Origin: Guillardia theta CCMP2712 | Lineage: Eukaryota; Protista; Cryptophyta | Direction: 5' to 3' | DNA: 64,000 nucleotides | NCBI RefSeq assembly: GCF_000315625.1 | Contig: NW_005434586.1 | Span: 168,759-232,758 of the forward strand | Shown: positions 1 through 64,000 of the stretch, one piece after another | Numbering within the stretch: position 1 is the stretch's first letter | How the letters are laid out: each line of letters begins with the position of its first letter | Program-made: the position numbers and the translations under genes | Notes under the pieces: generated by a model | The model's input: the letters and a program-made list of their open reading frames with translations, nothing else | What the model was told of the DNA's origin: nothing | The model's database searches: none

Positions 1-1519
1 TTCACGACAGATGTCAGAGCACACAGGAAGTCTCCTGCACGGGAAGGAGAAGAGGCCGGTGGTGATTCCTCTTGATCAGATGCAGTCACTCCTGCAAGGT
101 CAGAGAGGGCCCAGGGCGGGAGCAGCTTGCTCACGATCTACTGCAGGTGTCTTCCAAGGCGAAGACAAGAGCAGGTCCAAGGTCCAGCCTATCACTCCTC
201 CCCTCCCTCCTCTCTCCTCCGAGGATTCCTCTCTCCCTCCCTCCCGAGCTTGCAAGTCCCTGCCCACGAGCCCCTCGTGCGACAGCGGCAGGCTTGCATC
301 CTTCTTCCCCTCGCAGAGGAGTAGAGGTTGGAGTAGGAACGGTCACTCCACTCCTTCCTCGCGCCTCGATCAAGCGGCCAAGGAGCGCATCCTGCACCAC
401 GTCACCTCCAAGCGGTGAGAGAGGAGGGAACAGGTTGCGTGTTGGGATTTCGTGATGCAAGAGGAGGATTGGGAAGCTGAAAAAGTTATGAGGGGAATGA
501 GGACGAGAATGAAGAAGTTGAGAGCGAGGAGGACGTGAGAGAAAGGAGGAGGAGGAGGAGGAGGAGGAGGAGGAGGTGAGCATTTGTCGCAGTTTGATCA
601 AGGTCTCGGACGTGGAGGAATGGGAGTATCGTGGGCATCACGTGCAACATCTTGCAGGGGAGGAAGTCACTGTTGTTTTCTTCGAGCAGGTAAAACATCT
701 GATGTTCCTCCCTCCCTCCCTCTCTCCCTCCCTCCCTCCCTCCCTCCTTCCCTCTCTCCCTTCCTTTTCCTTCTTCCTCCTGCCTCCTCTTTCTTTTTAG
801 GTCCTCCTCCCTCCCTCCTGCCTCCTCTTCCTTTTCTCCTCACTTTCTCATAAGAACGTCTTCCTCCACGAGACGCACTGGGACTGCCTTTCCCCCCCTT
901 CTTGGCAGCTGCCGCCCCTCGCCGACGACAGCATGCGCGAGCATCCGAGAACAGAGGAGGAGAACTCTTGTCCTCCTCCTCCTTCCTCCCTCCCCTCCCA
1001 GCTGCTCGAGGGGAAGATATTCGTCTGCTCTTCCTATCTTTCCGAGCAGGTAGCGCAGACCCTCATGAAGACTGGCAAACCAGAATGTCTTGTAATGCCG
1101 AGGAGGAGAGAAGGGGATGAGAAAGAATCGGCTGGGAGGATGGGCAGAGCATTTGAGCTGGTGAGCAAGAGAATTTTTCCTCCTTCTTCCCTTCTCCCCG
1201 TCTCCCTTCCTGCACCTCACTCTCCATCTACCTGCTTCACCAGCTTCATTGTCATGCTCACATGCTCTCCCCCTCTCTGCTCCTGACGTGTTTGCAGTTC
1301 TACGAGGAGCTCGCAACAGGGAAAAGCGCTGCCATGGCAGTTGCGAGTGTTAATCTTCAGTTGAGGAGGAGGACGCGAAGGAAGAGGAAGGGGAAAGGAA
1401 GAGAGAGGAGGGAGGAGGAGCACGACGGAGAGGAGGGTGGGGAAGGAGGACAGGGGCAGGAGCAGGAGCAGCAGGAAGAGGAAGATTCAGCGATCCTGAA
1501 GTGTTTGTTTCCTTCTTGA
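1..1519 (+). CDS. 3' part of multi-exon gene, possibly the C-terminal domain of a plant-type phospholipase A I (patatin/iPLA2-like)
   Basis: Spliceable GT-AG exons give ...WEYRGHHVQHLAGEEVTVVFFEQ|NVFLHETHW...KIFVCSSY...VAQTLMKTGKPECLVMP...|FYEELATGKSAAMAVASVN...ILKCLFPS*. From memory this resembles the order of motifs in the plant PLA-I C-terminus. The 5' end is outside the window. Confidence 0.4.
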
Positions 1520-1522
1520 GCT

Positions 1523-3704
1523 CTATCTCTTCATGTATATCAGACCTTGTAACATATTCAAACTGTTTCCATCCGGATGAAGCTCGATCACATTGCCCTG
1601 AACAACACGAGGAGGAAGGAGAGGAACGCGGGGACAGGGAGGGAGAGACGAAAGACCGGAGAGAGGGAGAGAAGGAGAAGGTAGGTGGGGGGCGAACGGA
1701 AAGAGAGCGAAGGAGGGGGAAACGAGAGGGAAGAGAGGAGGGAGAGAAGGAGGGAGAGGGAGTAGGTCATCTTGCAGGCGCTGCAGACGAGGAGGAGACT
1801 CACCTTGTCATCCACAGCACTCAAGAAGCCGGAGGGCGAGATGCTTCGAGAGCAAGTCACACAGCAGCTGCTGGAGGGAGGAGGAGCAGGGAGGTGGAGG
1901 AACAGGCAGAGGAATGAGAGGGGAGACAGAAGGGAGGCAGGAGGAGGAGGAGGAGGAGGGAGGAGAGGAAGAAGGCGAAGAGGAGGAGAGAGAAGAGGAA
2001 CAAGGAGAGACAAGAAGTGATTAGGGAGGGAGGGAGGAGCTGTGAGGTAAGCGGGACACACCCGACGATCTCAACAGTGATCGGCGTCTCACTTTTATCC
2101 TCAACCTGCACCTGCAGCTTCGTCAAGACCCTCGAAGTTTCAATTCCTTTGTTGCGAACAAGGAGGAGAGCAGGAGGAAGGGAGGAGTGAAGGAGGAGAA
2201 GGAGGAAGGAGGGAGGGAGGAGGAAGGAGGAGGAAGGGAATGAAGGAGAAGGAGAAGAACAGGTTGGCAGGGAGGAGGAGGAGGAGGAAGGAGTGAGGGA
2301 GGCTGAGGAGGAGGAGAACAGGTTGGCAGGAAGAGGCGAGCAGGAGGAGGGCAGGAGAAAGAGAATGAGGAGGAGGAGGAGGAGGTATCGTGGGCGGACA
2401 TCATCGGCCTACCTGCACTCTCTGCCCGCTGTGCATCCATGCATGAAGGTACAAGTCTTTGAGGCCTCTGAAGCCCTGGGAGGAAAACTCCTCCTCCAGT
2501 TGCTGATGCGATCGAGTGAGGGCAGGAGGGAGAAGAGGGGGGCTCAACCTCGAAGTGATTGCAGAAGGCGGCGAGGAGAAGCTCGCGGGAGACTCTTTGA
2601 GCGTTGACCTTGAGAGACGACTGGTCGACGAGGTCACGGACACACCTGCAGTCCGAGTCAGCACGCGCAGGAGAAGGAGGAGGAGGAGGAGGAGGAGGTG
2701 GTGGTGGTGGTGGATTTGTATCACGTGGTCGGCTCAGAGTTGAGGGTGTTGACTCCGACGCCAGCAACAACCCGGTAGGAGTGCCCGCTGAGCTTTTTGT
2801 GCTGCATTTCGTCAACGTCGTCAATTCATCGCAAGCGATTGCAGAACCCGCGGTGGAGGCAGCAGGGAGGAGAAAGAGGAGAAAGACTTCTTAAAGGAGG
2901 AGAAGCAGGACAAGGAGGGTAACGAAGGCGGGAGAGGAGGAGGAGAGGTACCACCTGAGGGGAGGAGACGGTCGACTGGCATAAAACGCCTCCGATCTTC
3001 TGTGATTTTGATCCGTAAATGTCATTGGGCCATTTCAGCTGTGAACAACCAATCAGAGCACAAGAAACTATTCCGAACCAACAATAGGGCAATAAAACTA
3101 CGACGTCAACCTTTATCCTCCCCTCCCCTCCCCTCCCCTCTTCCCCCCTCCCCTTCTCCTCTCCTCTCCTCTCCTCTCCTCTCCTCTCCTCTCCTCTCCT
3201 CTCCTCTCCTCTCCCCTCCTCCACTTCAGCTCACCTGAACCCCGAATGCCTTAGCGTCACCCCGCCGACCTCGGAGATCGCCTGGTACATGGCGATCGAG
3301 ACGACATACTGAAAGAAGGGCAGGAGCCTTGCCTCCTCCAGCCCCGTGCTGAAGGAGAAGCACAGGCAGCCCTTAGGAGAAGTCCAGCGGTTCTCTCCTC
3401 GACCCCTGCCGGAAGTCTGGACATCGGAGACGCACAAGATCCCTTCAGCCTCGCTCTTGAGCCGCGTCATCATCAGCTCCTGGGTCGACGACAAGCTGTG
3501 GTTGTAGATGACCACGTTGCCAAGTCGCCTCGTGGTCAGGTGGGAGAAGAATTTGTCCATGTCAAAGTCTCTTCTGCCCTCACTCTCGCCGCTGGTGTCG
3601 AGCAGCATCCTGTCGCTGTCATGCAGCTGGTTCAGCAGGACGTTCCTGTCGGCCTCCCTGCGGAAGAACACGCGGAGCCTCTCGTCGCCTCCTCCTCCTG
3701 ACAT
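1523..3704 (-). CDS. HCS1: Biotin-protein ligase / holocarboxylase synthetase (multi-exon; may extend 5' to ~4100)
   Basis: Motifs SSTQ, QTSGRGRGENRWTSPKGCL, LKWPND...KIGGVLCQST, VVAGVGVN and C-terminal ELHPDGNSLNMLQGLI* across exons. Stop TAG at 1523-1525. Confidence 0.92.
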
Positions 3705-4478
3705 GGCCGCGGTGGTCAAGTTCCGCCTGCTCCTCAGGGTCAGCGCCCCTAGCAGTGAGCGCTGAACTCCTCGAAGTGCCAGGGAAGGGAAGGAGGAGAT
3801 GCTCCTGCTCCAGGTCCTGATGTGCTTGAAACCAGCCTGACGGAAGCTCAGTACCCCAAGCACAGAGCAAGGAAGCTTACCTTGATGTTCAACAGCCTGC
3901 ACATTGCAGTCCTGCACTGAGTTCCACCCGCCAAGGAAGAAGCATTGCAGACGTTGGAGTTGTTGGCGAACGCCGAGGCATGAACGAGGAGCTGATTTGA
4001 AAGAAGACACGCAGTTATCAACCAGGAGCACAGGTGCCGACGACCACAAGTCATGCACGTATCAATCACAAAAACTCCAGCTCTGTACAAAAATCGTCAT
4101 CATATGCCTGCCTCCTTTTGTTTCTATACCGATATCTGACTGCCATCCTTCTCGCAATTGATTTCCTACCCATCTCTCGCCATTTTACCTGACCTGACCT
4201 GACCTGCCGACTGCCTCCTACAAACTCTAGATAGCTATCGTTCAGTCTCTTGTTCCTCCTTTCTCTTGTTCCTCCTCCTCCTCCTCCTCCTCCTCCTCCT
4301 CCTCCTCCTCCTCCTCCTCCTCCTCCTCCTCCTCAACGCTCTCCCTAGTACCCTACGGAACCACCATTAGCAAATTCATCCCCAGAAAATTGATGCGGGG
4401 ACATGGTGGGGATGAGGGCTACCTCGTCTCCAAAAAATTTCCCGCGCCCCCGCCCCTCCTGAGTCTGTTTCAGCCGAC

Positions 4479-5474
4479 ATGGCCGACGCGTCCTCCGACA
4501 ATGGTGGCAGGACGACACCCAGCACAGCAGCGACTCCTTGCGACCTCGAAGGCGAGAGCCTGTCATGCAGGAAAACAGCGAAACGACCTCTGCCTGATGA
4601 TGCCGCGGGAGCTGAAGGAGAGGAGCATCGAAATGGTTTTGATGACGATGAGAATGGTGGAAAGGCAGGCCAGGACACCTCAGCAGCAGTGGAGGTTCCC
4701 GAGAAGAGCATGGAGGAGTTGAAGCGGATGTTCTTTACCGTCGATGATGTCATCAGTGAGTACGACTCTGCAGAGTCCGTGACGAGTCTGCCTGCAGACG
4801 ATGACAACTGGGACCGAGTCACCGACGGCTTTCGTCTTGTACATTTGCTGGTTGATCCTCCCTGCAGGCTTGCTGAGTTCTTTGAAAACACTAGCAAGCA
4901 GATCTACTCTCGAAGTGCTGCGGCAATGCTTGGATGTAGATCAGAGCACTGCGAAGAAGCGTTCAGCATGTTCAGAGACGTGGCCTGGAAGCCAAGTCTT
5001 CTCATCAAAGACGATTTCTTGGACGACCTCAATGCGACTCCTTCGGTAGCCAACCAGAGAGTGACGTTGGAGATGTTGAGGAGCAGGCTCGTAGAGTTCA
5101 AGGCTCTTGTCAGCGATGTAGACATGGAGAACAGGGGCTCGTTAAAGGACCAGCTATGGGAGCGCTGCATGATCCATCGCAAGCCGCCGCGCCCGGATGT
5201 CTACTACTTTCTTAGGCTGGTGGATGCGGAGAAGATCCCCAACAGCGTGATCGACGTCATGTGCGCCCCCTGGTGTGAGACAGAGCAGAAGGAGGTGGAA
5301 GATGATGAGGCAGCTACTAGCATTTACGTCCCGCCCTTGAGGACCAAGTGCAAGAAGCAGAAAACGGGCAAGCAAGACTCGTCTGCACAATTGGCAGATG
5401 AGAAGTTGGAGTACCTCCTACAGAGGGCAGAGAATGTCGTCCTGGGATTCCTCGATTTCATGAAGAATCTGTGA
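4479..5474 (+). CDS. Hypothetical protein, single exon, 331 aa
   Basis: Long non-repetitive ORF with coding-like composition, acidic N-terminus and a basic KCKKQK patch. No family recognised. Confidence 0.75.
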   Translation: MADASSDNGGRTTPSTAATPCDLEGESLSCRKTAKRPLPDDAAGAEGEEHRNGFDDDENGGKAGQDTSAAVEVPEKSMEELKRMFFTVDDVISEYDSAESVTSLPADDDNWDRVTDGFRLVHLLVDPPCRLAEFFENTSKQIYSRSAAAMLGCRSEHCEEAFSMFRDVAWKPSLLIKDDFLDDLNATPSVANQRVTLEMLRSRLVEFKALVSDVDMENRGSLKDQLWERCMIHRKPPRPDVYYFLRLVDAEKIPNSVIDVMCAPWCETEQKEVEDDEAATSIYVPPLRTKCKKQKTGKQDSSAQLADEKLEYLLQRAENVVLGFLDFMKNL

Positions 5475-5614
5475 GGTCGGCGACGAATGAACATTTACAC
5501 TAGTTGATACCTATTCCCTTCATCTCCTCTCACACTTCAATTGGCTGTAAACCTTCGCATGCTTGCTCACATCCGACTTGACACATTTCAGAGCAAACGC
5601 ACCAATTTCTATGA

Positions 5615-6475
5615 CTAGACACTTCGGCCACCCTGCTCCTGTGATCCTGCCACCTGCTCCTCTTGAACGTCTGAGATCTTCCTCAGGTGAGAACTCTCGT
5701 TGAAAATCATCATCTGAGAAAGTCAGGGGAGGAAAAGAATCCCTCAAGTTTACCTTGAAGTCGTAGGAGTCTTGCTTCTTGAGTACAGCATGGAAGACAG
5801 TCAGGGAGCAGTTCTTGAGGATATTGCCTGCCAACAGCATGTCATGCCGCAGAAGAGCACATGTCCCGAGAACAAACCTATTGGACGATGAGGAAACAAA
5901 GAATTCACCAACTCCTTGATGAAACCACCGTGTGTGACAAGGAGTAAACCGTAGCTCCTCTTCTCCTTGTTGTCTTGCGAGCCCGGCTCCTGCTTGTACT
6001 TCTGATGTAGCGAGGAAGTCGAACATAAGGATAGCACTTCCTTCATGAAACCCCTCGCGCGCTGCGCGACATCATTCCAGGATTCCCCTCCTGGCGGTCG
6101 GAAGCATCGCAGGGGAACTCCGGCGGCCTTGGCCATGCGCTCTGAGATCCCCAGCTTCTTCCCCTCCAGCGATCCAGCATGCTTCTCCCTCAGCCGAGGC
6201 TCGAGGACAGTCGGCAGCTCCTTGCCCAGCTCCTGCCTGATCAGCTCGAGAGTCTGCGTCGTCCTCCTCAGGTCGGAGCAGAAGATGAAGTCGATCGGCT
6301 CGTCCCGCAGTCGCTCCCCCAGGCACTTGGCCTGCACCTTCCCCAGCTCGCTGAGCTCCCCAGCATTGTGCCCGGCTGCTATGCGCAGCTTGTTGTCCTC
6401 GGTCTCGCCGTGTCTGACTATGTACACTCGAACGATAGGATGACTGCTCCTTTCCTCGCATGAGAGTCCATGCAT
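5615..6475 (-). CDS. Histidine phosphatase (phosphoglycerate mutase/TIGAR-like family)
   Basis: VRHGET, CSDLRR, LRE, GGES, LVTHGG, NCSLT and spliced C-terminal FNESSHL. Two GT-AG introns; stop at 5615-5617. Confidence 0.9.
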
Positions 6476-6563
6476 GTGTCGCCCTCACTGGAGGGGGGGA
6501 GAGAGAGGAGGGAAAGGAGGGAGGAGGGAGGAGGGAAGAGGAAGGAAAGGAGGGAGGAGGGAG

Positions 6564-7023
6564 NNNNNNNNNNNNNNNNNNNNNNNNNNNNNNNNNNNNN
6601 NNNNNNNNNNNNNNNNNNNNNNNNNNNNNNNNNNNNNNNNNNNNNNNNNNNNNNNNNNNNNNNNNNNNNNNNNNNNNNNNNNNNNNNNNNNNNNNNNNNN
6701 NNNNNNNNNNNNNNNNNNNNNNNNNNNNNNNNNNNNNNNNNNNNNNNNNNNNNNNNNNNNNNNNNNNNNNNNNNNNNNNNNNNNNNNNNNNNNNNNNNNN
6801 NNNNNNNNNNNNNNNNNNNNNNNNNNNNNNNNNNNNNNNNNNNNNNNNNNNNNNNNNNNNNNNNNNNNNNNNNNNNNNNNNNNNNNNNNNNNNNNNNNNN
6901 NNNNNNNNNNNNNNNNNNNNNNNNNNNNNNNNNNNNNNNNNNNNNNNNNNNNNNNNNNNNNNNNNNNNNNNNNNNNNNNNNNNNNNNNNNNNNNNNNNNN
7001 NNNNNNNNNNNNNNNNNNNNNNN
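6564..7023. other. Assembly gap (N run) flanked by GGA-rich low-complexity sequence
   Basis: Run of n characters. Confidence 1.
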
Positions 7024-7146
7024 GGGAGGAGGGAGGAGGGAGGAGGGAGGAGAGAGGAGGGAGGAGGGAGAGTAGATGGAACTTGCACAGTGAATTGATT
7101 GAATGTAGTTGTTTTTTTGCGTGTAAAAGGTTCCCGGCAGGCCGTC

Positions 7147-9590
7147 ATGTCATGGCTGAAGGGAATATCGGGGGCGATCAAAGCAGCTGTCTCCTCTTCT
7201 TCTTCTTCCTCCTCCTCCTCCTCTAACACCACCTCGTCGAAGAGCAAGGCTGAGCTGTTACGCGACCATGTCGTCTACCTTCGCTCCTTCTCGGAGACCA
7301 CCCAGCAAGATCGGGCGAGCGATTGGGATAAGCTGTTGATATCCTACAGGTTCGCTGCTCCTGCTCAGCTTCCATCTGCCTTGTCCTGATATTGACCGTC
7401 GTTCCTTTTGCAGGATACCAGAGGAGCTGGACTCTGTCCTGCAGCTGCTAGAGGACGAGAACCCCTCTACTGAGAGCATACACCAGGGGTCCTGTATGAT
7501 GTGCTTCCTTGAAGAGAATGTGATGGAGCTTCTGAACGATCTCCTGTCGCTCAAGAACTCAGTGGGAGTCCAGGTGATATCGTGTTGCTGCTCGCATGTT
7601 TGCTCTGAAACTGGACATGTAGAAGACAGTGATCAAGACGGTCATCCGCGCGCTCCGTCTGAGATATGAACTGGTGACCTGACTCTGTCCATGCACTTCA
7701 GCGCCGCCTGACGTTGTTGACAGTTGGACAACGGGAGCATCGCACGGCTGGTGATGCATATGGCGCAGGAGCTTGAGTACAGCCCTCAGAGACAGGCCTT
7801 TGCTCTGGTACACTGCGAGTTGCTCTACACTCTCTGCGACAAGGTTTATCGGAACCCCGCCTCCCTCCTCCCTGTGGTGATCAACGAGAACGTGAACACG
7901 GGCGGATTGGGATGCGAGTTCTTGCTCTTGAACTGGTCTATCCAGCACCTTCAAGACGCAGCAGGAGGGGAGTATGCGCAGAGGGGGATCCTAGCGCTGC
8001 TGTCTATCCCTGACCACCGGGTCACCAACGCGGTTGTCAACCATTCTGCGCTCATTGAGAGGGCGGTGAGGATGGTGGACATGGGATTCCAGTCAGCCAT
8101 GAAGACGATCGACTCGCTGGCTCCTGGGTCGATGGATGAGGTCGGGTCGAGGAGGAAGCGCCCGGACCCAACGCCCTTCTATGCTTCACTTCGTTTCGTG
8201 GACCATGTTGTCAAGGTGGCAGACATCCAGGTGGCCAACAGGCTGCTCGACATTCTCGATGCCAACTTCCTGCGTCAGACGATGCAGCAGAGGCTGATCA
8301 AGGGATCCGAGGTGCAGCATGTCGGGGTCATGGAGCTGCTCCGTGGACTGTTCGAGCCGGATCCCATGTGGATCAAGCAGGGAAGGTATGGGAGGAGACT
8401 GCAGCAGCCCCAGCTGATCGGGATGATCGCTCACTCGATCCTTGATGTCTCCTCTCCTCGAAGACTCTCCAGCAGTGCAGATGCGGAGAATGCGAACCTG
8501 CGGGCGGCAGAGGCCGAGGCACGTTCGAGCCCCTGCTCGCTGCTGCAAGTCCTCGTCGACAGGATAGACTCGATGAACGAGGAGGAGAGCTGCGCTGCCT
8601 TGGAGCTTCTTCTGTCCTTGTTGGAGCTCAACGACTTTTGGGTCGTCGATGCTCTAACTCAGATATCAAGGGACAAAGCTTGCAGAGCCTGCATCGGCGT
8701 CCTGAGATCAGATGCGTTTCAATCCAGCACGAGGAAGTTCCTTGACTTTCTTGAGACCCTGCAGCAAGATTTTGACAAGGTCGATGAAGCAAACACGCCA
8801 AATGCCAACGAGACGAGTCAAGAGGACGCATACAGGAAAGACTCGATCAAGCTGGTCAGCAGTTGCTTCCAATCTTGCGGGGAGTGGGAAACAGAAGCGA
8901 TCCTTGCTCAGAGTCCTCCCTCTCAAGTCGAAGAGCAGCAGACTTCTGTTTTCATCTCAGCTGTGCTGGCAAAGCTCTCGACGTTCTTCACGAACTCATG
9001 GAGGGTGAATCTCGCGCTGTCTGGCATTGTCAGCCGTCTACTTGCCCTGCCCAGCTTTCAACTTCAGTCAACTCTGATTGGCGGGGAGGGACAAGATGGA
9101 GGCGACATAGACCTGACCAACGTGCTGGAGAAGCTCAACAATGTAAGTAGAGGCCCGCAACAGACGAGCGAGGGAGTGAGCGATTGTGGCAGGAAGCAAA
9201 AGTCAAATTAGCTCCAATTGAGAATGTGGAAGAGAAAGTCTCGAAGGTCATACTTTGAAGTTTTCTGCTGCCTCTTCTTTGAACCTGCTTTGCACAGAAA
9301 TGGGCGGAACTAGGAAGGGGATATCATTCTCACGATCTCAATTCTTCAGACGCAGAAGAAAATCGTGACAACAACTTTTTCAGGTAAGTGTTTGATGAAC
9401 GCGTCACGTCTTCTAATGTGCGCATTCGATTGCAGTCTATTCATTTTGATGCGAGAAATGCGGGTTGAATTCAAGACAGTGTTGGAAGCAAAGCTGATCT
9501 GCTCGAAGGTGAGATTAATGTTTCCCTTTATTCAATACAAGTTTGTTCTTTGTGTAACAATTCAAACAATTTTTACAGGCACTCAGGTGA
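7147..9590 (+). CDS. FAM160/FHIP (RAI16-like, FHF complex subunit) protein
   Basis: Exons splice cleanly from MSWLKGISG. Family-like segments: GSCMMCFLEENVMELL, helical core, LAKLSTFFTNSWRVNLALSGIVSRLLALP, terminal FILMREMRVEFKTVL. Confidence 0.7.
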
Positions 9591-9775
9591 ACAATACATG
9601 AGTACATTAAAGAAACACGCAACACATACATCGAGCTCAGTCATTTCTGCTTCCTCCTCGACATTCACGCCTCTGTACAACTCAACCTACGTCAAACCTA
9701 CAAGGAAAAAAGCGCACACTGCAATTACAACGAAGGGCACACTGCAACCGAAGAAGCTGTAAAGCCTTGAAACAG

Positions 9776-10249
9776 TCACTCGATGTCTTTCAGCTCAGGG
9801 AACAGACTCCGATCTTCACTCTCCGTCCTTGTTGCATTGTCCTTGACGCTGGCGCTCGGGACTGTTTCGTTGGAATCAAATTTACCCATCATGTGGTCAA
9901 TAACTTCAGTGTAAATAATGTCGGAGAATGACAGATAAATGTCTTCATCGTGTTCTTCAGGACTTTCATCAGGATTGTTGCTCGGGGTCTCGCTGGTCTG
10001 TGAATCTTCCTGACTTGCAGCTTCACCCTCATGCTTCCTGAAGTACTTCCTTGTGTAGGGCCACCTTCGAAGCCCTAACTTCCTGCACGCACTTTTCAAG
10101 CATGTCAAGGAGATGCCGATTTGCCTTGCTGCTTCACATTGAGGAATGTGGTAGTACTTTTCGATGAGCTCTTGATCCAAGAAGAGAGGGCCAGGTGTGA
10201 CGTAGTAAGAATCCTTCTCCTTCTTTTGCCGAGGATAGACCACTGACAT
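9776..10249 (-). CDS. RWP-RK domain transcription factor (intronless)
   Basis: YYHIPQCEAARQIGISLTCLKSACRKLGLRRWPY is a canonical RWP-RK signature. Confidence 0.92.
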   Translation of the reverse strand: MSVVYPRQKKEKDSYYVTPGPLFLDQELIEKYYHIPQCEAARQIGISLTCLKSACRKLGLRRWPYTRKYFRKHEGEAASQEDSQTSETPSNNPDESPEEHDEDIYLSFSDIIYTEVIDHMMGKFDSNETVPSASVKDNATRTESEDRSLFPELKDIE

Positions 10250-10301
10250 CAGCCGTAGCACTAGACAAGAAGGGATAAGAACTAGTTGTAGCGTGCGTGA
10301 A

Positions 10302-10765
<464 letters not shown>

Positions 10766-11453
10766 CTTCGAGATAAGGAGGTTCAGGTGAAAGTGAAGCA
10801 GGCGAAAGCAGGAGGTAGTAGGAGCAAAAATAGCAGTATCTTAAAAGCCGTCCCTCTGGTGTCATCGTCGTTCACGTTCCTGCTGATGGTCACGGTACCA
10901 GGCGCAATGGAAAGCGTACAGGGGGTACAACCATGCAGGGATGGATTTGGGAGGGTGATCTCTGGGTTAAGTCAGGGGCTAGGGAGGGGTGACCTATCTA
11001 GGAAGGTTTGATTCTAGGGGGTGTAGGTGGCCGCGGATAGTGCTGACTCCCCTCGTGACTCCTCGGGCCATCATAGGGATTCTAAAAAGGGGTTGTACAG
11101 CAAAGCCCCTCCCCCTTGGCAGGCCTCAGAAGCGATCCGATCTGTCCCTGTGTATCTCTTGCTCCACCACCGGGTCCCTTCAAGTCCCCACCCCCTACTT
11201 GCTACCCTCTTCCAGTCGCAACAGTCACGCCCTGAATGATGCCCCCCGGTTGCTAGGGCAGGGTGCTAACGGAGTCCTAGCAAATGCGTAGGGATGCGGC
11301 TGGGAATGTGCGAAGCAGTCAATGATCGGATGATCAGCGTGTCAGCCCCCGCAGTTATCCGACGGTCCCTTCGATGATCATGCCAACTAAAGTGAAAGTT
11401 ACAACCACAAATTCGACACTCCAAAGCGGCTGCGCTACCCGGTAGTGTGGACC

Positions 11454-11961
11454 GTACTCTGTTAAGTTAAAAATCAGTACGTGGACAATCAGGAGAGTAG
11501 AGGCCGGAGGCTTGACCCTGACACTGTCGAGATACAACCCTCATCCTGCCGATTGCTGTCCCCCAAACTTTGTCGGAGAGACTTGACTGACAATACCCGG
11601 TTTACTGTATTGCGCGCCCCGGGCCCCGCCGGGTAGTACCAGTGCGGCCCGCCAGTCCCGGGGCGCCCGGGCGGCGGCGGGCGCCGCGGCCCAATCATCG
11701 CTGGGCCCGGAGTCGCCGCCGCTGGCCCGGTTGTGATCCACGGAGACGGTCGTCTTTCCGAGGCTAGTTATGACTCCATAAAAGTCTTACTCCATGCTGA
11801 TTGATTTCTGATATAGAGTGAAGGTATCAGTCACTCAAGTTTGGGGGACAGCAGTTGGCAGGATTAGGTTTGGTTCTCGCTGTCTTTTCTCTTCTCGCCG
11901 TTTGGCCTGTGCGACAGTGTCAGTTGTCCTCGTACTGATTTTTAACTTAACTTTGAGTAAA
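11454..11961. mobile_element. MITE-like element with ~140-bp imperfect inverted arms around a GC-rich core
   Basis: Left arm gttaagttaaaaatcagtacgtggacaa...ctgacactgtcg...atcctgccgattgctgtcccccaaactt. Right arm aagtttgggggacagcagttggcaggat...cgacagtgtcagttgtcctcgtactgatttttaacttaac. No clear TSD. Confidence 0.6.
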
Positions 11962-12068
11962 GGATTTACTCTATGAAAGAATCATAGTAGACCCTGATGG
12001 CTGCATGAACTTGAGTCACTGACTCGTACTTAGCACATCTTCGACGTTTGGCATCCTGCCAGAAGCTT

Positions 12069-14833
12069 TCACTTGCGACTGAGTCTCAAAATCGAGTTGA
12101 AGTGCCATGGCATCCAGGTCTCGTTCCTCTCATGGAATACATAACACATCGAGTCATTGCTCGGCCTTCCAAAGAAAGCAAGACAAGCAGGCTTCTTCAA
12201 GCACGTCCACACTTGCTCCTCGTCTGTCATGAGCTTCCCTAAGCCTCCCGTCGCCACGATACTGTTGGGAGAGGACACGAGTTGGTACCAAGTCCTCACC
12301 TCCGTACATCGGTCGACGTGAGTGAACATGTTGCTTCGCCAAGATGGGACGCTCTTCCACGAGTCTGAAGAGTCGCACATCGCACCTTCGCAGAGCTTCA
12401 AGTTCGCGTCGGTGCGAGTAGAGGGCGGCCAAGAAGCGTGATAGCACGCAAGAGCATTGTCCCTTAGGTCTACCTCGGCATCGTGAAGGTTGAGAATCAA
12501 ACTTGGCAAGCAGACTATCTTGTTGTTCCGCAAGTTCAGATACTTCAAGCTTGAGACCTGTTGGAAAATCTGCGATGGAAGGTCTGATAGCAGGTTGTTC
12601 TGCAGGTACAGTGAGCGCAAACTTGGAAGCCCATCGAAGGCTTGCGATGAAATGTCTTTGAGCATGTTGTCGTTGAGATCGAGAACCTCCAATTTTTGCA
12701 GAGCTGAAAAGATTCTGGGAGGAAGGTAGGCAAGTAGATTGTTGTAGATATTGAGATATTTTAGGTTTGAAAGTCCATCAAATGCTCCATCAGCAAGGCT
12801 GGCAAGGTCGTTGTTAGAGAGATACAGTGTTTCCAACGTCGATAGGCCGAAAAACTGTCTTGTAGAAAGCTTTGTCAGCTGATTGTTCAACGGTCGAGAA
12901 AGAGGGACTTGAGATTATGAAGACTTGCAAACACATCGTCTGGGACATTGCTCAAGTTGTTCGTATGGAGATCCAGATATGTCAAGTTGGTGAGATCATC
13001 AAACATCTTAGGTAGAAGACGGGAAAGCTTGTTGTTGTGAAGATCAAGGTGTTGCAGGTTGTAAAGACCTCCAAATGTTGCGGCAGGGATAGCTTCCAGA
13101 AGGTTATCATAGAGGTTGAGGTCGAGGAGCTCAGGCATTCCATCGAAGACACCCTCTGTCAAGTTTCTGATGCCTTTGGAGGAGAGGTAGAGCGAGTGAC
13201 AGTCATCAGCACAAGAACCTTCCCTGTATAGCATCCCAGCAGCCGAGACGTTGAAGGTACAACCTCCGCAAGTCCAGTTCGAACTCGTCGGCGTGCCGGC
13301 TGGAGATTGCGGTGTAGGGATCACGTATTCCTTGCATGTTGTCGTGTCGTTGGCGCAGAGCGGGAGCCCAGGGTCGACTTGTACCGCAGAAGGCCAGGTG
13401 GAGTGACGGCAAGGGATGCGGTTGTTGCGAAGGTCGATGACTAAAGCTTGCTGCAGGTCATTGAAGGCATCAGGGGCTACGCAGTCGAGCTTGTTGGCGT
13501 ACAGGTACACATACTTGACTTTGGACAGTCCTTCGAACACGCTTGAAGTAAGACTTGATATCTGATTGTTGTCCAGATGCAATTTGTCCAAGTTTGACAA
13601 ACCGCGGAAAGTCCGAGAGGAAAGTCCTTGTATCTGATTCCAAGAGAGCTCAAGGTACTGTAAGTTGGTTAGATTCTCAAAGCTGCCTGGCACAATGTCT
13701 TGAAGCTGGTTACTGCCCATCATGAGAGATCCCAAGCTCGTCTGGTCGCGGAAAGTGTCGCGAGCAAGACTCCGCAGTTTGTTCATGCTAAGCTCAAGGT
13801 ACTGCATATTTGAAAGACTGTGGAAGACATTGACAGGAATGAAATCAATCTTGTTGTCCAATAGATAAATGTCGTGGAGTTGGGTTAATCCTTGAAACAG
13901 TTGTTCAGGCAAAGTTGAAAGCTGATTTGATCTGAAACCAACTGCATACAATGTCGAAAGTCCTTGCAGCAGTGCTTCAGGCAAACTTTGGAGCTTGTTC
14001 TGGAACATATACAGGTAATAGATATTAGACAGAGAACGAAAGCTATTCGCTTGCAAGCTTGACACTTGACTATTATCGAGTTCAAAGCCCCGCAGATAGT
14101 TGAGAGTGTTAAAAACTCCATCTTGTAAGGATTTCACGCGGTTCATGAAAGACGGCTGAGTCAGTTCGACCCACCATGTGCAGCCGCTGCCGCACGTGCC
14201 GTTACGAGTGAGCACATTGTCATCCACAATTGTGAAGATGCATCCTCCACAAATGACTGAGTTGGTTGTTGTAACATAAAGCTCCTTGAGGTTTGTGAGC
14301 TTGTCGAAGATTCCTGTAGGCAGGCTGGACAGTTGGTTGTCGTATAAGAAGAGATACTCCAGTTTGGTCAGGTTGTCAAAAACTCCTTCCCGTAAACTCG
14401 TCAGTTTGTTGTAGTACAGATCAAGGTATGTCAAACTCGTAAGGTCGTCAAACACACCGTCCGGGAGACTCTCCAGCCTGTTCACTCGCAGGGCCAGGAA
14501 CTGAAGGCTGACTAGACCATCGAAGACGCCGGGGGGAAGGCCGGTCAGCATGTTGTCTCCGAGGTTGAGACTCTGGAGACTTGTGAGGCCATTGAAGGCG
14601 CCAGCTGCTACGCCCTTGAGGCGGACAGAGGTGTAAAAAGAATCCAACTTGAGGTTGTTGCAGTCTGTCATGCAGCTTCCCGTATGGCCGATGAGAACAG
14701 CAGCATCTGAGATGTGGAAGACGCAACTTCCACATGACACGTTGGTTGTGGCTCCTGCCAGCACCAGCAGATCTGCATGGAGCAGGAGCAGGAGGACGAG
14801 GACCGAGCGGCGCGAGCGACTCTCAGTTAGCAT
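12069..14833 (-). CDS. Secreted modular leucine-rich-repeat protein (typical 24-aa LRRs), frameshifted near 12890; possible pseudogene
   Basis: Signal peptide (VLVLLLLLHADLLVLAGA) and many LxxLxLxxNxLxxLPxxxF repeats. Three CGxC...GxCxxxC N-caps, two DLRxNxxxC...WP...LxLC C-caps and a C-terminal Cys-spaced PAN-like segment. Two overlapping ORFs, 12887-14860 and 12069-12890. Confidence 0.88.
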
Positions 14834-14985
14834 GATCAGTTGTAGCAGCCGGGCTCCCACCTGACCGAAGATCGTATCACCACCTCCGCAGACCCCTCTT
14901 TTCGTGGTGCCAAGAAGGGGTACAGTACCGTTCTCCTAGCTCGGCCTCTTGGACCGGGAAATTATCCCCGTTCGAGTTCTGTTTA

Positions 14986-15146
14986 TTTTCTCAAAATTAA
15001 GTTAAAAATCAGTATGAGGACAATCAGGAGTTTACTCAAGGTTAAGTTAAAATCAGTACGAGGACAATCAGTAGATTACTCAAAGTTAAGTTAAAAATCA
15101 GTACGAGGACAATGAGGAGTTTACTCAAGGTTAAGTTAAAATCAGG
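14986..15146 (+). repeat. Tandem array of ~3.6 x 44-45 bp unit (TTTACTCAAGGTTAAGTTAAAATCAGTACGAGGACAATCAGGAG)
   Basis: Units start at ~14986, 15031, 15075 and 15120. Same motif as the arms of the 11454-11961 element. Confidence 0.9.
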
Positions 15147-15239
15147 ATCTCTAGTCACTGGGCCGATCAGTGAAGGGACCGGCCGGGATTTGACTGCGCC
15201 GGGCCTGGAGCAGGCCCGAGCGGTCGCATTAAGCGAAAT

Positions 15240-16572
15240 GCCATGGACGCGCATGAAGCACTCTGGAAGCATGTAGCAGCGAGGAGCAAGAGAATATGGA
15301 GCTCGAAGATGAACACGAAGTGAGTTGACGATGAGAAGCAAAAGAATGATGCTATGAAACCTTGTTCTCTGTGGCTGTGGATATTCCTTTGCCAATACAA
15401 TGTACTGGTTACCTCCTATTACCTGCGAAGCATGAACACTGGTCAAGAGGAAATGCCTGGTGAGTTCGACCTCAGAAAGTTCGCAAGACCATCGCCATGG
15501 ATGACGTGTACGGACCTGAACGAAAGGATTCAGCCCAACGGAGCAGTCCTGAGCGACGACGAGTTGATAAGGCAAAGAGACCCTCACTACTGGGAACGCG
15601 ACGACCCCCGCGCTGACAAGGAGCTGGGCTTCTGGAGTACCGACATGAGGTCCTTAGAGCGGCTCTACGGAAAGGTATTTCTCCCTTGTGCCCAATGAAA
15701 GTGATTCTGACCTTGAACCCCCCAAAGGCTTTTGTGCGACCAGAGTACTTCGAGGATGAGTACTTGCAGGGGAGCCGCTGCAAGACTGCGCAGGCGGAAG
15801 GCATTGCTCCTCCCTCAGACGCGTTCATGTTTGACGACCATTATGAGAACGATCCGATCGTGTGTTGACTGGGAGAGAGTTCGCAAGAGTGACAGACATT
15901 GCAGGTAGACTTTCTGTTTGAGGACGGGACTCCAAGAAAACCCAGACGGTGATGTTGCAAAAGTTCTCCCACTTTGCCTTGAGCATCCACTTACCTGCCC
16001 TTCTTTGCTACAGAATCGGACAGTTCCTTGACTTAGAAGGACAGATCGAGACCGATCCCGACGGAAGTTTCACAGGTGGAACAATGAGAAGGTAGGACGG
16101 TGCTGAGACATATACAGGCAAGCATATCAGCGATGATCTCCGATGTTGCAACAGCATGAACTTGTTAAGAGAACCTTGGGATACGAAATCTCTCATGGTA
16201 TCTACTCAATCTGATAGCGTCTTCCGTTTCAAACAGCTTATGTGGATCTCATTCAACCAACGCTGTCCCTGTATGTTGGTTTGACTGGTCGTTTTGAAGT
16301 CTTCAATGTTGGTGGGATGGGATCATGGTGACTGTTTCACACGATCTTGGCGTGTGGTCGTTCTATCTTCTCATCTTTTGTTGTCTTTCGGTAGGAGGGG
16401 ATGGAAATTCCCATCGGGCTGTCGTTGCGAGCAGTTGAGGAACACATCAACATCCATCCGATCGTTAAGGCAACGATGTAACATCCCTGACTGAACGAAC
16501 TTCCTTGTGTCCGCTCCTGCTCCCGCTCCCGCTCCTGCTCCTGCTCCCGCTCCTGCTCCCGCTCCTGCTCCC

Positions 16573-16627
<55 letters not shown>

Positions 16628-19600
16628 GTTCTCTCTTCCCTCTTTATTGTTCTTCTCCTCCTTTTTCTCCTCCTCCTCCTCCTCGCCTCCACCCCACTCC
16701 TCTTCCTCGTCATCTCCGTCTTGCCTGTCTTGACCCCGTTCCTCCGCTTCCTCCAGCGAAGATACAGGGCATGACCCTGATCCCATTGTCTGCCATAAGC
16801 CAGAAGAGGTGTTGATGCCGGAGGAAGAGCGGATGGGTGAATATGTTGACAGCTGCTGGAGTTGCGACTGCAAGCTGCATGCGAAGGGCTGATCGAGGTT
16901 CCTTTGCTCCCAGCGCCCTTCCCTTTCGTCTGACTTTCCTCGTTCTCGCCCCCCTTCCTGATCATTCATCTGCTCTCCTGGCCTTTCCTTTCTTTGGGTC
17001 CCCTCCCCTTCTCTCCTTTCTTTCTCATCGCTGCATTTCCCTGCTCTCGCCCTGAACTCTATGTGCCGACCTCGACGCTTCTCAGAAATTGGACGGAACC
17101 TTCGAATGGGACAACGCGGACTCGATCCGTCGGAAGATAAACGCGCTGGTCGCTGAGGTTTCAAGATGCTCTGTGAGAAGCGAGAGGGTGGATGATTCTT
17201 TTACCTGCAGGGCGCAGACATCAACTGGTCGGACGATTGGGGTTGGACGCCCATTCACTGTGCTGTTGCCAACGGGAACTATCCAGCAGGTAGGAGGAGG
17301 AGGAGGAGGTGGAAGAGGAAGAGGAGGAGGATGGAGGAGAAGGAGTTGGAACAGAAGGAGAAAGAGAGGGAGGTGCAGCTCTCCATTCCGCAGCATGGAT
17401 GCATCCCACGGGATCCTGCTGCTCCTGCTCCTGCTCCTGTTCATATTTCCCTTCCTCGTCTGATTTCTCGTTACAGTGGCTCTCTTGTGCGAGTATGGGG
17501 CTGATCTTGAAATCACTTCCCGGTCTTTTCAAACTTTCACCTTGTTCATCCTCTTGTGACTTTCAAAATGACCAGGCCAAGAAGTTGGACAGTTCTTTTC
17601 CGTGCGGCTCACCGAGGATACCTGTGATCGATCTCTTCATAGCTCCCCCCCCCCACTGATTTCGTCTTCTTCCTTCTCCTCCTTATATCCTATTTATCGT
17701 TTTCCTCTTTCTGTACTACCCGCCCCCCGTCGCTTCCTCGCGTCCCTCCTCTGACTGACTCTCCTCCTCTACATGCATCCTGTCCGCCCATCTTATTTCC
17801 CCTTGTCGCCTCCTCTTTCCTGCCTCTCCCTCTCCCCAACCCTCTCTCCTCCCTTCCTTCCTGCTCTTGTCCTTGCTCGTCACTCATCCGTCCTTCAGGG
17901 AGATTCTCGAGACTTTGCTGGTCCATGGGGTCAGACTCGCAACTTCCTTTGCGTCCTTTTTTGACGAGTTTGTCAACCCCCACAGGCAAACCCTTGGCAC
18001 ATCGACGATGCTAATTTTACAGCACTTGAAGTCAGTTCGTCTCCCTTCGTGCCCTCTCCCCCTGCTCTTTGCTCAATCCTGCTGCTCCCAAAACTGCTCC
18101 TGCTTCTCCTGCTCCTCCTGCTCCTCCTGCTCCTCCTGCTTCTTCTGCTCGTACTGCTTCTCTTATCTTGCTCTCTTCTCCTCTCCTCCTCTTCCCCATC
18201 TCTGTTGCCTCCTTTTGTCTTGTAAACGTCCACCCTCCCCTCGTACTCACCTTGACAACCAGGTCGCCGCCCTCTACAACAGCACCAACTGCATCCCCTT
18301 GTTACGAAACTTCATGGGCGAGGAGGCGAATAACATTGACCTCGATCAGTACATGCAGGAGACGTATCCTACCCCGCTCGGCCCCGGGCCTGACATCTCC
18401 CAACCTGAAGCAGAGGGATGGCCGCTGAGGAGCTTTGAGTACGTATTGAGGAAGGAGGACAAGGGGAAGTACGGTCGCTGGACAGACAAGAACGCGACGG
18501 AGGAGGCGAAGGAGGACGAGGAGATCTTGAGGATGAGGCAGGAGAACGGGACTTGCATCTGGGTCGAAAACCCTCTCGATGTTGAGCTGCCTTACCCCGA
18601 GATCAAGAAAATTTACCCCGATAACAACAACAACAGGCTCCTTGTCAACTGGACTGCCTACGACGAGTACGTGGATGGGATTGACCATCATTTGAATGAC
18701 CCAACCTTGACCCCTCAAGCCCAGTACCTCCACCGTCTCACCCATCAGGGGAAGATCGACTGGTTCGACTTCTCTGTCTTCAAGCCCCACCCGGACAAGC
18801 ACACGAAGACAGAGGTTATGTTCAACAAGCGGATTCTTGACCCCCGGACAGACTTCTCCTCCATCCTCCAGCTCAACTTCGGCTTCGAGCCCGGAGAACA
18901 GCCTCCCAGGAAGCTGTGGAGGGGGTTCCCAGAAGGAAGACACTGGCCCTTCTTTATCTTGTACCGCAATGATCCTGGCACGGTCCTGAACCTGTACAAC
19001 TGGGACAGGAAAGAAGGGGTCAATTGGGAGAAGATAGACCAGGAAAGATGGACCGAGGAGGAGGAGGTGGAGGAGGCTGGGAACTGCCCCCGACCCGCCC
19101 TCTACCTGGACTACGTGCGGCACACCAAGGAGTATATAGACATGATTATAGACCAAGGGAAGGACATCCCTCAAGGACGAGGGATCATAGTCGACGTCTT
19201 TGGGCCTGACGGGCTGAGCTGCGAGGTGGAGTGGGACCGGACGAGACCCAACGGAGAGTTTGCGGGGAAGAGGACGAGGTGCTCGGTCGGAGCTGGGGGA
19301 GTGTACAGCCTGGAGCTGGCCAGGTTCGGGGCGACAGCAGAGGAGGACTTCTGTGTGGTGAAGCTGGAGGAGCTCCGGTTCCTGGACAAGTTGGAGGAGA
19401 ACTACCAGGGAGACGACGCGATGGAGGAGCATCGCCGGCTGATGGTGATCAAGGAAAGGATGGGACAGTACATGGAGCAGATGGGGAAGGCGATGGGGAA
19501 GGATGTGGAAATCACGCCAGACAACTGCTGGCTGTTCCAGGGCACCACCGATGCCTACGTGACGAGTAGGAACGATCCCTCGGGGGCGATAGGGGAGGAG

Positions 19601-19855
19601 GAGGAGGAGGAGGAGGAGGAGAACCGCGATCACTACGAGGACGAGGACGAGTTGAAGAAGCTGTTGAAGACGCAGCAAGGTGGGGGGAGAAGAGGGAGAA
19701 GAGGCAGAAACTGGAGGAGGGGGAGAGTGAGAGGAGGAAGAAGAAGCGATACTAGCAGGCTCACGTTAAAGCTTCTAAGACTCTTTAAGACCTCCGTGGC
19801 CCTCGCTTACTTGAGCCAGACTGCAGTGATGTCGCGCAGAATCGCCTCCTGCTAA
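15240..19855 (+). CDS. Large multi-exon hypothetical protein (possibly two genes); last big exon has a degenerate MIB/HERC2-like motif
   Basis: Chain of short GT-AG-bounded exons from ~15.3-18.0 kb and a ~1.4-kb coding exon (18263-19680) containing GRGIIVDV...CEVEWD...CSVGAGGVYSL. Start and end uncertain. Confidence 0.55.
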
Positions 19856-21055
19856 CACTGTCAGGAGGGAGAAGAAGCGAGGGGAGGGAGAGAGGGAGAG
19901 GGAGAGGGGGAGGGGGAGGAGAAAGGAGGAGAAAAGAGTATTGGAGACGCAGAGGCACGGGAGGATGGAGGATAGAGGGAGGGAAGGAAGCGAAAGGGAC
20001 TCGCAAACAGGTCTTTGAGTGCAAAAAAGGTGGAAGGAGGCAGTGGGAGAGAGCGGGGAATGAAGAGGAGGGGAAGGGAGGTGAGAAAGAATTAATGAGA
20101 AAAGGAAGGAGAAGAGCAGAAGGTAGAAGAAACGAGAAAGGCGAGGAAGGAGGAGAAAAAGGAAGGAGGAAGGAGGCAGTTGAAGGGCAAGGGTAGGAGG
20201 ACAGCAGGAGGAATGGACTTGCCTTCGTCCTTCCGGCGCCGCTTGTCTTCACCTGACTCTGTAGGTTCTGCTCCTTCAGAAAAGCGCGAATCTCTGCTAA
20301 GGTTGAGGTCTCTGCCGCATCGATCAGCAGTCCGCAGGAGAAGGGGGAGGAGGAGCGAGGGGAGGAGGAGGAGCGGGGATAGGAGGTGTCGTTAGTGAGA
20401 AGATAGGTGGGGAGCGGGATGGGAAGGGGAGGGGTGAGCGAGGGGAGGAGCAAGAGGTGGTGATGGTGGACGAGGAGGCAAGCTCCGATCAGAGGGGTGG
20501 AAAAGTCGATCGCAAGGTGGAGTGAAAGGACCTGAGATTGGAAGGGACGGCGCGGGAGTCGTTGCCTTTGGCTGTTTGACCTCTGCAACAGAAGAGTGAC
20601 TTGGCTGAGAGGACAGGAAGAGAAGAGAGCGGCTAGAAACCCACACTCCGAAAGAGTGGAAGAGAGAGGGGAGGGGAGGGGAGGGGAGGGGAGGGGAGGG
20701 GGGAGGGGAAAGGGGAGAGGGGAGATAGGAGAGGGATTGTCGAAGTGGAGGAGTATTTCTGAACCGAGTTTTGCCTTCACATCTTGAGCAGCAGGGTTTT
20801 GCTGCTTCCTCGCCTCTGACTTGAGCTTTTCCTGCAGAGGAAGTTGGCAAGGAGACTGGAGCAACGGGCGTTACCCAAGCAGAAGTTGCTCGATTCTTGA
20901 CAGTCTCGTCCTCCTTCACGTGTACCGCTCGCACATCCAGCGAGGCGGCGCTGCGTCTCCTCGTCAGCGAGCTAAGGGAGGAGGGGAAGAGATGCTGGGA
21001 GGGAGGTGGGGGAAAGGGAGTGAAACAGAGCTGGGCAGGAGGAGCAGGAGCAGGG

Positions 21056-21122
<67 letters not shown>

Positions 21123-24100
21123 ACGAAGATACGAACCGAATTGAGTCCTTCTTATCGCTCCACATCTTTCTGACGTAGTTGGGGACGAAGAGCATTCGAA
21201 ATCTTCGAGGACGTCAGGCAGAAATTTCAGAGTTGAGGATATAAGGAAGGGAAGGGAGGAAAGGAAAGGGGAGAGAACAAGTGAGGAGGAAGAAAAAGAG
21301 AACTCAGAGGAGAGAAAGAGCAGAGTAGAGGGGTAAACTAGAGGAGAGGATAGGAGACGAAGATCGAAGAGGAGGAAGATGGGGAGGAGGACCAGAAGGA
21401 GGAAGGGGAGGAGGAGGAGAAGGAGAAGGAGGGTCTTACTTGAAGTCGTTTCGCATCCTGTCATGAACTCTCCAGAGCTTTTCTTTGAGGTCCCAACTGA
21501 GACTGACGTCCTTNNNNNNNNNNNNNNNNNNNNNNNNNNNNNNNNNNNNNNNNNNNNNNNNNNNNNNNNNNNNNNNNNNNNNNNNNNNNNNNNNNNNNNN
21601 NNNNNNNNNNNNNAGGAGGAGGAGGAGGAAGAGGAGACTTGAAATGAAATCCAGGCAAGGAGAAGCAAGTTCTTACTCGAAGTCTTGGTCCCATCCTGGT
21701 CTGGACATCCTGCATGGGAACTACTCGATTTTCTAGGACCTGAGAAGCCCTCAGCCTCCATCCCCTCACCCCACCCTCCTCTTCTCCCTGTTCCCGACCC
21801 CCATCCCCTCCTTCTCCGCTCCGGCTCCTTCCCGCTTCTCCGACCCCGCCAGCCCCCCCCACTCCACCCCTCGCCCTTCTCCTCCATCACGTCAATGAGG
21901 GCGGTTAGAGCGACGGCCTCAGGGGTCAGTTGAGCGAGGATCATCTCCTTCCTCGCCGCCATGGCCTTCGCTCCCGTCAGCCCGACCCTCACGCACCGCC
22001 TCCTCCACCACCTGCGCGTCGATGGACGACATGAGCGTCTCGAGCTTCAAGTCCATCTTGCGCTGCAGGACACTGAGGAGAGCGTTGAACGTCATCACCT
22101 CTGCTGCTTCCAGTCAGCACTTGTCATGTTGCTTTCCTCCTGTTCCTCCTGCTCCTCCCTCTCCTTCCCCCACCTGTTTCTTCTCCCCTCTCTCCCACCC
22201 TCTTTCTCTCCTGCTTCAATGCACTTGCCTCCCACTCCTGCTACTTCTCCCGCGACTCCGCCTGCTTGATCCAGCGGCGAAAGGGAGGTTACGTTCTCCG
22301 TTAGGACCTTGTACACCCCAGCTGGAACCGGGCTCCTCCTGTGACATGCTCAAAATGTCAGCCGATGCAAGAATGATTGAGGTGATGATGATGATGATGA
22401 GGACGAGGATAATTTGGCAAGAAGAAGACGGAAGGGTAGAGGGGAGGAGCATCTCACATCAGCTCGCCGCCCTCGGCTGCAGCAGCACCAACTTTAACTT
22501 CTTGCCCAACCTCCTGCATCAAGACCGAAGAGATCAGAACGAGAATCGAGCCAGGAGGTATCACTAGCAAGCCGGCTGAAGGGAGAGAGAAGGAGAGAGG
22601 GAGGGAGTAGGGGGGGAGTGAGAATCATAGAGGAAGGAAGAAGGAGAGGAGAGAGGAAGGGTGAACGTAGGAGGGGCAGAGGACCATGGAGGGAGGGAGA
22701 AGTGCGGGAGGTGAAGGAGAGGAGGAAAGAGCAAGATCGCATGAACACACCTCAAGGGAGTGAAACATGTCCTTCAGCACGTTTGCATTCTTCTCCCTCC
22801 TGTCCCTCTTCAACTCGAGCATAGGGCTCTCCTGCACCAGCTCCTTCTCCTCCTCCCCAATCGAGGTCTCATCCCCTCCTTGCCCATCCGATGGACTTCC
22901 CTTGCTGTTCCCCATGGCATCCTCGATTGCTTTCTGATCGTCTGCCTTGTTTGCTTCCTCCTCCCCGTCGTTGTCCTCCGACACTGCTTGCAGCAGCTCG
23001 TCGTACAACACGGGCTCAGTTCCTTCCCCGAGCGTCCCCCACCCGTACATTGCTGCATCCAAGAACGCCTCCCTCTCACCGAACGTCACCTCCTCCTCCT
23101 CCTCTTCCTTTTCCTTGCTCACTCCGGGGGTAAGATTTCCTCCAAGTCGCCTCTTCAGCTTCGACCCTTCAATCCGAGAGACGCTCTGCTCGTAAGCAGT
23201 CATGTTTCCCTCCAGCAGGTGCTTGGCTGCCTCATCCAAAGCGAGTCGTGCCTCCTCTTCCTGTCGTTTCAGGGGTCCAAAACTGGTGGACAAGACCGGC
23301 CTTTCCTCCTCCTCCTCCTCCTCCTCCTCCTCCTCCTCCTTCTCCTCTGCCGAATCTTCCGTCATGATTTCTCTGGATGCCTTCCCGCTGTTGCCATCTG
23401 TACGTTTTCCAACTGTTTGGAGGACAAAATCCTCCACCTCTTTGTCTGCTGCTTTCTTTGCTTGTCTCTCCGCGTTCTCCCAAACATCTTTACATCATCA
23501 AAGAATAACATGAAGTGAGTCAGAGGATACGAGAAGACAAGGCAAATACCATCAATCTCCTCAAGGCGATCGTTCATGAAGTTGTCCGACTTGAAGAGCT
23601 TTTCAAACTCATCATCCTGTCAACAACAATGAGGATCCAGATCAGCAGCCCGAATCAAGATTGCGCTGACATCCATATTCAAGATCTTATCCAAGCTCGG
23701 CGATCCATACATGTCATCTTCGCTTGAAAGCTTCTATACCAAAATCCAAAAAACGTCTTCAGGAATTTGTTATATATCAAGATGATTAGGGACCTTATTA
23801 GCGGCAGAACCTGCAGCACCCTTGGGATCGTCCAATGCATCATATCTTCCTCCAAAAATTAGAGGAGAACGAGGAGAACGTGGAGGTGGAGATGGAGCAG
23901 CAGTAGGAGGATATGGGAGGAGGAAGACCAGGAAGGAAAGATGGAGGAAGACCAGGAGAAAGACGAACAGATTGAGGTTCACCCAACTTACCCTGATTTC
24001 GGTGATCGTAGGGGCTCATCTGGCATCCCCCGCATCGGTGCTGCTCCCGCCTCAGCCGGAGTTCGTGCTCCTCCCTTGGAGAAGAGAGCATCGAACTCAT

Positions 24101-25684
24101 CGTCCTGCGAGAAGAACAGACGCTTTCAGAGCAGGAGGGGAATCAGCAAGCTCTCACATCCATGTTGAGGATAGAAGCGATCTCCGGGGTGAGGGGCGTG
24201 GCCTCCGTTGGCTGAGGAGGAGGGAGAGGGGATTTTCGCTTTGTCTCGACAGGACGGGGCGGCCTGAAACCTGGCTTCGCCTTTGATGGGATCAATGAAT
24301 CGCCTTGATCGAAGTCATCGTCGAAAAGAGCCTCGATCGCGTCCCCTTGTTCATCTTTCCATTCGTTCCAGCGCTCTCTCGCTCGCTCCTTCCAGACCGG
24401 ATTATCAACATCATGGTCTTCCTCCTCCTCCTCGTACTCTCGATTCACTTCGTCAAACTCGGACCAAATGTCATCTTCGTCCTCTTCGTCCTCATCGTCG
24501 CCATCCCATGCGTTGCCTCGTACGCCATAACGCTCCCGTGCACTTGGAGCTTCGTAACTACCTCGTCCCCGTCTGTTATCATAACGGTCAACCATATATT
24601 CTTCATCCTCTTCATCGTAGTCCTGCGCAAAAGATGATTTTTCTGTCTTCTTGATCTGTTGCATCCGATCATGCACGAGTTTAGCCATGTCTTCTGTCGA
24701 CAGATCTTGTTCTTCAGACTTCTTTCGTCTGTTATCAGAGACGCGAGAGGGATTCCTCTTCTTCTCCTCCTGTTTCATCACATCAAGCACAGCCTGGTTT
24801 CGTATCCTTCTCTCTTCTTCAAGAGCTTCATTCCATTCCTCCGACAACTCTGTCGGATCCATGCTTGCTTGCGTTGGCTTTCTCCTTCCAGTACTCTGAG
24901 GTACTCGCTTCACCTGCCCTGCAGGAGCCCTTGACACATACGGATTCTGATCAGCATACCATCCTTCAGCTCTCATCTCTTCCAAGATTTCCGCTCGTTT
25001 CCTCCGCTGCGTCTCGGGGGAGTTGTTGGCGATGCGCTGCTCTCTCATCCTCCGCGCGTGCTCCTCTTCAAGGGCCTTGGAGCTTTCCATCCGCTGCCTT
25101 TGGTTCTGAACCACCTGCATCCTTGCATCGTTCTGCTTCTGGATGAAATAGCTCCTTGCGTGTCGAACGCTAATCGCTTTCCCGTTGACCTTGACCCCAT
25201 TCAGCTTGTCGATCACAATGTCTGCAGCCTCTGGTGATTCGATTACGACATACCCCATGCCGGGCTTGATTAGCTTGACTTCCTTCACTCCACTGAAAGG
25301 CTTCACCAGCTCCTGCAGCTTCTCCTCCCTTGCTGCCTCTGGGAGGTTGCTGAAGAAGACGCGCAATCCCTCCTGATTGCCCATTCCATCTGCAGACATG
25401 CGCATTGAAGAACTTGGCCGCCAAGTGTTTTTTCTTGGAGATCTGTTCCATCCATTCTTCAGGCCGTACCCTTGATTGATGCAGATTTCCGCATAGTTAT
25501 GGAATCCTCTTGACGACTTAGGAGCATGAACCGCAACAATGGGCTCAGTTGACTGGAGTGTGACATAATTTACAGGTTGCCTCAGGCTAGCAACATTCTT
25601 TCTGTTCCCAAAACTTGGAAAGTTGTTCACGTATGACTCAGATGCAGAGGAGAAGATTAATACCAAGAGAAATTTCCAATACAT
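19807..25684 (-). CDS. Large putatively plastid-targeted RRM protein with acidic/coiled-coil middle and a C-terminal SAP/HeH-like motif
   Basis: Signal peptide MYWKFLLVLIFSSASES plus a Ser/Arg/Asn-rich transit-like region. RRM VFFSNLP...GMGYVVIE...LNGVKVNGKAISVRHAR. Exons splice down to TLAEIRAFLKEQNLQSQVKTSGAGRTK|EAILRDITAVWLK*. Spans a gap at 21514-21613, so could be split. Confidence 0.7.
21514..21613. other. Assembly gap (100 N)
   Basis: Run of n characters. Confidence 1.
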
Positions 25685-25785
25685 TCACCTACCAAAGGGT
25701 ATGGTTAGAACTCTCGTTCGAAGTTTGAAAATTCTAGGACTTGAATTCAGATTGTTCTTGAACAAGTGCTTCAATGATCCCGATG

Positions 25786-25850
25786 GTGATGTGATGTGAT
25801 GTGATGTGATGTGATGTGATGTGATGTGATGTGATGTGATGTGATGTGAT
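25786..25850 (+). repeat. (GATGT)n pentanucleotide microsatellite
   Basis: About 13 perfect copies. Confidence 0.95.
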
Positions 25851-26349
25851 GGTTGGATCAACAGATAGGAGAAAGAGCCATAGCAAGAAAGGGAGACTCG
25901 TTGAAGCAAAAGCAATAAGGGTTCAACGAATGCTGTGGAATCTGGGCGAAACCCATTCCGTGGCAGCGCGTGCAAACAGAGGGAAAGGAGTTGGGGCTGA
26001 AGGGGAGCCGGGAGAGGAAGTAGAGAAATACGGCACAGCAAAAAAATGGAAGGAGAAGAATGTCGAAGTGCGGAGATGGTGAGCGAGGAAATGCTGAGAA
26101 AATTATGACTGAGGTCGAGGGAAGCTGGAGAATTCTTGGGGGAGGGGAGGGAGGGGAGGGAGGGGAGGGGAGTGAAGGGGTAGGCAGGAGGAGGGAGGAG
26201 GGAGAAAGAGGTTGATGTGTCACAGGAGCAGCTCAAGCTTGTTCCCAGCGCATGGCCTACGATCGGGCGGGGGGCGTCAACTCAATGCGTCCTTGTCCTG
26301 CATGGACGGAAAGGGTCGTTTCAGGCCGTTACGGTAGTTACTCTCCACT

Positions 26350-26740
26350 CGCCGGGCGGCCGGCCACCGGGGCCCGGGGGTGACCGTCCGGCTCAGCTTG
26401 CCGGGGCCGGCCCGCCGGGGCCGGCAGCTCGGCCGGAGTCCACCTCCCCCGAGCCGCGGGCCAGGCCCCGGGCCCCGCCGCCCCACTGTCAGCGGGGGGG
26501 CGACTTTCGGACGCCGCGGGCTGACCAGGCGAGTCCGGCGGTTCGGCACACCGGCACAGTGCCACTGAGACTCAGAGCGCCGGCCGCACGGCCCGTGCCA
26601 GTGCCATGAGAGGTCCGAGCCTCGGCTGAGGCTGCGGCCGCCTGACTGGCGGCCTGCAGCCGGGCGGTCTGAATACCCGGCCGCACTCAGTGCCGGGCTG
26701 TGCCAGTGTGACTACTCAGTGCCGCACCGGACTCAGTGCA
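26350..26740. promoter_or_regulatory. GC/CCGG-rich intergenic island between divergent genes
   Basis: Very GC-rich, dense in CCGG/GGCC and GACTC/ACTCAGTG words. Lies just upstream of the USP start. Confidence 0.45.
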
Positions 26741-26807
26741 GCAGCAGTGCAGCAGGCAGTGCAGTGTGAAGTTGGGTATGTGAGGGGATGAGGCGTGGGC
26801 ACGTGCC

Positions 26808-29800
26808 ATGGCGAATTCGATGGGTAGGAATGCGTGAGGGAGGGGAGAGGAAGGAGGAGGAAGGGAACAAGAAAGGAGGAGGAACGGAAGGAGATAGGAG
26901 ACATGTTCCTGGCGACCAGGATGACGATGAAGGGGATGGATTGAGGCAGGGAGGAGCAAGAAAAGTGGCCAGAAGGCTGGAACGAAAGGGAGGGAGGGGG
27001 ACGGCAAAGGTGCAAGTGGAGGAAGAGGAGGGCGAGATCGACAACGGGATGGAAAGTCTGTCTCGAAGGGCAAAGGGGAGGAGAAGAGAGGCCAAGGAAG
27101 ATCGGGAAGACAGGGGAATCAGGGACCGTCGCGCAAAGCACTTGGAGGAGGCGGTCACGACAGCAAACAGGACGGCAACAGTAAGATTCCATCAGGCGCT
27201 CAAACTGCATCGGCAGCTTACCGTGTGAAGCCTGCTGCCCCTGCTGCCCCTGCTGCCCCTGCTGCCCCTGCTGCCCCTGCTGCCCCTGCTGCCCCTGCTG
27301 CCCCTGCTGCCCCTGCTGCCCCTGCTGCCCCTGCTGCTCCTGGCCCAGCATCTTCACTGCCGCCTCCGAAGTCTTGGGCTGACCTCGCCAAGAGGAGCGT
27401 CCCGGTAGCTAGCAATGGAGAGGCCGAGGGGCATGTTGAAGCGTCAGCGAGGAGTGAAACCAGTGCTGAGCCTCAGGACAAGGACAAGGAGGGAAAGGAA
27501 GAAGTTGGGGGGGAAGGGGAGCAAGAGAATCAGGATGCAGGAGGCGTCGAAACTGCTGAGGTTAAAGCGCACAAGCCTCCAGCATGGGGAAACGGAAGTA
27601 CGACAGACAAGGACGTGCTGTTGAAGATTGAATCTCTCTTGGACCCTTCGCTACATCTCGAACTGCCTTCTCGACAACCGAGGGGGATGGTGAACATGGG
27701 GAACCTCTGCTTCATGAACGCTGTCTTGCAGAGCTTGATCGGGTGCCGGGCGTTCTTTCAGCTTCTCCATGGCCTGCTGAACTCTCACATTCCTCGCGAG
27801 CTGAAGACGCTCTCCAGCTTCGTCAGCTTGGCTTCAGAGTTTGTTGAGCTCGAGACTGCTCCCCCTCCGTCACAAGATGTCAAGGACGCCAACAAAGAAG
27901 CAAAGGAGACATCGTCTACAGATGCTGCTGCTGCAGCCGTTCTAGTGAGGAGTCTCAAGAGCTCAACGCCCTTGAATCCGGGTTATTTTTTCGATCTTGT
28001 CAGCACCTTTGCTCCTACAGATCCTGTCAGGCCAGGACGAGGAAAGGCGAGGCAAGAAGACGCGCAGGTGCACACTTGGAAGTCTGCTGCTCCTTAGGAC
28101 TTCTGACGTTGTCGTGGTAGGAGTTCCTTTCCTTCCTCTTAAATTGCCTGCATGATGAGTTCGTATCGTTCGAGAATCGAGTGTTGAGCGCCGACGGCAA
28201 CGGTCCGAACGGGGGTTCGGGGGAAGATGGCGGGTCCTCTACGACGGGAGCAGATGCAAGTCCCGACGACGACGACTGGCAGGAAGTTGGTGGACACGCC
28301 AAAGTTACCTTTGTCCGAAAGGTTTACCTCTGCTCTGCTCTGCTCTGCTCTGCTCTGCTCCCCCCCTCCCTACCCTCCTTTCCTCACGCCCCCCCTTTCC
28401 CTTCCTCTTCTGCATTCCCATTCCCTTTGCATGTCCTTATTGAAGATACTTTCCTAGTTGAATATGGAGACTTCTCCCGTCTCCAAAATATTCGGAGGAC
28501 AGTTCAGGACAACAATCCGCTACAGGTGGGACTTTCTCTGAACTCTCCTTCCTCCGTAGCCTCATACGCTGCAGCTCTACGAAGGCCTCTGCCTCGTTAG
28601 AACCTTTCCTGTGTATCAACCTCGACATCGCTATGGAATCGAGCCACAAGGACGTCAAGTCCGTAACCCTGCATGAAATCATCAGCTCCTACTTTAAGCC
28701 GGAGAAGGTTAGAACCTCCTCCTCAACCACCACCACCATCACCAACACCAACACCTCCTCCTCCTCCTCCTCCTCCTCTTCCTGCTCGTCCTCACCCCCT
28801 TCCCCTATTGATCCTCCTGGACCCTCTCGTTCCCTCCTTTTTTCCTTCTTCCCCCCCCCCCCCCCCCCCTCCCCCCCACCCCCTATCTTCCTCTTCCTCC
28901 CCTTCCTTGCAGTTTTGCGACCTTCCTCCATGACCACGTGCAGTTGGACGGCGTCGTCAACGGATGCCAGGAGGGGAAGGCGCAACGGCATGCTCAGGTA
29001 TGTGCCTAGACTGAAGACGATGCTGCTGCTGCTGACGGGAGATGAAAGATCGAGAAGGGACCAGACGTTCTTGTCCTCCATCTCAAACGATTTCGCTTCG
29101 ACGGCGCGTCAGCCCACAAGATCTTAACGCGAGTCTCTTACCCGGATACGCTCTCACTCGAGGTTGACCTCTTGTCGCTCCCTCAAAGTCCGGGAGGTCT
29201 AACGGATCATCTCAGGAATACTGCGTCAAGGGAGTTGGCCAAGACTTCCAGCATTACAGGCTGGTGGCTGGTGAAACCCCTCTCTCCCTCCCTTCTCCCT
29301 CCCTTCTCCCTCCCTTGTCCCTCCCTTGTCCCTCCCTTGTCCCTCCCTTCTCCTTCCCTTCTCCCTCCCTTCTCCCTCCCTTCTCCCTCCCTTCTCCCTC
29401 CCTCCAACACTCAACCTTGCTCCTTGTCTGTCTGCCCCTCTGCCCCAACCCTCCCCCGCAACCCCCCTCCCTCCATGGCTGTGCTCGTCCCCCTGTGCTG
29501 CTGGTTCCCCTCCCTCGCCTCCTCCCTCGTCCTCCCCTGCATACGCTGACGGCACGGCAGTCGTCTCCCATCACGGCAGCAAGATGCATCATGGGCACTA
29601 CACTTCAATGGTGAGGCAGCCCACCGGCCAGTGGATCCGCCTCGACGATCACAACCTGGAGATTGTGCTCGAGCAAGAGGTGCTGCTGCTGCCCTGCTTA
29701 CTTTCCATTCTCCTCACCTCACCTCTCCTCACCTCTCCTCCCGCTTTCATCTTAGTCTTGCTCCTTCCTTGTCAGTCCTCCTCTGCCTGCTTCCATCCAC

Positions 29801-29928
29801 TCAGTCTTCTCCCATCTCCCCCTTGCCCCCCTCTCAAGTGGCTCACTAACACTGCCCCTCAGGTGCTGGACGAGCAACAACACGCTTACCTGCTCATGTA
29901 CGAGAGATGTGTAGGTTCTAAAGAATGA
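26808..29928 (+). CDS. Ubiquitin-specific protease, USP10/UBP3/UBP24-like
   Basis: KSWADL motif, Cys box PRGMVNMGNLCFMNAVLQSL, QEDAQ|EFL, DDWQEVG, LVLHLKRF, His box HHGSKMHHGHYT...W...DD, AYLLMYER. Confidence 0.92.
27231..27338 (+). repeat. Coding 9-bp tandem repeat (CCTGCTGCC)12 encoding (PAA)12
   Basis: Direct inspection; in frame with the USP exon. Confidence 0.9.
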
Positions 29929-30383
29929 AAGCATACGAGTCCGACCCCCCACCATCTTGTTTCCTTCACTCTCATGCCAGCCTGAGGCTGGCCGCCGTGA
30001 AGTGTAGCCCAATGCTGACACGGCACCTCCGAGTCGGAGCACCCGGCATTGCCGGGCCGGGGCCGGCCCGGGCGGCGGCCGGGGGAGTCCGATGAAGTCT
30101 GCGATGACTGATCGGAGGCAACGCACAACTGAGAGATTTTCAACTTTACTCAAATTTTAAAACTGGGGGGGATGGCGGGAGGAAATGAATGAGGAGGGAG
30201 AGTGAAAGCGAGAGAATGAACTGTGAGAGGGAGAGAGATTGAACTGTGAGAGTGAGACGTTTCTACCTCCTCCTCCTCTTGTTCTTCACGCGTGAAGTTC
30301 CGACAAAGAAAGGATGCAACTGTGACTGGAATCAAGAGCCTTCGATTCTTAGCTTGCAAGGTCTGTCCATGATTTCATCCAAA

Positions 30384-30980
30384 ATGCCGCCAAAAAGAAA
30401 TCAGAGCATGCCTGAAAAAACATGGCCGACACCTCATCAACCATCTCTCAAGTTCATGGCCAAGAGTCGTGTCCTCGAGAAGGTATGAACGAAATTTCCT
30501 TCCTTTCAAACGACGAGACTGACCGCCATCTTGAAGCCGCCGCTTCCAAGCAAGCAAGCAAGCATGCCCAAGGAGGTGGGCATGAATTTTCACAAAGGGC
30601 AGGCACCGTTACCTATGGTGAAGTCACAGTATACCTCTGTAACGCCTCATGCGGCGGTCGGGGCGCATAGGAGGGGGACCAAACGCTATCCGAAGGGGAA
30701 CGGGAAGGTAGAAAGCAGGTTTCAGCACGAATCAGACATGCTGGTTTGTTTCATGAAGAAAGAGAGGGAGCTCTTTCAAGCGAAGAACGTGTCTTGCCGC
30801 AGATACCCGTGGGGTGGCTTCGTATCGCAGGAGAAGGACCCCGATGGGAGTGGGAGGAGTTCCAACCGATCCGACGACGTTCCGGTAGTTCGTCCAATGT
30901 GCGACTTTGCAGAATGGGAGAATGCTCAGAAAGAGAAGATGAAAACGTTTACCTCGAGCCAGAGATCCAGAGACAAGTGA
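30384..30980 (+). CDS. Small basic hypothetical protein, 2 exons
   Basis: MPPKRNQ...VLEK|PPLPSKQ...RDK* joined by a GTATGA...GAAG intron. Confidence 0.55.
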
Positions 30981-31167
30981 AGAGCTCGTGCGATCAAACT
31001 ACTGTGAGGTTGCACTGCTTGGACTGAAACGGCAACGATTCTCCCAAGTATTTGTTGGGCAAGAGTTTTGTTGGATTAAACAGGAGTTTTCACTGGCTTT
31101 ATCTCTATGAAATGGCTCACCAATGATCATTTGCAAGAATACATGTGAAAGAAACATACAGCATATC

Positions 31168-33040
31168 TTAATCACTGCTAGCGACAATTTCTGGTTGAAC
31201 ATTCATACTTGAATCTTGGTCAGGTGCAAGCTTGAGGAAGATGATATCGTCCAGTGGAGTTTCCTGTAAACTTGCAAGTGAGTGACAAATCCAATGGCGC
31301 ATTGAAAGAAAATTTTAAAATTTTCAAACATCCATCCCTCATGTTACAAAGGCACTTCAATATCTCCGTGGCACGAACCTGCGTTGACTCGCCTTCTGAA
31401 CACGGATCTGGTACGGGCGCTCCAAATCCTCCGAAGACGACAATATTCCCATCAATATACCTGCCAGGTGAAGTGAGGATCCTCAATGCCTCATGCTCAT
31501 AATCACCCATAGCCATGAGCTCCACGAGGTGAAGGAGCATGATTTGATGATACGTCAGCCTGGCGAAGGTAAATGAGAGTCTGATTCCAATCCTGGCAAT
31601 CAGAAGGAAACAGAATCAGTTCGTACCTGACTCCATCTCATTGGCTGCGCTCGAGTATCCAGAATGTATACACCTGGCGCATCTGTCACTTGAGCCTCAT
31701 CCAGCTTTTTTTCACAAACCATCGTAAAGACAGACGTCTCTCGCAGCTCTGCCACAAAAGGCTATGATCTAACCCAAATATCAATCAAGGTTGCTGTCTC
31801 CATAGATGTGTACCTTGCGACCGATCGCAAGCAGTGTACAACCTCCCCTCGGCGAGGGTATTGTTCCAACAACATCGTCATGCTTTGTCCTGTACAACAA
31901 AACGTCAAAGCCACTTAAAAACATACGAACGAACAAGATGTTCGAAAAAATTCTGCATACCATGTCATGTTGCTTGTATCAAAGCTATGGAGATCATTGA
32001 ACTTTTGCGGTCTAACACATGCCAGTCAATCAACTTTGTCACTCCTTCTGAGAGGAGAGAAGTACGTTAAAGTTCTTCCACCGAAAAGAAAGATTTTGTT
32101 ATCAATAGTCACGACACGATGGACAAATCTCGCACTTGGTATTGTGCCTTTCACCTCTAATCGACTCCATTTCCTGACAACACAAAGGTGAGTTGTCGTG
32201 GCGTGACATCTTGGTCGGCTCGAAACCATACCAAGGAGTCTGAGAAAAGTCCAACTTCCAAAAGTCTGCTGGAAGAGTCGTAGGAAATCTGAATGGACCA
32301 TCTCCGCCTCCCACACCACCAAAAACATACGCGCAATCGCCGATTATACTCATGCTGTGACTTGATCTCGATGAGGGGCCCTCCCCTTCAGTTTCAGGCT
32401 TCCAAAAGCTCCACGTCTTGACATCTAAGCAATGTAGATCGTCGTAATATTGCTGTCCATTGGACCCCCCAAATATGATGGCATGTCGGTCTTGGTAGAC
32501 CACGCACGAATGTCCAAACCTCTGAATACCACGTATCAGTTGTCAAATGCATTTGACACTTGCACTCACCTTCTCAGGATAAACTCCTTGACAAGATATT
32601 TCTTGCCATGTCATCTTGGAGCAATCAAATTGAAATACATCATTCAAAGCGCCATTCCCTTCCCCTCCGAATACAAGGAAAGAGTTTGTATTCAGAACAA
32701 CGACGGAATGTCCCCAGCGAGCAATGGGCCATTTTTGATCTTGTTCGCGATTGATGGCCCTCCATTCCATTGATTTTAGGCAGAACAATTCTTTGTAAAG
32801 TTTCCGCCAGCTTGTTGTTTGTGTCAGGAACAACAGCTTTGATCCCAGGTCTCTCGCCGCAAGGCGATACCACAGTCGCTCGTCAGTGACAATAGTCGCA
32901 ATTCTTCGGCAGCATGATGCGCAAAGGCCAATGTAGTCACATGGGAGTCGCGCCATCACCAAGTCTATCAGCATATCTTCGGGTATTTCAAACAGAATCG
33001 AATGACTGTCCACAGCCATCGGCTCGCTGGGTTCAGTCAT
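31168..33040 (-). CDS. F-box/kelch-repeat protein
   Basis: F-box IPEDMLIDLVMARL...CRR...LW. Kelch repeats ARWGHSVV...VFGG, RFGHSC...IFGG, SRSSHSM...VFGG, ARFVH...LFGG, VFGG. Confidence 0.9.
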
Positions 33041-33499
33041 CAAACAGAATCCTGCCAAGCTTTGTGCATATCCCCTGGGTAACCATGTCAAAAGATCAAT
33101 GTTATCATGCTAGCACCTTGCATTTCATGTGAATCTAATCTATCATATCCGACTGCATAGCTTTTGTGGGATCTTGCCACGAGTGTGACTAGGTGCTCTC
33201 AACCAACTCATTCAGGGCATTTTCTGTCGGATTCAGTCTCAATTCTAACCTTCCTGGCTCTCAGTGCTGTGTGTACCAGCTATCTCAAGTCATTCGGTTC
33301 CCTCCTGTTTCCTCTCCTTTCGTGATCGGGGTTCCCTGCATTTGGAAGCCATTCCACATATCTGTCGAACGCGATGGGATGGATCAATCCCGTACGGTTC
33401 CTTCGCTCACCCTCTCTTCTCCCTTCATCGCCTCTCTCTCTCCTCCTCCTCTTGTCGGCGGTTATCGCGTTGCTTCTACCATGTTCCCTCCCTCCCTTG

Positions 33500-34400
33500 A
33501 TTGCTCCCTGCATCCACCTCCTCATCTATCCACCACCCCTACCCGGCACTTTCGATCTTGGCGATGCACCACCCACCCCTATAGTTGTATCCCTACCCTC
33601 AATGTAGGCCCGTTCCCTACAGCATTGATGTACCTCACTTGGTCCAAACAATTTCCTATTTCATCATATATAAAATATCCCTATTGGACCTGGATTCCTT
33701 CAGTGCCGAAGTCCTCCTACCCCCTACTCCTTCATCAGATCACCCCACCATTTTCATGACCCCACCCCCTGAGCATGAGCAGGGTTCCCACCTTCAAAGA
33801 ACCGGTACCCTTTTTCGGACAGGCCTTATCTTCCCTGTACCCACCCATCATATGTGACACCCCTACTTTTCTATATGCAGTACCCCAGCATTTGAGAGAA
33901 TGGCTCTCGTCCTGTCTCCATCCACCCTACCATATGGGACAATACTCAGGCCATTTGGGGTTCTGTCGAAAATGTGGAGGGTTCCTGTTTCGAAGGGTAG
34001 GGTGATACAAGTACGGGTCATTTTGTGATAATCTGAGAGAATTAAGGTATGGTAGTCATTAAACCCTACCCCCAAATGAATTCAACAAGGACCAGGCTGT
34101 GAACTGTGTGGGGTGGGTGGGGATAGACCCGTGCTTTGGTCGTCGAAGGGGGCGGAGAGGTATTCATGGTGGGTAAGGGTCTATGAAGTGGGGGTTAATC
34201 ATAGATGAGTTTTGAACGGACAATATATTGGGGTAGGGGTCACTACATGTGTCGGGCGTCAAAGGTCATTTAGTTGGAAGATGCATGGTGAGGGTATTGT
34301 TCAGTACGGGTACTTTTACGGATGGATGGTTCAAGGGGGTGTAGCTTTCAAATGTAGGGTAGAGGTGAAGCGTTTAAGGGTAGGGGTAGTAATGGGGATT
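33500..34400. repeat. CCCCTAC/GTAGGGG-rich intergenic element between divergent genes
   Basis: Many ACCCCTAC-type words; C-rich in the left half, G-rich in the right half. No credible ORF. Confidence 0.4.
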
Positions 34401-34648
34401 TCTACAAGCTCAGGTTTGCTTTTGAAACTGATTTGAAGTAGGACATGGCGGGGCTATGATGAAGAGGGCGATGGAAAATTGGTGACGAGGAGACAGCGCA
34501 ACAAACATGCTCCGACAAGGCGCAAAACATTCATAACGATGCGAAGTAGCTGATACCATGTGGATGTTGAACGCGTTGGAGGCAAGTGTCATGACATCTG
34601 TTCCATCAAAGAACCATGGGTTTATGCGATGAAGGGACGCATAGGAAG

Positions 34649-36006
34649 ATGAGACACCTTCGAGTGATCCCTCTTATCTTCCTGCTTCTATTGCATGTGG
34701 TGGTTGTCGAGGCATTTTCCCTTAGTCTTGGGAAACAATCCAACTCGACCAGGATCTTTGATCCCTTCAAATGGTTCAGATCTTTGAAAGGGAGCCGATC
34801 GGGGGGTTTAGAGTTAAATCGCGCGAACCGTTTGGCAGAAGGATTGAAGCATTCCGTTCGCTTCCTAGAGTCAATTGCTATGAAGATTACAAGGATATAT
34901 GAATATCGAGTAACGATGCCATTATCGAAAGAAGATTTCGATCGGGGTAAGATGTACGCTGTTGTGAAAATGTCCGAACGTGAAGACGACGGCAACGGAG
35001 GACGGGTAGTGAACATCCTCAGCTTCGGAAAACAGGTGCACAAGCTCTATGGTGTCGGAATCCACTGCCGGAAGCAATACAATATTGCTCGTAGATTGCC
35101 GAAATGGGTTCAGATGACCATTAGTGTGAGTACATGCCTTTGCTTTGTCGTGTTGGAACAAAATGTGATACATGCTCTCAGAGCTCCATTATACTCGAAG
35201 AAGAGTCTTGGCACTTTGATCACCATAACTTGACCATTGTTGATCTGCGCATCCCGAAGCTGCCGGGGTTCATTCTTCATATCACTTCTGTTCAAAAAGA
35301 GGGGCATGGCGCAAGCAATGCTCACAATCTGACGGAAACCTTACTGGCAAAGCGAGAGGTAATTCTATCCTGGTATTTGATCGGAATCTAATTTTGATGT
35401 TGCAGATTGTAAATATTGATATGACCGACATTGAGCAGTCTTGTTTGAGAAATACTCAATGCAAAAACAATTCGAACACGAATTTCGCTAAGATTGCAGA
35501 CTCAAATTACAGTGGCCCCCTATCTACTTCTTACAAGGTGCCCAAGAGACTTCGTCTTCGGTTTTTTACATTGCTCAAACGCTTCTTACTTGCTTCTCTG
35601 TAGGTGGTTGCTGTGCACTTTCCGTACTTTGGACTTCAAGACACAGCTGAGTCCCTTATCAAGGAACATCAGACCTCCTTGTGCGTCTTTCCCTTGTTCA
35701 ATCACTTTTCCGCAACACTGAACACATTCATGGAGCAGATTCCTGAAGACCCACAAGCTCATAATGGTGAGCGATCGTTATTCTGCGCTTGTTATTTTGA
35801 CTGAACTTCTTTCGGAAAATAGAACTCCTGGGTCGAATGGAATGTGCTTCCGTTTAGTGAGGTATGCATGATATTTCTTGTTGACAAGTCTGAGAGAATT
35901 ACGAAAGATCGAAGAGATGTTCATCACGCAGGCTCAGCAACAAGTCACCACTACAAAACATTCTCCGGCCGATACTCTCCGAAACACGTCTCAACGTGAA
36001 ATTTAG
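34649..36006 (+). CDS. Phosphatidylinositol transfer protein (IP_trans/PITP family) with a bipartite plastid-type presequence
   Basis: YEYRVTMPLSKEDFDRGKMYAV, KQYNIARRLPKWV, LEEESW, SYK|VVAVHFPYFGLQ...E, FLKTHK...W. N-terminus MRHLRVIPLIFLLLLHVVVVEA-FSLS. Confidence 0.88.
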
Positions 36007-36022
36007 CTTGGTATTGTCGCCG

Positions 36023-37115
36023 TCATGTTGTTTTATGCTCTTGATGCTTTGATTCTCTGATGATCTTAACCAGAAAATGGTGTCTGTCCCTGCGATGAAT
36101 GATTACTATGTCTTATAGCATCCTCGACTCCAAAATCCTCGCACCTGCGAATTCCATGCTCGTCGAGTGGCGCATGGCAGGGTCGTGGCCAAACAATTCG
36201 CCTGAACCAATGCATGTTTTGCTTTTGCTCCTCCCACTTCCTGTCAAAGGGATCAGAGCTCAGAGAGAAGCAAACGACCTCTCATTAATGCAATACTTGT
36301 CAATCATTTCAATGATCTTCCGTTGCCTGGAGTCCTCTGCAATGCTTCTCGGCGTTCTGCCATCCCATGTCGTCTCATGGATGTTCGCTCCATGCTGAAG
36401 ACAAGAGAGTCATACCATACCAACACGCCCATCGGACTCATCTACCTGGATGAGAATCTCTGCGATCTTAACATGCTCCTGCTTCACCCCATGCGCAGCC
36501 CAATGCAATGCTGTCCACTGGTTCCAGTCTGTATGCCTCGTAAGAGGCAAGGACTGGCAGAAAGGAGCCCTCGTTACCTTGCGCATTCACATCGACTTGA
36601 TGATTCATCAGCAGTTTCACCGCATCGACCTTTCCAAACGCCGAAGCGTAAATGAGCGGGGTAAAGTTGACCATTGGCAGGGAATCCCTCTTGTTCACAT
36701 CTGCTCCCTGGCCGATCATCTCCATCATTTTACCCGTCCTTCCCTTGCGGCATGCCCAATATAGTTTATCTTGTATCCTCTTCCTCCGCTTCTCTTGGTC
36801 CACCCACAAGTCTGACTGGGGAACAGAAAAGTTCATCATCCCTCCAATAGCTTTCTTCCCGAGGTTGAAGAGTATCGGAATGGGCCCAGCTAGCAAGGAT
36901 TCATCGTTAGATTGCTTCCTCCCATCATCCCCGGACTTGACGTTCTCAGCATCAGCTACTAGCAATCGGCTCTTGCACCCAACAAGGTCAAACCTCGGCC
37001 TGAAGCAATTTACGCTGCTAGATACCCCGTTCGTGAAGCAGACGAGCGAAAACAGCACCAGCTGGGCTAGAAGATGCCGGCAAGGACAGGAGAGGCCGAT
37101 ACTATAAGATTGCAT
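36023..37115 (-). CDS. Ankyrin-repeat protein with N-terminal signal/transit-like extension
   Basis: GADVN...FTPLIYASAFG, NAQ|DWNQWTALHWAA, HGANIH...GRTP. Hydrophobic N-terminus LLAQLVLFSLVCF. Start may be up to 37214. Confidence 0.82.
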
Positions 37116-37301
37116 GAATCCCCGTGATCTTCTCCTCCCTCCTCTCTCTCCCCCCCCTGTACCCATGTTCACCACCTGTGGTCGCATCGCCGTCCCCGCC
37201 ATAGTCTCCCGCATACCCCCTCTGACCCCTCACCAACCGTTACAATTTCCGTTTTCCCCGTTACATCCACTCGTGTTCTTCGCTCGCTCGACAACGGTCA
37301 G

Positions 37302-38256
37302 ATGGCGCGAGACGACGGGCAGCCATGGCCTGCGAGGAGGAGGACGCTAGAGGGATAGGGAGGTAGAGGAGCCGAGGCTTCCAGAAGACGTGGATCAGGT
37401 TGTGGAGAAGAAGTTGCACAAGCACTGGATAAGGAGAAGGACGCGGAGAGCAGGAGACGCTCTGCAGAGCAAACGCGGAACAGCTTCCAATCGGCTAAGC
37501 TGCTCATCATGCCGGGCTGGCTCGTACACATAGAAACAGAGAACGGTGGGCTCACGCCCGATGATATAGAAAAGATTAAGTCAGGTGGGTTTGTCACAAT
37601 TCATGCCTCTCTTCTGCGTAGTGCTGACTAGGCTGTCGCAGAGGTTGTTCGCTATGGAAAATTTAGGGATGTCAGTTCATCGATGTATGACCGACAAGCA
37701 GATAAGTAGGAGATGATTTATTTTTAGTTTCTCGTTTCTGAATTTTTTTCTGAAGAAGAAAGATGGTGATCGAGTATGAAAACCGAGTTGACGCCGAAGA
37801 TGCCCTCTGTAACCATGAAAATGCAGCACTTATGAGAAGAGGATTGACTTTGATTCAGGTGGAATGCATGCGACAGAAATCGCAGACGGAGTATTCTTGA
37901 AAGTGCTCATAGATGCCCAGAAAGATCCGGATCCCAACGACACCATGAATAGCCATGACAACAATCAACACGGGTTGCCGAGGGACCGCTACGGGTCCAA
38001 GGACAACCATGGCAGGTCAAGGTCTCATTCTCGAGGAAGGAGAGACAAGTACTCGCAGCAATCTCCACGATCTCCTCCGAGGTTCCAAGAGCGTCCAAGG
38101 GACATGAGGGCTCAAGGGTACAGGGACGAGGAGAGGCCCTGGCACAGGGATGATGCGAGGGACAGAGAGAAGGACAGAGAACGAAACCGCGACCGTGATC
38201 GTGAGCGAGACAGGGACAGAGATCGGGACCGGGACCGGGACCGGGACCGGGATCGT

Positions 38257-38308
<52 letters not shown>

Positions 38309-38559
38309 AGGACAGGGACCGAGATAAGGAAAGAGACAACAGAGACAGGGATCGTGATCGTGATAGAGATCGTGATCGTGATAGAGATCGTGATCGTGAT
38401 AGGGATCGAGATCGTGATAGAGATCGTGACCGAGATAGGGATCGCTTCCGGGACAGGGACCGAGACCGATCCTGGGAGGAAAGGGATCGTCATGGCATGC
38501 GAGGGAGAGAGCATCATAGGGATCGCGGATATTCGCACTCTCAGTCACCGAGGATGTGA
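37302..38559 (+). CDS. RRM/UHM-like domain plus long RD-dipeptide repeat (SR-related nuclear RNA-processing factor)
   Basis: Spliced KIKS|EVVRYGKFRDV...MVIEYENRVDAEDAL|CGMH...FLKV, then an RS/SP segment and dozens of RD dipeptides with synonymous codon variation. First exon uncertain. Confidence 0.7.
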
Positions 38560-38720
38560 TCAAGACCCAGGTGTGATGCTGATCCAGCCTGATGCACGCG
38601 GCCATCCTATTCAGAGACTAAGGCACTCCTACCAGCCGAAATTATTAGAGAGCTTGAGAAAAACGAGGTCACAACATACGCTCTCTAATCGTTCATTGAA
38701 AATTTATAGTAACAGAATTT

Positions 38721-39991
38721 TCAATCTTTCTTCTTCGGTTTGAGGGGCATGGTATCAGTGGTTGGATCAATGCCAACTTCGATTGCTCTCTTGATCTCCT
38801 CTTCCTGTGCCTTCTGCAGCGCCCTTTCTCGCTCCTGCTGTTCAATCTCTTCAGATTCCTTCTTTCTCACCTCTGCTTCCTTGACTTGCTCGGCCTTCAT
38901 CCTTTGCCTCAACTGAAGGTTCAAGTCATCAACTGCCAAGGGGGACGCAACCAGTCAAGACGCACCTCTGCATCCTCCATTTGTTGGAACTCTCTCTCTT
39001 TCTCAATCTTCTTCTGAGCAGCCTTCCTTTGTACCTCCTCGTACTTCCTCCGCGCCTGCTCCTCCGCCGCCCTTGATGCCTTCAGGATTCGGTCCCTCTC
39101 CATCAAGGCCTTGCTCTTGGACTGCTCCGTCACTCCAGAACCTTTGTCGGCCTTCATCACAGCAGCAGAAGCAGCTCGCCTTTCCTCCGCGTCCTCCTAA
39201 ATTGCAATGAAGAAGATTCAGTAACAGCACATGATATTCAGAGAAATTACAATCCGATCACTCATCTCTTGGACGCGGATGACTGACTGCGCCCTCCTGA
39301 CAGCATCGGAAGAAGCCAGGAAAGCTTGCTCTTCTGCATCCAATACCATCCTTTCCACCCCGTTCTCCGCTGCTTTCAAGGAGTTTGGCCAGCAAACCTT
39401 CCTCGCTGGTTCGGCGGCAGAGCCCTCAGTCACTTTGCTGTGAAATCCCGGCATGCACTGACCATTGGGGTCAGGAACAAGTGGCGATTGGATTTTGTCC
39501 ATAAGAGGCTTCCGCTTGGCTCGGTCAACTGTCGACTCTGTTTTCTGATTCGAGCTTTTATCTTCCTGGTACGGTTTGACATCCACTTTGATGACCTGCT
39601 GCAGTTTTTCGACCACAGGCTTTACCTCATCAATGTCTGCATGAGCGAACACGGGGAACAAGGTGCAGAACATGAAGAGTAGGGATCGAACAGCGATTTG
39701 AACAGCAAGTCTATCCGATCTCCATGTCAGCTTGTCCAAGCAAGGATTGGATACACAAGAGGTTTTGTGCTTTATAATTTCTGACTCACCCGACGCCACG
39801 ATTGAATTTTTTTTGTGCTTTGGAAAGAAAAATGCAGGAATTTGGATGTTTCTTATCTTATTGTTAGCCTCACTACAAATCAAGTTTGGCAGTCTTGCCA
39901 TCGGAGTAAAACCCAACGTAGTGCCAAGATTTGCCAGGAACAAACAACATACCAGACTGTGAAGGAGCAACCTTCCAGGCATCATCGCCAT
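38721..39991 (-). CDS. Putative thylakoid-lumen coiled-coil protein (tripartite presequence)
   Basis: Signal peptide ...TTLG-FTP, transit region, then a second hydrophobic stretch ending AHA-DIDE. E/K/R/A-rich coiled-coil C-terminus over 3 exons. Confidence 0.7.
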
Positions 39992-40433
39992 GTTCGTTTT
40001 TACCTCCTCGCCAGATCACATGAATCACAAACGCTCGTGCTCGCCCTCGATACCTTGCTCCCCCTCCCCCCTCCCAGGGCTCTCGCTCTCTCCGACATCT
40101 CTCCTTATGAGGCTTGTTTTAAATGTTTTTAAAATTAAAATCAACTATGAGAGAGAAGATCATATATACATTTTATACAGAAACAGGTTCTACCGCACTA
40201 TCAATAATACAACTATATTTAGTTCAAAATCTCCTCAGTTTTAAATGTTATTTAGGTTCTTAAAATATTTTTCTGGCATTGAGTTTTAAATCGGACACCT
40301 GTCAGTCCAATCTAAACCACAGGATCTACCCCTCCTCTTCAAACCCCCACCCCCTATTGCATCATCTTCTCCGAGAACATATCGAGGGTATTTTGAGTAC
40401 CCTACCCCGAGTTTCCAGACCAGGAGCGCCGCA

Positions 40434-41837
40434 ATGGCTAAGGGAGAGTGCCAAACGACGAACCGTGGGGACTATGCCTCGGATGACGAGGATGAGAAGC
40501 CAGTCCAGGCTCTTGATGAGGAAGATATTGAGCTGCTCAAGACGTATGGACTTGGTCCCTACACGAAGTCTATCAAGGAGTTGGAGGAAGACATCAGCAA
40601 GATGAACAAGCGAGTTAACGACATTCGAGGTGTGAAAGAGTCCGACACTGGCCTCGCTCCTCCGAGCATGTGGGACGTTGTTGCGGATAAGGAGATGATG
40701 CAGCAGGAGCAGCCGCTACAAGTTGCGCGATGCACGAAGATCCTGAATGCAGGGCAGGACGATGCGAAATATATGATCAACGTGAAGCAGATTGCGAAGT
40801 TTGTTGTCGGCTTGGGTGATCGAGTTGCAGCGACTGATATTGAGGAAGGCATGCGAGTTGGAGTAGATCGCACCAAATATCAGATTCAGATCCCTCTCCC
40901 ACCTAAAATTGATCCAACTGTCACCATGATGCAAGTTGAGGATAAGCCCGACGTGACATACAATGATGTGGGAGGATGCAAAGAGTCTCTGGAAAAGCTG
41001 CGTGAGGTTGTCGAGCTTCCTCTCCTGCATCCCGAGAAGTTTGTCGCTCTCGGTATTGATCCTCCAAAGGGTATCCTGCTTTATGGTCCTCCTGGAACGG
41101 GCAAAACCCTTTCAGCACGCGCAGTTGCGAACCGTACGGATGCCTGTTTCATTCGAGTGATTGGCAGTGAGCTCGTGCAAAAGTATGTTGGTGAAGGTGC
41201 GAGAATGGTCAGAGAGCTTTTCCAGCTTGCTCGTTCGAAGAAGGCCTGCATTGTGTTTTTTGATGAGGTTGACGCGATAGGTTCGTTGTTGCCCTGGTTT
41301 CTTTTGTGCATGCTGAATCGTTCCCTCAGGTGGTGCCCGTTTCGACGATGGAGCTGGTGGCGACAATGAGGTTCAGAGGACTATGCTTGAAATCGTGAAT
41401 CAGCTGGATGGTTTCGATGCAAGGGGTAACGTCAAGGTCTTGATGGCTACGAACAGACCCGATACTTTGGATCCTGCATTGCTAAGGCCAGGAAGAATGG
41501 ATCGCCGTGTGGAGTTTGGTGTTCCTGATCTTGAGGGGAGAACAGAAATTTTCAAGATCCATTCAAGCAACATGAACTGCGACCAGAACATTCGTTTCGA
41601 ACTCCTCGCGCGCCTTTGCCCTAACTGCACTGGAGCAGACTTGCGATCGGTTTGTACTGAGGCAGGAATGTTCGCCATCAGGGCCCGTCGAAAGCAGATT
41701 TCCGAGAAGGACATGCTTGATGCCATCAACAAGGTTATCAAGGGATATGCCAAGTTTTCTGCAACTCCCAAGGTGAGAATCGCATGCCTTGCTTGTGTAA
41801 ACTACTCACTTCCTTGCAGTACATGGTTTACAACTAA
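40434..41837 (+). CDS. RPT1: 26S proteasome AAA-ATPase subunit RPT1 (PSMC2)
   Basis: [40 protein letters not shown]|GG, KFSATPK|YMVYN*. Two GT-AG introns. Confidence 0.98.
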
Positions 41838-42100
41838 ACATTTGGACTTCTGTCAATCGAACGCAACTGGTCCTGATTTGACACTTTGCCAAGTTGCTGG
41901 GTGGTGTTGCTCTCACGTGGGTTTTCTTGGTTGTAGTTACTGATCACCGGAAATATTCATTGAATTCATGGAATTGAAGATGATTGGCATGCATTGGTGA
42001 TGACGATGAAATTATTTTGGAAGAATGTTTCATTGTTTGGGAAAGAGATACGTGAAATAATATCCAGTCTGTACCTTGCCAGAAGCCAGACATGGAGCAC

Positions 42101-43434
42101 TTAGCCGTTGTATATCTTTCTCTCACTAGGAGGCAGCCTCTCAACTCTAACAGCAGCAGCATAAGCTCCGTGCTTAGTGTACAGCCACTCGTGCAAAGAT
42201 TCCATCGTCTTGAGAGTTTGCGCGTTCTGCAAGTCTTGTATCACGACAGCTGAAGAGTCAAGACATCACTGACCTGCTTCACGCCCTCCAATGACTTCGC
42301 CTCCCTCTTCCCCCTCTCCTCTGCGATCTCGATGCCTTCGTCTGAAATCCCAACAAATCGCAGTCTGTACTGCCAGCATTGCGCCTCTCCGCACCATCGA
42401 CCAGGAGCAGAGCCTTCGATCGCACCGGAGCTGGAAGCGAAATGAATGACCTCAGGAGCTCAGGGTGGAGGTAGGGAAGAGTCGGGAGGAGGAGGGAGGG
42501 GGAATGTTTGAAGAAGCACCGAACCTTTGAGCAGGAGGCAGCGCAAAAACCCACTCAAAGATGGCCTTGGTGCGGTTCAAGTGGAAGTCGGAGGTGACAA
42601 CCAGTAGCCTGTCGTTTGCAGTCACAGCCTTCGACCCGCTCCTCGCGTCATAGCTTCTCACCTTCTCCATCCTCGGATATCTGAGTGCATCACGCGGGTG
42701 AACCAAGCATTCCCGATGGTGTCCCATGCCTGTGCCTCCTGCACGATGTGCTTCGCGTCCACCCCAGCCCTTGCAAGCATGTGACTGTGCAGCTATCTCC
42801 TTCTCCTCCTGCCCAACCTGATCAGGTACTGGGCGGAAGCAGAAGCTTCAGTGACGGGAAAGCCCTCGGAGTCAATGACACTTGGCGTGTGAGCAGTGCC
42901 AGCACTTGTAGTAACGATCCTGAGCTTCTGACTTGTGTGCAAACATGAGTGCGATGCTTGCCAGTGAAACATCCTACTTCTTGCCCTTGCAGCACTTGTA
43001 GAGCTCGGCAACAGCGTCGCATCGTCTCTTCGTCCATTCCGGCAAGGAACCGTCTTTACTCTGAGGTCCTCCACCGAGAACCACCACAGCATCGTACCAT
43101 TCGCAATCTGCATTCACAACCAAGTCACCTTGACACGTCTCCTTTCGATGCCCCTACCTGTCGTACAGAACTGAGTCTCCTGGGTGATGGACTTGATCCC
43201 TCTTTTCACGCTCTCTGTGATACTCTCAGTCAACGCGTGACTCTTGTCCTGAGCCATGGCAGGCGTGAGTATCTACGAGGTGAAGTGCTAGTGCATGACC
43301 TCACTACTGAAGTGTCGAGGGTTCAAGGCATAAACCATGCAGCAAGTCAGGCAGATGAGCAGGACGAGGAGGTGCAGCCATGAAGTTCGTCTGGATGCCT
43401 CGAACAGCCTCCTCCTGCCCGCCACTCCCACCAT
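42101..43434 (-). CDS. DUF218 (YdcF/ElyC-like) domain protein with N-terminal TM/signal anchor
   Basis: Spliced DAVVVLGGG, EASASAQYL, QEAQAWDTIGNAWF, LLVVTSDFHLNRTKAIF. Confidence 0.85.
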
Positions 43435-43541
43435 CTTCGCGCCTACCTCCCCACTCGTTCCCTGCCCGGCATGCTGGCCGGGTGCTGGCTGCAAAAATCA
43501 ACTACTAGCTGGTTTGCCTGGCGCCGCCTGGTCATTAGAGG

Positions 43542-45112
43542 ATGGCGATGGCGGTATCGGTCGCAATGGTGGTGCTCGAGCTCATGGCGACGCCAGCGGG
43601 AGCCTTCGTTCGTGCAGGAGGGCTCCTCCGTTCCTCCCTCTGTTACGGGCAGACAACCTCACATGCTCGCCATCTCTCCAGCTTCGCAAGCTGCCTGGGT
43701 GCGCGGAACCCGTTCGCTCCTCCACCCCTGTACAGGCCCAGGGCCCGCCATGGCGGCGCAGGAGCTCGGGGAATGCGAGCAGAGGCGGATTACTATGGCA
43801 GGCTCGGAGTGAACAGAAACGCCAACGAGGCCGAGATCAAGAAAGCTTTCCGCCAAAAGGCAAGGCAGCTTCACCCCGACGTGAACAAGAGCCCCAACGC
43901 CCAGGAGCAGTTCCAGCAGGTGTCGGAGGCTTACGAGGTCCTCTCAGACCCTCAGAAGAGAAGCCTGTACGATCAGTTCGGAGAGGCGGCTGTCAAAGGC
44001 TCGGGTGCAGGTGGCCCAGGCTTCTCTGACTTTGGCGACTTCAGCCCCTTTGGAGACATCTTCGACACTTTCTTCGGAGGAGGAGGAGGAGGAGGGAGGT
44101 CAAGGAGGAGGGATGGACCGCAGCAGGGGGACGATCTCCGTCTCGACCTTGAGATCGACTTCATGAAAGCCATCTTCGGAGGAGACGAGAAGATCACCAT
44201 CTCTCATCTGGAGTCATGTGGAACATGCGAGGTCGAGGAGAGGAGATCCAGGTCCCGGCTGACGCTCAGTGGCAGGGCTCGGGGATGAAGCCTGGCACCA
44301 AGCCAAGAACCTGCGGCACGTGTGGAGGATCGGGAGTGGTGACTCAGGTGATGAGGACGCCCATCGGTATGATCCAGCAGCAAGGCGTCTGCCCGCAGTG
44401 CAAGGGCAACGGTCAGATTGTTGACGAGTACTGCGGGACGTGTAGCGGGAGAGGGAAGTTGCAGAAGTCCAAGCAGCTGATGATCACCATCCCTCCTGGG
44501 GTCGACAATGGTAGCAGGTTGCGGATCAGACAAGAAGGCGACGCTGGGGCCAAGGTGCGGCCCTGTTGCTGCTGGAGCTGCATGCTCGTTGGTCACTGGT
44601 GCTGCTTGGCAGGGCGGACCGCCGGGAGACCTCTATGTCTTCTTGTCGGTGAAGCCGAGCAAGGAGTTCAAGAGGGAAGGGTCAGACATCTTCTCTAACG
44701 TACAGGAGCAGCGGCACCCTCGTTCAGCCGCTGACGCAGCGCCGCAGGTGCAGGTCAGTTACATCGACGCCATCCTTGGAACCGAGGTAAAGGTGGCCAC
44801 CCTGGATGGGACCATCGACCTCAAGATCCCTGCTGGATCTCAGCCCGAGACGGTGCTGGGCGCTGTCGGGAGGTCCTGTGGGGTTGACGAGTCGGCATGC
44901 AGGTCATGAAGGTGGAAAACAAGGGAGTCCCGATTCTGGGCAAGAAGAATGCCCGCGGGAATCAGTTCGTGACAGTCAAGGCAAGTCGTTAGGCAAGGGG
45001 AGACTGCCGCTGCGTCCTGACGCTCTGCCGATAGGTTGCGATCCCAACGAGCATCACGCGAGAGGAGAAGGAGATCCTCGCCCAACTCAAGTCCAAGTCA
45101 AACAAGGTTTGA
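43542..45112 (+). CDS. dnaJ: Plastid-targeted type-I DnaJ (cyanobacterial-like)
   Basis: Presequence ...[10 protein letters not shown]-domain HPD, G/F region DIFDTFFGG, four CxxCxGxG repeats and C-terminal domains. Last intron is GC-AG. Confidence 0.95.
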
Positions 45113-45205
45113 CCCGCGGCCACCGTGGTTCGGACATGTTTCTCTCCATGACACTCCTTGCAGTGAGGCTGGTAACTCTCGTTCCCTGCCTCGAGTAGAA
45201 TCGTA

Positions 45206-46270
45206 TCATGAAGCTCTGCTGAGAGTAAAGCTCGCGAGCACTGCAGGAGGGACTACAAGAAGAAAGTTCCGCAGCACATCCTTGCGATGCCTCTCTGCAC
45301 ATGACGTCAAGACTGACCGATCGACCTTCTCGTCCCTTACCTGCCTGTCGGTGGTTTCTGTCGACCCGCTCATGTCGTCACTGGAAGTCTCTCGCGAGAC
45401 TTTCTTCTGCACAAGCTGCCTCAGCATGTCCGCAGTAGGCAGCTCCTCGGTCCTGTTCGCTCCCTCCAACTTTCTTGCCAGGACTTTGAGCTTCTCTATC
45501 CGCTTGTGCACCTCTTCCTGGCTGTACCGCTCCGTCAGAGCCTCTGCTGGACATGACTGGAATCAAGTCGGTCAGCAGCAGCCAACCGAGGCGATGCTGT
45601 CGTCTACCTCCTCGATCTGCTTCCTTATAGCGTTGTTGCTCTTCTGTACCCTCTCCCTGTGCTCCCAACGTCAATCCATCAGACAGCCCACCTGCCTCAC
45701 CTCAATGCTTGCAAGCGTCGTTGGACCTCCTCAGCTCGCTGAGATCGCGTCCTTGGCGTCAAGTTGCTGGGTTCCGACAGTCTCAACTCGGTCTGGTCCA
45801 AGGGATCTGCTTGCCTGCCAGCGCCATCACTTCTCGCACAAGTCGATCCTCCTCCTCCACCAGTTGACCCAGCCGCACTTGCCTTGCTGCTGCTTCGTAG
45901 GAGCTCGTGAAGGTAACTCCTGACTTGGCTAGTTGCGCGCGCATTTCCGCCTCCTGAAATGGCTACAAAGAATGGTGAGCATGCAGGTGCCTGTAGAGTC
46001 GTCATCCGAACCTGCAGCCATGACGGGCTTCGTGATGGATCTTGTTTCTCGCCCTCGTGTGCATTCATGCCAAGTTGCAGCGGAGGCAAGCGAGCAAGTC
46101 GGGGGTAGCGCAGGGAAGAGGCAGGAGGGAGGAGGGAGGAGGGAAATCGCAAGGGGTGGAGCAAGGGGGAGGACGAGCAACGAATGACGGCAGGCTGACA
46201 AGCGTTTGTACAGGCGGCGAGGAGCAAGAGGTGACTGAGAGGGGGAGGATGAAGCCTGCGAGAGACAAGA
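45206..46270 (-). CDS. Hypothetical coiled-coil protein with signal/transit-like N-terminus (multi-exon)
   Basis: LLLLAACTNA plus an S/P/R-rich stretch. Exons ...EEVQRRLQALR|ERVQKSNNAIRKQIEEV...HKRIEKLKVLARKLE. Confidence 0.5.
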
Positions 46271-46596
46271 CCAAGGAACGAGAGAGGAAGGGAGAGAGAC
46301 TAGTGAGTGAGGAGTGGCTGCCAGAGTGGCTTCAGCCAAGGGGAGGGGCTTTGATGTTTTTTTTCCTGCTTTTGACGTCGCCCAAGAGTGTGTGTAACGG
46401 ACCTGCCGGGCGGCCAGTCTGGCAGCCCGGCACCACCGGGGCCCGGCCCTGACAGTGCGGGGCACTGGCGCGACGCTGCGGCGGCCGAGCTCAACTTGCC
46501 AGGGGAGCCTCGGAGATCCGAAGTTGATTTGGCACCGGGCCGCAGCACCGGAAGCATCTCAGTCGTCTTCCTCTAGAGGTTTATTCTACATTCCCG

Positions 46597-47490
46597 CTAG
46601 GCTACTGGGATAATTCTGATCCCTTGTGGGTCCACTGGCGCCCTCGCTCGCACGTTCGCAGCATATCGAGTGTAATCGTCGACGAAGTACCTGCTGGCAG
46701 GAGAGGCCCCGGACTCGCTCTCCTCGCTGTCATCCGGCCCTCTGTTAATGAGCTCGTCAAGCTCCCGGATCCTTCCAAGCATGGCGTCGCGTTCCTCCAC
46801 GTTGTTCACCCTCGAGGCGTCAACGGCAAGTTCACCAATGAGCCGGTTGACCTCCATGTCGTACTTCTGCTTCACAGCAGCCACATCCCCGCGTCCTCCA
46901 GCGCGTTTCGCGTCTACGAGCAAGTCGTCGAGGTCCTTGAGCCTCCTCCCTCGCTCCTCACTCTGCGACACATACCGCTCGATCCCCTTCTGACGTGCCT
47001 GCTGGTCAGCCTCGTAGTACCGTTGCGCCCGATCATGCAGCCTCTTCTGCCTGGCCTTGGCTCGATCAAGCGCTGAGTCAAGCCGCTGACGGTGGAGCTC
47101 GTTCGACTTCTGCGCGACCTCGATGGCAGCCGAGTCCCTTTCCCTTGTGAGCGAACCGAGAATATCCCACTTCCTCTTCTCCAACAGGTTTCGCTCCTTC
47201 TGCAGCCTCTCGAGCTTCATCTTGATCCTGTCGCCATGCATGTCCGACGGGCCGGCATCCCCGGATTCTCCGCCTCCGAAAGCTTCCGGGCTGCCTTGCG
47301 GCCCTGACCCAGCCCTGAATTCTTCAAGTGGAGCGAAAATCCTGTGATCGTCCTGGTAGCCGAACAAGGAAACTTCTCCGCTGCGCGTGAATTGGGCTCT
47401 CAGACTCACGGCGAGGAAGCACGTGCACAGGCAGAGCCCCCACAGTGACACGCCCCGAGCATCCCGCAGGGCCTTGGCAGTGGAAGGCAT
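46597..47490 (-). CDS. Hypothetical single-exon coiled-coil protein with N-terminal hydrophobic segment
   Basis: 297-aa ORF with LWGLCLCTCFLAVSL and a charged helical body. Confidence 0.7.
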   Translation of the reverse strand: MPSTAKALRDARGVSLWGLCLCTCFLAVSLRAQFTRSGEVSLFGYQDDHRIFAPLEEFRAGSGPQGSPEAFGGGESGDAGPSDMHGDRIKMKLERLQKERNLLEKRKWDILGSLTRERDSAAIEVAQKSNELHRQRLDSALDRAKARQKRLHDRAQRYYEADQQARQKGIERYVSQSEERGRRLKDLDDLLVDAKRAGGRGDVAAVKQKYDMEVNRLIGELAVDASRVNNVEERDAMLGRIRELDELINRGPDDSEESESGASPASRYFVDDYTRYAANVRARAPVDPQGIRIIPVA

Positions 47491-47986
47491 CTGACACTTT
47501 ACTACCTGCGGCAGAGTTTCAGAGGCGCAGCAAGGTTGGAGGGGTCATGCATGCTCGATCACGGCGAGGTAGCATCTGGGAAGAAGAGCAGACTATTCCT
47601 TCTTCGAGCATGCAACATCGATACACTGTGTCTGCTTCTGTGCAATCCTCGAAACAGACCTATTCCGACATGGTTTTCACGGGAAAATTTCACTAAGATC
47701 ATCGTATCCTATCTGATCTTCTTTGTCAACTATCCTATGTAGCCCATCCTGAGCATCATCGGTAGCCGCATGCCCTGTAGCACTGCTGCGGATATAGCGA
47801 AGTGCATGCAGCTCTGCATGCAGACAGCGTGCTGGGCTGCATGCAGGTGGGCTGCATGGTGAACAGCATGCAATGAACCGCATGGCGAAGGGGCAGGTGC
47901 ATGAGGGTGATGAAATTGGTCAGTGAGGAGATGAGGGTTTCGGCATAATAGGGACAGGGGGATGAGGGGGGTTTGTTCCCGTCGGA

Positions 47987-49588
47987 ATGGGCGCGGAGCA
48001 GTCGAGGGATGGGGAGGGAGAGGAAGGGAATGCGGGAGAGAAGAAGAACGAGGATGGTGGGGGAGAGGGGAAAGACGTCTTCAGGCAGCTCCTATCGGCT
48101 CCCCTCGTGCACGGAGGGGCTCTGCAACTCTTCAATCAGAACAGGTCTGCGATCGCCATCACCAAGGATTGCTACCAAGGAGACTTGAAGGCGGTAGAGA
48201 GGCACTTTGAGGGGAATGTGAACGAAGTGGATGCCGACGACAACTCTCCTGTGCATTGGGCTGCCCTTAAGGGCCACGCTGATGTCCTAGAATACCTCAT
48301 ACAGAGAGGATTTCCTATAGCTTCCAAGAACAAGGACGGCGACACGCCGCTGTACGTCCTCGACTCCCTCAGTGCAGTAGAGACAAGTCTCCTGATGATT
48401 CCTCAGGCACTGGGCTGCATCTGGCGGAAATGAGAAAGTCATTCAGCTCCTCCTCAACTACAACGCAGACCCCTGGGTGGTGAACAAGGACGGGACTACG
48501 CCTCTACACCTCGCGGCTGCCGACGGCAATCACGATGCGGTGAGGGTTCTAGCGAAGTCTGCGGGTCCTGTGCTAGACTCCGCGATCAAGATTGGAAAGA
48601 AAAAGAAGATGCCGAAGGTGCTCATTCCTCCTCGTCCTCGTCCCCTTTCTCCTCGTCCCCCCCCCCCTCCCCCTCCTCTCTCTCTCCTCTCCCCCTCCCC
48701 CTCTCTCCTCGCTCTCTTCCTCTTTCTTCCAGCCCCCCCCCCTCTCCCTCCTCTTTCTCCCTCTCTTTTCCCTCCTCCCCCTTCTCAAACTCGTTTTTTT
48801 AAGTCATCATCTGACATGTTGTTCCCGCTCATCGCACCAGACCAAGATAAATTCGCAGAATCAGGTCAGGGAATGCAAGTCGTTGGGATGCTGTTTGACG
48901 CTTCTCCAGGATCACGATACTCCGCTACACTGGGCAGCAGCCAGCGGAAACCCGAAAGCAACAAAGATTCTGCTTGACCACCGGGCCTTGTGAACTAAAG
49001 GCTCGAATCTTAGTACGAGGCTAACTTAGCTGCAGCGTTGACGCTGTGAACCTCAAGAAGATCACTCCGCTGCACATCTCGTGCTCTGACAAGAGTTTCG
49101 ATGTGAGTTCTCGGCTATTTCATCGTCGACCCGGTTGAGAGTCAAGGACAGGTGGTTCGGATGCTGGTGGAAGCGAAAGCGAATGGTGGGTGATGTTGTT
49201 CGATCTTGCCTGAGCGCAACGAGCTGTACACGAGAGATCTGATGCAGATGATAGTGAGTTTGACGACGAAGGACTCAGAAGCTCCTATTCATTGGGCGTG
49301 TGCCGGTGCGGGGAGCTGATCTACAGAAAGAGAGACTGACTGTTCAAAAGGAGGTCACAAATCAGTTGCTGCCTACCTGCTGGAGAATGGGGCTTCTCCC
49401 AATGTAGCGAACAAGTTTGCAGAGACGGTTAGAAGCACCTTGTCTTGATACCTCTGAGTGTAATTGCGACAGCCCATGCACTTTGCGGTGCAAAGAGGCG
49501 ATATTGGGCTTGTCGAGATGCTGCATGAACACGGTGAGCAAATCGGGAATGGGATGTTGATGATTCGGGGGATGATGATGATGACGAC

Positions 49589-49619
<31 letters not shown>

Positions 49620-50378
49620 GCGATGACGATGACGATGACGATGATGATGATTATGAGGAGGAGGAGGAGGAGGAGGAGGGGATTGAAAAGGAGATTGAGA
49701 GGATGAAATGTCTGAGCAGGTGCCGATGTACATGCAGCCACACGTATGAACGACACATGCCTCCACCTAGCCATCACCAAGAGGTCAGTGCGCATCAATG
49801 CAAGATTCTCCTTGACTCCAGCTCGCAGCGATAAACGAATGGTTGCAAGACTTTTGAGAATGGGAGCTTCGACTAATTCCAAGAATTCAGTCGACGACTC
49901 GGTAGGCCTCCCCCATCCCGAACCCTCCGCTTCCACCCTCATCCCCACTCCTCACCCTCACCTTCCCTTTCTATCTGATTCCTATGCAGCTCCTACACAC
50001 AGCATGCTCTATTGGGGACATCGGCGTAGTCCAGCTGCTGGTACTCTTGCTCTTGATTCTCATGCAGAGTTTTTATTTCCTCAAGGTTGAAAATGACGCG
50101 GAAGTCAACACGACGAACAACGACCAAGAAACTCCCTTGTCTCCTTCCCCTCTACCTGCCTCTCTTCTGACTGATCGGACAGACACTGGGCGTCAGCGGC
50201 CGGTCACATCACCATCGTTCGATTTCTTATCAAGGTGATATACCCCAGCTCTCAGCAGAGGGAAGCTGACTGTCACATTTTGCGTCAGTGCGGGGCGGAC
50301 ACGGAGGCAGAGAACGTCAACGGCAAGACGCCGCGAGATCTTGTAAGCGATATCGAGACTCTGAAAGAGTTCGGGTGA
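47987..50378 (+). CDS. Ankyrin-repeat protein (~10 repeats), putative N-myristoylated
   Basis: Starts MGAEQS. Repeated xPLH/PVH/PIH-W-A motifs across ~13 GT-AG introns that splice in frame; stop TGA at 50376-50378. Confidence 0.9.
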
Positions 50379-50396
50379 AAGAATAGATTGACAAGC

Positions 50397-51658
50397 TCAG
50401 ATTTCTTTGACGACCCTCGGCGTGTGTCCCTTGTCCCACAACGTGGGGACTGAGGACTTCCGCCCCTTGTCCATGGTGTCGATGCTGCTCAGGAAGTGAG
50501 ACTTCGAACTCAGAGGACACCAGAAGCTATTCATGATACCTGTCATTCCTCTTGCCGTTGGGCGCCTTCACCTTGTCAAACTGCAAGGCCGCGATCAGTG
50601 TCATGGCTGGTAGGTTAGGGAGTGAGACCGAGTCTTGCTCGAGCTCCGGTTCTCGCTCCATCGCATCGACACAGATGCAGGTCAGAAGAACCAGGGCAAC
50701 ATCAACATTTGCTGCAATCTTATTTGCAGAGTTACACGTTGCTGTTCTACATCAGTTTGTCACCTGCACAAGCAATCTCCATCCTGTCCCCTTGGAGCTA
50801 CAAAAGTGTGAGAGGGAGGAAAGGAAGCTGAGCTCAACAACACATTGCGACTCACCTGTCCTGAAAATCTGCTGTCCTCTCCATCGTTGCAAACACGTCC
50901 TCGCTGTCATAAAGAAGGAAGCTGCAGTGCACCTAGTCAGCAAGAGGAAGTCTCCACCCCTCCCACACCTCATGCTCATGTTGTCATAATCTCCTTCCAA
51001 TACAACGTCAGGCACAACTTCCTCGAGGATCAGTTGCCCATAGTCTTCTGGAGGGTATGGAGGAGAGAACACTCGGATGCAGTACTGGTTGGTTCGCACG
51101 CACTTGTACACAAGCGCCCGCAGCTCGCGTGAAACTACAATCTTCCAAGTGATCTGCGTTGTGCAAGGACTGTGAGAAGAATACGAAGGGCACACAAACA
51201 TCACCTCGTCTATCCTCATGAGAGTTGCATGTACAGAATCTGTGTTGAGAATCAGATGTTTAACTCCAGTCTCCTATTAACAGGCAAGATGTCAGATCCG
51301 GACATAGAGTAGTGAACAGGAAAGAACCTTTGCATTCGGACCTTCCATACGGAACCACGTGTTGTTTGCCATGTCTCTAATCCGATGACTTGATCTGATT
51401 GCAAAAAAGTCAAAAACCTTTGCTCCACTTGAGCAAGCAGAAGATACTTCGAGTAGAAGATCATACTTCTTATCAGGAAACTTTCTTGCTGATCCGATCG
51501 GAAAGTGACATACTGAACCATCAAGTCATTCTTTTCCCTGCACTTGCTGTCTTTACCTGGTTGCCAAGGACGTCCAATGATATCGAAGGGCTCTGAGAAG
51601 CATCATTCCCTCCAGCATTTTGCGATCGTTTACAACAACAGCTTTCCGTTTGACCCAT
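50397..51658 (-). CDS. LURP-one-related / tubby-scramblase-fold protein, putatively dually acylated
   Basis: Starts MGQTESCCC. Spliced LEGDYDNMSMSFLLYDSEDVFATMER and IAANVDVALVLLTCICVDAME resemble the LOR/Tub_2 C-terminus. Confidence 0.6.
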
Positions 51659-52570
51659 CGTGACGCTCCTACAGCAAACGACAGGCTTTATGAAAGCATC
51701 GAGAGCATATCATCGTTGAAACGATTGTGAAGATAGCATAGCAGTGACGACAACATACCTCGTCAATCTCCCGGCGCGAACTGCGTCAGAAACGCTGCTC
51801 CTTCACGTAACAACAAACTCTCCAGGGGGCTCTGGGATTCGGGCAAGGATAGCCAGCTTCGAGACGAGGGAGGAAAGAGTCAAGTCCTTGATCTCGGGTT
51901 CCTCAGCTCCTCTGCCTCACTGTGGACGACAAGAACAGGAGCTGGCAAGGCTACTGCCCTCCCCACCAGAATCCGATGCTGTCGATCAAGCCCTCCCCCA
52001 ATCCTACGACTGTAAGGCCAATCACCAGTTTACGTCGGTCACAGCAGAGAGAAATGGAGAGGAGGGAGAGGACGAAGTAGAGGATGAGGAGGAGCGGTTT
52101 GATCCTCCGCCAGGAGCTCGGCACGCGCCCGTCGAGCGGTAGGGGGAGGAGAGGGGGAAGAGAGAGGGAGTAGGGGACTTTGGGTCGAGGGATACGGAGC
52201 CAAGACCCCGGTTCATCTTCGACCCTACCCCCTGCTCTGTTCCACCCCCTGGTCTCCCCAGCATTGCAGGGGTCAATAGTCTTAATTCACGGGTCCGTGT
52301 ACTTTCTTTGGCGTGCCATCAAAAGTGACCCCACCCATCTTGTTAACATTAACTTCAGGTAGATGGGAGGGGTACTACCTCGGCATCATGGTTTACCTCG
52401 GCATCACGATTGTCACATGGCGGTAGGGCCGCAGGGCCAAATGAAACTAATCAACTTGTTCAAGTTTCGCTGCCTTTTCTTTTCTCATAGGCTCTATCTG
52501 AGGCGGAGTTGTTGAGTACCTAGCTCGCTACTGGCAGTGACGGTGACTGAACTTGTAGTTGATTTGAGTC

Positions 52571-52660
52571 AACTTTGAGTAAAGAAGTCGGAATGGCCAC
52601 AAATTCCGAAGTTCAGTCTTTACTCAAAGTTAAGTTAAAAATTAACGGACAGTAACAATC
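52571..52660. repeat. Nested hairpin formed by two inverted copies of the TTTACTCAAAGTT element
   Basis: aactttgagtaaaga (52571-52585) pairs perfectly with tctttactcaaagtt (52617-52631). Inner stem tcggaat/attccga. Confidence 0.8.
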
Positions 52661-53375
52661 ACCACGCCGTGACGGTCCGATCCGGCCCCTGCGCCGTACC
52701 GTGACGGTCAACTTCGCCGGAGTCGGCGGGCCGGGCTGAGTCCGAGCCGTCGCCGCCGCCGATTGAGCGGCCTTTTCAAGTTTTGTTTTTCTTCAGTGTC
52801 AATGAGGGCCCCGACGCTCCGGGTGCCGCCGTAGGCTGTGCCTGCCGCAGCTGACTCAGCTCGGAAGTTTGAATCAGCCGTATCAACTTTCGGCCCGGTG
52901 CTACTGATTGGGCCCGGCGACTACCGTAGGCTAGTTGACCAGCGGCTGCCACCGACGGGAGTAGCCGGGGGCCGTGACTCGGACGGCCCGGCCCGGGGCC
53001 GCGGCCGGCGGGCCCGGCCGGGCGTTCCGACGGTGATCCGAGCGGACCGGGCGGGGCGGCCCCGGCCCCCTGCGCATGATCCTCCCCCGGTTGACTCAGT
53101 GAGACGGTTGTCCGTCTGTCTGTCTGTACGTTATGAACCGTACTGTACGGTAGCCACGGTACAGGGTTCAAGTCGACACTGTTGCGCGGCCGGCCCCCCC
53201 CGCCGCGGAACTCAGGCGGATCCGGATGGGACTCCCAAAGTCCGGCCCGCCGGCCCCGGGCCCGCCGGGCGGCCGCACGGTGGTCACTGTGCCGGCCCCG
53301 GGTCGGTCCGGCGGTACTGCGGTACCGCAGTGCGGCCCGTCAGGCCCCCGCCGTGGCCCGGCGGCAGCCTGAGGT
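52660..53375. promoter_or_regulatory. GC/CCGG-rich intergenic island between divergent genes
   Basis: Same composition and GACTC/TGACTCAG words as the 26.4 kb and 56.1 kb islands. Confidence 0.45.
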
Positions 53376-53925
53376 GAGAGGATGATGAAGAAGGGTAGGG
53401 TGGTTCTTGTACAAATGATGCTTACAGATGGGGTGGGGTATCATCAAGCAAGCAGAGGGGTTGGTTCGCCATTGCGCTAGTCGGAGAGCGGGAGCTTCGG
53501 GCTCTGCACCTTGACCTTTGCTGAGGCTTCATACCATCAGCGACCTCAACCTCTTGGGTTGTCAAAAGACTCCATCCCCTCTGTCTGATAGCTTCTGATC
53601 TCTATCCTCACTCAAAGTTGAGAGGGAGGTTGGCAACACCTGAGCAACAGCGAAACACATGCAATGAGTGCTGACATTTGAACCATTCACAACTTCTTTG
53701 TTTGTGTGCCAGGAAGGACAAACTAAATCCTTTCTATAAGATCCACTCGTGCTCTCGTAGAGTGTGTGAGCTAACCTGTCATCGATTAACATATCCCCTG
53801 AACAACACCTCAGTCTTTTCACCGGTCCAAGAAAACGATGTCCAAAGAAGGCAAAGAGTAATGTCCTGTGAACTTCGATTGCTCTCAGCTTGATTTCGGA
53901 AATTGCATTGAACACAATCCACAAG

Positions 53926-56072
53926 ATGAACGGCAGCGGCAACCTTGGAAGACAGAACCCCCCTGGAGCGAAAAATTTTGGTAACTTGCAGCCTCCCAGA
54001 AATCCATTGCCCCAAGTGACACCACTGGATGTGACATCCAATCTCCCACAGCCGGAGGCAAACGGCTACCCTCCAGTTGTACCGGCTGATGCTGTGCCGG
54101 CTGCTGTTTTTGTACCTCCTGTTGTGCACGTTGTTGGGCAAGCCCCTAAGGAGATTCAAAATGCCCCAAGAGATCCGAGGAGCAATCCCCAGGCTGTTCA
54201 GCGAAGCAGGGATCCGCGCTTGAACGTGTCGACAGATCGGTCTCTTCCTGCTCCTGGCTCAAACTCACCTCGCTTTGATGGAAGGGAAAAGTCGCAGCCT
54301 TCGAAGCTTCATGTCAGGACAACCCAACAGTCTCCAACATCAAGTCCCAGGTTTCCTCAAGCCTACGCGCAACCTTCGCCTCTGCTCGCAAGTTCTCCAA
54401 GCATGCTTGGTCATGTACCTGGCTTTCCTCGCCCAGGAGAGGAGCATCGGACGCAACCGTTACCAAGACTAACGCACGACTCGTCGTTTGAAGCTTTTCT
54501 CAATGGCCAGAAGCGCAGAAAAGTTGTTGAGAAGACCTTCCATCGACTTTGTTGCTCTCCAGAGTTCATCGAACTCATAAGAGTGCTGAAGGAGTTGAAG
54601 GCAGCGACCATTAGCCTCCATCAAGAAAACATCATGCAGATGAAGTACGGGCTGACGCGGGGAGACATCGACTTCGAGTACGAGACGCTCTTGTCTTTGA
54701 AAGAGAACCTTGCTCACAAGAGCATGGCGTGGGAATATAACTTAGCAAAAGCCTGGCAGATCATCGGTAACACTTGCTTGTGCTGCTATGTGACAGCGGC
54801 TGATTGCTGTGATCCTTCAGGCAAACCCTTAACTTCTCTCGATGTAGCCAACTATCCTGATGAAGATATTGTAAGCACTCTCAATGTGGCGAACACTTCG
54901 GAGGTGATCAAAGGTTTCGTGTTCCTCGGTGCCGGTGGCCAGAAGAATGAGGAGGTGGAGAAACCTATCATGGTCTCGGAGATGTCGAAACAGTTTAGAG
55001 AAAGGAAGATGATTCTCCAGAAGTGGTATGACGACAACAGGATAAGATACATATTGAATCTTGCAAGTAAGAGCAGCCCTTCTCCGATCCGTTGCACGTA
55101 CTTGACAATTGACTTCCAGAGGATGAGCAGGGAATGGAAAAGATGAAGTATCCCTTTGAGTATGAAGAGGTTATTGACGGACCTCTTCAGTAGCCCTCAT
55201 CTAACAAGTGAACGACTGAGCAGGTTGAGCCGGAGACCTCAAGACCGGATCTTAGGACCATGCGCATTGAAAATGACGATGACGACGATGAGACGATTCG
55301 AGTCCTCCGCTTACCTATGAAAGATACTAATGAGTACGATGTGGAGAATTCCTGGGAGCTCTTCGAGGCGGCAAGGTGAGACCCCGGCTAGCGCTAAGTG
55401 ACTTTGGATTTGATGATGAGCAAGGTTTCTGGAGAGAGCGTGGAGAAGGCACAAGAAGTTTCTCATGAGATCTTTGAATGAGGAAATCCAGGGGAAAAGC
55501 AGACGGGAAAATTCCCCCAACCGTCCTGTGATGGTGATGATTCACTGCTACGGCGGGATCAACAGGAAACCTAGATCGAGGGTTGTCGTGGGGGTCTGAC
55601 GGGCTCGCCTCAGGTCTCCCTTAGCTCTGATCTACTGGTTGCTTCGATTTTGTTCTCATCGCAGCGTCGACCAAGGTTTCTCTTGTTGCTCCCCCGCACG
55701 CGGCTGACCGAACTCCAGACAACGTCATCGAGCGAGTCAAGCACAGGAGGCGAACGGCATTCAGGGAGTACCAGGTGATAGCTTCCCCTACAGGACCCTC
55801 CTGACCCCCTCACCTTTCAGGAAAAAAATCGTGGGTTGGAGACGGTCTTGAAGGACAAGGAAATATGGATGAGCGGCGTGAAGACAAGAATCGAGAAAGA
55901 GATCGCCTGCGAAACAGAAGCTCTACCCTTTGAGAGACATGTGGAGGACTATCTCAACCTCAAGCGACGATACGCCTGTAGAATCTCCCATGGCTCTCTA
56001 GGGATATTCGCTGTGGACTGCGGTGGTTTGCCCGGCTCGCCGATCTTCAGTGACGAGGAGGACCAGACTTAA
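53926..56072 (+). CDS. Atypical dual-specificity protein phosphatase with Pro-rich N-terminus
   Basis: SEVIKGFVFLG, IRYILNL, LPMKD, VMIHCYGGINR|SPLALIYWLL, VKHRR in the expected DSP order. Confidence 0.85.
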
Positions 56073-56099
56073 CGGACACGGCTTTCTCTGCAGCCACTG

Positions 56100-56800
56100 T
56101 GAGGCTAGCCTCCCGGAACCTCGGCGGGTGCCGGCGGCGAGCTGGGACCGCCGGGGCTGGGCCGGGTACTTATCGCCGGCCCGAGACCGTCGGACCGGTC
56201 TGAGTTCCAAACATTAGGAACGGTTTCAAGTTTGCACTCAACGATGCCCTGGTGATCTGATCCCGGGCCCCGCAGGACGGTCCGCCGCCGGGCGGAATTC
56301 CCGGCCGGGTCGCCCGCGCGGCTGCAACTTGAACTTGGAACTTGAACTTGGCCGGAGCCTTGAGTGTCCGAGGTGGGCCACGGTAGTACGGTCACCGTGT
56401 GACGGCGGCCGGCCCGGGGCCCAGTGGAGTCACCGCGTGACTTGACTCCGTGCGGTGACGCCCGGCCGTCCGATCATCGAGTCGATAGCGCCAATGATCA
56501 TTCCGGGCTCGCCAGTGCCCGGCAGGGGGCCAAGGGGGGGGAGGGGGGGGCGGTCGCTGGCGGCTCCGACAGCCCGGCTCGGCGCGGCGCACGGAGTCCG
56601 ATGAAAAGTAATAAAGAGAACTGATGATGAGCCCGCTGACGACGGACTGGAGCTGACCGTGCCTCGCCGACGGTCGGGTGCAGGGCCGGGCGGGCCGCCG
56701 GCCGCCGGGTCGGGGCCGGGCCGATGGCGCCGGGCCGCATCATGGCATCGGATGCTAGCCCGGCCGTAGTAGAAGTACAGCGCGGCCCTCTGGGTGCCAA
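56100..56800. promoter_or_regulatory. GC/CCGG-rich intergenic island upstream of ARPC2
   Basis: GC-rich with GAGTC/GACTC words; includes short AACTTG repeats. Confidence 0.45.
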
Positions 56801-57230
56801 AAGATTCAAATCGATTCAATTCTGGTTCTGACCTGGTGACGACAGGTCAGAGCGACAATGCCGGGCTTGGGTGAACAAAGAGATGGAAGAGGAGAAGGAG
56901 AAGGGAAGAGGAGGAGGAGTGAAGGGAAGACAGGAGAAGACAAGAAGTAAAGAGAAGTCAAGAGGAAAGCGATGAAGAGAGGGATGGAGACGTTCGAAGA
57001 TGTTAGACTCAATGTGGAGGGAAATGGCAGAGGAGAGGAGAAAGGTGGAGATCGTAGACAGCTGGATGGGGGAATGCCAACGTGGAATGTGAGTTGCATA
57101 GTACAGGGAACATATGAGAAAGCGAGCTAAACAATGTCACAAACACAAGGAGGGCGAAAGGGTGTAAAGATAAGGCCAAGGAGCCTTGGGTTTGGCATGA
57201 GGTATCGAGAGAGTGAGTCAGTGGAGGCTG

Positions 57231-57360
57231 AAAAAAATGGAACGAAGTGAAGATTGAAGGAAAGAATGGAACGAAGTGAAGGGAAAAATGGAACGAAGTG
57301 AAGATTGAAGGAAAGAATGGAACGAAGTGAAGGAAAAAGGGAACGAAGTGAAGATTGAAT
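57231..57360 (+). repeat. Minisatellite of five GGAACGAAGTGAAG cores with alternating linkers (~51-bp higher-order unit)
   Basis: Direct inspection; lies in a probable 5'-UTR intron of ARPC2. Confidence 0.85.
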
Positions 57361-57434
57361 GGGCGAGCCATCTGATCTGATTGACATGATGTTTGTTGAA
57401 GCCAGCAGCTGACTCATGTTGTCTCTCAGATCTC

Positions 57435-58358
57435 ATGATTCTCTTAGACACCATCCACCCCAACATCAAGCAGGCCTTGATCGAGCGTATGGGGCCTGCC
57501 AGGGAGGAATTCCGACAGGCCAACCCCCTCGAGTACATGGTGGTCGATTTCGATGACGTGCAGTACTTCCTGAAAGCGTCGAGCGAGACTTTCACCATCT
57601 ACTGCTCGATGCTCAACTTCGACAAGTACGAGAACTTCGGGGTGAAGCAGCTGTTGGAAGAGAAGTACAACAAGTACGACATAGCGGTGTCGATGACGAA
57701 GCAGCTGCAGCACGATGCATCATACGATTTTAGCCTGACCTTTGACTTGTCCACGGATTATGGTAGCGAGAACGAGGCAGTTTGCGACAGCCTTGCTCGG
57801 GTCAAGTACACCGTCCTCTCTGCTCCCTTCTTTGATTACTTCGAAGCTGTGCGAGCTGGCAATGCGCCCGAGGTCAGGAGGATTCCCTACCGTGCTAGCG
57901 AGTCGATCTACATCAAGAAAGGAAAGGAGGATCAGATTATCGTCGTCTTTAGCGTCACCTTTGATGAGAAGAAGGACTGGTCGATTGCCGAAGTCTTTCT
58001 CCGAGAATTCTCTGATGTACGAAGAGAGCCCTCGTTGCAGAATGCTCCTGTCGCTTCCTTCTCACGAAACCCGCCGGGGGAGTTGGACGGCGTGAAGGTG
58101 GAGGAGGGAGAGGACGTTATCTACATCTCCTTCGTTCTCTTCAAGAAGCACTGGGACGGACCCAAAGCCGAGCAGAGCATAGGAGCAGTCTTGATGTTTC
58201 GAAACTACCTGCACTACCATGTGAAGGCTAGCAAGACTTTCATGCATATGAGGATGAGGAAGACGGTCGACAGCTTGATGGGAACTTTGAACCGGGCCAA
58301 GACTTCGGCAGAGGCTGCTGTGGAGAAGAAAACCTGGAGTGGAAGATCGTTGAATTGA
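57435..58358 (+). CDS. ARPC2: Arp2/3 complex subunit 2 (p34-Arc)
   Basis: MILL..., DFDDVQY, IPYR, VFLREF, PPGEL, FRNYLHYHVKASKTFMHMRMR...LNRAK, KKTWSGR. Confidence 0.96.
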   Translation: MILLDTIHPNIKQALIERMGPAREEFRQANPLEYMVVDFDDVQYFLKASSETFTIYCSMLNFDKYENFGVKQLLEEKYNKYDIAVSMTKQLQHDASYDFSLTFDLSTDYGSENEAVCDSLARVKYTVLSAPFFDYFEAVRAGNAPEVRRIPYRASESIYIKKGKEDQIIVVFSVTFDEKKDWSIAEVFLREFSDVRREPSLQNAPVASFSRNPPGELDGVKVEEGEDVIYISFVLFKKHWDGPKAEQSIGAVLMFRNYLHYHVKASKTFMHMRMRKTVDSLMGTLNRAKTSAEAAVEKKTWSGRSLN

Positions 58359-58654
58359 TAGAAAAAAGAGGATAGAAGGGAATGCAGTTGCTATGCTTGA
58401 AATTTGTCCTTGACTCTTTCTCTTCTTTGGACACTACCATTCTCGTCCAACTTGTTTGTACCGCTGAAACAACAAGGCCATGATCGGGCTAACATTGTGC
58501 TCAAGTTTAACGATGACAGAGCGAGAGACGAAAGAGCATGGTGCTTTAGAATCAAAATCTCCTCATCACAAAGAGACAGCCTCAACGTTTCACAAGAGCC
58601 TCCCTAGCTCGCTCCTCCATTCATAGCTCACTGGAGCATGATTATAGCCTCTCT

Positions 58655-60113
58655 CTAGTCCGAGTGCTTCTTAGGCATGGCCGCGACGCATCGCTGGCAG
58701 AACTTCTGGACAAGAGGATCCGGATGTTTGTCGAGATCTGCTCGAAGTGTCAGGGGAAGGAGGAAGACAACGTGGCGACAGGGTCAAACACCAGCAAGAG
58801 ATCGAGCTTCCAGGTTCTTGAGGCACTTCTCAACCCGCCTTGTGATGTGATGGTAGAGCGGCTTATCCACTTCCCTTGACTTCCACCTGCCTCCCCCTCA
58901 GACCACGTGAGCAGCACAGCAACAGACGCCCTCACTGCTTCATCGTTTCCTCCCACTTCTCCTGCGGAGCCTCGGTCGGGATCTTCCACAGAGGCCCGTG
59001 CTTCTTCTCGTGCTCCTCGATCAGATCGTCGAAGCTGCAGCTCTCCCCCACCCACACCTACCAGGACGAAGCCGCAGCCATCAACTCCACTTGCCCCCTC
59101 CACACCTTCCACATGCTCACCTTAACCTTGTTTCCTCGTCCGTAGTGCCGCGGGTCCCAGCTGATGACTAGGTTGTTGTACGTCCCTTTTTCCCAGCGGT
59201 TGTGCTGTGGGAGTACAGCAGTCATGCCGACGTGGTAGAAGGGGACGAAGACAGGTCGCTTGGGAAGATGAGCTATCAGCTTCCCTATCCCCCACTGCCT
59301 GCTAGTCAGCCATCCAACTACCCACTCCAATCCTTGACCTTCAGCAGCCCCTTCTCCTTCAGCTCAGCTTCGCTCCTCTTCCTGCCCCCTGATCAGCACA
59401 GACCTCATGATCTTACCGCTTCCTCACGTCACGGGGTCGATGCCAAGGATCCCAGACTGGACAACTCTTGCCTCGGGAAAGAGATGTATCCAGCGCCCTG
59501 CTGCGATCTGTCGACACACGTCGAAGAACAGCGGCTGGTCTATTCCTCCTCCTCGCCATATCGGAAGCACCTCCACCGTCCTCGTCAGCCTCCTCCTCCT
59601 CCTCCTCCATGTTGCTGGCTCACCTGCCCTGCTCCCATGAAAGCCTGCACTAAGGGGATGTTGGGGAAGGCGATCTCTTGGGTGGCAAGCGACCACCGCA
59701 TCCTCTTCGGGCTCATCGCCACGTCCATGGGGATAAGACAGGAGAGGAGGCCCGGGTCATCGAGCGAGGATGCATGATTCGATGCCGTGAGGAGCGAAAC
59801 TCCCTCCTGCCGCGACCTCATCTGCTGCATCAGGTAGGAGTAGTTCTCGTCCTTGACCACTTCCACTGTGTTTCTGACCCCGACGATGAACTTGAAAATG
59901 GAGACGACGAGGAACTGGATGATCCCACGAGCCACCAGAAGTCCGAGGGGGACATACTCTGCAGGCAGCTCGCGCAGCTTCGTGATGCCCACCTTCATCC
60001 CCTTGCTCCGGTAGTCAGGCAGAGGCCTGTAGTAGAAGGCGTGGTAACAAGCGTACGCGAGAAGAGAGCCAAGAAAGAAACATGATGTAGCAGAGAAACC
60101 AACCGCCCACATG
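58655..60113 (-). CDS. TAZ: Tafazzin-like phospholipid acyltransferase
   Basis: LLTASNHASSLDDP (HX4D), MRWSLAT, VLPIWRGGGIDQ, WIHLFPEARV, LK|WGIGKLI, PFYHVGM...LP. Confidence 0.92.
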
Positions 60114-60304
60114 ATGAAAGGATTCGAAGGTAAGAGTTCCGATGTAGACAACATTGTTTGCTCAGCGATCCTTTCTCAGGCCAGAGTCTTCAATGCAAAT
60201 CAATATTCAACTCCTGCGAATGAATATCAACAAGTCTGTCAACAACCATCCTTGGTTCCGCCACTCCCAACATATCATATTATCACAGCCTGCTCCTGCT
60301 CCTA

Positions 60305-60344
<40 letters not shown>

Positions 60345-60779
60345 GTCACCACTGACCTGCCATCAGGCGCCCGCTTTTCCCTTATACCCAGATCCACCTC
60401 CCCACTCATACCCTAGCGGTTATAAATTCTCTTCCAGAGTAACGGATATTATCGAAGAGGCGCGACATGCGGGGATACGCGCCGCTGATGGGTAAGGGAG
60501 GAGGGAGAGGCGATGGAAGGAGAGTAGGGGAGAGAAGGATCGAAGAGAAAGTTCAGCAGACTATGTTGGGGGGATGTGAGAAGGACGAGCAGGGGTCGGA
60601 GAAGACAGCGCAGTGGAGAAGTCTGCAGTGGAACATACGAATCTAGGCATGTATGTTAGGTATAGGTAGGGATAGATTTGTTGCAGGCTAGATGAAAGGA
60701 TAGGAGGAGGGGAAGGGTAAGTATAAGAGAGGAGAGGACATGTGTTGAGCATAGCGATTCTTAATGAACCTGACCTGCA

Positions 60780-63480
60780 GGAAACATCCCGCAGCGAGGC
60801 ACCCACGCCCTCGTCGGCACCGTATTGCTCTTGTTGACCTCGGTGCTCCTCATCTCATACATCGCGAGCTACGAGGTAGCTTGTTGTTGGGCTGATGCTC
60901 AATGGCGCGCTGAAACAATCGCAGGGAGCCGCCCCGTCTCTGCTGGAGAAGAGTGTGAGTACAAGACTCGTTCTACTGATGTTTCGAACTTGAGATCTCC
61001 TATTGTGAACAACTCGAGTTGCTGTTGTTCCCTCGAGCTTTGTGCTGTGGTGCTATGGTGGGAATGTAACTGTATTGCAGTATGCTGCACGCAGACCTGC
61101 TGCTAGACTCGCAAGGCTCACAAAGCTGGATGGCGAGGCTGAAGAAGCCGAGGGGGAGGATGAAGAGGCAGAGCCTCAGGCGCCTAGCGTGAGATGCCCA
61201 GCAAGAGTGGAGCTTGAAAGCGCTGACGTTGATGTCTTAGGTGTCGGACATGCACAGGGCGCAGAGGGAAATTCGTGAGTCCAAGGAAGCGAAGCAGAGA
61301 CAGGACGACATCGACTTCCCGAATCGCAGCCCCAAGGATCATTGGTACTACTCGGGCAGGGCCGTGCATCGCAAGGTGTGCCCATGCATGTAGCTGGTTC
61401 TTGAGATGATGCCGCTGGCAGATTGACATGACGGAGATCAGAGCTCGAAGCCCTGTTCAGGACAAAGGCATGCTCTACATCTGCATTACCTTAGTTCACA
61501 TGCGACTGCAGTGGGAAGCATCCCCGATGTCATTTCGGGAGCAGCGGTCGCAACCAACAACCAGCTGTACATGCCGGCTCAGCCTCCTCCGGAGCATGAC
61601 GTGCGCTTCCGTCAGTCCCTTGGCTTAGCTCCTGACCTTGCGTGTCCCATCAGATCATGATGGATGTTGATTTGGCCAACATCGAGAACCCAACGAGGAC
61701 GATGGTGGCCCGTGCGCTGGAGCACATTCAGGTGTGCGATAGCCGTGATTGACTGTGTGTGGATGCTGAGACGTTGTAGGCGAATGAGATCAAGACCGAA
61801 TACTTCCACGACTCTCTAGTGGACAATGATCCTCATTCCTCGCACTACCAGCAGCGTATCCATGTTCCCTCAGTACCGGTGCGACGAGACCTCTGTCCTC
61901 CCCGAGTGCCCTTGATGGTGTTGCGCAGGGGTCCAAGAACAATGAGAATGGCCTCCTTTCTTACAACGGTGTTGCTCTTTGTTCCACAATGAAAGGATTG
62001 ATTGTTGATGTTGTTCGAAGGCATCGGCGGAATCTTCGGCCCAGGCGCTATGTTTGGCTCCACTGATGCGAGACCGGAGGTGAGGGCGGTGTTCCGACTT
62101 CCATTTCAGCATCTCATACCATGTCAAGGTTCCCCTACGTGCCTTCAAGACGCCTAATGGTTTCCTAGAGGAATCCCCTGGCACATTCGTTGGATTGATT
62201 TCTTTTGCAGGATCACTCAAGTGGGTTGACAACCATGTTCTCAACACTGAGAACGTGCTGCAAGCTGGTATTCGACATGCATAGCATCCTGTTGAAAGAT
62301 CTTTGACACTTCTCGAACCCTACAGGAACAAGCTTCACAGACAAGCCGAGGTTTAGCTCAGTTGAAGGAACGGCAGGAAACCGGGACATCGCGCAGGTAG
62401 AACTGAGTCGTCGTTGCCTCCTGGCCTTGTTACGTGACACATTTGACTCGTCAGGCGATCCTGAGAATATCCGACCCTAAGGAGATTCGTGCGAACAAGT
62501 TCTTGGGATACGATCCAGCGAATCCTCCAGTGAGAGCTAAAGTAGTTCTATCTCATCACCCCTGACCCGTCCGTAGGCCAAGGATGATCCCACCCTCTAC
62601 GTCCATTCATGGGCTGCCTACACGCCAGAGGGCTCTAGGAGGAGAGAGATCGCTGCTCGTGGTCAGTTGGCGTACGAGGAGTGGAGGAGGGAACATCCCC
62701 AACAGGCAACTTCTCCTTATCATCGTCATGTAGCTCACGAATAGCACAGGGGGATAGTGCTGAGCATGGAGTCCCTTGCTTCAACGGCAAGGTCCCTTGC
62801 AAGCCGCCTGGCCATGATCCGCTGATCAAGTCTGATCCATCGCTACGTGGAGGGTCGGCGGCTGAGGTGCTTGTCTATGAGGACCACCCTTTGAGACTGA
62901 CTTGACCTGTTCGCTCACAGGGCGAGGAGGGGGAGAATGGCGAGGTTTGCAGACTTCTGACATGCTCACTGTGTCTGCTAGCCTGACGATGTTGGCAGGG
63001 GGAAGATGAGAACGTGGACGCCAAGTAGGCAGGGAGCGAGGGATCGTGTGCATATGTAGGATATAAAGAGCTTCTTCTATCTTTTACATGAGGGCAACTC
63101 TCAATGATGAAACTTGTAGTATGCTGCGGTCGCTCCCGCGATCACTCCGTCCAGCCCGCTGTGAAGAGCTTGAGAGAGAGGGAGGACAGAGCAAGGTTAG
63201 TCACTTACCTTCCTGCCTGCTTGCCTGCTCGGAACCCCTGATAATACCCTCTTGCTAAGTCGTCATGTGGTAAGTCCATCTGTACATGATGTCAGAATCA
63301 GGAGCAGGAGCGAGAGCTCAAGGGCAAGAGCACGAGCAGGAGACGAAGAGCAAGAGCAAGTCTTGATACGATTGATGCATGACCTGCGATAGATGCAGCT
63401 GCGACGCCACGTTCACAGACTTCCACGGCGCCACATCGCCGACAGCATATGATCGGCTCTGCAGACCTGCGAGAACGTTA
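60780..63480 (-). CDS. 3' part of a multi-exon hypothetical gene (5' end probably beyond the window)
   Basis: Series of AG/GT-bounded coding-like segments (e.g. EVFGLDLIRLQRLSIHTQS...VLDVGQINIHHDL; HLKNQLHAWAHLAM). No family confidently recognised. Confidence 0.4.
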
Positions 63481-64000
63481 GGAAGGAAACAGAACAGCAG
63501 GGCAAGGGAGCGAAATGGAGAGGTAAAACATGAGGGGAAGTGCTTTAAGGAGGTATGAAAGAAGTGGAGGAGGGTTGTGAGGAGATGAAGGACGAGAGGG
63601 CAAAGAAGTGTAGATGAGCAAGGGGCGAGCACAAGGAAATGGGATGCAAGAACGAAAATAGATGAAGAAGGAAGGTGGGTCACGGAAGAAAGAAGATAGG
63701 GAACAATGAGAGGAGGGAAGCACAAAGGAAGGAGCAGCGAATGATGGAGGAGAGGACAAGGGGAATAAGAGAGGAGAGATTGACGACGAAGTACGAGAGA
63801 GGGAAGCAAGCAGGAAAAAGCGGGGGAAGGGAGAACGAGGGAAGAGGAAGGAGGGGAGGGAGGAGAAAGGGAAGGAGGAGAGGAGGAAGGTGAGAGGAGT
63901 ATGGAGTATGGAGTATGGAGGAGGGAGGAGGGAGGAGGGAGGGAAGGAGGAGGGATGGATGAAGAAGGGATGAGGAAGGAGGAAGGGAGGGAGGAGAGGA

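What the first reader, a model, noticed from the sequence alone, without database searches (positions are those of the whole stretch)
55540..55680. Apparently obligatory non-canonical GA-AG intron inside the phosphatase active-site loop
Seen: the exon ends CAC TGC TAC GGC GGG ATC AAC AG (HCYGGIN-R), followed by gaaacc...ctgac...ctcag (55566-55613, 48 nt, typical local size, with a CTGAC branch-like site), then G TCT CCC TTA GCT CTG ATC TAC TGG. Read-through hits TGA. All four internal GT dinucleotides (55582, 55585, 55588, 55594) are phase 0 and give the wrong frame. Only CAG|GA...AG restores the DSP signature HCxxGxxRS and the downstream LIYWLL...VKHRR frame. Established: GA-AG introns are known in a few lineages such as dinoflagellates and some copepods/tunicates. 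Inference: this spliceosome tolerates GA donors, which standard annotation would miss.
Basis: partly seen in the sequence, partly recalled or inferred. Interest (0 to 1): 0.75.

Follow-up and report, generated by a model that had tools for sequence, protein, structure and literature searches.

The report
Real GA-AG intron in algal phosphatase
In the alga Guillardia theta, a 48-base intron that starts with GA instead of the near-universal GT splits the catalytic loop of a dual-specificity phosphatase gene; RNA-derived protein shows it is removed exactly as proposed, and the public gene model drops the whole catalytic exon.

Summary
The observation and the reading are both confirmed. The window is Guillardia theta CCMP2712, gene GUITHDRAFT_144546.

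- **RNA evidence:** a transcript-derived ORF (MMETSP, P0002, 599 aa) matches every exon of the window at 100% and reads HCYGGINR|SPLALIYWLL. Exactly 48 nt (55566-55613) are missing from the mRNA.
- **Homology evidence:** about 30 distant relatives share HCxxGxNRSP..WWL across this junction, and the predicted fold matches solved dual-specificity phosphatases.
- **Boundaries:** no GT-AG excision keeps the frame. Of the five equivalent placements, only GA-AG has G at +1 and a terminal AG.
- **Intron character:** it looks like its six GT-AG neighbours in size (48 nt vs 43-54) and branch site (CTGAC, 14 nt from the 3' end). It pairs with U1 at 6 positions, against 5-7 for five of those neighbours. 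The AG|GAA context is the one reported for GA donors in Eurytemora and Oikopleura.
- **snRNAs:** U1 (three identical genes) and U6 are canonical. No U12 was found.
- **Public model:** XP_005825034 skips the 141-nt catalytic exon and keeps an ordinary intron as 18 residues.

The scan found GA-AG introns before on other DNA of this genome (s1-431645, s1-448785, s1-441273, s1-431776). Raw genomic reads at base 55567 could not be checked. I rate it a new member of a known kind, of moderate interest.

The parts
53926..56072 (+). Coding region of GUITHDRAFT_144546: eight exons, 1800 nt including the stop, 599 aa by the transcript-derived ORF P0002
   Evidence: tblastn of P0002 onto the window, 100% identity in every exon. 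The exon lengths 841+246+50+152+141+62+56+252 sum to 1800.
54767..54820 (+). Intron 1, GT-AG, 54 nt. It is in frame and free of stops, and the NCBI model keeps it as 18 residues.
   Evidence: P0002 and the Hanusia orthologue P0003 read IIG|KPL, while P0001 carries 18 extra residues. Sequence.
55067..55119 (+). Intron 2, GT-AG, 53 nt
55170..55223 (+). Intron 3, GT-AG, 54 nt
55376..55424 (+). Intron 4, GT-AG, 49 nt, phase 2 (AG|G)
55425..55565 (+). Exon 5, 141 nt, the catalytic exon. It ends with ...VMVMIHCYGGIN and the first two bases of the Arg codon. The public model skips it.
   Evidence: Present in P0002 and P0003, absent from P0001.
55566..55613 (+). Intron 5, the finding: 48 nt, donor CAG|GAAACC, CTGAC branch site with its A at 55599 (14 nt from the 3' end), acceptor CCTCAG|G, phase 2 inside the Arg codon of HCxxGxxR
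   Evidence: A 16-codon gap at exactly this place in the tblastn alignment of P0002; boundary analysis; sequence.
55614..55675 (+). Exon 6, 62 nt. It supplies the third base of the Arg codon, the Ser of the signature and the helix SPLALIYWLLRFC.
   Evidence: Helix 477-490 in the model.
55676..55718 (+). Intron 6, GT-AG, 43 nt, CTGAC branch site 11 nt from the 3' end
55775..55820 (+). Intron 7, GT-AG, 46 nt, CTGAC branch site 16 nt from the 3' end

Best explanation
Window 55566-55613 is a genuine, efficiently used spliceosomal intron of the major (U2) type. Its 5' end is GA rather than GT. It lies in phase 2 inside the arginine codon of the HCxxGxxRS loop of a divergent dual-specificity phosphatase of Guillardia theta.

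Shown: the 48 nt are absent from mRNA, and the joined reading is the one conserved across the family.

Inferred: the cut is made at CAG|GA...AG|G by the ordinary spliceosome. The U1 and U6 snRNAs of this genome are canonical, so the A at +2 is tolerated as a single mismatch. A perfect exon-side CAG and A at +3 and +4 probably offset it: the site makes 6 of 9 possible U1 pairs, as many as the GT donors next door. A strong CTGAC branch site and pyrimidine-rich acceptor in a very short intron probably help as well. Gene predictors that allow only GT or GC donors cannot see this donor, so the public model jumps from the previous donor to this intron's acceptor and deletes the catalytic exon.
For: (1) P0002, a complete ORF from an MMETSP transcript, is 100% identical to the window in all exons and reads HCYGGINR|SPLALIYWLL. 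tblastn shows a gap of exactly 16 codons.
(2) Read-through hits TGA at 55597.
(3) No GT-AG excision keeps the frame. Of the five equivalent placements, only GA-AG has G at +1 and a terminal AG.
(4) The intron resembles its six GT-AG neighbours. Length is 48 nt vs 43-54. The CTGAC branch A is 14 nt from the 3' end vs 11 and 16 in the next two introns. It makes 6 U1 pairs vs 5-7 in introns 2-4, 6 and 7.
(5) In 34 relatives found by an exhaustive HMMER search, H470, C471, G474, R477, S478 and D413 are at least 90% conserved, and about 30 read (V/I)HCxxGxNRSPxxV(V/I)WWL across the junction.
(6) The DSP assignment holds. Pfam DSPc scores over its cut-off in relatives P0004, P0011, P0012, P0014, P0016 and P0017. 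The AF2 model has pLDDT around 90 over residues 300-570 with strand 466-471, the P-loop and helix 477-490. All top Foldseek PDB hits are DUSPs, with TM by target 0.6-0.72.
(7) The locus is single-copy in the 87-Mb assembly.
(8) There are three identical U1 genes with the canonical 5' end AUACUUACCUG and no variant copy. U6 has a canonical ACAGAGA box.
(9) The AG|GA-A context equals the one reported for GA donors of Eurytemora and Oikopleura (PMC7072748).
Against: - The RNA evidence is at protein level only.
- Neither RNA nor protein can tell the five equivalent boundary placements apart.
- The A at 55567 rests on the assembly alone. A T there would give a perfectly ordinary CAG|GTAACC donor.
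- P0002 itself scores below Pfam's DSPc cut-off (24 vs 33.5 bits).
- The Hanusia phi orthologue's transcript departs from the family right after ...GGINR and lacks 28 residues. Splicing around this junction is therefore not uniform in cryptophytes.
Confidence: 0.85

Rival explanations
1. Assembly or base-calling error: the true base at 55567 is T and the intron is an ordinary GT-AG intron (CAG|GTAACC).
For: One substitution would make a good canonical donor. No raw reads or second assembly could be consulted. The locus is single-copy, so no paralogue gives a cross-check.
Against: The public predictor, working on the same assembly, did not use this donor, so the deposited sequence really reads GA. 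Earlier notes of this scan report the same AG|GAA-type donors at several unrelated loci of this genome, some with transcript support. I did not re-verify those notes. Random errors at one particular base of several donors, always T to A, would be unlikely.
Confidence: 0.07
2. The 48-nt gap is not made by the spliceosome at GA-AG. It is either a reverse-transcriptase template switch across the CAGG direct repeat, or an excision at one of the other four equivalent boundaries.
For: A 4-nt direct repeat (CAGG) flanks the removed stretch. Template switching is a known source of false non-canonical junctions, as discussed in PMC7072748.
Against: The excision is needed to avoid a stop. It recreates a motif and a following helix conserved in about 30 distant relatives. 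Size, branch site and acceptor match the neighbouring introns. AGG repeats at both ends are what the splice consensus produces anyway; intron 4 has GCAAGG at both ends. The stretch has no unusual secondary structure (z = 0.21). The assembled transcript carries a complete ORF.
Confidence: 0.04
3. It is a minor (U12-type) intron with unusual termini.
For: Minor-type introns have been scored in G. theta annotations (PMC11347168).
Against: The donor GAAACCTAG has no resemblance to RTATCCTT, and the branch region is CTGAC rather than TCCTTAAC. I found no U12 gene (a weak negative). [quoted passage not shown]
Confidence: 0.01
4. The locus is a decaying gene or pseudogene, and the spliced transcript is an incidental product.
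For: The Hanusia orthologue's transcript lacks the helix after the P-loop. P0002 is below the Pfam cut-off.
Against: The transcript carries a complete 599-aa ORF. All catalytic positions (D413, H470, C471, G474, R477, S478) are intact and conserved. The fold is predicted with confidence. Identity to Hanusia is 71%, with long invariant blocks.
Confidence: 0.03

Closest known systems
GA-AG introns of the copepod Eurytemora affinis and the tunicate Oikopleura dioica (PMC7072748)
   Same: The GA donor is flanked by exon-side AG and a following A (here CAG|GAA), the acceptor is a normal AG, and the introns are removed from mRNA. Oikopleura introns are also very short; that last point is from my own knowledge.
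   Different: Here the lineage is a cryptophyte alga. A U1 variant was proposed for Eurytemora, whereas G. theta has only three identical canonical U1 genes. I did not measure how frequent the class is in G. theta.
GA (and GC) donors of dinoflagellates such as Symbiodinium (PMC5100056, PMC5177918)
   Same: There is a G at +1, a non-T base at +2 and an AG acceptor followed by G (here AG|G). Gene models fail unless predictors are modified.
   Different: In dinoflagellates these donors are abundant (up to 65 per gene, PMC5100056). Their introns are longer, and the genomes have many other oddities. Here it is 1 of the 7 introns of this gene.
GA-AG intron of human FGFR genes (described in PMC7072748, citing earlier work)
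   Same: A single, efficiently spliced GA-AG intron in an otherwise canonical gene.
   Different: The human case is said to depend on a canonical donor 6 nt upstream. Here the nearest upstream GT is 31 nt away, and the nearest downstream GT is 16 nt inside the intron.
Dual-specificity phosphatases (Pfam PF00782; MKP5/DUSP10, DUSP22, DUSP23, PTPMT1 structures)
   Same: The HCxxGxxRS P-loop, an upstream conserved Asp, a strand-loop-helix core, and Foldseek TM-scores of 0.6-0.72 by target.
   Different: This is a divergent subfamily with the signature HCxxGxNRSP..WWL, a long helix (423-451) inserted before the catalytic strand, a helical N-terminal region (about 186-300), and a disordered Pro-rich first 185 residues. 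P0002 itself scores below the Pfam cut-off.

Membership tests
Spliceosomal GA-AG intron (U2-type, non-canonical donor) | The stretch is absent from mature mRNA at exactly these boundaries | tested here: met
   The transcript-derived ORF P0002 matches all exons at 100% with a 16-codon gap at 55566-55613. This is protein-level evidence only.
Spliceosomal GA-AG intron (U2-type, non-canonical donor) | G at +1, A at +2 and a terminal AG, with no canonical alternative | tested here: met
   The sequence. No GT-AG excision keeps the frame, and GA-AG is the only spliceosome-like placement of the five equivalent ones.
Spliceosomal GA-AG intron (U2-type, non-canonical donor) | The A at +2 is real in genomic DNA | not testable with these tools
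   Only the assembly was available. The locus is single-copy.
Spliceosomal GA-AG intron (U2-type, non-canonical donor) | Branch site, acceptor and length are like local U2-type introns | tested here: met
   CTGAC 14 nt from the 3' end, a YAG acceptor, 48 nt vs 43-54 nt in the six neighbours.
Spliceosomal GA-AG intron (U2-type, non-canonical donor) | AG|GA-A flanking context reported for GA donors | tested here: met
   CAG|GAAACC, compared with PMC7072748.
Spliceosomal GA-AG intron (U2-type, non-canonical donor) | Lariat formation and dependence on the spliceosome | not testable with these tools
   This needs RNA work.
U12-type (minor) intron | RTATCCTT donor and TCCTTAAC branch box | tested here: not met
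   The donor is GAAACCTAG and the branch is CTGAC.
U12-type (minor) intron | Minor-spliceosome snRNAs are present in the genome | tested here: inconclusive
   No U12 match, but the search's control genomes cannot validate a negative. PMC11347168 also reports none.
Structured non-conventional introns (euglenid type) | A stable helix that brings the intron ends together | tested here: not met
   MFE -21.4 kcal/mol vs a shuffle mean of -22.0, z = 0.21.
Dual-specificity phosphatase, PF00782 | HCxxGxxR(S/T) signature with an upstream acid Asp | tested here: met
   H470, C471, G474, R477, S478 and D413 are at least 90% conserved in 34 relatives.
Dual-specificity phosphatase, PF00782 | Pfam score over the curated cut-off | tested here: inconclusive
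   P0002 scores 24.0 bits against a cut-off of 33.5. Relatives P0004, P0011, P0012, P0014, P0016 and P0017 score 35.9-47.9 bits. Single exons give no hit.
Dual-specificity phosphatase, PF00782 | DSP fold | tested here: met
   The AF2 model has pLDDT around 90 over residues 300-570. The top 50 Foldseek PDB hits are nearly all DUSP, PTPMT1 or Cdc14 chains, with probability 1.00. All ESM-atlas neighbours that carry a Pfam family are DSPc or PTP.
Dual-specificity phosphatase, PF00782 | Cys-dependent phosphatase activity | not testable with these tools
   This needs an enzyme assay.

The most novel reading that the evidence does not exclude
Guillardia theta carries a systematic class of short GA-AG introns with an AG|GAA donor context, spliced by a fully canonical U1/U6 machinery. 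That would make cryptophytes a further independent lineage with relaxed +2 recognition, after dinoflagellates, Oikopleura and a copepod. Here the weak donor borders the catalytic exon, so exon skipping around it could yield catalytically dead isoforms. Two observations fit that idea: the skipped-exon public model, and the Hanusia transcript that lacks 28 residues right after the same junction.
Probability: 0.35. Interest if true: 0.6.

Novelty: new member of a known kind. Interest (0 to 1): 0.45.

Why it matters
GA-AG introns are a known but rare exception to the GT-AG rule. I found no paper that reports them for cryptophytes or for G. theta.

The practical consequence is concrete. The reference protein XP_005825034 / EKX38054 lacks its whole catalytic exon, matches no protein family, and is copied into UniRef and EukProt. 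Any genome-wide count of phosphatases, or of other families, in this model alga inherits such errors wherever a GA donor occurs.

G. theta's U1 and U6 are canonical, so it would also be a clean system for asking how a normal spliceosome accepts A at +2.

Tried and rejected
- **Transcript nucleotides.** A protein-pattern scan and an exon-5 DNA pattern scan of metagenome contigs both found nothing. The junction is therefore documented at protein level only.
- **Exon-by-exon Pfam scans by reference.** No DSP hit, because the exons are too short.
- **First structure prediction.** With only two sequences the model was useless (pLDDT 36). It was replaced by one built on 34 sequences.
- **Sequence searches of the PDB.** Only marginal PTP hits.
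- **Sequence-only census of GA donors in the window**, using branch motif, AG, open flanks and stops inside. It gave pure noise: GT was not even enriched among the 16 dinucleotides. I dropped it and draw no frequency from it.
- **Re-finding the PP2A-type GA-AG intron of note s1-431776.** Among 30 PF00149 loci of the genome I found no interrupted GDxVDRG motif, so that note is not independently verified here.
- **Paralogues with the same intron position.** There are none. P0004 and P0005 match only this gene.
- **A U1 variant that could pair with A at +2.** None exists; there are three identical canonical copies.
- **A hairpin that brings the intron ends together.** None.
- **Joined sequences.** I sent no spliced model joined by me to any search tool. 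The only full-length spliced sequence I used is the database protein P0002. In scripts I joined short flanks only, to compare junction placements and to test a motif.

Full report
**What is there.** The window is part of Guillardia theta CCMP2712 (G000:C88:168759-232758, an 87.1-Mb assembly). A word search with the long first exon returned three proteins:
- the NCBI model of this very gene, GUITHDRAFT_144546 (P0001, XP_005825034, 570 aa);
- a complete ORF predicted from an MMETSP transcript (P0002, Transcript_23228, 599 aa);
- the orthologue from a Hanusia phi transcriptome (P0003, 569 aa).

The exon reads HCYGGIN and then AG. Read-through gives RKPRSRVVVGV and a TGA at 55597. The frame that starts at 55615 reads SPLALIYWLLRFCSHRS.

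**Is the 48-nt stretch removed?** Yes. tblastn of P0002 onto the window gives 100% identity in every exon. Its single gap in this region is exactly 16 codons, between ...HCYGGIN and RSPLALIYWLL. The eight exons defined this way sum to 1800 nt, which is 599 codons plus the stop.

The seven introns are:

| Intron | Window coordinates | Ends | Length |
|---|---|---|---|
| 1 | 54767-54820 | GT-AG | 54 nt |
| 2 | 55067-55119 | GT-AG | 53 nt |
| 3 | 55170-55223 | GT-AG | 54 nt |
| 4 | 55376-55424 | GT-AG | 49 nt |
| 5 | 55566-55613 | GA-AG | 48 nt |
| 6 | 55676-55718 | GT-AG | 43 nt |
| 7 | 55775-55820 | GT-AG | 46 nt |

.

I sent no spliced model of my own to any search tool. Exons were scanned one by one by reference, and the full-length analyses used the database protein P0002.

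**Where exactly are the boundaries?** An exhaustive list of excisions that keep both reading frames open contains no GT-AG pair. The only GC-AG pairs (55547 or 55553 to 55624) would delete the catalytic Cys or Gly codons, and they contradict P0002.

CAGG occurs at both ends (55563-55566 and 55611-55614). Five placements of the 48-nt excision therefore give the same mRNA: CA-CT, AG-TC, GG-CA, GA-AG and AA-GG. Only GA-AG has the invariant G at +1 and the AG acceptor. This step is an inference. Such end repeats are the normal by-product of the AG|G...AG|G consensus; intron 4 has GCAAGG at both ends.

**Does it look like a local spliceosomal intron?** Apart from +2, it does.
- Its length (48 nt) lies within the 43-54 nt range of its neighbours.
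- It has a CTGAC branch motif with the A 14 nt from the 3' end. Introns 6 and 7 have CTGAC at 11 and 16 nt.
- Its acceptor is CCTCAG|G.
- The donor CAG|GAAACC can make 6 of 9 pairs with the U1 5' end (-3 to +1, +3 and +4), against 5-7 for the GT donors of introns 2-4, 6 and 7. Donors in this gene are loosely conserved beyond GT, for example GTTATT and GTTTCT.
- The stretch has no unusual secondary structure (z = 0.21). That speaks against euglenid-type structured introns and gives no support to a template-switch artefact.

**The machinery.** The genome holds exactly three U1 genes, tandem and identical, with the canonical 5' end AUACUUACCUG. No variant copy could pair with A at +2. The one U6 gene found has the canonical ACAGAGA box. 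No U12 was found (a weak negative), and a published survey likewise found no minor-spliceosome snRNAs in this species (PMC11347168). The donor does not resemble a U12-type donor. The likeliest mechanism is therefore the ordinary major spliceosome tolerating one mismatch at +2. This is inferred, not shown.

**Is the host gene a phosphatase, and does the junction matter?** P0002 hits Pfam DSPc only below the cut-off (24 bits, E = 3.7e-5). The public model P0001 and the Hanusia protein hit nothing. Because the word search and the family scans left the family open, I ran the exhaustive HMMER search.

- It found 35 relatives. Several carry DSPc above the cut-off: P0004, P0011, P0012, P0014, P0016 and P0017, at 35.9-47.9 bits.
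- In the 34-sequence alignment A2, the positions conserved at 90% or more are L359, N360, Y373, D413, H470, C471, G474, R477 and S478.
- About 30 relatives read (V/I)HCxxGxNRSPxxV(V/I)WWL straight across the position of the intron. Homology, independently of the transcript, thus demands the spliced reading.
- With this alignment, AlphaFold2 gives pLDDT of about 90 over residues 300-570. It shows strand 466-471, the P-loop and helix 477-490.
- Foldseek finds almost only dual-specificity phosphatases: MKP5, DUSP1, DUSP22, DUSP23, DUSP5 and PTPMT1, with TM by target 0.6-0.72 and probability 1.00.
- A language-model neighbour search agrees.

The intron thus splits the Arg codon of HCxxGxxRS, between the P-loop and its helix.

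**The public model.** P0001 is 570 aa, which is 599 + 18 - 47. It keeps the in-frame canonical intron 1 as 18 residues. It also joins the donor of intron 4 to the acceptor of the GA-AG intron, reading FEAAR|SPLAL, which removes the 141-nt catalytic exon. Only genome-derived sources hold that sequence. The collection holds no RNA-derived protein with the skipped exon.

**Hanusia phi.** Its transcript agrees up to ...HCFGGINR and then lacks 28 residues (84 nt, in frame) before rejoining. This fits use of a donor at the same position together with skipping of an 84-nt exon. Without a genome for that species, this stays a guess.

**What remains open.**
- The A at 55567 rests on the assembly. A T would make an ordinary donor. 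The locus is single-copy and has no paralogue to compare.
- I could not measure how common GA donors are. A sequence-only census was pure noise.

Earlier notes of this scan report GA-AG introns with AG|GAA-type donors at other loci of this genome, several with transcript support (s1-431645, s1-448785, s1-441273, s1-431776). These are leads that agree with my result. I did not check them.

[quoted passage not shown] They are also abundant in Symbiodinium (PMC5100056; PMC5177918). They occur at low frequency elsewhere. I found no paper that reports them in cryptophytes.

This is a confirmed new member of a known kind. It is of moderate interest, and its clear practical consequence is a reference protein that lacks its catalytic exon.

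Noticed in passing
window 54767-54820: An ordinary GT-AG intron of 54 nt, in frame and without stops. The NCBI model P0001 translates it as 18 extra residues. The transcript ORF P0002 and the Hanusia orthologue both lack them.
   Followed up: yes
P0003 (Hanusia phi), residues 463-472 versus window 55614-55740: The orthologous transcript departs from the family exactly after ...GGINR and lacks 28 residues, the helix that follows the P-loop. The gap is in frame (84 nt). It may be skipping of an exon next to the same donor position.
   Followed up: partly
G000:C2:80288-84087 (L002-L004): Three identical U1 snRNA genes in tandem, about 1.7-1.9 kb apart. These are the only U1 copies in the assembly.
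   Followed up: yes
window 56100-56700: A GC-rich stretch just downstream of the gene. It contains a short ACTTGAACTTGG-type repeat (about 56325-56350) and a G run (about 56530-56550). It was not analysed.
   Followed up: no
P0002 residues 186-300 and alignment A2: The phosphatase belongs to an unnamed DSP subfamily with the signature HCxxGxNRSP..WWL. It has a long helix inserted before the catalytic strand and a helical N-terminal region. One relative (P0013) carries a sub-threshold RRM match (19.8 bits against a cut-off of 20.7). The substrate is unknown.
   Followed up: partly
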